A program made the position numbers and the translations under genes. Of a stretch of DNA of 64,000 bases, positions 1 through 64,000 are shown in pieces. This DNA comes from Klebsormidium nitens (lineage: Eukaryota > Plantae > Klebsormidiophyceae). Each line of letters begins with the position of its first letter. The first letter of the stretch is position 1. Location of the stretch: positions 124,001 through 188,000 of the forward strand of contig DF237007.1 in NCBI GenBank assembly GCA_000708835.1, given 5' to 3'. Under the pieces are notes generated by a model that searched no databases, had not been told where the DNA came from, and was given only the letters and a program-made list of their open reading frames with translations.

Positions 1-135
1 TCAATTGCGGACCCTAGTCTTAGCTTTGATCAAGCGCTCACATACATGCGACTGCTCTCTCTGAGACAACACACTCTTCTTCTTGATTATGTACACTTGC
101 CGTTACAATTACAATGTACCTTCTTTCCTGTACCT

Positions 136-3100
136 CTACATGCGGAAGACACCGTAGCTTCCCGGTTCCGGTGGCCCGCAGTTCAGAGCTGCACTAAGAC
201 TCAATCCCAACACGGTGCGAGTATCGGCGGGGTTGATGATCCCATCGTCCCATAAGCGAGCGCTAGCGAAGAACGGGTTGCCTTCCTTTTCGTACCCCGC
301 TCGGATGCGCGCCTTAAAGGCCTCCTCTTCCTCCGCGCTCCACTGGAGGAAACAAGGACACGTGGCACTGAGAATGAGTCCTTTCGGGCGTGTTCGGGTT
401 TCTTTTGATGGTAAGCGAACGTGACGGTTGCTGGTGACGAGATTGCTGGTGGCGTCAGGATGCATAGATGAGGTGACGAACGCTCTACTTCACACTGTCC
501 GCAACCTCAAACGAATCGCGGTTCTTGGCAGGAAGGTTTCCTTCCTCAATGAATGTCACGACGAGGAAATCAAAGTGAAGTCTGCACGACAGACCATTAG
601 GCCACACTTGGAAGCAGTGCAAAGACCGGGACCTTGCACTTGCAGTCCGGCTGGAGACGCGAGTCAAAATATCTCTGTTGACTAAGGACCGCTCTCGGCG
701 AGACAAACAAAACTGAAATCTGAAGCAAAAGCTGACATGCTCCGCATCCGTACCCACCCTTACACTCAAACCAACCCTACCCGTCCCCCGGGCAATTTCG
801 TTGATCAACATGGCCCTTAATCAACATGAATTGGAGAACTATTGAACCAAACCGGCTCCAGCAGTCCCACAGCATTCAGCCGCCACGAAAAGCCACGCGG
901 AACAGGGCAAGCCTTCCCAAGACCTTCCTCGCTGAGAGTATCTGTCAGATACTGGACGACACTCAAAGAAACTTCAAATCAAGCAGTTCCCGGGGAGGAG
1001 CCGAGTGAGTCTTGAGTGTTTCCACCAACGGGCGCTGCTGATCGAAAGGCGAAGCGGTAATCCGGCCGTGGCTGCGCACCTGCTTCTTGTCCCGCGCCGC
1101 CTTCTCCTTCTCGACCTGCGCGAGCACGCCCGCGGCCTGGTCCCCGCCCATGACGCTGATGCGCGCGTTGGGCCACATGAACAAAAAGTGCGGGCTGTAG
1201 GCGCGGCCGCACATGCCGTAGTTGCCCGCGCCAAAACTGCCGCCGATGATCACCGTCACCTTCGGGACCTGCGGTTAGGAGATCGGTTAGCTTAACAGCA
1301 GGTAAAGGGAGAGAGTTGGTGGTGACGTGGGCGTGTGAGAAAGTGGGCAGGTAAGAAGTGGGGTCGTAGACCTTCTATCCTACTTGCCGATGTCCGCTTG
1401 TAAGATCGTATCGTCTCTCGCCCACTCAGTCAATTGGGAAGCGTCGGAACAATCGGGACGCAGAAACGGAGGCGTCCGTGATGTACTGGACCGGCCGGAA
1501 CGTCCGCTGTCCATTGGCGGGTATAGGTAAGCAGGGCCGGCAAAGGTTTCCGACGCGCCTTGCGCACCGGGTCAAATGCTTTGCACCACGTCAGATGCAT
1601 CTGAAGCACGTCATGCACACGTCAGCGGGCCCTTACCTGCGCGCACGCGACCGCCATGACCATCTTGGCACCCGCCTTCGCGATGCCGGACGCCTCAGCC
1701 TTGGTGCCGACCTGCGTGCAAGAGGAAACCGTTCCGTTTGCGTATCACTTTTGCAATTCCGTACTTAGACCCCTCTGTCTCTCGGCGCACTATCCGCAAG
1801 AAACCTGACGATCAATTTCTATCGGACGAAATTCAAATAACCCGTTGAGAACAGTTTCCTTAACGCGCGATGCATTACGCAACCGAATTCCTTGGGAAAA
1901 ACTCGCCAACGTAAATCTGGAGGGGACTCCGGGCAGATACATCGATGCCCAGAGTCCCGCACTGCCATGGCAGGTCCGAGAAAGATCGGAAAGTAAAGGG
2001 TACTGCCGCCGGAAAGAAGAAGAAGAAGCCTCGAAGAACGCTTTTCTCACCATGAAGCCGGTGATGTTCTGCAGGAAGACGAGGGGGATCCCCCTCTGGT
2101 TGCACAGCTGGATAAAGTGGGCGCCCTTGAGCGCCGATTCCGTGAACAGGATGCCGTTGTTGGCCACGATGCCCACCGGGTGACCGTGGATCCTCGCGAA
2201 GCCCGTCACCAAAGTCTGCATGCTGATGTCAAAGTTATTCGGCGGTTTCGCAGGGAGCCCTTGGTATATGAACGTTTGCTGACGTCATCAGATCGGTACC
2301 GGGTTTTAAATTTGTCGCCAACACTCCATGTTGAATACTACATTTTAGCCCCGATGTCCGCCGGGTGACCGTGGATGCGCGAAAAGCCCGTCACCAGAGT
2401 CTGCACGATGACGTCAGCGTGAGTCTAGGTCTGTGTACGCTGTTTTCCAATCTCAATGACGTCACGAATTTGGGGCGATAAATGCGCCAACTCCGTGAAA
2501 AGATTTGTTGTGACCACGATGCGAACGTGGATGCGCGCAAACCCCGTCACCAATGTCTGCACGCTGACATCAGCATTTATCCACGACTTGGTGCGTATCG
2601 CTTTTGAGGTACTGTTATCTGCCTTCCTTCCATCCAATGTCGTCGGCGTCCTCCAGACGCGGAACACAGTCTTCTGAGGGACTAAGGCAGACCATTTGGC
2701 TCCTCTGTTGTAACACAAATCGTTATTTTGTCAACGACCAGACCATGTGGCCCTTCTTTTCGTGACGCTTTTCGACTGGACGAACGGGTCAAGAACTTTG
2801 GCAGGAGCCCCAGTTTCGGCACAACAGGTTGCGGTGAGCGTCAGCCCTAACTGCCTCGCTCCACTTCGGGTTGGGCCAGCGGAAATTTCAAGCCGTCGGT
2901 GGTGGCGCTCGAGATATCGAACGGCTCATCTCCGTTCCGCACTCATCGAAATCTGGCAAGCCGAAAAGGTTCAACAGTCACCGACCGCAGTTACATGATT
3001 CTGAAGACGGACACTTCCACAACCGTCGCTTTCTTACCGGCCCGTACAGCTTCTTGAACTCGTCGAACTCGCTCCCGTCCACGACCCTCGCGATGACGTC

Positions 3101-6052
3101 ACGAACGTCATACGTCTGCCGCGCATCGGCAGGCACAATCCCCGCGATCTCTTCCGGACTGTACAGCGGCGGCGGCGCGTCGGAGGTAGGGGCGGCCGCG
3201 GGCGCGCCCCGGGATGCCACGTGGAGGTTGCCCACGATCCGACGGCCCAGGGCGAGCGCGTGGGTTTCGTCTGCAGGGGGGAGGGATTGGTTCCGAGATT
3301 CCGGGATGCTGGGCTTCAAAGTACGACCAAGTGGCTCGTGTGGAGACAGATGTTGAAGAGGCGATTAAGCGTCCTGACGGACGGAATGCATACCTGAGTT
3401 CTCTTTCTTTCCCTGTCTCAGAACAGCCGGATGTGATGGCGGGGCAGATTCAATTGATGACGTTCAGAATAGAGGTAGGTCGACACAGGCAGAGTGTAGA
3501 TCGCACACGGAGGCCGCAATTGCACATCAAAGACGAGCTCAAACTCTGGAACGAAGCTGGGAAACTTTGGATGCTCGAGAATCTCACTGCTCTTGCTAAA
3601 CGGTCATCCGTCTCGAACGTCCGCCACGACTTACCTGTCAACTGTCAGCTGGCTTTTGCACATTCCAAGGTCTGACGCAGATTTGAGCATTTCGTATCAC
3701 TTTGGACCTTCCGCTCACCGTTCTTGAAGATGTCCGTCACACCGTGCGTCTTGCTTCCCATTGGCGAAGTATTCAGACACTCGCTGAGTACTCATCTCTT
3801 TCAACCGTCGGCTGGCCTACATAACTGCCATTTGTAGTGCGCAGATGCGTTAGACGAAGTCATCGATTGATCGGACCGAGAAATTGATTGATCGGACATT
3901 GTGCTCACCGTTGGCGACTTGATCCGTCACACCGAACGTCTCAGGGCTAAGACGTCCACCAACTTTAACCGTTGGCAGGTCCCATTGTTTCTAGATTTCT
4001 CGAAGACCGGACAATCAACTGGAACGATTTCGGACGCTCACCGTTGGCAAAGTAGTCCGTCACGCCGGACGTCCGGCAGTGCAGCGCGGCGCCCCCGAGG
4101 TCCTCTGCGGACACGACCTCCCCCGTCGCCGCTTTCACGAGCGGCGGGCCCCCGAGAAAGATCGTCCCGTTGCCTTTTACGATCACCGCTTCGTCAGCCA
4201 TGGCGGGAACGTAAGCGCCACCCGCGGTGCAGCTCCCGAGCACGAGCGCGATTTGTGGGATGTTGTGTTTCGACATCTGCGCCTGGTTGTAGAAGATGCG
4301 GCCGAAGTGGTCGCGGTCGGGGAAGACGTCGGCTTGGCGCGGCAGGTTGGCGCCTGTGCGTGGGTGGTGCTAAAGTCACAACCAGCAAAGATGGGAACGT
4401 GGCCGCTTCGAGGGCGTCTGCCTCATGTGGCTCATAGTAACAGGCTCAACGAATCGTCCACCATCTTATCCCAACTTCAAAGTGATAAAGGATGCGGGTC
4501 CACCATGCTAGTCCAACTTTCAAGTGATGTATCAAATACGGATCACAGATTACGTAAGTGAGGGCGTGCTAGTCGGGCGGTTTGGGCCCCAATTGCTCTT
4601 TGTGTAGGAGGAGTACCATCTCATCACTTATTGACAAAAACATCGGCCCGATCGCTTCCTTCATGACCGACCAAAAATTTCCACTCAAAGACACGTCCAA
4701 GCCTCTCAGCCCCCCACCTCGACGAGCATGAGATTGCCACTCCTATCCTCCCTCCCCCTTTTTGCAAGCAAAGGCCACATTTGGGCCAGCGGTTCGACTC
4801 CGCAACTCACCTCCACTGTCAACCAGGTAAAGGCATGGCAGACGGCACATCTGCGCAATCTCCTGCGCTCGGAGGTGCTTTTTGACAGTGATGGGGTAGT
4901 AGGTCCCTCCCTTAACGGTGGCATCATTGGCGACCAGCATGCACAGCACGCCTCTGACGCGACCGATGCCTGTGACGATGCCCCCGGAGGGGACAGGCTC
5001 ATCGTATAGCTCATGGCCGGCCAACTGTTAGGGGAGACATGTGTATCGTCAGGTGGTGGGCAATGCAAATAGCATTTGACTAATAAATGCAGGCTGTCTG
5101 TCTGTCTGACGGTTGTTTTGTCAAGTCCCAGCTAAGTTTTTTTGGTTCGGGTGGTGAATGTAAGGCACAGCGGAGTTGGAGGTAGCCAAAGGTATCTACA
5201 TACGAAAACAAAATTGGGAGTGAAACACCTTCAACATTGCGTGCAGATATGACTTGGAAGCATTCCAACAGCGTCGCCCGCTTACTTGCAAAACTGCTTC
5301 AGTCTTCCAAAACGTCGACTGAGCTCATATAGTATTAGCCAATAAATCAGCTCCTAAGCTCTTGAAATATTTATCGTAGTCTTGAGAACAATGAACACTA
5401 ACTTCTGAGAGGACACTTGACAGTGCTTGCTGTTGTGAATGCAACTGAAACAGTTCAGCTGGAGGATCATCAGCCAGATGACTTTATGATTCTTTGACGT
5501 AAGACTTACCTGGCTCAACTCCATGAATGGACTTCCAGGGTCAAGCAACTTATCAATCCTCTCCCTCGCAAGAATCTTTCCCTTCTTTCTGTGTCGCTCT
5601 ACTGCCTTCGAACCCCCTCCCAGCTGGACCTTTCTGACTTCTTCCTCCAAAGTTGACACTAGCGCTTTCATGGCTGACGTGTTAGCGCTGAATTGCTCGG
5701 AGGTGGTGTCAACGGCACTGGTCAGAACAGAGAGCGACTCCTCTCCTTGAAGGCTGTACAGAATTGGTGCGCTATGAAACAGTCGTCTAGCGGATTGAAA
5801 CATGTGCGTTCCACCATTGGATTTGAAATGCGAACAGCTTGAATCATGCTTCAACTGAGGGTATTCTGCAGACACCTCCTTTTGGATATTATGTTGCCGC
5901 CCCAGAGGTGTTTCCCAGAATCTCCTAGTTAAAGCTTCTGTAGAATGATTTGAAGCATCTTCAGAGATAGCAGGAATGAGAGTCAGGCCACAGCCCTGCC
6001 GTGGCCGCCAACACCTCAGAGCTCCATAACCCCGCCGCAACAGCAAGTCCAT
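136..6052 (-). CDS. MCCB: 3-methylcrotonyl-CoA carboxylase beta (carboxyltransferase) subunit, mitochondrial; exons complement(join(136..342,1080..1268,1637..1711,2051..2215,3038..3270,4042..4353,4811..5024,5510..6052))
   Basis: The spliced translation has the carboxyl transferase motifs [96 protein letters not shown] and [10 protein letters not shown]. All seven introns are GT-AG and phase-consistent. The start codon (6052) is the least certain part. Confidence 0.95.
2165..2575 (-). repeat. Intronic decayed copies of an MCCB acceptor plus exon start
   Basis: tgcag|AC(T/A)(T/C)TGGTGACGGG... begins at 2215 (functional), 2400 and ~2556. Confidence 0.88.
3713..4080 (-). repeat. Intronic decayed copies of the MCCB exon 3' end with intact donor
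   Basis: gctcaccgtt-N10-tccgtcac-N-ccg occurs at 4037 (functional), 3903 and 3713, with a further partial copy at ~3760. Confidence 0.85.
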
Positions 6053-6766
6053 AGCTATTTGCAGGTACCACCAACCCTTGAGAAAATTGGAGGTGGACCT
6101 ATAGGAAGTTGGGAGGAAGCTGGAAGTATCATGCACTTGCAATGCCAATTGAAGCGGCCGGTAGGGTACCTGCACTTGCTAAAACCGTGCGGGATTCATG
6201 TGGACACGTCTTAGCTAATGCAGCAACAAGCTGACACAGAACTGTAGCTCATGACCCGCTTCAAAAGCCAAGGATAATGCGCCGCCTTCAACGACAAAGT
6301 CTCCCCCTCCAACTGGCCAATCAGCAAACTATCAAGCTATCACGGTCTCCTTGAGAATGCATGTGATTAGTGGCTCATCTCCGCCACCCCGCCATCCAAC
6401 CAGCTGTTGCAAACAGACTGTTACAGAGGAAGAAACACATTCCAATTTGCCAATTTTGCCAAGCCCTTCGGATAAAATTAGGGTTTGGGCAACGGCAAGC
6501 ACCTGATGTCTACAACGCGCCCACACGCGCGCGTACGCGCGCACACGACGTTCTGCTCCACTAGCCAAAGCTTCACAAAGTGCCTGCCGAGCCTTTTGCC
6601 AGTTTTGGAGGAGAAGATCTGTCTTTTTGCACTGGCAGAGTGATTGCGTCTCTTGCTTAGCATTCTAGGTACATTCCCACACTTTCCAGCATTGTTTGGG
6701 GCTGCATGCGGTGATTCGCAGCTCAATTGAACCTTGTATCCTGTCACTGCTCTACTGAAAGAAGAG

Positions 6767-7774
6767 ATGGCAGGGGACATAAGGAAGACAGGTGCAAGCT
6801 GGCAGTCCGACTTGCACGGGGCGGCTGCAAATGTCTTCCTCCAAGCAATTGCCATGTTCCTCTTCATCAGACTCTGGCCTTTCTGCAGTTTACTTCTGGG
6901 CACTTGCACTACCAGACAGAAGTCCTACTGGAACTTCTTTGGACTTGGTCTATCAGGCACTTGGCTCCTCCTTACTGCCGCATTTGAACGAACAAACATG
7001 TACAGTAGACATAGAAACAACTTTATTAGCACAGCCTACGCAATCCTAGCTGTATCAAATGCCGTCCAAGTCTGTATAAGCCCACAAACAGCCTGGCGGA
7101 ACAGTGTCCTCAAATGCATCCTCCCAGCCCTCGTAAACGCCCTCGCGCACCAGTCCTCAGGAATCGCTCTAGTTAGCCGCCTCGCCGGCCACTTTTTCCT
7201 TTTCTCCTTGGTAGTCCTTTCATTTGGGGGGTTGGCAGTGGCTCTGACCACCGTCCCTATTCTCATCAGCGCTCTTATCTCCGGGGGACTGCTGGCTGCA
7301 CACCGAACGTATTCTTTAGACCCGCAGTCTGGCGATCTGGAAGATCGCTCTGAAAAGGGCACTGCGACGATCGTTGCGCGCATGGAAAGTGCTGATTGGG
7401 TTGCGGGGCCAAGCAGTTCAAAAGGGGCTCTTGCGTTCCCAGATGTTGCCCCATTTGTGCCGGCTGATGGTGCACTTTCACCTTGGCCTCAGGAAACAAA
7501 TAGTCTTGCCGCCTCTCATTCTCAAGATTCTCAACGGGTTGGTCTAGAAACAAAGGCCGACAGTGAGATGTGGGTGCAGTCTTTGAAAGCAGGCCCGTCC
7601 ACCTTCAAAGGCGGTGCTGACGTCATTGCTGAGGGGGGCAGTGGTATAGGTTGGGCCAGTGGGGAAAGGGGAACCCCCCAGGAGGATCCCTGGAATGTTT
7701 CTGCGGCATTTGGAGGCTCGGGACTGGGCGGGAGGGCAAAACGGAGGAGGGGCAAGAAGCCCGTTGAAGAAAAG
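6767..7774 (+). CDS. Large exon encoding 5-6 hydrophobic (predicted TM) segments, a low-complexity linker and a basic KRRRGKK patch; probably exon 1 of the downstream DOG1-domain gene
   Basis: ORF 6734..7798 with ATG at 6767. Hydrophobic stretches include NVFLQAIAMFLFIRLWPFCSLLLG and HFFLFSLVVLSFGGLAVALTTVPILISALISGGLLAA. A phase-0 donor AAG|GTGAGG lies at 7774/7775, just before the in-frame stop. It is divergent from MCCB. Confidence 0.65.
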
Positions 7775-8275
7775 GTGAGGATGCGTGTTGACGTTTGACA
7801 TCGTACACTGGCATATCCCCTTCCTGGTCGACGTAAGTTTGTCGGCTGTCTATTTGAAGTTGCCCAGATTTCAATTTGACTGCCCCCTGGGTCAGTTTGA
7901 CGCTGCTATGTGACACCGCCTTTGCGAACGCGTGTATCCTTCGAATCTTAAGCTTCAGAGAGAGACTGCCCTAAAGCTAGGAGTGGAAGACACCATCGAC
8001 CTCAACAGCACAGAGGATCGGGCCAGAAATTTGCAATGTACCTGTAGTCAATTCTTTTTGATGACTGAAACTTTTTTTTGCAGTTTCGTCAAACCAAGTC
8101 TTTCTGTAGACTGGGCTCGTAGCACACGTGCAGAACATTGCTAGGAGAACCAGTGATTGGAATAAGATTGCAGCCGAATCTCGATCATCGCCGTTGCACA
8201 AGGACAATGCAGTCCAATTCCGACAATGTTCTGCATCCTCATAACTGGTATTTCTGTGGGGGGGTTGCTTTGCAG

Positions 8276-11200
8276 AGCCGGGAGCGGGCCCCTGCTGAGG
8301 TGGCAATTGTGATGGGGGCTGAGGTGTCCCGCTTAGTGTCAGTCTCCAAGGTGATGGAGATCGACGATGCGCAGGAGTTCATTGTGCGGGCGCAGATCAT
8401 CATGGGTGACACCGCCGTGCGCGCCTTACAAGGTGAGCGTGCCCTCGCAGGTGTCCACGTTACGTTCCCTCCCTTGTCCGTTCCCACTTCTATCATAGTC
8501 AAAAGAATGTCTTATGCATTAACAGATCAGTATGAGCGACACGGCCGTGTGAGGCTTGCAAGGCAAGCGCGTTTCCGCAGAATAACTTACTTGTTTCTTT
8601 TCTTGTCCCCTCTCCCTTCTACTTCGTCGAGAGTGCAGGCCGGCACAAAAGTTGTCGGTGCGAGCGCAGATTTCTATGAATGACACAGTCGCACGCGCAT
8701 CGCAAGGAGAGCCTTACTTTGCAGATAACCGTGTCTGGGGTAGCAAGTCCTGCTTGAGCAACATGTTTTCGGAATTAGACGTAAGCATCTCCAAGATCAG
8801 TGCGACAGTCGGGAAGCACAGTCCAAACGGTATCGTTATGTACTGCTTGCAACTAGAGCCCCTCCGAAAGACTTCCGTTGTGTTCCCTTGGAGGACTGAC
8901 TGTATGTCTTCACAGCGACAGGACAAACGACAGGGTCTGTAGAAGTCGAATGAACTGGATTCTTCCCGCTAGGGCCCCACAATGTTCGGAAACTTTAGCA
9001 TTTTCGATGTATCCTTCCTTGACCAGAACAAGCAACTGGGAAAAGGCGACCCTTGTGCTTTCTTGCTCATGACAGTCTTTGTCATTGGACAACTTAATAT
9101 CATCACTCCTCCGTTTGCATCCATTCTTTGGCAGGTACAGCGAAGTGCTTTTTAGTCGGTCACGAAAATTGTAGAGCGATTTCCGTGTATTCTGTCACGA
9201 AATCGCTGACGGCAAAATGATGTGCACGATTCGCGGCGCTGCCTTCCACAATCAGTAACGTCACAAACGCCGATCGAAACCCTCAACTCTGGATTAACTG
9301 GAGATTCACGGGTCGAGTTTCCGGGTTTTGCTGGTGATGTCACCGTTGCACCGAATAATTCTGACGGTGTGCACGTGAATGCTCCGCTTGCCAAACAAAA
9401 TTCGTGCCATCTTTCATGCAAACCCCTGTGGTAAGCGCTGACATTCCGACCCAACTCTCCCTGTTTCTGCAGAGAACGCGCGGTTTGACTCTCGCATCGC
9501 CAAGCCGATGCGATTCCCAGACGAAATGGCGCTCGAGGTCGCTGCGCGGATGTCCGGGTTCACCGACCCCTCCGGGTTCACCGACCCCTCCACAGCGTCC
9601 GAAGCGGAACGGACCCCGCTTCCCCAGGGGCCAATTCACACTCCCCCCAAGGGACCGATTCACACTCCCGCCCTGGAGGCGGCGACGACAAGCGGTGCGC
9701 AGGAGCTGGCACCGGAGGTTGCTTACAGAGGTATGTTGTTTCGCGCTCATAGTGAAAGGGTTTATGACAGTGAGTGGTTAGGATGTGAGCAGGCTTCGAC
9801 TACGGTCCAGGGTCCAAGAAAGCTCTCTAGCGTGGGTGAAAAGGTTATACAATGAATGGTTAGGATTGGTTATGAATTATTACGGTCCAGGTTCCAGAAG
9901 AGTTGGCCGATCGATTTGAGTTTGTTCGCGTGTGTTTGGGTCTGATTCTGGGATGATAACAATTAGCGCTTGCTGAACCTTAGGGATTGCACAAATTCCG
10001 GGCTCTTCTCTCGTACTTACACATAACTATCTGTAAAGCACACTCCGGCACATTCCTGCTCTTCTCTCGTACTTACACATAACAATCCGTAAAGCACACT
10101 CCGGCACATTCCTTCAATCAAACCATCATTCGGTGAAAACTCGACCAGCCACCAGAAACCAGCACCACGTATCGAATCCTCCAAAAACAAAATCCAGCTT
10201 GACACCATCAAGTAAACGTCCAACTTTGCAGTTGGGGAGCCCGTTCCCACCAGCCTGTACCAGCGGGCGGAGCGGTGTGTGAATCGGCTCGGGTACGAGT
10301 GGGCGGCGCTGAAATGGGAGGAGAGCCAGGTGGAGGTGCGCGCGCTGGGGACGCTCAAGGAGGCCGTGCTCGGGCGGCGCGCCGAGGATGACGTCATGCG
10401 GGCGGTAAACCTCGTCAGGTGAGCCATGCTACGAGAATAAGGGTCTTTAATCTAGTACTTTTGAGAGTTGTATCATTTGGACCTCATAGTGACAGTCTTC
10501 AGTTGCACTACGCGGGTTTGAAAGTTGCGAGGCAAATCGACAGGGTCTCACCAATGCGTGCTAACAGACCCTGTTCGCTTCGGTTCGTGGGGCTTTCTGG
10601 AGCGGCACTTGTCGTCGGTTCCTTATCGCATGAACCCGCAATGTTCTGAATCTTCCTCTTTCAATCCTGTGCGGACAAACGTGTGAAGCGGACTCGCCGT
10701 ACTAGCAAGCTCTTGGTTACGGGCAGATTGGCACTTCCACAGCCTCCGATTGCCTCGTTTGATTACTCCCAGTGATTCGTTTGATTTATTAATCGCCTGG
10801 CTCGCCTCTGCAATGCGGGTCCTGCCGCCTTGAACCCTGGCGCTCTAGTGGCGGGGGTAACATGTGGATTTCCGTGACCGTGTCTTCCAACCTGTTGCTA
10901 ACCCGTTCCCTTGAACCTCCTTGATTCTGTTCTCAATCCGTGTTCAATTTGCAGGGACGCGCATCCCGGCGTCGCTCTGCTAACCACCACCTCGTCCCCC
11001 CTCGAACCGCAAAGGCTAGCACGCCCTCGAGAATCGGCGCTTACATCTGCAATTCCTTCAGTTCGTTTACTTTACCCGAACTGCCTCGTTAAGGAACCTG
11101 TCTCCTTAAACCCATATCTCTCGAACCCTTCCAAATTCTAGGGACGCTCCCTCGGTCTCGCCATGCTGGCCCATCGGCTCCTCCCGCCTCAAACCGTGGC

Positions 11201-13424
11201 ACGCCCTCGAGCGGCACGAGTGCCATTAATCCAGTTCCTTATCCCCCATCAGCTGGAACCTGGATCACCAGTACAGATTTTACCGTCTACATTCCGCAGG
11301 GACGCCCGTCTCGGCCTCGCCATGCTAGCCACCGCCTCGTCTCGCCTCAAGCAGCGAGGGCGGCCGTTGACTTTTCATTGTGCCATCTTCCTAAGCCCAT
11401 TTACCTTAACCTGTACCCTTAGACCAGATCACACCCATCTCAACCCTGCAGGGACGCCCGTCTCGGTCTTGCCATGCTAGCCACCGCCTCGTCCCGTCTC
11501 GAACCGTGGCACGCCCTTGAGGGGCGGGGGTGCCATTCTGGTTCCGTTAACCCGGTCCCTTGTCTCGAACTCCCCCAACCTGTTTTTATTACCCCCACCT
11601 AACTTAACCCGTCTCCTAAACCAATTTTCCCAAACCGCCTTCGTTTCAGGGACGCCCGTCTCGGCCTCGCCATGCTAGCCACCGCTTCCTCCCGCCTCGA
11701 GCCGTGGCACGCGCTCGAGCGGCGGGGGTGTCGGGCCGGGCTCCTTTTCGGCCCCCTCTGGGTGACCCCCCTCCTGGCGAAAGACGCGGGTCGCGCCGCC
11801 TGGGTAGCGCAGGCGTGCCGCACGGAAGGCCTCGTGGGGGAGTCGGTGAACCGCGTGTTCCCGCAACTAGGCATGGGCCAGGCGCGCGAGCTCGCGGCGG
11901 TGTGCCGGGACATGGAGAGGTGCGTGGTTTGGTCAAAGTTGTCATGCTTCTGCAGTGGTTGTCTTGTTGCCGTCTTGGAGGTTGAAACTCCAAATGCTGC
12001 AAGTCGCGAGCCTTTGCAGGAGCGATGCCAAAGTGACACGTGGCTTGACCATCTTACAGAATTGTGCGGCGTCTGAAAGGCGGGCCGACCACCACGGAGA
12101 CGGCCTTCCGTCATTGCTGCTTTTCATCATTGTCCAGGACCGAAGTTGTTCGAGGCTTGTCTTCATTTGCTGACGTCTGACTCTCCTCCACATTCTGGAG
12201 ACAATTCCTTTCCCAACGACTACCTTTTCGATCTTAGCAAACCAGAATGGACTAACGCTTAAAGCGTCCACAGTTCGTTCAACAAGGTAACCACCGTCGA
12301 GCTTTTTGGCCCTATTTTGCGATGTAAAGCTAGTCTTTGCCCTTCATTCCGCAGAGTCGAAAGCCAGTTAGAGGCGGAGTTGACCAAGCTGCGGACCGCC
12401 ATTCGGCCGTGGCTGCGGGGCACGCAAGTAGAGCCCCCCAGCATGACTGGACTCGTGCTCGGGAACCTGGGCGATGAAGTAGAGCGGCTGGCACTGCAGG
12501 TAAGAGCTTCTAGGAGTGTGAGTGTAAGGAAGTGCAGTTCTTGTTTAGGGGGCGTCCTGTGACTCGTAACGCCTTGGCGACCAAGTAGCTCATCTGCCCG
12601 CAGTCCGAGTCGCTCATTCCGGTACCACGTAATTAGATTCTCGGCGACAAGAAAGCAGAATATCATGCAAAGCGGCCGCCATGGTACCGTGTAGTTAGAC
12701 GCCCTCTTTAAGCCCCTGTGAGGAGCTCAACTCCTCTCGTCGTTTAGTAGGCCGGTTTCAAGTTTACGGTGGTATGAGTGACGCTGAAGAGGGCGGCACG
12801 CTGCATTCTGAAGATCCTTCTGCGTGCTCACGAAATGCATATTGCTTTTGGGGCCTGTCTCAGGAGTCGACCTTTTTCGCGTCCGAAAAGTGCGATTACT
12901 GGTTAGCTCCTAAGCGTCATGGTCTGTATAAGACTGCTAGAGTGGGGCACTCGAATCACAGGTCACCTTTGGTCGATCGTTCAGTCTCTTCCTTAACTCC
13001 ATTTACAGCCGTGGTAGTCCCTTTTGGACTACCACGTCAAGCAGTATTTTGCCATTCTTCTCGAAGCGGAAAGATCACAAGTCCTGCTCTCGTGGGGAAC
13101 CTCCCAGGGAGGAAACAGGTGCTGAACGTTTACCTAGATCTGACTTTCATCTGCATCTTTTTAATGACAATACCGGATTGCCCGGCCCCGGCTGACGCGT
13201 AACGCTCGCCCCCTGTTCAGGCGGACGCGTTACAGCTGCAGCTGTTCCAGCAGTGCACGGAGATCCTGACCCCCCTCCAGCTGGGCACGCTCCTGCTCGC
13301 GCTCATGGACCAGCGGATGCGACTACAGCGGCTCGGGTCGTTTTGGGAGTCCGTCGCCGCCGGACAGGACGTCATGACGGGCGTCCGAAAGCTGACGGGG
13401 CGCATGGCCAATTTTAATGCGTGA
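8276..13424 (+). CDS. DOG1-domain (TGA C-terminal-like) protein; exons join(8276..8432,9473..9730,10232..10418,11650..11919,12355..12499,13221..13424)
   Basis: The exons join in phase through GT-AG introns. The translation ...GPLWVTP...QARELAAVCRDMERVESQLEAELTKLR...LALQADALQLQLFQQCTEILTPLQLGTLLLALMDQRMRLQRLGSFW resembles the TGA/DOG1 pattern GMWKTP...RQADNLRLQTLQQMxRILTTRQAARALLAIxDYxSRLRALSSLW. I see no bZIP. Confidence 0.75.
10003..10113. repeat. 56-bp tandem duplication (2 copies) in an intron
   Basis: ctcttctctcgtacttacacataac(t/a)atc(t/c)gtaaagcacactccggcacattcct occurs at 10003 and 10059. Confidence 0.9.
10795..11730 (+). repeat. Tandem array (150-200 bp period) of splice acceptor plus exon-start copies preceding exon 11650
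   Basis: YAG|GGACGC... units start at 10955, 11142, 11300, 11452 and 11650 (the functional one), with a more decayed copy at ~10795-10858. Confidence 0.9.
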
Positions 13425-15943
13425 TTGCCGAAGAGCAGGGTTTGCAGGGTAAGCTAGCTGTCCGGGTGAGTACAAGCCCTGGAAAGCGTGTAGATATTGT
13501 CTTCAGTAGTTGGGCAGTCACCGGTGCAAATCTGGGGCATTTGCCAAGTTGCGAGGCTTTCAGGCAGAAAGGTCTAAAAGGGAGACCTGATGCAGGCAGG
13601 TTCTGTGAGTCTTTGGTCGAAAGGTAGTTCAATTATGCTCTATTCATGCAACATCGTTCTGGCAAAAGCAGTCGAAGAAGACCAGGCAAGGCAGGCTCCG
13701 CGCATCAATACTGACACACAATATGCATCACATCTGAGTTGCGCCACAAACAGTGGAGGATTTGCGGTTTGCTTAAGTTGACGGGTGTACCTGGTTTGCT
13801 CGCTTATGCATACACGTAACAGTAGGTAATGATCGCAGCGACCGTACCATGTAATTACACGAGAGTAAGTTGAAGAAATAGTGGCCTCGCGCGGCAACGA
13901 CGATTTCAAGTCCCGTTTCGGATGTAATGCGTGGCCTTTCGAATGATCAGGAGAGTAAGATCGATGCTGTCATCTTCGAGAAGAGTTGTGAATTGCATGG
14001 AGAGTATATTGTATCAGAATGGCGGCAGCTCTGCAATGCGAGGTTGAGCGTCGCTGGCTCACGATGATACGTGTGTCGCGAGCTTCATACCAGACATTGA
14101 GGCCGACGACTCGCGAAGCTGTAATCAGGCTTCCGTCTGACTCACGTCGGCTTTGCAGCAATGCGCGCGTACGTGCTTCGATCCAATGTAGACCTTCGTA
14201 GCAATCTGCACATCTGGTCAAGCTCGTATACCATGTGCGCGCTTGCCTGCCAGATCGATAAACCCTATCGATATCATGCGCGAAGATAGGATGATGTACA
14301 GATTTGAATCTGTCATCGAGCTAGCTAGGCCCGCGGTGGCGCCGTCAATATATGACCCGTCCAGTTTCTCCCTTTTCTAAGTTGATAGCACCGCATTACT
14401 AACTGTAACTTGTTCTACACACGTACTCGCTCCAATTAAAGCATGCAGCGAAGTGCTACTGCATGTAGCTTTCCAAATATCACACCACCCGGTCCGCGAG
14501 AGCGCAAATTAGTGCACTGGCGGGTAACGGTTTGTGGCCGTTGCATGCAATTACTGCTGGTTAACCAGCAGCTACGCGGCGCGACGGAATCTTATCAGGC
14601 AGTTCCTTTTGATAGTCCGACTCACAGGGCGGCTAGTTAGTAAACTGTCTACTTATGCCTTTGGAAAGATTTCAGAGGTCGAAAGTGCGTCGCTACCGCA
14701 TCCAGCACTTTGCCTCCCCTTAAGTTTCTTCGACGTAGCACACTCGACAAGTCCGCTCTCTCCAAGGAGTGCGATCCTGAGGCCACGGTACGCACCGCGT
14801 CATGCATTCTGCTTGAGGGCGGCTCACTTCTACTACAGCCTGACAAGTAATGTATATTATTTTGCAAATGTTTGCGCCCTCGAAGCCTGGTTTATGGCAC
14901 TGAATAACCGATATTTGCGTTAGGGTGAGCTTTGTCACTTCCCGGCCATAGATTTCTACACTCTAAACTTCTATCCGACTTTTCATACTCAATAACAAAC
15001 CTGGCTCACATCCTCTACTTACACAAATCTCTTCCTGAAGTAGTAGCCCAGTAGTAGCGGCCCATTGCGGCTAGGCTCCGGCAGAAACGGTACTCGCCTC
15101 TCAATCCTTCCAACGGCGTACTGGCTCAGAGCACGCCGCACCCACACGAAATTCTTCACACGACTCCTTTGACAAGACTTTATAAAAAGACCTTTTGATG
15201 ATGATATTGTGTCTTGGTCAGAAGTAAGATTGAAACGCATTACTCTGATTCACGGCCGGCAGCTGCATTGCTCTCAGCTATCTCCTCCAAACGGCGCTGA
15301 AACTTCACGTTCCACCTCGCCGTGAACTGCTTGATGAGCGCCTTAATTAAACTGGTTTTCGGCACGGATGTCCTGCTCCAGCACCGTGAGTTTCGGCTTT
15401 GAACAGGCACGTCTTAGTAAGACGGGGGAACTAGGAAGTCCTAGCTAGCTGAAGGGAGACACCGTTTCTCAACACAATCTACAGTGGGGGACCCCTTCGT
15501 TGGAGTTCGATGCGGGGAAACCCCATAAATGAGCCAGCCGGGCCCCCGCCGGCTCCGGCTCGGATCCCAGAGCTCGGATCAGAATGTCGTCATTGTAGCA
15601 CCAGAACAGCGGTGATCGTTTGTGTCAATTGACCTGTCACCTGATCAAGGCTGAGTCCTGACGCATCCGGCGCCAAAACTGCTTCTATGGCGTGTCCGAA
15701 AATTAACACCAGAAGGAAAGTTCAACATCGATGTATTTTCCGGTCCGCCAGGTGGCAGCTCAGGAATGAAAGTTGCTTGTCGACCGAGGAATTTCGGGAA
15801 ATGGGACGTCGCCCACAATGATTACAGTTCCTCACCGTACAACACGACCAAGACTGTAGACTCGGTAGACAGCTCCGAGCACCGCCTTAAGACCGGTTAA
15901 ATCTGCCGGGAGGGCAGGTGCCAGGCTGTAGCCTATAAACCAG

Positions 15944-16342
15944 CTAGGAGAACGAGTCCGAATGACCATGGAGGAGGCCGGTTGAGGAGCATCCAGTAGG
16001 TCCTGACCTCGGTTCCTTGGTTGCCGGGGCCCGGGAAGGTGCAAGCGGGGCGGCAAAGGTGAACACTGCACGCAGCACGAGGCAGTTCGGTTCGACCGTG
16101 ACTGTCCAAGCTGGAGCCCGAGAGTCAGACTCGGAGCCTGCCAGACACTCTTGAGTGTCAGTCAACCTGGCTGTAGAAGCCTCCAGGCTCAGCCAATCAC
16201 AGTCTCCAATTACTTCCGGTAGCTTATTAGTGTCAAAAGACATGTAGACAATGTCAGTCAGGACACCCCTGTGAAAAATGATGACAGAGATGACAGCACC
16301 TAATAGACTCAGAGAATCAACGAGGGGGACCAACATGACCAT
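15944..16342 (-). CDS. Possible small or decayed gene with a hydrophobic N-terminus, divergent from the 16745 gene
   Basis: ORF MVMLVPLVDSLSLLGAVISVIIFH...; I recognise no family, and it may be a remnant. Confidence 0.2.
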   Translation of the reverse strand: MVMLVPLVDSLSLLGAVISVIIFHRGVLTDIVYMSFDTNKLPEVIGDCDWLSLEASTARLTDTQECLAGSESDSRAPAWTVTVEPNCLVLRAVFTFAAPLAPSRAPATKEPRSGPTGCSSTGLLHGHSDSFS

Positions 16343-16744
16343 TTAATAGCTGGTACCTGTCTACCTTGAAGCATCATGGCAAGACAGAGGGCAGCTCTAG
16401 CTGTAGTTCCAGCATCAAGCAGGGCCGCCTCACTTGCGCTTCACCTTTTACGCAAACCCTTGAACTCGGAGCTGGTCCTCCAGCCGTTTTAGTCTAGAGT
16501 ATAATCAGGGATGTATGGGCGCCTTTCAGCAGAACAGGTCCTTGACTAGTTTTGGAGCAGAAGCTCATATGATTCGTCGGAGGTGGACTCTTTCATTCGG
16601 GGCACATGGGTGAACGGCTTTGGTCCTCCCTACCACCTACTTGAGTGTTCTGAGCTGCATAGCGCTGATCGGAGCACCTCTGTGCTGTCCTACTTAGTCA
16701 TCCCTCCAAGAACCAACTTACAACCCCGCCCAAGCTTGGACAAA

Positions 16745-19700
16745 ATGGCAGGCCGGCGCTTCTTCCCTGTGGCTTTTAGCCTCTTCTGCTTCTTTCTTGG
16801 GGCACTGCCAAGTGGACTCTCTGCTCAGGGCCTTGTTGCGGTCCCGTCCACAATGACCCACAAGCTGGGCGCTTACTACATCAGCGCGCTTGGGAAGGAC
16901 CTCACTTTCTACCAGCTACTGAACGGGCGCCACCAACGAGGGACCAACGCATACAACCTTGTCAATGGCATCGGGGACAGCGCAGATCCCATCCGAGCCG
17001 CCAAAGAAACCTCGCCGGTCCGAGGCTACTACAAGAGCTGGAGCATCGGGGGCCGGGTCATTGTCGATGTCTTCTACAAGCTCGTGCGATGCCCGGGCGG
17101 AGACCCTTCCAACTGCTTGGCCTTTGAGCGTATCATCCCTGTCAATGCCCCTCGCCTTTCTGGCGCTCCAGTTATTCCCACAGTGCTGAAGCAGAGTTTT
17201 GGGGTTCGCGGCCTGTGGCTCCTGAATGCCAACCAGGCTGCGGCCAACACCGTACTCAAGCAGCCGGCAAGTGAGGAGAAGTTATATGTGGACGACGTTT
17301 TTGACTCTGGAAGAATCTACTACAAGGTAGCGCCCCCGCCGCCCCCTTGCAGGTCTGCCTACCCCCAAACCTACCTCTATTCCATTGGGGAGTTCTTCGA
17401 CCGTCCGCAGTTCAACTGCGTACTTTTTGGGGGTGTCTATATCATGATGACCACTACTGATGAAGCAGGCTACACCGCAATGCAGCAGTATGGGACCTCG
17501 CCAGAAAACTGCGACGGGTCCCTTGCGCTGCTGTTCAACCTCATTGCTCCTCAGAGAGGTTTCCCTTCCTCAGGCCCACAGATTGTGTACCTTGCCCGGC
17601 GGCCAGGATCAGTTCCATTCACCCTTCAGCTAGCCTTCCCCTACACGCTCGATTGCGAACAGCTGCCTCGTAACGTGTCCCTCCTTCTTCAAGCTGCCAC
17701 CATCCTTGCTCAAGAGGGCAACGGAGTTGATGTCACCAAGAGCAGGGTAGGCAAAAACCTGGCCATACCCGAACCCATCACCTCCCTCGGTTTTGCCAAC
17801 GCCTGCACTCCTGTGTATGTGGCATACTACGGTGCCGCCGTCTGGGGACAGACGAATGGGATTCCAGAGACCAGTTCTGACAGCACCTTTCTAGAGACTC
17901 TCATCAGAACCAACGCGGGCGACACGTGCATTGCGGCCCCCTCAGTGAATGGTGGATTCTCGGGGCGGGACTATTTTGAGGACGCGTGTGCTCAGCTCTA
18001 TTTTGGGAACGCAACGCAGCAGCGGGAGGGGGTGGTGACTATGTTGCAGCTCGGTCCGACAGCTGTACCAGATCAGGTGGCATTTAATGCGGCGGTCAGT
18101 CGATGCGTCGGCAAAGGTGTATACACGCTTCCCATCCAAGGTATCCTTCCTCAGGTGAGTATCTCCCAAGCAGTGTCAACGTTTGCAATAGCTTTCGGAT
18201 CCAAGACTCTTCAAGATCGCCTATTGCAAGAAGTCAACAAAATTGGAAGTTATCCACATTTTTAAGTACGGGAGCCGATCAGGGTCTATTGCGTGAGGAC
18301 TTTAAGGCTGTCTCTGTCTCTGTCATTGCGCTGATGATTGTCAAGGGCGCAATCTGCAAACAAGCCTGAAGCCCATGTACTTGTCTGTCTCTTCCGAGAG
18401 CATTAAACGAGGCCCAACTTCCAAGAATTGTCTTAGTAAAAGAGAGAACTGATGGACATTTTAATCCGATGGACACGGTGACATTGTAGTGTGAGCTTCT
18501 GCTGACGTGTTGGGTTTTCATATGAGTCGTAGACAACGATCAGGAAGGATGAGCGGAGTTCGTCCCCAATCATCCCGGCGGTTACATCATTGGGAATATG
18601 AATACCAACATCTCAGGGGCATCTCAGTTATATAACTTGCAATCCTGGTTACCTGCTGGGAAAGGCGCCCCTGCCCCCTTAACCAAGAGCCGTGGTTAGA
18701 TCACGATAGATCGAACCGAATGAAGATTCTTATATCGTCGATTTCTACTGGCCGCGTTCCGAAACCGTGCTAACTTGAAGGCTTCTCTCATCCCTAGCCA
18801 ATCTCAATGCCACCGTTGCCTCCCGGGATCCCTGTCTTACGTCCCCCAATGAGCAGAGAGCCAACGAGCCCATGCCTCATCCGTTTCGTTTCATCCCGAC
18901 AGATTGCGATCGACTTTGACGCCACTAAAGCGTCCCTCCTCGCTTCCACCGAAGTCAAGGTCCACCTCGACTCGGTCGCCGCAAACGCCGCCTCCGTGGT
19001 GGCCCTCGAAATTGCCCTCGCCTCCTGCGGGGCGTTCGTCACGAGGACGATCGCCCGCTCTAGTTACTACCGCACGCGGCGCCTGTCCAACTTCACGGCG
19101 CGCCTGCTGGCGTGTCTCGCCACCCTAGTTGCGGTGACCGTTCTCAACGTGCCGAATTTCGCGCTGATCGACCGGTCACTGAGCAACCATCGCGCGCGGC
19201 GCGTTTTCGCCGCCGCGAGCTCGGCGCAATACAAGCCGAGCAACTGCTCGGCCGTCCTCCTCTCCGAGACGCACGCCTTCGTGACCGTCGAGGGCTCGTC
19301 GGCGACCGCGGTGATCGGCGTCGCGCTCTACGTCCTCGCCGCGTGCTACGCGGTGTGGGACACGTGGGCGCTCTTCGGTGACGTCATCAGGGGCAGCGCT
19401 GACGCACGGCGCTGCCTGGGCAACGCGACCGTGGAGGACGGGCGGCGCATCACGGTCGAGTGGAGGGAAACGGACGGCAGGTTGCACGACCTGCTCAACC
19501 CCGCGGCTGTCCTGAAAGCGGGCGAAATGGCTGACTACGAGCTGCGCAGCGCCAGGTTGCGCGCAACAATATGTGGCCGGAGAAGCGGGACTCCCCCCGG
19601 GCGGCGTTTCCGAGCTCCGGAGCCTAAGCATTTGCTGGCGGTGAGTTTGAAAAAATCTCGTCTGTGCTTCTCGGCTCTATTTCCCGGATAGTATCGCTTC

Positions 19701-20342
19701 CGGCGCCGCACACTTTCAAACCTAAGCAGCTGACGTCGATATGGTCCGTTCTGCATCAGACCTGCGCCAGTGGTCGGATCTATGATTTGTCTGCAGTTCG
19801 GAAACGGTCGGAAACTGGTAGAATCGGGCAACTGAGGTTGTGTAGCGTGCAGCTTCGATCAGCACAGTAATTGTGATCTCAAGATATCGATTACGCCTGT
19901 GAGCATTTCATCATCACATGTACTAATGTCTGAGACGAATACCTGATGACTGCTGCAACAAAACAGCTGCCGCCAAGTGACCCTGGACGTGATCGCGTGC
20001 TGCCTTTCTGTTCTTCCTGACATAATCGATAGACAATAGTTCACCCCGACGTGTCGAGCGGGAATAACGAAGGGCTGGCGAGCCAATCTTGCTGCTACAG
20101 CAGTCACGTTTTAGGCCTTTAGCTCTGGGGACCGAGAATCTGGCCGCACAAATTTGTTTGTCACGATGTTTTGCATCGTTTCCGCAAACTTGCTGTCATG
20201 TGGTGTGATGAAATTTGCCAGACAGAAATTTCTAATCAGTTTCCTGGCGCCATGGGCATACCAAGTGCTCCTACTGGTTGCAGGTCTGGATTTCACGCGC
20301 TGCTCGCCGTTTTCACAAATACCAGTGCAAAGTGGGTCGTAG
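16745..20342 (+). CDS. Signal-peptide protein with a ~450-aa ectodomain (possibly divergent Cache-like) and a C-terminal multi-TM region; exons 16745..18154, 18903..~19555 and possibly ~20116..20342
   Basis: Begins MAGRRFFPVAFSLFCFFLGALPSGLSAQG (signal-peptide-like). The donor CAG|GTGAGT at 18154 and acceptor CAG|ATT at 18903 are both phase 0. The second exon has hydrophobic segments (RLLACLATLVAVTVLNV; AVIGVALYVLAACYAVW). The 3' exons are uncertain. Confidence 0.65.
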
Positions 20343-21289
20343 CAGGATCCTCGATTGTGGCGTGAAATTACCCTTAATGCAGCGAGGTCGATAGGGCTCC
20401 TTGAGAAAGTGAAGAGGTGCCAAGTAAACATTCGGTGGACAATGAGCATACTGAAGCCAATCTTGATCATTACGGATCCTGTTGAGAAGTTGTTGAACAT
20501 GTGGTGACACTGTCGACCAGTTTTCAGAGTAGCGGCACATATTGGACGGTCAAAAGTCTTCCAACTATTTGGTATGTAAGGTTATGGGTCCCCAGAGCAG
20601 CATACACGTCCGCTGGCAGTGATCTGGCAGCAGCAAACGTCAAGTACGGTCATGAAAGTAACATGTGAGAGGATACGCGGGGCTACTGAGGGAGAGCGAA
20701 GGTTCTTGTAGATAGTGACTACTATCTTTCGCAGCTTGCGGCAAAAAGTCGTGCCGCTGCACGTACGTGCATAGTTCTTGAACTCAGGCTCCAAATTCTT
20801 ATACTCGATTGATTGGTTCAATGATGCCGCCAAAACCTTAGAGGTAAGATTTGGGAGGATCTCATGAGTTCTGTATAAGTCAAGGGCAAACCAGCGATAT
20901 CGATGCACGTCATTGCACTGGGCCACGTATAGTGACCGTCGCGACACAACTTACTTGTGGACGTGCTTCCATTGTGCTTTAATTGTGCTTGAGAAGCTCG
21001 TTGATCTGAATACAGGGTTTGCCTAACCTCAGGCCCAGACTGAAATAACATGCAATTGAAGGAGGAGCCAAGACGTTGAAGCGTACTTCATGCATCGCAG
21101 AAAGATAGGGCAGCAGCTCACCAACCACGCCTGCTCTTGCACTAGGTCAGGAGAGGACTGGTCTAACGCTCGCCATGGGCAGATCTTAGACGCGGAAGTA
21201 TAGTCGTTTCATATTCATAGCAGCTGAGCGCTCTATGTCATGCCCGCAGCCGCCCGCGCCCGCTGTGTGCTCCAGCCTTAGTACCGCTC

Positions 21290-22480
21290 AGCTGCGCATG
21301 CCAAGCGCGCTTGATGCTAACAACATCACATTCATAATGTCCAGTTTAAAGGTCATCTCTGAAGCAATTCTGCACCAATCCCTTGCGATGGCCTATAGCC
21401 ACACATCTTGAGCTCATTTTACAGAAATACCGTCTCAGGATCTGCAAGGCTGGTATTACTCTCCTCCGAGAATTACAGCTCATTGTCCGCCACGCTGTCG
21501 AAGCTCGGCAAGAGCACCGCGGCCGGCGTCGACCTCCGCGCCCTTTGCCGCCTCGCGGCCGCGGGCGACTGCCGCGCACCCTAGTCATTGAACCCCAAAA
21601 GGCGCGCGCCCGCGACGCTCTGGGGCCGCTTCAAGTTGCTGTTCGGCTGCTCGCTCCCAGCAACGAACGGTGATCTTGACGTCCCGGTCTGCGCTCGGGA
21701 GGATCCGGTTGCCCCGACAGAAGCTTCCTTGATGCGACGTTCGTCGACGACGAACTTCCTGTGACCCTCGTTCCGCTGATGGACGCCGGCGGCGACGGAA
21801 CCGCTTGCCACGTCATCCTGCTCGTGCGCGAGCGGGTTGCTGAACGCGCGCCACTCCGCCGGGCTCAGCAGCTTTTCCGGCGCCGGAACGGGCCTCACTC
21901 GAGGCGGCGAGTACAGATTCCGCCGGCGACGGACTGAGCGGGCGCTCCCCTCCAAACGGTTCCCCAATCCTTATCCTTCGAGTGCTCGTTCTCCGGACAG
22001 CATACTCGGGGCTTCCCAGCGCCTGCGGCGAGAAGCTCGCGTGTCTAGTTGGGCCCAGCGACCGGGGCTTCTTCTCAACCCCGCCGGCGCGGGGTTTGGA
22101 GGGTTGGCGCGGTCGCGGCCGCGGCCGCGTTCGCGTCATCTTCCCCACTGCCAGGGTCGGAGGTGTAAAACTCGACGGGGGTCTCGATCTCGACGGCGGC
22201 GGTGTAAGCGGCCCTTGAAGCCTGGAAGTGGTCCGTCACGAGGCGCGTCACCCCGCGGTGGCGCGCCGCGCGCGCGTGAGCGGCGCGCTTGCGCTAATTC
22301 AGAGACGGGCCGGGGAATGAATGTTCACAGGGATCGCTTTAAACAAAGTTCTGCTTCAGTATTGTAACATGTATCTGTATATATATCAAGCTGTTGTTCT
22401 GCTCCAGGGTTTCCTTTTCCTCAGAAACTTATTTAGCCGCTTTCAAGCGTCACGATCATGACCTGAGAGAGTCTCTGTTG
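21290..22480 (-). pseudogene. Duplicated, frameshifted copy of the SFI1-like last exon with flanking intron and 3' sequence (source ~31545-32770)
   Basis: Long near-identical blocks, e.g. acagaaata(c/t)cgtctcaggatctgcaaggctgg at 21421 vs 31670 and gcgtgagcggcgcgcttgcgct at ~22275 vs ~32565, with several indels that break the frame. Confidence 0.9.
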
Positions 22481-22534
22481 GTGATTGGGGGGAAAAGGGG
22501 GCCACAAGGCTCAAGTAACCCAAAAGCAAAAAAC

Positions 22535-22980
22535 AAATTGCTGGAAGAAGGCAAGATGATGAGTTCTGGGAGTCCGTTCTGGGAGGCCGTTGCCGGCGGA
22601 CAGGACGTCTGACGGGCGTCCGAAAGCTGACGGGGCGCATGGCGAACTTCAATGCGTAGTCTGAGAGCAGTGCTTTGTAAGGTTAACCAGAAGTGTCTTA
22701 TTCGGCATGGAAGTGTACAAAGCGCAGAACTTAGTTTTCTGAGAAACTGGGCGCGGCAATGAATGTTACACGTTTGGGCGCTTACCTTGTGAGGGTTATC
22801 CGGCAGGTGTTGTGATGGGCGTCCCGATGCGGGGAAACTCTGGTCAAACTCTGCGTGTAGCTTAGCTTGTAATCAAGCCGATTATAATTTATGCTGAACG
22901 GGCAGTGCCAAAGCAGACCTCGGAACTACATGTAACATATTCTGCGCATATGAATTCTGCGCACAATTTTCTGCGATCAT
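22535..22980 (+). pseudogene. Duplicated fragment of the DOG1-domain gene's last exon and 3' flank (source ~13320-13725)
   Basis: ggacaggacgtc(a)tgacgggcgtccgaaagctgacggggcgcatggc matches 13362-13410 with a 1-bp deletion. Weaker colinear similarity continues ~300 bp past the stop. Confidence 0.85.
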
Positions 22981-23865
22981 CTTTATCGCATATGAATACA
23001 GAACCTTGGTCAGTGGTGGGAAAGGACCGCCCAGTTGATGGCGTGACCAACATATTAGATGGCCGCCTTGCCAGCGCACAATCAGTAAGCTATGATCCTG
23101 CATATGTACCGATCATGCATGGTGTGCTTAGGTTCATTTGCACGAGTCAGCTCCGGCCCATGCATGAGGGTTGGCCTTGGATTGCAATGAGCCTATCCGG
23201 AAGCAGGCCCGCGCGCTAGCTCCGAGGATCCGAGCCTGTGACTCATTGCAGCTTTGTAAATCAAGAATTGAAGTCACTGCAATCTGACTCTGTATTAGAA
23301 CTCTTCAATTTTTAGTTGATACAATGTTCCGGGCAGTAATATACATCTGGTCGAGTTAAAGCCTGTCCAATGATGGGGCCATGTGGGTCAACGGGTTCCG
23401 ACACGTCATGAGCTCGCCAGCTTCATCTCAATTGACGGTCTGGCATGCGATTAACATACATGGACACATAGCAATCGTGTACATCCGGCCAAGCGTTATG
23501 GCCAAGACGGTCACATATGTTAGTCGGACACAAATACCTAAGTGATCGGTCATGGTGCGCACACAGACTTAGGTTCCGCGAACCGACTTGAATATCCGCA
23601 TTCGCATTCGCATATTCGGGATATGTTCGATGCAATTCGCAAACACAACCGCAATCTCTTTCTGGTTTTACCACCTGAACAGTTCGATCCAGTCCAATTA
23701 TCCTCTCGAGTGTCGCCGTCGACATGATCCTAAGACTGCCACCGTTTGCGTTGACCGGGTGCAGGCTCTACATTCATAACCCGGCACTCGCTGTTTTGAC
23801 GGTCAAGCTTCACAACCCAAGCTATGAGACTTATCGGGCTGCATTCAATTTCCAAAACAGCCCCT

Positions 23866-26800
23866 TCAGACGCTACCGGTCAGATATCCGCACAGAATAA
23901 AGTACTTCTTTCCCGTGACAAGCTGTCGAACGGGCTCGACCCACGTGTACTTGTTAGCACCGTTGAGGGCATAGTTGATGTACTGCGGTTTGCCCTTGGC
24001 AAAAGCGGCCAACAATGCAGCAGCCACCTCCGGGGTTTCGCTTTCCTGCATAATGAGTCGTCGGCAAAGTGTTTAAGGCCGAATCACTTCTGCCTAATCA
24101 AAACGGGATCCACATTAGGCCTTGTTGTTTGAACTAGACTGCCGACCGTTTTCACTCCGCACAAGAAGCACAGCTCTTGACCGATGAAGCGGATACTCCT
24201 GAGCTAGGAACAAGCTGTGCAAAGCACTGCGTGGTGCGAAGGCTCACAGCAGTACTGCAGGCTTGGAAACTAGCCGGCCAGACACAGACATGTTTTAAGT
24301 TGATTCACAATAGTGCGTCAGCCAGCCCATTACATAGTCGATGATAAGGACGAGGTTGACTGCAAGATCGGCGTTTGCAAGTCAACAGTTCTTGATTCGT
24401 TTCACGACTGATGATGAGAAAAGAGCAGCGTATAGAAAGCGGGCCTGGACGGACGGAAGCGCCTACCACTGGGGGTTTTCCGGCCTTTGCGAAGACGTCG
24501 CCGTGCGCCAAACAGCGGTAACCTGTTGCCGGGTCTGCTTCATAAACCTGGATGTAAAAGCCCCCGAGAGTCCTTCCGGGATAAACCTGTTTGTTGACGG
24601 CGTCGATCAACGGCTGAGCGTTCGGCGCGAAATGGAGGAGGCGGCCGAAGTTGCTGGCGAGAGTGTAGGCCACCACTGGCGTGCAGAAGGTGTACGTGTT
24701 GTAGAGGCACTGCTGAACCTCGGTGTAACCCTGCGGGCAACACACAACTGTGCGTTACTCTCCTTCAAAGTCAACTTTGTTCTTCAGCTGAGAAGGTCAC
24801 ATTCCGTACTGCGGAACTGCAGTCTCTTTCAAATACGACTTTGTCACTGAGCTTCGGAAGCGCGCGTCACGTTGCCCAGTGCACCAAAACGTCGTTGATG
24901 TGGCAACGGCCTCACGTTGTGAGAGAACACTTTGTCTGATCGCCGTTCGATCTCCGACTGATTCCAATCATCATAATGGATAACATTGTGTCTGATGCAT
25001 GCCAGGGTCAAACGGGGCCGCCGGAATATACAACGGTGCGCCAGGGCTTCGACAAGGATCAGACATGTCCGAAAGGTGTCTGAAACCTGTCCGAAGCCTG
25101 TCTGATGCGTTTGGACCTTCTGTGGACCGCCTTTGATGACTTTGGCTGACCAAAAAGCTTTGCAATCAAAGCGAGAAGTGGGCAAATACCTTCAGACATA
25201 CGCCTTTAGCAGTCAACCGTTTAGAAGCTAGCGCTCAACTGAGCTTGAGAAATTCCGGTTAAGGGTTCCAGAATTACTCCAAAGTTTTGGGGCTCGCGGG
25301 CTACTCACTGCGAACACGATATAACCCCCCGGCAAAGACGCCACGTAGTTTTTCTTCAGGCCGAGGTCCGCGGCCCCAAGGTTGATGTACTCGTAGGTGC
25401 CCCCCCCTCCAACCGCGGCTAAACTTTTGACCACTTGGACGTAGTTTGCGGAAGTAGGGTATCTGATGTCGTCATACTCGACTTGAAAAGGAGTGCCCAG
25501 CTCGGACGTGTTTACGAATGCAACCCCGATGGTGTTTGAATCCAGCACCGCAGGATAGAAGCCGTTGGAGATGTACTTCGGATCTTTTTGGTTGATTGCT
25601 TCGTATACCTGGAGAGAGGAAGAAAATAAGGCTGTAAGCCCTCCGGGATTGGATACTTGTCGAGATCCACAAAAAGGAGGCTGAAGAACTTAGAGAGAGC
25701 TTGCACAGATGACAATTCGAACACGAGTTGACTGCTGCCACCAGAATAATGCTCAATGCGCCCACTCTTCGCAGCTGTGTTCTTGAATTGCTGACACTTA
25801 TAGTCATGCTGAACACGAGCTGGTTGGAAGATAGGCAGCAGCTGTTTCAATGAAGAAAACGGCAAAGAAATGAGCAGCTTGGAAGGTGTCTTTCCGTACC
25901 TTTCTCGGGTCGCTTGCAGCTTTCACGTCAGCAATCACTCTGTCGACCAGATTGCGCATGGTGGCATACTCGCAGCCGGTTTCCTTGGTCTTGGGACTCG
26001 TGCTGCAAGTGGGCACTGAGAAAGACCCATCCTGCACAGCATCATGTATCTTAGCTTCGTGACAAATGTCCACTTTCAATTGGCGCCAGGCCTTGACATG
26101 TGAGTCCGACTCGAGTCCGACCTGAAGATCAATCTGGCTTCCTTATCATGCAAGCAGCCGAACACCTTGAATATCAGCGGTAAGAAACGGCTCTCTCTTC
26201 CGCTTAGGTGGGCGATCATTTTCAAATGCAGACAGGCACGTGGCCCCCGCACGCTTGCGGCCGAGTTGAGAAAAGCAAGATTGGCAGAGCACAAATCTAT
26301 CGAGCAAGCTCGTGGCTCAATCTCGAAACGAGGACGTTCCTAAGGACGACACGTTCTGAGCAGGAAGCAATGCAGCATAATTCGCGGAACCTATTCCCAT
26401 GCACAAAGCTCATGTCGAAAAAGAAGTGGCTCGTACCGGCAGTTGAAGCGGTGCTTGGGAAGTCAAGTAGCCTGACAAGACGAAGAACTTCCTGCCCGTA
26501 ACGATTTGCTCAACGGGCTGGAGCCACGAGTACTTGACGCGGCCATTCGTAACATAGCTGATGTACTGAGGTATCCCTTGGTTGAACGCATTCGTCAGCA
26601 CGGCAGCCACGTCTGGTGTCTCGCTTTGCTGCGACAAAACGACCTAGGGTCAGCTCAAACGCAGGCCCGAAACTGAAGACGTGGCCCTAAAATGCAACAG
26701 CAGCCTTGCAAGAGCACCACAGAGCGATAGCGAGCTTCCTTCCCATCGGTCGTTTTGCGCCTTATTGTAAGTTTTGCTGACATGCATGTGTTTGCGTATT

Positions 26801-28590
26801 ATCAACGGCTGATGCTCTGTTCTAAGAGCCTCGGCCCACCACATCGACTTCTAGCTAGCGATGTGAATTGGGCCTTGATTCTGCCTGATCTGAATTCCGA
26901 CACATGGTTTGGTGCTTTGAGTCGGAAAGGGGTACAAGGTTTGCAAACGACTCAGGAAGCCAAACCCACTGGCGCCTCGAGTTTCCAAAAAGGCGACAAG
27001 AGAAGTCGGAGCAGGAAAAGGTCCCACCTGAGGGGTTGAGCCAGCTTTTGCGAAGTCGGCCCCGTTTGCCAGACATACATATCCGGTTGCAGGGTTTGCG
27101 TCATACACTTGAACATAGAAGCCCCCAGGGAAGACCCCTGGGAAGACTTGCTTGTTGACGGCATCGATCAATGGCTGGGGGTCTGGCTCAAATGTCAAAG
27201 TGTTGGCAAAACTGGTCCCTAGTGTGTAGGCCGCTACCGGGCTGCAGAATGTATAAGTGGCGTACAGGCACTCCGCGACCTCAGTGTACCCCTGAAAAAG
27301 CAAGAAAGAATGAGCTTAATCAATGGTTGAATACTTTTCGCACATTAGCAATACTGCTTCACTGCAGAGATGAAACGTGTTTTTGGTGTAGTGAGACTTG
27401 GGAATGCATTCGTGGACTAGAACTGCCCACTTGAATAAGCAGTGGCTTCTTCTGTTGAGCTTGTTCAGAGAAGCAGCTTCAAGCGTGGGTAATCGGTATC
27501 GAAGCATCCCCCCAAAGTACTGCTGATTAGGCACTTGTCTCGTTAGCCAGTCAGACCTTCAAACCGTGGGCACCAAATGCGTCTAGGTTGAGATTCGAGA
27601 CTAACAAGAATAAAGTAAACTTACGGCTCCCACAACAAATCCATTTGGAAGGCCTGCAATGTAGCCCTTCTTCAGACCTAGGCCCCGTGCGCCAGTGAAA
27701 AGATATTCAGTGGTCCCTCCGCCAGCTGCCGCTAGTGCCTGGTAAGTCTGAAAAAAGTTGGGGTATATCGGGATGCCGATGTCATTGTTTGCCTCAGCCT
27801 GGTACTTCCCAACACTGGAGACATTGTTGTGCGCAACGCGCCGGCCCACGTTGTCATACACGAACGCGTAGAATCCCTGGAAGTTGTACCGGGGGTTGCG
27901 GGCGTTGATTGCGGCATAGACCTGCAGAGGCAATGCTACTGTATATGAATTCATGCAAATGGATAGCAAGAAAACCTCACAGCTGATAGAGACTGGCTGG
28001 ACTCAAGTGTATCAAGATTACACCCTTACTCCCATTAGGCGTGCACCCTGCTGCCCAGATTGATCATTGTTCTATCTGACAGTTGTGAGCTACTTCCCGT
28101 TTACTATTCATGCTCTTATAAGCAAGCAAGCCCACATTCGAAAGGACCTGCAGGCCCTTAGCAACAACTGTAAAACAGACAGGCAGGTTCTCAGGACACC
28201 ACAGCTCTTGGATCTTGGTGAAGCGCTCCGGTGCCTTGTCAACAAACTAGAAGCGAACTATCAGTCAACTGCGTCTAGTGGTAGCACCCGCCTGGATAAC
28301 ATAGCAAGTATCTCAATCCATCCATGACATGCAATGCACCACTGCCACTCTCGCATTAGAGCTATCAAGACTTAAACAAGCAAAGACCCGTTGCTCAAGG
28401 TTGGGCTTCCAAGAAGAAGGTGAAGTGGACTTCGAGCGCGGGTCTTTACATCTTCAGGGTCGCTTGCTGCCGCAACGTCTTCAATCACGTTGAGCACCAG
28501 GTCCCGGCTGATTGCCAGCTCACAGCCAGTCTCCTTGGCTGGGTCGTTCACACAGTTGGTGATGGATTGCGGCTGGGACTGGCAAAGCGG
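23866..28590 (-). CDS. Protein with four tandem Cache-like (sCache_2-type) sensor domains, built as two 4-exon repeats; exons complement(join(23866..24045,24467..24730,25309..25608,25900..26031,26437..26628,27028..27291,27625..27921,28450..28590)); first exon unresolved (~28.7-28.95 kb)
   Basis: All introns are phase 0 and GT-AG, with matching exon sizes between the two repeats (141/132, 297/300, 264/264, 192/180). Motifs VYAAIN...GFYAFVYDNVGRRVAH...VG...ALAAAGGGTTEY...KKGYI...FVVGAGY and GGFYIQVYE...CLAHG match the bacterial single-Cache pattern (YVFVxDxxGxxLAHG...GxGWVxY...KxSYV...IVGxGxY). Confidence 0.75.
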
Positions 28591-29081
28591 CTGCAAATGA
28601 ACAAAAATACTGTTGCCTTCCGCGGGTGTTTCCTATATAAGGGGTGGATTTGAAAGAAAGTGAGCACATACACACAGGCTCACACAAGTTAAAGCAATAG
28701 ATGCAGCCAGCTAGCACACCAGGAAAGGCTGTAGAGGTGAACAACTTGGCCCCAAATTTAATCACATGCCCTAGACCATGTCTTCTCTGATGCATCTACT
28801 TATTGGTAGCCCTTTAAAGAGCTACTTTCCGGTGGCATTGAAGGTGACATGACATGGTCTTTGTGGAACCTCAGTGTAGCGTGGCAGCGTGCCCTTAATG
28901 CAGGCTGTAGCAGATGGGCATGCATCGATCCAGAAGCTGGTCTTAGTCCCCGGTGCCATGATATGATGACAACTCCTTGCTAGGGAAAGGTGCTTATGCG
29001 CGTTGCCGTTGCATTAGCGCGCCACAGCATTGCAGCAAAACGTAGCAAGAAATGCAAATCACAAAGAGAACAGCGTAGATA

Positions 29082-29163
29082 TGTTAGAAGTATTTGCGCA
29101 CTGCCACTCGGGCCACACTGGCGCCAGTGTGGCCCGAGTGGCAGTGCGCAAATACTTCTAACA
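29082..29163. repeat. Perfect 82-bp palindrome (41-bp arms, no spacer)
   Basis: tgttagaagtatttgcgcactgccactcgggccacactggc|gccagtgtggcccgagtggcagtgcgcaaatacttctaaca; the arms are exact reverse complements. Confidence 0.98.
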
Positions 29164-29167
29164 AAAA

Positions 29168-29215
29168 TGCGGTGACCGGACTGGGTTCGATTCCCAGCGA
29201 GAACGCGAAGTTTTG
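29168..29215 (+). other. tRNA-like 3' fragment (T-arm/B-box) followed by a TTTT run; not a complete tRNA
   Basis: ctggg-ttcgatt-cccag is a T-stem-loop containing the B-box GGTTCGATTCC, followed by cgagaac and gaagtttt. I found no complementary 5' acceptor strand or A-box upstream. Confidence 0.45.
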
Positions 29216-29708
29216 CGGATAATTACAGTGCAGATTGAATCACACAGCTGCTAAAATGAGCTCAGCAGCAAATGCTTACCAGCTGTAGACAAGCAACGGC
29301 CCCCACAAGCAGTACTAGAAGGTAGCTCAGCTGCTTCTTCTCCATGGCGCCCACTTTTAATAACGTCAGGGAATTCGAAAACCCAAGAATGACTTTGGCT
29401 TCAGTTCAAAATATACGACTCTTTCGCCCTAGTGAAGTTCTCAGGAATTAGGTACCGGTAGGTAGCGCAGAGCGGTACTGGGTGAATGATCCAAAACCTG
29501 CAACTGTGTCGAATTGACTGCACAGTGTGCACTTTGCACTCCTGATCGAGGCTGTGTTCAAGTGCGGCAGGAGTCAGTGGACCAGTGCAGGCGGGCAATG
29601 CAGCTACCTACGTCCTAGTTAGCTGGCACGGTACAGCAGGCTGGCGCAGCACTGGTCTACAGACTAGGGTCCTACCGTATGTAGGTACCTACGTAGGTAC
29701 GTATAGCC

Positions 29709-30113
29709 CAGGGTCACCGCCGACCGGATGATATCTTTTCAAATTTTGAATGATATCATTATTGCTAATTTTGCCTTTTCAAAACCAATGATATATAAAT
29801 GATACCAGACACGTCACTCAGCCGCTAACAGCCAGTCTATAAGGGGTATATGCACTGAATTTGTGTGCTGATACTTGTTGTGTCACTATTCGACGTCTCG
29901 AAAGCATCTCCACAAAGTTTACCCGACCGTATAGTCGAACATCGAAAGTTGGGTCCAACAAAATGTTTATATTCAGGTTGGAGACGGAGAAAACCCCTAA
30001 ACCCTCATATCATTTTCTAACAATAAAAAAAACCGATTTTTTGCGATGATATCATAATTGCTAATTTGGAGCTTTTCAAATCGATTGCTATCATTCATCA
30101 TCCGGTGACCCTG
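29709..30113. mobile_element. ~405-bp non-autonomous MITE, hAT-like
   Basis: Terminal inverted repeats CAGGGTCACCG...CGGTGACCCTG (11 bp perfect, 17 bp allowing a 7-nt insertion). The interior is AT-rich, with repeated ATGATATCAT motifs and a ~33-bp subterminal direct repeat (atgatatcat(t/a)attgctaattt). A possible degenerate 8-bp TSD is gtatagcc / gta[ctacta]tagcc. Confidence 0.7.
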
Positions 30114-31667
30114 GTACTACTATAGCCTATCATACCGTAGGTCTGTACCACCATAGAGGGGTACCGTACGTGCCGAAGAGGCTCAGTGTACACACGGGCT
30201 CTGCCAATCACAGTGTACACACGGGCCACGGCCGCATACCGATACCGTACCGGAGACAGCTGACTCCTGTGGATTTGAATTAATTTGGTCCGACGATACC
30301 GGTAGCCTACGTAAAGGTTTTGACCGGTAGCTACTGCCAATAGGCGTCGGACTCCGCCCTGAAGCAGCTGGCAGCGGAATCTGGTCCCGGCCGGAACTCA
30401 GCAGCGCGCAGACAGTATCATTGGCATGTGTCTGGTTCGTTTACTAGTCAGTATAATAGGACGGATATGTGCCGGCCGATTATAACCCATTTTACTTGAA
30501 GCATTGGCCTTGGAAGACCTCAACACTGATCGACGAGCTCGGATCCATTCAGTCGAAGAAGACTCCTCCAAAGTTGCAAAATCGAACCCCGTCGTCTAAT
30601 ACCTCCAGATGAAAGAAGTTTGAGAGAGTTGAGACGATGTTTCACCGTTCAAGTAGCGACGACGGCTTTCTCGGTTCAGCTTCAACCGGTTCTTGCCACA
30701 TTTCAGGCGTTGATGCTTTGGTGTAGACGGCGGCGTTGCACCGCATCACTTGCAATATGTGGCCGTGCAGGGAGCGACTGAGTTTAAGTCATATGATAGT
30801 AGCCGATCGAAATGCCAGAGATACACTCAGTACGTTAGACGTCACGAAACTTAAGCCGATCCATCGCAGTCAATGCTTACTCCGAACTGTACGTGCGTAT
30901 GCAGATCCAAGATGGTCGGCTTATTGGTTCATTCGCCACCGGCCATGCAACAAATGATCAAGATAAGAGCGCCTTTGAAAACATCGAAGATCTCTGTCTT
31001 CGCTGCAGATAGTTACACACGACTTTCCCTGCCCGACCATTCGAAAGCCAACGAGGAATATTCAACAACGACATCTCGACTCTTACACTACACCATAGTA
31101 GTAGGCTTCGCTCGGCAAAGTCAAGGCGGAAGCACGACGAAGCAACGCGCAAGGCTTTGGAACATTGATACACCAGACTTGCGCCTCGGAGCGCAACTGG
31201 CTTAGGGTATTACTTCGTAAACCCTTCCGCTGCGTATCCGCACTAAGGCTACGTAACGGTGCCCGGCAGATTACTCTGTATGCGAAGCTTCCATGGTGTA
31301 GCAGGGCGGCGCGCTGCTTACTTGGCCAACAGCTTAGTATCTAGGTCTCCTCTTATCAGGTGCACACTGATGCTTTCGATATTTTATGCTTTCGATATTA
31401 ATCAATGAATAACCAATGCTTTCGAAGTTGATCTTCCTTGTTCGAGAACGCTCGCCGGGCAGACCGCCTGTGAAAGGTGGTTTCGTGAGACTTTTTGCAG
31501 AACAACATATGATGTGACTCGCGTAGCCGCGCCGCCGCTTAAAGTGCGCCGGCCAAGCGATGATGACTCCCAATCAGTACTCACGGGCTCCGTGTTGAGA
31601 TCAGTCCTGAGGCACCCTTGCTGGGAGTGAAACCTTTGCAAGGCCCGGTCTTAAATTTAAGCTCTAT

Positions 31668-34600
31668 CTACAGAAATATCGTCTCAGGATCTGCAAGGCT
31701 GGTGTTACTCTCCTCTGAGAACAGCTCATTGTCCGCCACGCTGTCGAAGCTCGGCAGGAGCACCGCGGCCGGCGTCGACCACCGCGCCCTTTGCCGCCTC
31801 GCGGCCGCGGGCGACTGCCGCGCGCCCTCAAACCCCAAAAGCCGCGCGCCCGCGACGCTCTGGGGCCGCTTGCTGTGGAAACTTTCTCCCGCTCTAGTTC
31901 TCGGCGGCTCGCTCCTAGCAACGGACGGTGATCTTGACGTCCCGGTCTGCGCTCGGGAGGATCCGGTTGCCCCGACAGAAGCTGGCGTCACCCTGCCCGT
32001 TCCAATCCCTGATGCGACGTCATCGACGAATTTCTTACCCTCGTTCCGCTGATGGACGCCGCCGGGGACGGATCCGCTCCCCACGTCATTCTGCTCGTGC
32101 GCGAGCGGGTTGCTGAACGCGCGCCACTCCGCCGGGCTCGGCAGCTTTTCCGGCGCCGGCACGGGCCTCACTCGGGGCGGCGAGTACAGATTCCGCGGCG
32201 GACTGAGCGGGCGCTCCCCTCCAAACGGATCCCCAACTCTTATCCTCCGGGCACTCGTTCTCCGCACAGCATACTCGGGGCTTCCCACCGACTGCGGCGA
32301 GAAGCTCGCGTGTCTAGTGGGGCCCAGCGACCGGGGCTTCCTCCCGGCCGGGCTGCTGAAGGACCAGCCGCGCCGGCGCGGGGTTTGGAGGGTTGGCGTG
32401 GTCGCGGCCGCGGCCGCGCTCGCGTCGTCTTCCCCGGGGTCGGACGTGTAACACTCGACGGCGGTGCGCAGGCGGTGGGAGGTGTCTTCGACGGCGGCGG
32501 TGTAAGCGGCCCACGCCTGGAAGTGGTCCGTCACGAGGCGCGTCCCGCGGTGGCGCCCCGCGCGCGCGTGAGCGGCGCGCTTGCGCTTCCTGCAGTGGGG
32601 AATACCGGTTTAAACACAGAAATTGAATGTCAACAAGGCACTGTTCTGCTACAATGTTGTGGCTGCATATCAAGCTGTGGCTTGGTTGCACGGTTTTGTT
32701 TTCCTGAGAGACTTACCCTAGCCTGTTCCGAGCATCACGCGCTCAGAATCATGACCCGCAAGAGTCTATGTCGATGAATGCAGGACGAGGGGGCCTCGAG
32801 TCTTTGAATCGTTTCAACTTTTATCTGAAGGAGGCAAATCATGTTGAACCCTTGATCAGTCGACGCCAGTGAGTACCCACGTGTCAGACGTCCTACGTCA
32901 AACCCTGATCACCACGAGTGTGAGACGTAACACACAAAGTGAAGTGTAGAGTGCATCCAAGATGCACGTCTATTCCACAAAAAACTTAACCCGCCTACCT
33001 TTCAATGGTTCGGTCCCTCCAGCCCTTGACAGCCGCCACCGCGCGCGTCCGTTGCTCCCCCGCATCCAGCATCGCCCAGCAGCGCGCGAGCGCGCCCCTC
33101 CGCTCCTCGCACAAAGCCATAAACCCTTTCCACCGCTGCATGCTCCGCCAGAGTTGGTTCGCGGCCGCAAACGCGCGCGCCGCGCCCTCGGTCTCTTTCT
33201 GCTGGGCGATGACCTGGCGCCAGAGCTGCCACGTGGCGGCCTTGGACTGGCGAAGGCGGCGCGCGGAGAAGGCCGCGACGCGCGCGGAGCGTTCTTTGTG
33301 CGCGCGCCACGTGGCGAAGACGGCGTGGCAGAGGGCCATCTGGCGCCTCCTTGCGCTGCAGAGGTGAAATTAAGGACATTGATGCACGTGTCCAAACAGT
33401 CATGATGCTCCCACAAGTTGTTAAAACTTGTCACAATTTTTTTTGCAGCTTCATGCTACAAGGCATGACTCTCACATCCGCATTTGTATCGCAGTGGAGT
33501 TTTGCGGTAATGTGGGGGATGAGTGCAGTTTCAAAGCATCAGTCGAAGTGCAAATCTTGCTGTCCACATGTTCCATCACTTCTGCCGAACGTCGACCTTC
33601 AACTTTGCCGGTTTCCTGCTTTTTGATTCTCAACACTAATTGCTTGAAGCGGGCTACCCCCAACAAACGTGTCATCAAAGACAATTCTGAAGCAAGTAAC
33701 ACTCATAGAAGGTCAGTGTCAGAGCCCCGACCTTTTTTCGGCGACCACGTACGCCTCCCGGAGCGCGAGCTGTCGCCGGTGGTGCTCCTCCCGCGTCACC
33801 GCCATTTCGTGCGCGAGCTGCTGCCACGCCCACATCATGCGCTGCACGCGCGTCGACGTGATGACGGACGCCACGTCAGCCGCGCGCGCGCGCCAGTAGG
33901 CCTTCTCCGCATGGCGCGCTCGCCAGGCCTGGTTAAACGGGAGAGAATGCAGTGTCGAGATTGAGTTACACGATGAGAATTCAAAACCCCGTTCACCAAT
34001 CTGTGCCTCTAAACGGGACTCCAGATTCAGCTTCCATATAAACGGGGTCTTTGGTATTCCAGCTTTTTTGTAAAAGGCTCGCGGCCTCTTCGTCAGTTGG
34101 TCACTCGAAGTAACCCAGTATTGCAGACCGGATTTTCTGATATCACACCCAACCTCGAATCCATGCTACTGCCCCAAGCGTTCCTTTCTGACGGGTCTCT
34201 TTTAGCTTTGCCTCTTGAGATCCAAAGGCCTCAAACGTCCTTGTATCTTATCATCTGAACCGTTGATCTCAATCATAAAGCTAAGAAATAACTAGAGTGG
34301 GGTCACCCACCAGCAGAGTCCTTCGGAGGATTCCGACTCGGTGGTGCCGCATCGCCGTCGCGGCGTGCTTCCAGTCAGCGTAGCATTGCGCCACGTGGCG
34401 CCGGAGGTTGCTCGCGGCGAGCTCCTTCTCCAGCGCCAAAAGGTGCTTCCTGCACATGATGTCAGCGGGACGTCAGCATATGGCTACATCTGGTACGACA
34501 AGAAGGAGCGTGAGAGTGGTTTTTCTCCGCAGGCTAATGTTTTACTCTCCTACCGGGGTTTGTGCCAGCAAGCAGACAGGATATTATCAAGTAAAATGTC

Positions 34601-37600
34601 ACACGACGTCCTCGACAAGTCAGTGGCCTTCCTTACTTGTGAGACACAACTTCCTTCCAGGCCAGGAACGGGTCCCGGCACAGCTGGTGCGCGCGCACGC
34701 GCTGTAACCGCTTCACGGCCGCGCACTTGGAGTGCCAGCGCGACCAGGCCTGCAGAAAGTTGCGCGAGACGTCGTCAAGCGGTGGGAGCAAAGGCACCCT
34801 TTCGTGTTTTCTGCTTTTTAAATGCAGAGAAAGAGCGTCGATCATTTCAAACTTTCTCTGCTTCTTTGATAGCACAGGAAGAGCGTAGATCAAGTCAACC
34901 GTATGATTACTTCTGACAGTAAGAAGAGGAGCGAACAAACTCTTCACCTTCCTCTCTGTCGTAATGTGCTGTCACTAACTCTCAGGAAAATTCACTTCTG
35001 CCAGAGTTGTTGGCCCGAAAATACGAGGACGCTCTCTGAAGACCAAGAAGGATTGGCTCAGACTTGGTGCACGTACCCGTAGCGAGCGGATCAAGGACGA
35101 TCGGACGGCGCACTCCGCGGCCGCCTCGTCGCGCCAGATGGTGCGGTGGAGCTGGAGGGCGAGCAGCGTCTGCACACGGAACGGTTTTAGACTCTTGGGA
35201 TTTTAGAAACGGCACTTCTTAAAAGCATTTCGAATTCATTGAATCAAGTCACATCGTCATCTGAGGACGAGTTCTTGAAGTGGAACAGCAATTGGGTGGG
35301 TGTCTGATTTGAAGGGGGACTTTGACAAAGCTTGGCTATGATCTATTGTCGCGTTTTGAGACCCGGGGTTAGGGGAACAAGATACAATCGTACGGGTATG
35401 CGCGCATTCCTTTCTTTGTTTTCCAAGTCACACTAGAGCTCTGCATATCAGACCTATTGAGAAGGAGGGATCTGAAGCTCGAATCTATCCAAGTGTGCAT
35501 GAGGGAAGTCGAAGCAATCGGGGTCATTCCCACCTTCCGCTTCAGCCGCCTTGCCCCTTGCGTGAAAACGCTCCACTCCCGGAACGCGGCCGCGCGCGCA
35601 CGCCGCTCGCTTAGAATTGTCATCCGTTCTACGACGGCCCGGTGGTGCGCTGACGTGGCAGCGACGTCAACCCAGCTGTTAAAGACGGCTCGTGCCACGG
35701 GGTTTTGGAAGGCGGCCAGCGCGTACGCGGCCGCGGCTCGTTGGTCTCCGAGAGTAGCGACGCGGCTCCGAAAGCCGTCGAAGGCACCTGCCTGTGGAGA
35801 CGGGGAACTTGTGAACGACAAAGCGAACGTTGGAAAAGCAATCAGTGTTTTCAGGAGGTGATCGAGGTCGGAAATATGCAGAGTCTCTTGTTCCTGTTCA
35901 TGCAGTGATCAAGAAGCTGCAAGAACAGTAAGGAGACAGTAGTGTTGCGGGTGGGGTGAGTTGGGGGTTAAGGAGGTGTGTGCGCGTGCGGAGCGCGTAT
36001 ACCTTTTGTTTATCGAGTCAAGGGCTGGTTATCCACTGAGCTTCCGCTTACGATATCAAGACACACGGTCTATACGCACGATGTACCAAATGCTTCCTTC
36101 TTGTATCCGTGTTTCTCCCACCGACTCAAGGACTATTTCAGAAATGCCAGGGAGGTTTACATGAGCTTGTGATAGAAGCTGCGTCGTCTGGAGACAAGGC
36201 AGTCTCGGACTGTTCTCTATCACGGAAACGGTAGCGGAACCGGAATCGGAAATGGTAACGGAAAAGGAAGAGCTTCTCACCAGCTGCACGTTCCTCCAGC
36301 GGAGCCCCGCTTTGGTCACCGTGTCGCGCAGCCGCTTCTGCTCGCGCACCCCCTCCCGCCACCCTTGCAGCGCGGCGTGTGCGCGATTGTACGCCCACGC
36401 GCGCAGCGCGCGCTCCAGGACAGCCTTCCACCGGTGTGCCTCGGCAGTGTGCTCGACCCTACAGATTAGGAGGGGAAGTTTTGAGCTCGAGAACGGTTTG
36501 GTTCATTTCAGGAAAAGGTGTTTCTGAAGTGCATCGGCCATCTAGAGGATCTTTGACCTTCCTTCTGGGAAAATTTTGCTCCTAAAGAACTCCTTGAAGA
36601 TGGCTTGTTCTGTCAGCCTCTCAAGTAGATTTAAAAATTTCAGGGGGGAAACAAAGGCGACAAATAATCTTAACAGAGGGACGTTGTAGTAGGTTGAGTG
36701 ATCTACCCCCTTCAAATACCTTTGGTCAGGAAGGCTCCACCGAAAAAGATCTTGCAAAACACTAGCATTCCGTTGAGATGAGAGTTTTTGAGGGCATCCA
36801 ATCTGCGCTTAAGCAAAAGGGATCAGTGTCGCCCAAAACAGGGCCTCACGCCTTACCAGCTCGCCAAAGCGCCCGCCTGCAGCCTCAGGCGGGCCCTGTA
36901 AACGACCGCGTCAACCACCGCCACCCGATGGATCCTCTGGTACGTACTGTTGCGCCACGTGGCGAGCAGGGCCTTGAGCTCCGCCATGGTGACGTCAGGC
37001 GCGGCGCGTCCGCCGCGCCGCACGGCCGCGCGCGCGTCTCTGACCTGGAGCGCGACCTCGCGCCAGCGCGCGAAGGCGGGGCCCGCGCACCGCGCGAGCC
37101 AGTGGCGGTGCGCCTGGCGGAAAAGAGGGTTAGGATGCTCGTCATGATCAGGTTAGTGAAAAGATTGTGGGTTGCATGATATCGGTTTAAACCGTCTCTT
37201 TATGTTTGATGAACGAACAATTTGGACAAACCTGGAGATCTCAGGTTCTGGGGTGTTTGGATTGGTCATCCTCGGGGCCTCAAGCTGACAAGGTCGCGTT
37301 CGATCTTCTATCTGTATCTTATCTCGAACTCTAACGGGATGAAATGTAAAATCTTCTTTGAAGGGACCGAAAGAAGAAAACTCCGATTCCGGTGATAAAT
37401 TTGGGAAGCTAGTGCGTGATGCAGGCGTAGAGAGCCAGAACAGCGCGGCCCTTCTCAGCATGGAGTAATAGGTGGAGGTTATGCACAATTCGTACAGAAC
37501 ACCATGAAAGGAAGGGCTGAAAGGAGTTTGTAAGGCAGATGAGACGAGTGGAGCTCCGTACCACGTTGATGGCTCTCCTCTTGGCCTTTTGTGCGCGCGC

Positions 37601-40600
37601 GGTTCGCGCCCAGTTCAGAAACGCCCCGCCTAGCACGTGTGCGCGCTGGAAGCCCCGCACTGCTCTCCGCAAGAACTGCGGGACAGCGGAGTGGCGGAGT
37701 CAGCGGAACAGCGGATCGGCAGAGCCAGGGGAACACCAAAAGACAGTGGCGTTCGGGCGGCTTCTGTTACGAAGCCAATGTTCGTGCTGATGCAGGCCCG
37801 CTCGCTGCTTCACGCAATATACTTGGAGAAAGGTGCAGTCGCCAGAGTACAGAAGGCCACAATTACACGCACAATGGGGAGGCTGAAGGTTCGAACGTTT
37901 AGCAGCTCTCAAGCCAGCACATCAGACAAGGTTACCCTTTGAGAGATGGGATTCTCAAAGACCGTCCGGCTCACCCGCTGACGGTGTGCGTGCGCGTGCC
38001 ACGCGCGCACTTGGCAGCGAGCTGCTGCCTGGGCGCGCGCGGCGCGGAACACCACGACTGCACAATACAGCGTAACGTCAGCGCAGTGGGAAGGCATCGA
38101 ACGTCGGATGCTTCGTCGTTCTGCTAAGTTGGCGGATCCGGTTATGAAAAGGAGCGATCACAGAACAGAATTGTCGGGCTCTTGTCTGCTCTACGTTGCT
38201 ACAAGAGAAAGGAACATTGAAGGACGAGGTTGTTCAAAAATACAAAGACGTGGACTGAGGCATGTTTTTGACCGAGCCTTTGAATGTCCTGAAATTGAGA
38301 TCAAGCTGTCGTCCTTGCGAAGGGGGGCGCTTCGAAGAAACATCGCAAAAGGCTCTCAACCCTCAAAGAAGGAGGATTTCGTAGGTGCTGAGAGCTGCTA
38401 ATTGCGGAAATACGGCCAAATAATAGAACATCAAAGCCTGATTGAAGCCCGCATTCTGAAGAGAAAGAGATACGATTTGAAGCTGCGGTTGTTCAGCGAG
38501 ACTTACCAGTGGCCGCGACCGCCTTCTTCATGTCAGCAATCCCCTTCCATCTCAAAAGCACGGTCCTCAACCGGAAGTTCTCCATCCGAATGAACACCAG
38601 AGTAAAGAACTCAAGCCGCGCGCGCCTCTCCGTAATCTGCACGTGACGTCATTGCAAGCTTCAGGACGGCGGCTGACGTCGGACAACGAACTTTGTTTTT
38701 CCATAACCCTGAAGCTGAAGCTTCAGCCTTCAGCAGGCATCCTCTGGCAGGCTATCCCGATGAAGGCGACCACAATAACTGAATAACTTCAATAGAGCGA
38801 TTGCCGAGAAATCCAAATTCTGCTCGAAACAGGGAACGTATGGCGTTTCGACATACGGACGGCAACAAGTCATCGCTCCTGCGTACAATCCAATTTGCAG
38901 ACGTGTCTGAACGTTTGCTTTCGCCTCAGCAGGCTGTTTTTGCCGGCCCTTGACATGAGAGGGCCACCCAAAGTGGCACCGTCGTCGCTTTCATGCTTAG
39001 AATCTGCTCTGGATTAACGCAACTCTCAATGCAAGAAACATTAATTGAGCTTCAACGGAAGTTCATCTGAGGTCAAGATAAGGTCTATTCGAGCTTTTTC
39101 TGGCATGTGCTGACGTACCAGCTGTCGCCAAGAGACCCATCCCGACTGCTTCAGCCGCCGCGCGTAGGCCAGCAGCGCACGCGCGTTGGCCTCCCGGGCA
39201 GCCTGCCGAGGAAAGCAAAGACGATTGTCGAGCGAGCTTTCAATTTCGGATTTAGAGGACAGGAGCACCTTTCCAAAGGGTGGAAGTGCAAACCCCTCGG
39301 AAATGTTATAGTAGCTTCTCTCGATTGTTCACGGCGCCGGACTGTTAGATTTTGACTTTCAAGGGTGAGCCCAAAATCCTCGTCCAGAGTCCGCTTGACG
39401 GAAGAGACACAATACCAGCACCCACTACCGGATTCGGCTCCACGACTCGCCTACTTTAGCGGAAGCGCAAAAGAAACAACCGAAGGCCGAAAGGCCAGAC
39501 TGTGTGCATTGCCGCCATTGGCTTATCAGGTCGGTTTCAAATGCTCGATAACCTAGAATCTGCAGTGTGTATTCAGCTTGCCATGATTTTCTTGATTTGA
39601 AAGCTTCTTTTCTGCTTCCCCTCTTCCGTTTTGCCGCTTATATGGTCGGACGCGCTCACCCTCAGCGCCCGCACCCTCCTCTTCCAGGCGTGCAGAAGCG
39701 TCCGCATCCAATGGCCCGCTGCCAGGTGTGCGCGCGCGCGCTTCTCCCGCTGGAGAGCGCAATACGACGTCCACGACCGGAAGTGCAATTCTGCGCGGCA
39801 AATACGGGGTTTTAGGTCGTGTGGAGACATGCTTCTACATTTGGCAAGGTCAACAAGCAGGGGATTCCGTGCCAGGAACTTTTCTACCTTGTGCTTCAGC
39901 AGGGACTAATATCTGACAACGAAAATTAACAAGAGACCTGTAAGAAGACGGAAGACACCGGCAATGACAGTACGACGAAAGACGATCAAAGTGCCGTATG
40001 TCCAGCTTTGTAACTCTTTGTCTCAGAGATCTTCCGGAGGCTTCAAGTTTCTGAACAAAAATCACACGTTATGCTCCAGAGATCTACTGACTCGTCCCGT
40101 TCTAGAAAACAGCAGAAACAAATGATGCTTTCAGGTCGTCTCGTTAAAATCCACATCACCCCCGCCGGCTCACTTTTCGCGTTCCGCTCGCGCATCCCCT
40201 CCCCCCACCGCCGCCGCCTCCCCCGTTCCACCGCCAGCCTGAACCCCGCGACCGCTGACGTCAGCAGCCGCCGGTAGCGGCTCTCGAGCGCGCGCGTGGT
40301 GTGCGCGCGCGCGAGCTCGCGCTCGTGGCACCATTCGAGCCAGCGGTCGAACGCGAGCGCCTGCTTTAGGCACTCCCAGCGCGCGAGCGCGCGCAGAGCG
40401 CGCTCGCCGAGGGGCTTTCCGTGGCAGAGCGCGGCAATCTGCGGAAGGACGACTTGGGTAAGGGTACTACGAGATCGTCTTGCTCTGATGGATGATTTGC
40501 TCCAGCTTGCAAACGATGTTGGTACGTAGGTTGGTCTTCATCAAGTACTGGCTCTTCCAACCAAGGCAAGTATTACTTTGGAGAGATCCTCCCACAAAAT

Positions 40601-43600
40601 AAGTAAAGGCGGGTAAATGGAGAATAACAACCTTTTAAGGGCGTTTGCTGATCGCCGTCGACGTCTTTTATTTCGTTTGAAATTCATCGTTCAACAGTCA
40701 AAGGAAAAGTGGTTGATAAAAGTGTTTGGGTCAAGTTGGAGTGAGCGGCTCATTCCTCTGTCTCATTCAAAGATTGTGCCCCTGAGCGAAAGAGTTCTGC
40801 AGCAATGGTCATCCCGTACAGCCGCTTTGTCCCAAAACCTGCCTGATTCCCCGAGGCATATCCGAGCGGAGAAAAAGGTTTCAGTCATGCTACGTCACGT
40901 GAAACGAAGTCGATAGCAGTCGCGTATTGAACTTTTCCGGTGCGCTTCCAACTATCGACACTCACCCTCGCAACCTCCGCTTCCTCCTTCCTGATGTTCT
41001 TCGCGGTGTCAAGCCAGTCGCGCAGAATCTCGCGCAATCGCTCTGTCCGCACCCGCTCGTACAGCGCCGCGGCCGCCTTGCGCGTCCAAATAAGGCGCAC
41101 CCACGTGCGGAATGCGCGCCCCAGCGCGCCCACCTGCCAGTTGCGCAGGAGCGCGCGCAGCGCGCGCTTGACGCGCACGTTCTCGCGCAGCTCGAAAAAG
41201 GCGCCCGCAAGGAGGTCGCGCCGGTACTGCGCTTTGACGCGCACGGCGAGTTGGTCGGCGGCGCTGTGGAAAAGCAACAAAGCGAAGACAATCAGTGGCT
41301 AGTAACCGGCGAACGTGTAAACGATGCTCGTCAGGAGGTTCGAAGGGCCCTTGTAGCGGTTCAAGACGAAAAAGCATCAACGGGGTTTGAAGGGATTTGA
41401 ATCTGCCTTTCGGAAGATATGGCCCGTTAATCAAACCGAATGCCTTGACTCAGAAACTGTTGAGCTGAGTCAACTGCCTGCTAGAATCAAAGCAAAGCTT
41501 ACACGAGCTGGATTTGCGGAAAAGGGGATGCCTCCGCGTCTCTGAATCTCAAAATAAGAGCGACATCTCCTTCCCGCGCCTACTTTGAATTACTTTCATC
41601 TCAAGGGAAATAAGAAATCAACCAAACGCCGTCGGTGCCAAATTATGTGCGCGAGCTCACCTGACGATTTCCCTCACGCACTTAACGTACTCGCGCCACG
41701 CGGCCCACGCCTCTGCTGCCATCTTGCGGTCGTACAGCCGCCGCGCCTCTCGCTTCACCTGACGCATGCCGGCCGCGTAGCGGAAACCCTCCAGCGCGGC
41801 CGCGAGGAGCCGCCGGCCGCGCTTCTCGCGGAGCAGGTTCACGCGGAAGATGGTCTCCATGCGGTCTCTGTCGGGAAGGAAATCCGGGTTGGTGTTTGGT
41901 CTGGATTGCTAACCCGGTTGTGAATCCAAAGAAAACAGTGATTTATGCGATTGAAGGAACGTGAGTCAAGAAACTTGAACATGGATCGTGTTGATATAAG
42001 ACTTGGAAGGGTGCTTTTCCTCGATTGACGTCAGATAATGCTCAGCCTTTCAGATTCAGTTCTCGCTTTGTACTTCGAAGTTATGAAGGAAGGCCGTGCG
42101 AGGTTCATGAAGAGCGGCGGACAGTTGTACCAAAAGAATTGTGCAGGATCGCCGCACGCATTGGTGACGTGACAATTTTCGCACACAACGCATGCTTCGC
42201 AGTACCACACTAGAAGTTTGGTTTTGAGAAAGTCGCGCGCGAGCCCTCACATCCAGGACGCGAGCGCTTTTCTGAGCAGCCGCGCACAGTCGTGCTCGAC
42301 GGCCATGTCCTCCACCGCGCGCGCGGTTTGCTCCGCCTCCGTCACTTCCCTCCACTGGTGAAACGCAGTGTACAGCTGGCGCTGGGTTAGCAGGACCACG
42401 GCGCGGTTAAGCAAACCCAGGCGGCGGCGCTTGTCCGCGACCTTGTCCGCCCACCCGTCGAAGGCGCTGCGGAGCGTCCGCTGCTGCCAGCTGGCACGAA
42501 ATGAGTGGTTGTCAGTTCCAGAGCTTCTGAGATTGAAGCTTACAGTGGGCGTGTAGGCATTTTCGGTCGGGCGGTTGAATAGTTGTCGAAGAGCGTTTGA
42601 CGGCTACAGAAAACTCTCATCACATATTCAAAGCCCGGAATGCCACTTTGTGATCTGTGGGACGAAAGCCTGATGGAGGAACTAATCTTGAGAATAGAGC
42701 AGATTGTGTGCAACCTATCGCTGAAACGTTTCGAGACGTTGCCAATTGACTTAACGAAGGGCTCAACGGGTGCTTACTGGTGGTCGAAAGGAACCCAAAA
42801 AGCAGTAGGACACACGAACGGCTACAAATTTTGTCACATAAAATGTCCATGAATGGGTTGCTGAAGTCGTGCCCGACAAGACCGCCCTTTGATTATGAAA
42901 GATTGTTCTCCCCGAAAGAAAGATTGCCACTGAGGCAAGGAAAAACACGCAGATTTGCTGAAGAATTATTACCAAGATCACAAACGTAGCACAAAACAAA
43001 CGAACGGGAACTCCTCGTCTGTATATTATCTGCCGGCTGGAAAAAAGCTCTGTACGGCCTACCTTTTGACAACCGCAGTCAGCACCTTCCGCGCTCGCCG
43101 CTTCTCCCGCGCAGTCACGGACCACTCCGCCAAGACCTCCGCCATCTGCTTCAGCGCGCGCCGCGCGCGCGCGCCCTCTAAGAGCGCGCCCCAGCGCGCG
43201 TGCTCCTCCGCCCACCCCCTCCAAAACCTCAGAACCTCGCGCGAGACGCGCACTCCGCGCCGCACGAGCGCGCGCTCGACCAAACGTTCCCTCTCGCCGC
43301 GCCCCGACACAACCGCCGCCCAGTTCCGCAGAACCGCCGACGCCATCCGCTTCCCGTGCCGGAGCAACGCCTGCTCGACACGTGTCCGCACGTCCTTGCG
43401 GTAGAGGAAGCCGTCTAGCCAGCACGAGAAGGCGCCGCGCAGTTGCATGGACCTCCAGAAGCCGACCGCGCGCCTGAGCGCGCGCTTCTTCTCCCTGCGC
43501 GATTCCCAGCCGTCGTGCCAGCCTAGGAAGGCGGCGCGCAGCCGGTGCGTGTTCCAGAAAGCGACGGCGCGCTCGAGGCGGCCGCGCTTGTCCGTGCGCG

Positions 43601-46600
43601 CGCGCGCGAGCTCGCGCCAGAGGCCGAAGGCGCCGCTGAGCTGGCCTTTCTGCCAGTGCGCGAGCGCGCGCCTGCACGAAAGACGTCTGTAAGATTCGCG
43701 CTTGGAGGTCTCAAACATATACTACGATAGATGATGTCCTCCAATCTAGGTTGCAAGTATATGTTTGAGACCTGCATACTTAGCGTGTCTGTCTTGTTTA
43801 AAGCTTATTTGAAACAGTAGTCTGAACATGCTCATCATCCTTGAAAAGATTGACTGCTTCAATTGTGTGACTAATACCTTAAAATCGTGGCCCTTAGCAT
43901 TCCAATAATCTGCAACAGATTTCATAGAAAAATTGAGGTCAACTCCTCGACCTTCCGGTTTTCGGACGACTCCTCAACATCGACTCTCCATGCCAAGCAC
44001 AAGTCAGGCTGGCTTGGAAAACCCAGTTTGGAATTTCTCAAAGACAAAAGTTCACAATTTGCTGTCCCCAGCCATCACCTGGGCTTCCATACGCTACACC
44101 CCACCTTAGGACCGGGGCGGTGCCCGCGTGCTCTCGCCAGGCGTGCATCACTCGTGCGGTCTCCCTCTCGCGCCATACGCTATCCGCCCGCTCTTTCGCC
44201 TCGTAGCCGCGCGCGCGCTGCTCGAAGTACTCCTTCCACGCGCGGAGAGCTTTGTCCTTGTAGCCGTTGCCGCAGCAACGCCTGGGAGGAAAAGAAAGCT
44301 TAGGAGCCGTGTAAAAAGGATCAACGAACGTCAAACAATGAGTACTGAGATTTCATGATGAGACTAAATACAAAGAAAATGGGAGACGTTGTCGAGTGAA
44401 AGGAAGACACGCATCGGTCAAACAGTCCCCAAATGCGTTCTCGCTGCGCGATGTAGAGGAATCCTGGGCTCTCGCATCCCGCACTCCCCTACCGTGGAGC
44501 CGGCAAGCCTAAGAATGTGACAAGGGCAGGATAGGACATACCTCGGAGAGTTTAATGCTAGAAGCTTGCATCAAAGTGATCGGAAGCACTTCTCGTGATC
44601 TGCATACTACCTGTTGGGGTTGAGAGACTGTAATGATATTCGTTGTCTTGCCCTTAACTGCAAGAACCCGATTCTTAATGCATCGAAGGGGGCTGATCGA
44701 CATGACGAAGCAATGGTCCGCCAAATGATTCAAGCAAACCTTTGGACACGCGTTCCTAATAAGGCGCAGGACCTCTTAGACCAGGGGTTCAAGGAGACTT
44801 TTGATCCAGCAGTATATGTTCTGCACAGAGATACACGCCTCGTGCACGCCTCAACTCTGCCTCTAACCATTGTCAGATTTTCATCCCCTCCAGAATACTC
44901 AAAAGCAGACCAAAGCCGTTCCACTGAATGACGTCACTCTACGAGCACCGATTCCACCATTGAGCGCCCCCAACCCAGGCCTCCTTTGCCTGCCAGAACA
45001 TCCCGCTACCAATACGTCTTCTCGAATCCACACAAGATGACATCAGGCTCAACGAGATGACGCCACTCACTCTGCCAGCGCGTTCGCCCGCTCCTTCCAC
45101 TTGGCGTTCCCCAGCCTGCCCCGGCATTCTGCTCCGAACGAACCAAGTCTCCAAAATCCCACAGAGGATAACGTCAGGCGCAACAAAGTAACGTGACTCA
45201 CTCTGCCAGCGCGTTCGCCCGCTCCTTCCACTTGGCGTTCCCTGTCTTGCCCGATCATCCCGCTTCCAAAGGGGAAAGTATTCCAAAGCCCACAGACGAT
45301 GACGTCAGGCTGAATTGGGTGACGTGACTCACTCTGCCAGCGCGTTCGCCCGCTCCTTCCACTTGGCGTTCCTCAGCCAGGTTTGCCACGCCGTCAGGCA
45401 GCGCAGCAGGCTCTTCCGCCGCCACACCTCGAGCGCGATGCGGCTCGCCTTCCCGCTCGCGAGCGCGCCCCCGGCGAGCGCGAGCGACACCTCGCCGCTC
45501 GCCCACCTGGGTGGTGTGAATTGAATTGTTAGCTTTATGCTCGCAAGCGCGCTCCCGCAAGCCTAAACGACGGCTCTCCGATGATGAGTCTGGTGTTCAA
45601 GCCGTGCAGTTGTCGCAAACTTTCTCGTAACCGATGTTTTTAGGCACTTGCATTGATGCCAAAGCTGCCCGTTCAGAGTGTTAGCGAAAATAGCTTCGAG
45701 CTTCGAAAACTAAAAGATAGATAAAGATAAATAGATAAAGATAAAAGATAAATGAATTTCAAAAATTTTTTGACCAACTTTTTCTCTGCTTCTTGGGGCT
45801 TTAGGCGTCTTTTTGGACCAGCTTCAACTTTCATGGACATACCAGCAAAGATGTTGGAAAGGCAACAAATGAACCGGCAGAATTTCCTTGTAATCGTGTA
45901 TGTTGAGACGCTAACTAAATATTCCCTGGTCGTTCCGTGAACATGATATCGATTAAAGCTACCAACCTTGCGATTGCCACCTGCGCGGCGGTCCTTAATC
46001 GCCGCTCCTTCTGCGCGTGACTCAGCAGCCCCTGTAGTCCCTTCTGGAGCCAGCTCTGCCGCCACTGCTTGACCGCCACGTGGACCATCTTCGTCGCGCG
46101 CGCCCAGCGCGCGAGCGCCCACCTCAGGAGCGCGCGGTCACCGCGCCCGGCCGCGACCTCCGACGCCGCGCCGAGGTGCCGCCGGAAGCGCGCGTGCAGC
46201 TTCCACCAGACGAACGCGCGCGACACGAGGCGGGTTTGGCGGGTTTGGAGGCCGGTTTGGAAGGTCTGGGCGAGGGTTTTGGCGCGGCGGGTGTGCGCGC
46301 GCCAGCGGCGGAAGGCGCTCTTAAGGAGGCCCTCGGACCAAAGGCCTGGAAATGGTCAGACTGGATGTTTTAGGAGGAGGGAGAGAGCGCTTCAATCATA
46401 TCCTTGAAGCCGCTGTAGTACCGCCTTATAGATGGAATCAACGAGCATGTTTTGGGAAGGCGTGAATCCTACGAACGGATAGAGAGTTCCGGCGCAGTCG
46501 ATGAGGTTGCGGCAGGCCCAAATGTACGGGCAGCAACATTTTGCAGAACCACACTCCAGGATTTGTACCCGACATCTCGAAACCAGCCAGAGCGGGCATT

Positions 46601-49600
46601 TCAAATCAAGGAATTTTCAGTAGTCTGACTGAAAAGACAAAGTGGAATCCTGCAGGATGACGACAGCAGGTTTCTCAACGGACAGCAGACGTACCGAGAG
46701 CCCAGCTCTTGCTCGTTTTGATCCTGTGCCATGCCTTCCACTCCTGCAGTGCCACGTGGCACACCCTCCTGCCGTCGAAACGCTCCGCCTTTTGGAGCAT
46801 TTCCCCTTTCCACGCCCGGTAACCCACCAACGTCCGCCACTCCGCGAAACACCTCCCCAATTTTGCCCTCTCCCGAGCTGCCACGTGGCACGTCAGCGAC
46901 GCGCGCTTCTCTCTGTTTGCGCGCGCGCACGCGTGCCACCTCAGGAAGGCCCGGTCCCTCACGTAGCTATCCCGCTCGTGCGCGAGCTTCTCTGCGCGCG
47001 CGCGGCCCCCGAGCGCCCGCTCGCGCGCCTCGCGCCACCCCTGGAACGCTCGCGCGCACAGCTGCCCGCCGAAGAATTTCACCACAATCCGGCGCTGCTT
47101 TCCGGCCACCACGGCGGAACGGAGCTCTGACAGGAACGCCTTCTTCCAGCGGAGCGCCCAGGTGTGGCGCGCTCTCTCGACGATGCCCCGCCGCCGTTTG
47201 ACGGCGTCGGCGTTCGCTTTGAGCGTCGCGAAGGCCTTGCTGAGGGTGAGGTTTGCCAGGCGGCCCAGCGCTTTCCGAAGAAGGGACCGCTGGTACAGGG
47301 CCTCGGCGGTGTGCTCCGTCCAGCGACGGAACGCGCGCGCGATGGGGAGGTTTTGCCAGTTGGTTAAGACCTGTACGTATACGACTGCCGTCAGGATTCT
47401 TTATCTTTTGACTGATTTTAATCCACTTTTTTGGTCCTCTGTTTCAGCCCCGTGTGACAAGTAGAAATGACTTTGCGCTTTTGTGGGCATGATTCCATTT
47501 CGACTCAAGCTTTGACCTTAGTTTGATTGTTATTGGTGAACGGTCGTTTCTTTTCTCTCACATCAAAATGCTCGGAAAAGTACTGAGGAGCAACCAATGA
47601 TCCCTCCTGATTGACCATAAAGGATCCTTCAATCAGCGAAAGAGGTTTCACGCCCAAGACATACTTCTTACCCTCCATGAGAGAAGCTTGCTAACTGATG
47701 GTTTCGTGGACTCCAATGGTTTCTGTGCCGCTTTAAAGCTACTTGAACTCACCCGCCTCATCACGGCCTTATCTTCGTGTCTCCTCTCCACCACCTCCCT
47801 CCAAACCTCCCACGCCGCCCAAACCCTCCACAGCCGCCACCGCTCGACACACGCGGCCGCGAGCGCCTTCTTCTCGCGCGTGCTCGCGGTCTCCTCCCGC
47901 CACGTGGCAAAAGCGGAGGCCAGGTCGAAGACCTCCCAGCGGCCGACGGCTTTGATCATCGTGGCCGTCCGTTGGGACTTCGCCTCGACGATGGCGTGCC
48001 ACGTGTTGAAAGCGCGTGCAAGCCCCCGGTTGCGCCAGTGGAGGAGCGCGCGACAGCACACGGCTTTTTGCTCTTGCCTGGGGAAGGACAAGCAAAGGTC
48101 GGGTCAAACTTGTACAGATACTGGTTTTCGAGTTGAAAGCGGGACGCCCGAGCGGAGAGGGTCAAGTGGAGCAGATTGTGAGGTATGAGCAGCAAAAAAG
48201 AGCAACCCCGTAATCTGGTCAGGCCTCGTTGCTGGTAGTTGGCAAACCGCAAAAGCAGATATGAGGGTAATAGCCTATTAATATGCAACTGAACACGAGT
48301 CTGAGTTCAAAGTGCGGTAATATTGAGGATACGTCTTAGCACTGGCCTCATTCATCGTTGCCACATTCTGCCAATCTTGGAAAGCATCGAGGTAATACGT
48401 ATGGAAGAATTCTCCATCGGCGATTCTTATGAAGAAGACGTTTCAGGCTTTATGAGCACCACCGCTGGGCAGATTCCAGAATAATCAGGCCTTTCAACTA
48501 GCACTTGACCACACGGCAGATTAGATATTTCCGTTCAGAAAGACATGCGTCGGTAACGCCTTACAAGGTCCAGCTTTCTGAAGGTACCTGGAAGGCAGCT
48601 TACCGGTGATCTACTGCGTCTTCCCACTGCCGGAACGCCCCTCTTAGCGTATGGGCCCTCCGCATTTTCACAACGCGCACTTCCAGCCCCGCCTTCCCCT
48701 GCCTATACTCGGTGTAACTACGCCAGCCCCTCAAAGACATTCTCACCCTCTGCTGCCGCCACCACCGCCCAGCGGTGTGAATACTCTCCTTCTTCGCGAG
48801 CGAGTACTGGGCGTTCTCCTTTAACGCCCAGAAAACCCGCCGGGTTAGCCGTAGATTAGCTCGTAACCGGTGCGGGTTGACCAGGGTTTTCGTGAGAAAC
48901 ACCTCCCGCCACTTGGTCCAGACTTTGGTCGCCGCCAGGTGTGAAGCCGCCCGTTTGCAGTCCGCCAAGAGCTGCTCGTGGGCGACCCGGCGCCTTTTCA
49001 CACCGAGCCACGAGCGCATGATTCGGTCGAGGCTCTTGAGGGTGAGAATGCGCTCCGCGGACAAGGTCAGCGCGTGTAACCGCCGACTGCGGACCGCGCG
49101 TTTGCGCCACGTGTGCAGCGAGGTGTGGAGGGCTTTGGTCATGCGGTGCAGATGCCCGCGCTCTGTGAGCGCGCTTTTCCTGTGCCGTTCAGCTGCCCAC
49201 GTGATCCAGGCTCTGTACAGGTGACGTCTAGAGTTAGAACGTGAATGGCTCACGGGAGTTCACACTATCTTCTGTTGTACGTATGGCGGACTCCCGCGTA
49301 AAGAGCCCTTTTCACCGGAAGGGCCCGACTGCCTTACCTGGTCCTTTTTTATCCCCTTGACCAAAATACGACGAAGCTCTTTCTGTTCGTTCTTGATCAT
49401 GAGGGTTGACGGCAAAAGATTGGCATAGTGCAGTAAGAGTCAGAGCGAACCTTACGCTCAGAATAAGTAATTCTGCACGCTTGCTGTTCCGCAGAGTATG
49501 CACTCTCCGAAACAGAGGAGATAGAAGCAAATCTTCTCCTTCATATGCCGTACGTTAACGTGAGCCCAGGACGATACCACCAAAGAGGCAACCCTTCTCC

Positions 49601-52415
49601 TTCTCAATCTTACGTTGTCCTGTTGACTATCCCTGTTCTCGAGTTCAGCCCTCTCGATCCTTCTCCAGATAACCCTTTGTTTCCGCGTCCCACCTTCTAT
49701 CTTCCTCTTGATCCCCTTACCTGATGACGAGCTGTCCTTTCCGCGCCCATATCCTTCCCTCCGCTTCCCTCCCCCTCCTCCGCCTGTCTCTTTTACCCCC
49801 CGCCCACGCCGCCCAAACCCCCAGAATTTTCCCCGCATTGCGCGCCGCCGCGCTTTCCAAGCACCCCTGCACGACTTCCCGTTTCCACACGTGTCCAACC
49901 ACCCACTCCCCCCACTTCCGCAAGCACCGAGCTTTCGTCAGCTCCGCCCGTCGCCGTAAGAGCGCCACGTGTCGGTCTGCCGCGGCCTTGCCCTTCGGGC
50001 CCCAGATCCGAAAGGCCGCACTCACTAACGTCCAGTTGTAATGCAGAGCGCTTTCTTCTTCTGCTTCTTTTATCCGTCTTATGCGGCCCCGCCAAGCCGC
50101 CAAAACTCGTCCCAAGCGGTGCTCTCGCCCCACGCTCTCTTTCGCTGCCCCAAAGCTGTTCCAACCCAAAAACACGCTCCGCATGAGAGCTGCCTTCCAG
50201 TGCGCTGCGGCTCTCTCCCAGTTCATTTCCGCGGCTGCTGTTTCCTTCCGTAAGATCTTCAGGATCTCCGTGTTGCAGCGCCAAATGCGGAAGCAAATGG
50301 CCAGCCAGCGAAACCGCTCAAATGCAGCCTCGTCTTCCGCGGCCAGGGGGGTCACGTCCAGGCCTGGCCGGACCCCCTCCAAGAGCGAAACATCAATTTG
50401 AACCCCCCCGGAAGGTTTGCTTTTCGTAGGTGGGGGTTGCTTTTTGGGGAGCTTTTGGGGGATGAGCTGGACTTGGTGGTGGGGGGTGGACGATGAGGGT
50501 TGGTCACGTGGCCCCCACCGCCAGTGGAGCCAGGCTTTGGACAATAAGTGCCGGCGGTGAAAAGCCAACGCTTTGGACTGCCCTTCGTTGCGCTGCAGAA
50601 AAGATGCGGTGGTTACTTAGTCAACAAATCAAAAACAGAGATCAAAGAATCTGGAAGGATTAACAATGGTCCGGACCGGTATGCAATTATTGAACTGAGG
50701 TTGAAAAACGTCAAGGGTTGAAGGGGCATTGCGACGGGCCGACTCTTTGAAGGCATCGTCCGCAGATGCAACTAGGTCTGCCAGGATGTCTCACGTTAGC
50801 TTTGACCAATCTAGATCCTGAAAGAAACCGTCACTTGATCGAACTCGGGAACCGTGGTTGCACAATTGCCTCTAGAACCATTTCGATCTTCGAGGTGAGC
50901 ATCCCATCACACAAGGGGTGGACGGCTGCAACTAGCTGCGGAAGAATCTCTCACCGCGCACTCCGCCTTAAAGCGGGCCCACCAGTCTGGGCTCGAGTAC
51001 AGGCTGAGCTTCAACAGGCAGCGGTAGAAAAAGGTGTCCTCTCGAGGGTCCTGCAAACATCAGCATGTGCTTTCAACCTCAAGCCGTCACATGATTGCGT
51101 GACCTACTGTCAGGCCCTCAAAGTTCGTGCACCCGTTTTTCTGGATTTTGTTCCTTCAGTCAGCGCGAGTTGCAATTCACGTATTGGCAAGGCCGTTAAG
51201 GACATCAGAATGACATCCTGAAACTTTAACGCCGCTCAGCCAGAGATGAGAACACGGCGCCAGGATCTATGACAGTTCTGCACGCTTTACCACAGATTGG
51301 ACCAATGGCTGGTCCTGGCCTCAGAAAGATGACAGATTTGAATGATGGACATGATTCCAAATCCAACCGCGGCGATCAACTCCTTCAAAATCTGCACGCC
51401 CCCCCGGCTCCTTCTTTAAGCGCTTCAGCTTCGAGTCAAATGAACCTGACGGCAGTCAAGCGCTAATGTGATGATGGACTGAAACAGACGACTGTGTGCA
51501 TGACGCATCAACACTTTGCGAGTCTGGTTGCGCGCACTTGTTGGGTAGTGGTTGCGGGAGATCTGTGCAAAGTCCTGGCAAGCCTTACCATGCCATGCCG
51601 CTGAAGAACTTCCTCGTAAGCTTGCAGGACGAGCATCAGGCTCATCGCCGAGCTATCCAAGGCGGCCTTCTTTTCCGCAACTTGAATTATCTCCGCAATG
51701 ATTGTCATGTCTGCAGAAAACAATACACTTTGTCTCGATCCCTGCATTCTGCAGTAAGGCGTTCGCTGCAATGTGGGACTAATGTGCGGTCTGCTGAAAG
51801 GGGCTCATCGAGGGCAATCCGCCATGGTAAACTGCAACTGTATCCTTTCTAAGACAAACCAGGTCTTAACTAGATGGAATACGATATGGTGGTACAGGCA
51901 GCTGAAAGCATGGATTAGAAGTGGTGACAGAGTCTTTTGCATGAACAAATCGAGAGGTGGACAACAAAAGCCTCTTGAAATCGGCAATTGGTGGTAAGTT
52001 GCAAGGCCGTCTAAGTTCGAGCCTGTACTACAGCTATAACTTGGACGTCGGGGCACTAGAATGAAACTCAACTGAGCTGCTTAAAGCCGTCTCCGGGGAC
52101 GTTAGCTGTAATTGGAAAAGTACTGCCAACAACAGCCGTACTCAGCTAGCTGCAGACAAGCAATTTTAGTGGCTTAACATGCAGCCACTTGACAAACCAT
52201 ACTTTAAGTTTACCTTCTTTTGAGTAGGGCTCCTCCACTCCAGGCAGGGACTGGTAAGCGTCATATATTGTGTAGTCCATGGCCCGCCTAACCCCACCCA
52301 CACTTGCGCTTCTGCCTAGCACGCTTGTTGGTGTCAGGTTGCTTCTCCGGGGCTGTTCTCTTCTAGCTAGTGGCGGCCTCACGGCATGCAATGGTTGTCC
52401 CCGTGAAGGAGCCAT
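31668..52415 (-). CDS. SFI1: Very large SFI1-like centrin-binding repeat protein (basal body/centriole), ~28-30 exons, roughly 2,500 aa by rough exon sum
   Basis: Start gccgccATG at 52415. N-terminal motif LVLQAYEEVLQRHGM|DPREDTFFYRCLLKLSL...WWARF (exons 51589..51710 and 50955..51050). Dozens of ~23-aa repeats with the SFI1 consensus A-x7-LL-x3-F-x2-W, e.g. ALLHWRNRGLARAFNTWH, AVAFWNTHRLRAAFLGWH, AVGFWRSMQLRGAFSCWL. The Ser/Pro/Arg-rich last exon ends at 31668. Not every exon boundary was resolved. Confidence 0.8.
45030..45372 (-). repeat. Three ~131-bp tandem units, each carrying the same exon 3' end plus a GTGAGT donor
   Basis: actcactctgccagcgcgttcgcccgctccttccacttggcgttcc is identical at 45065, 45196 and 45327; the spacers share ...cccacaga(c/g)gat(g/a)acgtcaggc. 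Confidence 0.92.
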
Positions 52416-53291
52416 GGCGGCACTACCTACCTTTACAGTAACAGCAGCTTGTTCAACTTAGACGCTCATTGTCCTTACGATTCAGGTCTTGGAGGCAAGG
52501 GCAATTAGCTGAGCTGAGCTCTCAATGCATATCCGTGCCGTAGCAGAGCTGCCTCACTTGTGGAGCAGCTGACCTCTTTGAAAATAATCCTTGCCTTTGT
52601 GTTGGTCGCTGCTGCAGCAGCTGGGTACTTAGTAAGGCCTCCTTCCACGCAAAGAAGAAAGAGGGACCTCCTACGTAAGACTTCACACCTCCTTCGCCAG
52701 ACCTCCTTTTGTAGCTTCCTTCTAGGACTTAGAGCTCCAGACTTCATTTGGGCCTGCCAGCACGGACTTGTCCCTTTGCCTTTAGTGGGCACGGCTTTCT
52801 GAGAAGAGATATCTCTGCTCGGTCAGATTGCTCTTGATTCACTCTGCTCACCGGAAAAGGACTCGGAAAGGGAATCATCATTCTTTGTTTGGAAACGACT
52901 TCCTGACTGAGCAAAGCTCGACAACATCAAGCGCTATTACCACAGGACCGTCCGATGGCGAATCTCAGACCGGATCGAACGGCTTTCGAGCACCATTGCA
53001 TTAGAACGCCGCGCCGACGGGCGGGTGGACTCGGAGCCACCTGATGCCAGGGGCGCGAGCTGCATTTGCACTGATCGGGCATGCTGTGTCAAACTTGACC
53101 ACTTTAATGAAGCCCGGCACGTTTGACACTGTGAATGTTCTCCCCACAAAGCTGCAGCAGCAATGCTTTCCTCTGCAGAGAAACTTGGAAAGCTCGACGA
53201 CGATCGCCCATCTGCCAAGAAGGGCACTTTGCATTACTGGAAAGAGATCGACCCGGAAGGGGGTATTGGACAAAGTCTAGGGTGGGTCACA

Positions 53292-55460
53292 ATGGCATTT
53301 GCAGCTCTGCGGCGTGCGCTTGGTCCTGGCAATAATGGTGAGTCAAGTCGACAGTCGTTGGCAAAACATGGCGGCAATTTTTGCGTTCATTGCACAAACA
53401 AGATGCTGCTCACAACCTCTACTCTATGCATCTTTAGGTAATCGAGCAAGTGCAACAATTGCTGGTTTGCAGCTCAGATGTACAAAATATGAGTTGACGG
53501 CGTATCGCAATCTCAACCCGCTTTCACTGATAGCAACATATATAGAACACAGTAGTGCCTGTAATGTTGCCACCAGGATCCATTTCTGATGTGCTCATTG
53601 CATCCACATTTGGACACATGTTAAGCGTAGGGTTTCCTTTTGCAAGCAGCAGATCCAGCGACTTACATGAGTTTGGTAGGCAATACCGAACTGCTCAATG
53701 CATGCTATCCCAGCACTGTACCAAATGCGCACAGACGGAAGTGAGAAGGTAGAAAAAAGGAGAGGCTTTTTGTCCTCACTTTGATTTCAGAGATGCGGTA
53801 GGATGTTGGCAAGAAGTGAGATTTGAAATTCGGTCTGGTAAGTCAAGGAATCGTGAATGTGAGCAAAATTCAAGTCACAAGCTTTCAAAAAGGAAAACAT
53901 TGGTAGGGGCTGGCAGCTCTTTGATGAGACAAGTCTTTTTGTCTGCGAGGTTTGGCGTCTGGCCATGATGCCTCTTGTGCTGAATTTGATGTATTATACT
54001 TGTTGCAAAACTCGAAACCATCTCGTGTTCACTGCAGGGTTGCTTGGGGGAGCTGGCCTACGTTTCATGAGTACACCAAGGGTACAGGACCGGATGTAAG
54101 CGGAACATCATAGCGCTTCTTGAAAAGCATACTTCCAGAAGATTCACCTTCTGATGCAATCTCTCACAATCGATGGTTTGACCACGGTGAATATTGCTCC
54201 TTATTTGTTTCTCCCGCTGCATCAAGCAAGCTGACGTTGGTTATTGAAATGCCTTATTTTCGCTTGGGGTGCAGCATCAATGTGATTGCGGTCGATGAAG
54301 ACGGGATTCGCCACCGAATCAAAGGCCTGATCGGACACAATTTGATGGAGGCTCTGAAACTTTCCGGCTTTGAGTCTGAAGGTGAGACGTTTGAAGGACT
54401 CAGGATCTTGGGAGGGGGGCGATTGCTGCCTGATGCATCAGCCCCTAAATGTGCTCTGTCAATAGTCTGCTCGGATCCAACAATAGTGTCTATGCAGAAC
54501 TTTTTCACTCCTGCTTTTCAGATGCAATTGACATATAGTTTTCTCTTCAAAGGACCGTCCACAAACCAGAGGTTGCTCTCAAGATCACTGAGTAGCGCAA
54601 GGTGACCTAAGTGGCTTTATGATATATAATTTACATAGTATAATTGAGAGTGCTCAATCTGGTAGACACATATTCGATCGATGCTCCGGGTCCTGACTGT
54701 CTGACCAACTCTACTCACATCTTTCATACCGCTGCCGAAACACAATTCCTGTCTGTTGAAACACAATTTGTGATACGACTCGATCAGCCGAAATATCTAT
54801 AGCTTCCTTCTCACGTTGCACCACAGTCACCAATTCTTGATTCTTACTGTAGGGCAGAACAAGTGAAAGCAGTTAGTGTTGACAAAACTGAAGGCCTCTC
54901 TGATCGCGGATGTCTAGGGAACTCAGAGGTGGGGTTACTCACGTGGGCTCAAACCTCGTCTCGCCTTGCTGTGTTTGTACAGCCCGACATCCCTCTTCAG
55001 ACAGACTGGATGCATGCTCTGGGAACTGCGAAGTTACGATTGCAAACGAGTGGTTGGACAAGGTTCCTGAAAGGACCGAGGACGAACTGGAGGTGTTGCG
55101 GGACGTTACGAAGCGGGTGACGAAAAAGTGAGCAAGCTGCGCGCTTCCTTATGGCAATCTGCGAATATCTTACTCGAGCGTTGGTTGAATTAATACACCG
55201 TCTACGTGAAGCGTTTCCCTCTACTTCTGACTGCGAACAAAGAAGTTGCTTGACAGGATCCGCTGCTCTGCAAAGACTTGCAAAGTGCAAATACTGCACG
55301 GAATGAGGTCGAATGACTGGAGACAATCCAAAGCTGCCCTGACACCTGTGCATATTGTCCCTTGTGCAGCCACCGGCTTGGTTGTCAAATACAACTTACG
55401 AAGGACCTCGACGGTATGGTTGTCTCCAAAGTTGAAGAAAAACCGTTCGAGATTCCTTGA
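53292..55460 (+). CDS. Adrenodoxin-like ferredoxin of the mitochondrial complex I bridge type (C1-FDX-like); exons join(53292..53337,54038..54095,54275..54381,54983 or 55001..55127,55370..55460)
   Basis: Translation MAFAALRRALG...DRIINVIAVDEDGIRHRIKGLIGHNLMEAL...RLDACSGNCEVTIANEWLDKVPERTEDELEVL...HRLGCQIQLTKDLDGMVVSKVEEKPFEIP. The ACSxxCEVxIAxEWL, RLGCQ and KPxxIP motifs match my recollection of the plant complex I ferredoxin; the canonical four-Cys 2Fe-2S motif is absent. Confidence 0.85.
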
Positions 55461-56443
55461 GTACATATACATGTAAGGATAACAATAGAAGCTTCAGCGT
55501 CGGTCACTTCGTCAGCAATGTAAACTGCCCATTGCTCAGTTATGACCTCAGTTATGAAGTGCATCCAGATTTCCACACTAATTATTGCGCCACAAAGATA
55601 TCCAGCAATGACCCTCATGTCCGATGTTCCATTTCCAAGAAACTCAGACCGTCAACACAGGACACACTATGATATGTATGAAGCTGTGCTGTCACGAGCC
55701 CGGCCGCCCCACCCATGGTGCCAAGCGACCCGCGCCCGATTGAGTTCAATTGTGCTCATAGCTCTAGATCACAACGCAATACGTCAAGTTCTCGCAGATC
55801 GGGGCCTGTCATGATTTGGACGTACACATATAGGCCGGGGCCGAGCTGGCAGCCTGCCTGCGCGACAGATAAACATCATAGTGATCTATAGTCGGCAGAA
55901 TTGCTGCGCGGCCACTCGAACATCCCCCTAACTTGCTCGCGCCATAAGTTAATTTGCCAGGGATATATTCGCATACAAACACATATCGGGTGGCAGATTC
56001 TCACGTGCATGATGGCCATGAGGTATAGTGGTACCATGTGCATCAGTGAGGCCCACTGCAAATTGGCCTTATATGGTGCCACGTTAACAACTTGAAGATG
56101 GCCGCCCCGGGGCCTCTAGGCTATAAAGTAGATACTGTCAAATGGATATCGAGACTTGCAAGCATGCTTGCCCGGCTGTCAAGGCACACAACCACTGGCA
56201 TACATCGACACTTCAGTCCAAATTGTAATATTGCAGGAGCATGGACCTTGCCGGCTTCTCACATGACCGTCCTTATACGGTCATGGTCGCCCTCCTTTGA
56301 GGGCCACTAAGGAGCAATTCCAAGCCTAAAACACACAAACACAAGTTTACCTATTCAGACACACTTGGAAAGCACTACATGCATGTTTTTGACTATTTAA
56401 CATTATCTAGGAAGACCGTCGTTATGATTGTTGACCTGGCTCG

Positions 56444-58894
56444 TCAGATGCTTAAGATGCTTCCAAACCGTTGACCATCATTGCCATAAAGGCTCGTCGG
56501 GATCTCGCCCTGCATCAGCAGCTCCTGCTGGACATCCTCCATCATAGCATATGCCCGCCTCTCCCTTTCCTGGTGCTCAGCCAAGATCTGCTGCGCAAGA
56601 TCCTCTTGCACTACCTGCCCGCTCCGTCGCAGAAGCTGTTCGCAGTGCTTCTCACAAAAGCTCTGCCCCTCTGCGGCCCTTAGTGCACACGTCCACCCTT
56701 TCCCGTCCCCTAGCTGACAGATCCGCACGGGTTCCTGTACCTGATTCAGGTCAAACGCGTTATGCACATTCTCGTCCCGGTACGAACCCCCATTCAGAGC
56801 CGCGTTATGCACATTCTCATCTCGGTACGAACCCCCTCCCAGAGCCACCCCCCCAAGAAGCGTCCCTCCAAAGCTACCCGCCCCAAACGAACCCTCATTG
56901 TACAGCCCAAAGCCGCTCTGCTGGGGGAAACTCTTATTTACCCGGCTAACAGGCATGAACGCATGCCCCCCAAACGAGTGGCTGGCCACTGGTGTGAACG
57001 CACTCCCGTGGCTTGCAACCGGTGTGAATGCGCTCCGGTTCGGCAACGGCATGCCTGCCGCCTGCAGGCCCGCCGGCGCGTACCGGATCAGTTGCTCGGG
57101 GAAACCACCCCCCTGCGGCATGAACAGCTCCGCCGCTGACATCACCGCTTCCACCCCCTGTCTCTGCTGCGGCGCCGACGGCATGAACAACAGCTCCGTC
57201 GCTGATCCCCCGGAGTCGCTTAACGGCGGCCCCTGCTGCGCTGCCGGCTCCGCCCCGCGCTCCTTCTCCTCCTTTTTCTGCCGCTTCCTCTCTTTCACGG
57301 TCTTCTTCGCCGCCTCTCGTTTCTTCCGGTCCAGCTCCGTGTGCTCCCGGCAGTACGGCCGCCCCATCTGGCGCTCCTTGGAGCACTGCCAGTTGCGCCC
57401 GTCCGACCGCTTGCACCGCCAGTCCCCCCCCGCCCGGTCCTCCTCGTCCAACCCCGCCTCCGCAACCTGCATCAACGACGGCGCCCCCGACCGCAGCCCC
57501 GGAAGCTCCCACAGCGGCTTATCTTCGTCGCTGTCATCCTCTCTCTCCTCCGGAAACTTTTCCAACCCCCCTTGGCTCCAGCCCTCCGCCTGGTTGGAAG
57601 CTTCGGCCGGAGACGATTTGCCCTTGCCGTTTTCCCGGGCGGCGCGGTTTTCTCGTTGCTTGCGGATGCGGTCGAGGTGGTTTTGGCAGAAAGTGGTCCC
57701 GGGGACGGCGGCGCGCTTGCACCACCAGCCCTGGCCGTTGGTGCGGTGGCACATGCCGGGCTTAGCACGGCCTTTGCCATCTGGAAAAAGAAGCACTTTA
57801 AAAAATGGAAGAAAGGGCCTTGGCTCTTCATGTGATTCTCAAGCAGCCATGGTTGTCAGGCGGGACGTATATGTAGCGACCGAACGGGGCTGATTCTTGT
57901 TAGACAAGATTCACACAGCGGGGGGGCTTGGAGACCCTCGACGGGAAGAGAAACTTAGCCCCAGGGAAAGGGCCTTGGCATCTGATGGGGTTGAATATAA
58001 GGATCACACTGCGATGTTGCGTCCATGCGAAGATGATGGTAAAACGAGAGCTGGCCAGAGCGTAACCTATTTGTACCCCCAATTAGGCTGTCAAAAGAGG
58101 CTGCCGCAGCTACACGTTGTGGACTAGGGCAGGAGTCACTTGGAAAGAGATGGGGGTATGCTTAGCACTGGTAGGTGAGCGTGGGTCTCACAAAGGCAAC
58201 GCGAATGTGCAAGAGGGCGACCTTTCTAAGCAGGTAACCAGCTTCAGCAGACAACAGAAAGAAGCATTGCGCTCAGCGGAAGTGGGAAGAGGTTGTCCTG
58301 CCAGAAACAAATGACAGCGTGCTTTTAGGCAGTAGGAACGCCACCGCGACCGGGGGCTCGACTCAAGGACTTCCAAGCTTCAGTGGCCAGCAAAAGATTT
58401 GCCTCCTGAAAAATAGCCTCCTGAAAGATATGGCCATGCAGATGGAGGGCAAGGGTTGAGAATGTGGTTCAGGTTGCGTGGTGATTGTACGTGGTTAAGT
58501 ATGTGGTTAAGCATGTGTTTAAGCGTGTAGGCTTAAAAATGGGGTACTCCTTACCTGTGTCCTGAGAATCAGTTTGGACGACCTCCGCAGAGACCACCTT
58601 GACTCTCTTCTTCTTTGGCTTCCTCATCAGGTGCTTCTCACAGTAACGCCTAGCGGGGACAGCAGGATTTGCGCACTGCCATCCAAGGCCATTTTGACGG
58701 GAGCAACGCATCCCGGTTTCTGGTGCCTTCGCTTTGTCAAAATCATCCTCATCCTCAAAGACATTGGGGAGCCCTCCAAGCAAGCCTGGCTGAGCGGCGA
58801 AGGCATCCTCTGCAAGGGGAATAAGATTTGTCAGCCTGGAAGCACGTCTCTGAATATCCAGAAGTAAGTTTGCAGTTTTTGCTGGTTTGAACAT
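56444..58894 (-). CDS. Protein with four WRC (C3H zinc-binding) domains; exons complement(join(56444..57780,58555..58894))
   Basis: Four C-x9-C-x10-C-x2-H motifs: RCSRQNGLGWQCANPAVPARRYCEKH, MCHRTNGQGWWCKRAAVPGTTFCQNH, RCKRSDGRNWQCSKERQMGRPYCREH and ICQLGDGKGWTCALRAAEGQSFCEKH. Phase-1 intron ACAG|GTAAG ... CCAG|AT. Confidence 0.88.
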
Positions 58895-61164
58895 CGTTGG
58901 TCACTTTGAACTATTTTTGAATATTTGAATCTGATTACACAGCTGAAGGACTGCAAAAGTTTGCGACCTCTTACTTCAGCATAAAACAGGACACGATGAC
59001 AGTCACAAGCTTCGATGAAAACAATGTGGCTGCAAAAACGATATCTACCCCGTAGCAGGGGAGTTTGCCATACTCTCACAGTTTGGTCCTATCAAAATGT
59101 AATGACAAAAGAAGGGACGTTGCACAGCGAAGGGAATGCAGATGCTCTTGGCAGGGCATCAACAGTAGCTTCTGCTCAGGTATGTCATTTAGTTACATAT
59201 AGGCTTACACTCAGCCTCAAGTATCTAGTTAACTGAAGCCAGCCCCCAGACACTAAGGCTCACCTGTTGCTCTCAGGCCTTGCAACAATCCCGCTGCATC
59301 AGTGACGTCGTTACCCAAAGCACCGAACCCGCCCCCCTCATAGACTAATGGCATGCTGCTCCTGGGGGCACCAGCAGGTCCCTCACAAGGACCTGATGGA
59401 GGTACCGCAGAACTCTAAGAAGCGTCGAACTTAATAATGTACATCATGTTAGGAACAACAAGTCCTCTTTTGCATTTTTCATTCCTGTTTTGTTTCCGTG
59501 CACTTATGCCCCTTGCACTTACAACGGCTGCCCTGACAGCTGCAGCCTCTAATTCGTCCTGTATTCTGGACAGAGAGCAGGAAAATTTACCAATCGAAAG
59601 CTAACTAATTTCTGAACTTTTTTCAAGAAGGGCATTCGACGCCAGCACCCAAGCCTCGAACCGCAAAGACGCCGTCTTTCGGTTCGAGAGTGCGACCTAC
59701 AAATTACAAAAGGACACTCCCTAAAACTTGCATAATCTGCAGTTTTTCCAACCTAGCTTGGCCTGCTACAGTTTCAAGCTCAGTAGAGTACAGCAGCCAG
59801 CTTTTACCGCATCCCTCCACCTCAACAGGCGCCCTTCCAGAAGCCAGGAGCCTGCTTCAGCTAGGATACATGATAGTATTACATGCTGGCCGCCGAGCCT
59901 TGGCCGCCAGCCTGGACTGAGCGCCCGCGGTTCGATCGGCGACACAATTACATATGGTGCAAGACTGCGCGCGCGCGCATGAACGCGCGCGTGGCAGCTA
60001 GGCGGCGGCCGCATGTCCACCAGCCAACTAGGGACTGCCATTACAAACTAGAGCGGGAGCCTTCTGCTCCGTAAGGCACGCCACCTGGGGGTTTGTCGGG
60101 GGTCATTTCGACTGTTGTGTAAGAGCAATTTTAACGGTCAAGAGTTATTTAACTGTAGTTGTACTGACTCTCAGCCCTACGCATTTAGTAAGATACTTTT
60201 GTTTGTATCGGAGGGTTTAAAGTTTATGAAAATTTATAACTAGTTCATCGACGGCCTGCGATAGAAGCGCCGAGAATCGCCGACTGTCACGCACCGTCGA
60301 TAATTGTCACGGACGGGCACGATAATTTAAAATTAAAGATTTAGAACTCAGAAAATGCGAAGTGCGGACTTGGAATTCGTCCTGTGCGTATGCGGGGCGT
60401 TTCGGTTAGCGTTCGTCGGACCTGTATACAGAATGGAAACCCCTAAACGATCGCCACGTCGTACAGCGACGGTTTCAGACCCATTCCTACGGCTTCGCCA
60501 CTTTCAACAATAAATCACGATTCCGCGCGGCCACTGACGGAATGCCGTGTTGCAGACGGAACGGACCATGAACCAGGTTGAAGATGGCATGCCAAATACG
60601 GTAATCAAAGCTTAGTACCGCGGCTGAGAAGTGCACGAGGAGCCGTCCAGAGTATAGCTGCGTCGATTAAGCACCAATGCTCGCTACATGGAATGCTCAA
60701 GTAGAGATTCAATGTGAACGTGCGGCTCATTTGTCATTGAATCCTTCCCAAGAAACTGCATCTTATATAGCCGACCAACGCGTTGCATATATATGCGGTC
60801 ATTCCACTTGCGACATTCGACTGAAGTACAGACTCGTTCCACACACTTCTAGTAGACGTCAAGTTCTGACCCTGGACTTGCTTTCGTGAAAGATAGTCCG
60901 ATCCATTCTCATACCATCTGCGCACAAAACGTCGCGACCTTTCTTTAAATAAATATACCCAACTATGACACACTGGTCATCCAACAAAGTCACCGAGACA
61001 ATGACACCATGCTTGCGCACCATTCGCGAGTGGCTCGGCACTCACAGACCGTCAATTTCTTCCCCCCAAATCTGCGGGCAAAGTGAGATCACAATCGGTT
61101 TGACCGTGTGGCAAGGGCATGAGGCGGGTCTTGGACCCCTCAGGTTTTCCGCCACAATGTTCTC

Positions 61165-64000
61165 TTAAAATTCATCTTCGTCGTCCTCAGCCAACTGCTT
61201 AGCCAGGTCTTGCTCCTGCTGCTGGCGCTCACGCCTCTTCTCCTCGGTCTCGAGATCCCCCTTGTGCGACCCCGGAGGATACCGCATGGCCTTCACTGCC
61301 TCGTTGTGGGTGTTCAAGCAGAAACTAATCCGAGAGTGGAATGCAGATTGGGGCTCCACCGTGCTGTAGATGTCCCCCGTCTCCTTCGACTGGACGAACC
61401 TGGGTAACACAAAAAGATATGATGTGAGCAGTCGAGGTGCCCGGTCAAGTCCGCTCTTCTTGAATTCCGAAGCGTCCTAAACCTCTTTTGCCACAGTCTG
61501 GAAAGCTCGACGATGACGCATCCACAGTTTGCAACAAAAGACCATGTGCTTCGGCTGACCAAAAGACGCCCAAGCTTCTGAATGCTTCTGAAGAATGTCG
61601 CACACTCAGCACACCACAAAAGAGATGAGCACGTCAGATATCGTACCAGTCACAAACAATAGCGCGCTGTATCCTCTCCACCTTTCCGAAGAGATGGCAC
61701 TCACCCCTTCGCGTGATCGACCGTCGCGTCGATTCCCCCGTCCCGAATCGCTTTGGTCACGATCGACTCGATGTCCTCGACAGTCCCTTCGAGGCCGAGC
61801 TTAAGGCCCACGTCTTTCAAGCTGATGCGCGAGTAGGAGAGGTTGATGCGCCGCAGCCCGGTGCGGATGACGTTGTGCCGCAGGCGCACAATCAGGTTGC
61901 TCGTCTTGTCCGTCTGGAACACCGCGCCGTACTTCTCGGCCGCGTCGTGGAAGAGCTCCAGGTTGCCGATGCGCACCGCCTGATGGAGAAAAGGAGGGGT
62001 TGACCAACAGATATCCAGAGTGGCGACGATCAGTGAGGTTCGGGCTTCTAAAATGTCATTGGTACAATCACTTGCGCCATCAAGTCTGAACAAGAAAAGT
62101 CTTTGCTTTGGCAACAGATCGACGCAGGCAGACCGCAAGGGGGGACAGAAGACAGGGCGTTTATGATCTTTCGGAGCGTCGATCCAGAAGGGCGAGTCGA
62201 TCGAGTGCGCATGCATACGAGGTGGGGACGGCGCAAGATGGGCCTGACAGAAGGCTGGCGCGGAAACCCTAATGCACAAAATCTGACCCTAAAATGACAA
62301 AGGAACCAGGACAAGGAAGGAGCGTCCATCGCAGCGGCCGTAAACTGCTGTCGGATCCAGGACTGTACTCGACCCAATCGACCATCGATTCCAAGAAACC
62401 TAGTCAACGCTGATACCATTCAGCGGGACTTCCGTTTCTCCGCCTTCGTTAACGAAAACGAAATGGTTTAGGAAAGCGGCCGAGGCTCACGTTCGTCAGT
62501 TCAAAGTATGGCTTCAGGGCTTCCCGCAGCCCCGGCTGGATGAAGGTCGTCCGTTCCGGAATCTCTCCGAGCAGCAGCCGCACGATGGTCGCCCATTTGG
62601 TGCATCTACGGACAGGATAGCTCACCATAAGATTGACTGCTTTCGGTCATAAATTCTGCTTTCCCACAACCTCCAGAAAGCGATTGGCATAGGAGTCATC
62701 TCACAGGCGAGAGAGTCGAGCTGAGAAGGGCCCGCTCATCGAACTCGTCAGATTCTTTCATTTCGAGCAGCGGAGATTATGAGGGGCCAGAAAGATTCAA
62801 AGAGACGAGTGGTTTCCCATTAACAGTCCCCGCCAGATCGAGCATCAAGCTGCCCCCACGAGTCAAGCCAGCACTGGTTGTTCGTGAGCAGATCAATGAA
62901 CGTCGCAATGCTCACGCGATCCTGAAGCCCTTGGCAGACTGGGGCGCCTTGCGCAGTGCCTGCAGGAGGCACTCCTTGGCGTCCGTGTATTCCAGCTGGA
63001 TCGCCTGAATGCGGCCCTGGTAGTACAAGTACCGCGACAGCTGCACCAAGAACATTGTCAACAGTCAAAGAGGTTTTCGCGTCTTGTCTGTGTTTGGCAC
63101 AGTGGTTCACACAAATACCGTTCTTTGCAGGATGATTAAGTGTCTGTTCGGGGACCGTGTCTTGTCTGGGGTTCCGTTTTGATGAAGCATGATACGCCAG
63201 GCTGAACGTGGAGGGCCAACTCGTACGTTGATAGTAACAGTGAGACAGGAACTATGGACAGAGACCTGATCTATGCTGCCACTGTGCCTTGACCGAAGTC
63301 GGTACAGGGAAGCATCGAGCACGACAATTGCCGAGAAGTAATCAGTGTAAGCAGCGCGGTGGTCTGCAGGCAACAAGGGGAACGTAGATCATCCCAGAGA
63401 GGACAATCGCAGCTTGCAAGCGACTAGGGAAGGAGAGAGACCCACCCCGACAGCTGAGAATAGAGGCTCACCTGCTGGTTGGACGAAGTCTCTGGCCGCT
63501 GCGTTTTGGCGCGCAGCTTCTCGGCCTGTTCGTACAGGTTGTAGTGCAGATAGTTGCGCAGCAGCAGGTTCAGCAACGTCTCCTGGATTACATCGAGAGC
63601 GGCTCAGAAAGGAGACAACAGAGAAAAGAAACCCGGAGAGACTCTGTAGATCCAACCTGCCCACTAGCCCAGCAGGAGCGAGATTAGTTCGCCAAAAGTT
63701 GCCCCTAAGCCGTACATGGAAAAGATGATAGAACCAAGCAAGCTCCTGAAACCAGCTGATTCCTACTGAAAACAAGCGGCGCTGCACTCAGCTTGTGCAG
63801 AACGGACGCGTCATCAATGTTCCAGAGCGCACAATCGCTCCCCTCAGAATGTGAAAAAGAAAGCTTTACCTGGCCAATCTCGTCATGCCGCAAAGTGGCC
63901 GTTCTGTGTAGCCCCAAGAGTGTGGCCCGGATCGTGTTGAGCTCGTTGGATCGCTCGTACGCCAGCGAGAAGTAAAAGTACACGCGCGCAGCGATGCTGT
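61165..64000 (-). CDS. RPN3: 26S proteasome lid subunit RPN3 (PSMD3), 3' portion; exons complement(join(61165..61399,61705..61979,62491..62605,62916..63040,63472..63582,63870..>64000))
   Basis: [59 protein letters not shown]-domain [22 protein letters not shown], and the C-terminal [31 protein letters not shown]...AEDDEDEF. The introns are phase-consistent. Confidence 0.96.

What the first reader, a model, noticed from the sequence alone, without database searches (positions are those of the whole stretch)
23866..28590. Intron-containing algal gene built from four tandem bacterial-type Cache sensor domains, with no signalling domain
Seen: eight phase-0 exons form two homologous 4-exon blocks. 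Each block encodes two subdomains that resemble each other (DPEDVYAAIN/DPQPLIDAVN; QGFYAFVYD/GGFYVQVYD; VAH/CLAHG; GGGxxEY...KKxY(I/V)...VVGAGY). The ORF ends at 23866 with no TM helix, kinase or cyclase. Known: this motif set is typical of bacterial single Cache (sCache_2/Cache_2) ligand-binding domains of chemoreceptors, histidine kinases and small standalone periplasmic proteins. The well-known eukaryotic Cache-fold proteins are alpha2-delta channel subunits and CHASE receptors, which differ. Inference: a horizontally acquired and domesticated (intronised, internally duplicated) extracellular small-molecule-binding protein, possibly a soluble partner of a receptor.
Basis: partly seen in the sequence, partly recalled or inferred. 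Interest (0 to 1): 0.8.

Follow-up and report, generated by a model that had tools for sequence, protein, structure and literature searches.

The report
Secreted four-module Cache protein, no output
An intact, spliced gene of the streptophyte alga Klebsormidium nitens encodes a secreted protein made only of four bacterial-style "single Cache" ligand-binding modules, with no membrane anchor or signalling domain; this architecture has not been described in the plant lineage, and databases list the protein as hypothetical.

Summary
Eight phase-0 GT..AG exons (28590-23866, minus strand) form two 4-exon blocks that are 56% identical (E 1e-99). They match the annotated K. nitens protein KFL_000580250 100% over residues 23-608. 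I found the missing first exon (29345-29280), which encodes a signal peptide.

All four modules are sCache_2-like. This rests on profile-profile matches of 96-98% probability, on predicted folds whose best hit is the sCache_2 structure 4K08 (Z 12.3 and 12.8), and on ESM Atlas neighbours that are all sCache_2/dCache_2. No module passes Pfam's own threshold.

There is no TM helix and no output domain. The annotated 105-aa tail comes from a flanking GC-rich repeat and is doubtful.

In the databases searched, the family is confined to Klebsormidium: three paralogs plus one ortholog from another sample. It is under purifying selection (dN/dS 0.10-0.14), and all copies share the same intron positions.

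No prokaryote holds a close relative. The nearest kin are cysteine-bracketed tandem sCache_2 ectodomains of diatom and haptophyte receptor cyclase/PARP proteins.

Two modules keep the full Tyr-His-Lys carboxylate triad, which suggests extracellular binding of small organic acids.

The scan had already noted the two paralogs on other DNA of this genome (s1-358384, s1-334324).

The parts
29280..29345 (-).
   Evidence: Exact match to residues 1-22 of the annotated protein P0013; highest hydrophobicity of the protein, KD19 2.18
28450..28590 (-). Exon 2: end of the signal region, Cys pair (C-x9-C) and N-terminal helix of module A1
   Evidence: Phase 0, AG..GT; helix 22-41 at pLDDT about 90 in the block model
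27625..27921 (-). Exon 3: core of module A1 (GFY.FVYD, VAH, GGG..EY, LKK.Y); keeps the full Tyr-His-Tyr-Lys set
   Evidence: residue mapping
27028..27291 (-). Exon 4: first half of module B1 (C-x7-C, helix, GGFYVQVYD, CLANG: His replaced by Asn)
26437..26628 (-). Exon 5: second half of module B1 (helices, three strands, KYSW, GRKFF) and the linker to block 2
25900..26031 (-). Exon 6: Cys pair and N-terminal helix of module A2 (start of block 2)
25309..25608 (-). Exon 7: core of module A2 (GFYPAVLD, VAF: His replaced by Phe)
24467..24730 (-). Exon 8: first half of module B2 (C-x7-C, GGFYIQVYE, CLAHG)
23866..24045 (-). Exon 9: second half of module B2, ending ...GYLTGSV plus TGA at 23868-23866. 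The public annotation instead leaves this exon at 23878 through a G|GTAGC donor
   Evidence: paralogs end at the same point
21584..21898 (-). Annotated alternative last exon (105-aa hydrophilic tail of P0013); doubtful, lies inside a GC-rich repeat
21408..22146 (.). Downstream copy of a GC-rich direct repeat flanking the gene
   Evidence: 89-97% identity to 31657-32435; GC 0.60-0.68
31657..32435 (.). Upstream copy of the same GC-rich repeat, carrying a 288-aa ORF with no Pfam family

Best explanation
The locus is the intact two-block member of a small Klebsormidium-restricted gene family. The product enters the secretory pathway through an N-terminal signal peptide and has no membrane anchor. 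It consists of four consecutive single-Cache (sCache_2-like) modules. Each module has a disulfide-type cysteine pair, a long N-terminal helix and a PAS-like alpha/beta core. (Shown: gene model, module homology, fold, lack of TM and output domain, purifying selection.) Inferred mechanism: the protein sits outside the cell, in the wall or mucilage, and binds small carboxylate-bearing metabolites in the Cache pockets. Modules A1 and B2 keep the Tyr/His/Lys carboxylate triad of characterised sCache_2 sensors. Modules B1 and A2 have replaced the His, so they have a different specificity or are structural. With no output domain of its own, the protein can act only by binding. It may present ligand to, or change its contact with, a separate membrane protein, as alpha2-delta/CACHD1 or bacterial binding-protein/chemoreceptor pairs do. 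Alternatively it may sequester or scavenge organic acids. Origin (inferred): a one-block gene (signal exon plus 4 exons) was duplicated in frame through its phase-0 introns. The module type is closest to the ectodomains of protist tandem-Cache receptor cyclases.
For: Gene model. Module A vs bacterial sCache_2 repeats: HHalign 97.0%, E 1e-10. Module A and module B vs Pfam-significant eukaryote-type sCache_2 modules: 98.2%, E 4.5e-14 and 96.1%, E 3.5e-9 (Pfam status of those modules). A joint profile hits the solved sCache_2 sequences 4K08 (E 8.5e-6) and 5G4Y (E 7e-4). Fold: for both modules the best VIA hit is 4K08, with Z 12.3 (2.8 A, 127 aa) and Z 12.8 (2.7 A, 123 aa), and 4EXO and 3UB6 reach Z 10.6-10.8 for both. 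These three entries are the sCache_2 structures listed by Upadhyay et al. 2016. Atlas: all top neighbours are sCache_2/dCache_2, scores 0.94-0.95. Secretion and no output. Constraint: dN/dS 0.10 for the one-block ortholog pair and 0.14 against the two-block paralog. Pocket residues: PscD Tyr90/His103/Tyr143/Lys156 mapped through the alignments.
Against: No module of the window protein passes a Pfam gathering threshold. No RNA evidence for this copy was found in the runs offered. Ligand binding is inferred from conserved residues only. The flanking hydrophobic pocket residues (PscD Trp92/Trp145) are mostly replaced, and two of the four modules lack the His. The public annotation gives a different C-terminus. 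The structure models rest on shallow alignments of 5 and 19 rows.
Confidence: 0.6

Rival explanations
1. The protein is a structural or adhesive wall/mucilage protein that reuses the Cache fold as a repeat scaffold and senses nothing.
For: There is no output domain and no membrane anchor. Two of the four modules have lost the pocket His. Long Cache-only arrays also exist as bacterial surface lipoproteins, e.g. P0008 with at least 15 modules, and as bacterial Cache-only clusters of about 330 and 570 aa.
Against: Modules A1 and B2 retain the complete carboxylate-binding set, and the Tyr and Lys/Arg positions are kept in all four modules. Purifying selection is strong.
Confidence: 0.17
2. The family came straight from a bacterium rather than from a eukaryote-type tandem-Cache ectodomain.
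For: Cache is overwhelmingly prokaryotic, and eukaryotic occurrences are generally ascribed to HGT (Upadhyay et al. 2016). No other green-lineage homolog was found. Bacterial Cache-only proteins of 2- and 4-module size exist and give TM 0.52-0.56 to the block.
Against: No prokaryotic protein scores better than E 4e-4 with the module A profile, while three eukaryote-type proteins score 1.7e-8 to 4e-4. Module B matches the bacterial repeats only at E 0.008, against 3.5e-9 for the eukaryote-type modules. The cysteine positions are shared with the eukaryote-type modules. In the tree both module clades sit inside the eukaryote-array radiation, but with SH-aLRT 93 on long branches and only one bacterial outgroup protein. 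Pattern scans of prokaryotic genomes found nothing.
Confidence: 0.2
3. The gene is really the ectodomain part of a receptor whose TM and effector exons lie downstream and were missed.
For: The closest relatives are ectodomains of TM receptors with cyclase or PARP. The public annotation does splice past the stop codon.
Against: The annotated extra exon is hydrophilic, has no domain and lies in a repeat with a second copy upstream. All three paralogs stop within 1-4 residues after the GYL[TA] motif. In L005 the next called gene downstream of the one-block paralog is on the opposite strand. No TM-like ORF was seen on the minus strand between 23866 and 21900.
Confidence: 0.04
4. The family is decaying and this copy is an unexpressed relic.
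For: No RNA contigs covered this gene in the four runs laid.
Against: The window copy has nine intact exons and canonical splice sites, with dN/dS 0.14 against the paralog. The runs offered were small and held almost none of the locus, so they say nothing about expression.
Confidence: 0.04

Closest known systems
Bacterial sCache_2 ligand-binding domains (PF17200; structures 4K08 Adeh_3718, 5G4Y/5G4Z PscD, 4EXO/2QHK, 3UB6 TlpB)
   Same: Same fold and element order. Best structural matches are Z 12.3-12.8. There is profile-level homology. Location is extracytoplasmic. The Tyr/His/Tyr/Lys carboxylate-binding positions are kept in two modules.
   Different: The bacterial domains are single modules inserted between two TM helices of chemoreceptors or kinases. 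Here four modules are strung together behind a signal peptide with no TM and no transmitter. Each module has an added cysteine pair. The sequences are too divergent for the Pfam threshold.
Eukaryote-type tandem sCache_2 receptor ectodomains (unnamed; e.g. P0017 with TM + class III cyclase, P0006 with TM + PARP; Nitzschia MMETSP transcript P0037, Prymnesium MAG protein P0042)
   Same: Nearest sequence relatives: HHalign E 4.5e-14 and 3.5e-9. Modules are arranged head to tail. Both have the cysteine pair before helix 1, and the B modules share C-[VL]-A-H-G. They are eukaryotic.
   Different: Those proteins carry a Cys-rich stalk, a TM helix and a cytoplasmic cyclase or WWE/PARP effector. The Klebsormidium proteins stop after the last Cache module. 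Identity is only about 15-28%.
Prokaryotic Cache-only arrays (P0008 lipoprotein with at least 15 modules; Atlas clusters of about 330 and 570 aa listing only sCache_2/dCache_2)
   Same: The architecture is output-less and exported, made only of tandem sCache_2 modules. The 2- and 4-module sizes match the Klebsormidium one- and two-block genes. Structural TM is 0.52-0.56 over two modules.
   Different: They are prokaryotic, lack the cysteine signature (one Cys in all of P0008), and show much weaker sequence similarity, especially to module B. Their function is also unknown.
Animal alpha2-delta subunits and CACHD1
   Same: They are eukaryotic extracellular Cache proteins without an enzymatic output that act through protein partners. 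This is a precedent for the proposed mode of action.
   Different: They have dCache_1 modules interleaved with a VWA domain and are membrane-attached. They give only mid-range structural matches (Z 7.8-9.5) and no sequence relationship was detected.
Plant and algal CHASE / AHK-type histidine kinase sensors
   Same: They are the documented Cache-clan sensors of the plant lineage.
   Different: They are embedded in TM histidine kinases. The CHASE structure 3T4J scores below the sCache_2 hits (Z 9.2 vs 12.8).

Membership tests
sCache_2 (Pfam PF17200, Cache clan) | Score at or above the Pfam gathering threshold (25 bits) | tested here: not met
   P0013 and each of its four modules give no sCache_2 hit; the best hit is sCache_3_2 at 14.9-16.0 bits against a cutoff of 28.4. 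The paralog P0001 reaches sCache_2 16.6 bits, E 0.0076.
sCache_2 (Pfam PF17200, Cache clan) | Profile-level homology to bona fide sCache_2 domains | tested here: met
   Module A vs bacterial repeats: 97%, E 1e-10. Modules A and B vs Pfam-positive eukaryote-type modules: 98.2% and 96.1%. The joint profile hits 4K08 at E 8.5e-6 and 5G4Y at E 7e-4. Module B directly against the bacterial repeats is not significant (E 0.008).
sCache_2 (Pfam PF17200, Cache clan) | Cache fold: long N-terminal helix plus a PAS-like beta-sheet core, closest to the sCache_2 structures | tested here: met
   Predicted models: 4K08 is the top hit for both modules (Z 12.3 and 12.8), with 4EXO and 3UB6 at Z 10.6-10.8. These are the sCache_2 PDB entries of Upadhyay 2016. 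These are predictions, not experimental structures.
sCache_2 (Pfam PF17200, Cache clan) | Extracytoplasmic location | tested here: met
   An N-terminal signal peptide exon and no other hydrophobic segment. This is a sequence prediction only.
sCache_2 carboxylate sensors (PscD/McpP/Adeh_3718 type) | Tyr90/His103/Lys156 triad (plus Tyr143) that hydrogen-bonds the carboxylate | tested here: inconclusive
   A1 and B2 keep Tyr, His, Tyr and Lys. B1 has Asn and A2 has Phe in place of His. The flanking Trp positions are mostly replaced.
Cache-containing signal transducers (MCP, HK, cyclase) | Covalent link to TM helices and a transmitter/output domain | tested here: not met
   No TM helix and no Pfam output domain in P0013, P0001 or P0002.
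Eukaryote-type Cys-bracketed tandem sCache_2 receptors (unnamed) | Cysteine pair before helix 1 and tandem modules | tested here: met
   The Cys columns align in HHalign and MAFFT: C-x7-C in the B modules, as in P0004/6/9/17, and C-x9-C (C-x10-C in A2) in the A modules.
Eukaryote-type Cys-bracketed tandem sCache_2 receptors (unnamed) | TM helix plus cytoplasmic cyclase or PARP effector | tested here: not met
   Absent from all three Klebsormidium paralogs.
alpha2-delta / CACHD1 | VWA domain with interleaved dCache_1 modules | tested here: not met
   No VWA or dCache_1 hit. Structural matches to 8S7C and 8X90 reach only Z 7.8-9.5.

The most novel reading that the evidence does not exclude
Klebsormidium uses soluble, multi-site Cache proteins as extracellular ligand shuttles or co-receptors for organic acids. 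This would be a eukaryotic counterpart of bacterial binding-protein/chemoreceptor pairs. The genes would derive from the shed ectodomain of a protist-type tandem-Cache receptor cyclase, obtained by eukaryote-to-eukaryote transfer, in a lineage close to the origin of land plants.
Probability: 0.15. Interest if true: 0.75.

Novelty: new variant of a known kind. Interest (0 to 1): 0.58.

Why it matters
The reference survey of Cache domains says they occur in plants and fungi only inside histidine kinases. A secreted, output-less array of four sCache_2 modules under purifying selection is a different use of the commonest prokaryotic extracellular sensor fold. The host, a terrestrial streptophyte alga, is used as a model for plant terrestrialisation.

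It gives a concrete, testable entry point into how such algae perceive or handle extracellular organic acids, for example from soil-crust bacteria.

It also exposes two barely described groups. One is the protist receptor cyclases and PARPs with tandem Cache ectodomains. The other is the prokaryotic Cache-only arrays.

In practical terms, three K. nitens 'hypothetical proteins' without Pfam hits can now be annotated.

Tried and rejected
- **Pfam on single exons and on whole modules:** only sub-threshold Cache hits.
- **PDB sequence search with Klebsormidium-only profiles:** nothing, or spurious hits. An Adhiron/cystatin hit at E 0.43 briefly suggested a cystatin-like fold. The structure models and fold searches ruled that out.
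- **The search for homologous proteins with P0001 and P0002:** returned only K. nitens proteins.
- **Pattern scans of prokaryotic genomes and JGI metagenomes:** no confirmable relative.
- **RNA evidence:** no listed run holds the locus. The four runs laid gave contigs only on an intronic hairpin, so expression and the true 3' end stay open.
- **Neighbouring gene as a Cache-bearing partner (16736-18265):** rejected at sequence level, HHalign E 0.4 and no Pfam family.
- **tRNA in intron 1:** ARAGORN and Rfam found none. Rfam gave only sub-threshold miRNA-like hairpin matches.
- **Module tree:** gave only moderate support (SH-aLRT 93) and used a single bacterial outgroup protein, so I do not treat it as settling the donor.
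Full report
**Observation**

On the minus strand, the ORF fragments between 28590 and 23866 join through canonical AG..GT borders into eight exons. Every exon length is divisible by three. The product has two halves that are 56% identical over 284 residues (E 1.4e-99). The A halves are 48% identical and the B halves 65%. The intron lengths are 291-578 bp.

The window is Klebsormidium nitens. The public protein KFL_000580250 (P0013, 713 aa) is 100% identical to my spliced product over its residues 23-608. This independently confirms every internal splice site.

- The first exon lies at 29345-29280. It encodes Met plus a 22-residue hydrophobic leader and is followed by a GTAAGC donor and a 689-bp intron.
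- The public model does not use the stop at 23866. It leaves the last exon at 23878 and joins it to 21898-21584, which adds a 105-residue hydrophilic tail with no domain.
- That tail exon sits inside a GC-rich element. A second copy, 89-97% identical, lies 10.25 kb away at 31657-32435, so the gene is bracketed by direct repeats.
- The two paralogs end one to four residues after the same GYL[TA] motif. I therefore regard the tail as a probable annotation fusion, but without RNA data I cannot prove it.

**What the modules are**

No module of this protein passes a Pfam threshold. The best hit is sCache_3_2 at 16 bits against a cutoff of 28.4, which explains the 'hypothetical protein' label.

An exhaustive HMMER scan with the exon 3 + exon 7 profile found only nine proteins at E <= 0.001 among 1.84 billion representatives:
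- Two are K. nitens paralog clusters, and one is an 86-aa fragment from another sample.
- Four carry Pfam-significant sCache_2 domains: P0004, P0006, P0008 and P0009.
- Two are repetitive false positives.

Profile-profile comparison then gave clear answers:
- Module A vs the repeats of the bacterial array P0008: 97.0%, E 1e-10 over 112 columns.
- Module A vs the eukaryote-type modules: 98.2%, E 4.5e-14.
- Module B vs the eukaryote-type modules: 96.1%, E 3.5e-9 over 132 columns, including the cysteine pair.
- Module B directly against the bacterial repeats, and A against B, align in the right register but are not significant.
- A joint profile of all these modules hits the solved sCache_2 sequences 4K08 (E 8.5e-6), 5G4Y (E 7e-4) and 4EXO/2QHK.

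**Structure**

An AlphaFold2 model of block 1 has a mean pLDDT of 62, with module A at 85-93. A model of module B alone, built on a 19-row alignment, has pLDDT 82.7 and pTM 0.79. Both show the same order of elements: a long helix, a short helix, two strands, helices, then three strands.

VIA-align against 48,161 chains puts the sCache_2 domain of Adeh_3718 (4K08) first for both modules:
- Module A: Z 12.3, 2.8 A, 127 of 144 residues.
- Module B: Z 12.8, 2.7 A, 123 residues.

4EXO and TlpB 3UB6 reach Z 10.6-10.8 for both modules. For module B, roughly the next 35 hits are all extracytoplasmic Cache/PDC sensors, and cytoplasmic PAS domains rank lower. Foldseek agrees.

4K08, 2QHK and 3UB6 are exactly the structures that the defining paper assigns to sCache_2. 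The ESM Atlas gives only sCache_2/dCache_2 clusters as neighbours, at 0.94-0.95 by features and TM up to 0.56 by structure.

The claim of four Cache modules therefore holds. The caveat is that it rests on remote homology and predicted structure.

**Topology**

Apart from the leader, no 19-residue window exceeds a Kyte-Doolittle mean of 1.06. The C-terminus is not hydrophobic. No kinase, cyclase, MCP or other output domain is found. The protein is therefore predicted to be secreted and soluble.

**Family and evolution**

K. nitens has three members:
- This gene.
- KFL_000610080: two blocks, 63% identical to this gene.
- KFL_007210060: one block, 55% identical.

Intron positions are the same in all three genes and in both blocks: signal exon | Cys-helix exon | A core | B first half | B second half. 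The introns are therefore older than the duplications. Because all phases are 0, an in-frame duplication of the four-exon cassette by recombination within introns is the simplest route to the two-block form.

In the module tree, the A2 modules of the two two-block genes pair up, and so do their B2 modules (SH-aLRT 96 and 99). The block duplication thus predates the split of those two genes.

A contig from another sample (L004) carries an ortholog of the one-block gene at 87-90% protein identity. For this pair dS is 0.71 and dN/dS is 0.10, while the introns barely align. The window gene against its two-block paralog gives dN/dS of about 0.14.

The window copy is intact.

**Origin**

Nothing closer than E 4e-4 exists in prokaryotes for the module A profile. 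Family-specific motif scans of 185,579 prokaryotic genomes and of JGI metagenomes confirmed no relative.

The nearest kin are arrays found in a Nitzschia transcriptome, a Prymnesium MAG, a EukProt single-cell genome and many marine contigs. Some continue into a TM helix and a class III cyclase (P0017), or into PARP (P0006; P0004 is followed by a WWE-PARP ORF). They share the cysteine pair before helix 1 and, with the B modules, the Cys of C-[VL]-A-H-G.

In the tree both Klebsormidium module clades fall inside this eukaryotic radiation, next to its first-module type. Support is only SH-aLRT 93, the stems are long, and there is a single bacterial outgroup protein.

On the other side, output-less Cache-only proteins do exist in prokaryotes. 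Examples are the lipoprotein P0008 with at least 15 modules, and Atlas clusters of about 330 and 570 aa.

My reading is that horizontal acquisition at some depth is plausible, because the family is isolated within the green lineage. The evidence favours a eukaryote-type array over a bacterium as the nearest source, and neither is proven.

**Mechanism**

In PscD, the carboxylate is held by Tyr90, His103, Tyr143 and Lys156 and packed between Trp92 and Trp145. Tyr90, His103 and Lys156 are conserved across sCache_2 (PMC5062169). I mapped these positions through the HMMER alignment to 5G4Y and the module alignment:
- All four modules keep the first Tyr (GFY), the second Tyr, and a Lys or Arg at the Lys156 position.
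- The His is present in A1 and B2. It is Asn in B1 and Phe in A2.
- The Trp positions are mostly replaced, except the second one in the B modules.

I infer that at least two modules bind small carboxylate-bearing ligands and that the other two have diverged. With no output domain, the protein must work by binding alone, either as a soluble co-receptor or shuttle, or as a scavenger or buffer. This step is inference.

The neighbouring signal-peptide gene suggested as a partner shows no Cache relationship.

**Literature**

The library holds no paper linking Cache domains with Klebsormidium or other streptophyte algae beyond histidine kinases. [quoted passage not shown]

**Limits**

No RNA run holding the locus was offered, so expression and the 3' end are unverified. 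The structural models use shallow alignments. The donor question needs a broader phylogeny.

Noticed in passing
window 29087-29220 (intron 1 of the gene): A perfect hairpin of about 66-72 nt (29087-29158) overlaps a tRNA-like 3' part with a GGTTCGATTCCC T-loop motif (to about 29218). Very short contigs at very high depth in one run (X6, up to about 20,000) pile up here. ARAGORN and Rfam call no tRNA; Rfam gives only sub-threshold miRNA-like hairpin matches.
   Followed up: partly
window 21408-22146 and 31657-32435: Two direct copies of a GC-rich (0.60-0.68) element, 89-97% identical and 10.25 kb apart, bracket the Cache gene. The upstream copy holds a 288-aa low-complexity ORF (31668-32534, minus strand) with no Pfam family. 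The downstream copy supplies the annotated C-terminal tail of KFL_000580250.
   Followed up: partly
window 16583-18265 (+): A convergent neighbouring gene has a clear signal peptide and a 509-aa ORF with no Pfam family. HHalign shows no relation to the Cache modules (E 0.4), so the suggested 'two-part sensing locus' has no sequence support.
   Followed up: partly
L006:10134-10840 (K. nitens DF237010.1, gene KFL_000610080): The two-block paralog has a frame break at the end of its third module (the frame runs into a stop after ...LGLKRSIAKALTSSSR). The public model bridges it with an odd splice that drops the GYTE..C start of the fourth module.
   Followed up: partly
P0017, P0006 (L002:90-3401), P0004, P0037, P0042: Diatom, haptophyte and marine-protist receptor-like proteins have 3-5 cysteine-bracketed tandem sCache_2 modules, a TM helix and a class III cyclase or (WWE-)PARP domain. 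I found no description of these in the paper library.
   Followed up: partly
L001:6001-12300 (metagenome contig ERZ19489113 s569.ptg000684l): A bacterial lipoprotein (lipobox ...IAGAC, Thr/Glu-rich linker) carries at least 15 head-to-tail sCache_2 modules and no output domain. It is a giant Cache-only array of unknown role.
   Followed up: no
L004:1467-3800 (Logan SRR23617307 contig): An ortholog of the one-block gene KFL_007210060 from another sample: 87-90% protein identity, same intron layout, dS 0.71. It probably comes from a different Klebsormidium species.
   Followed up: partly
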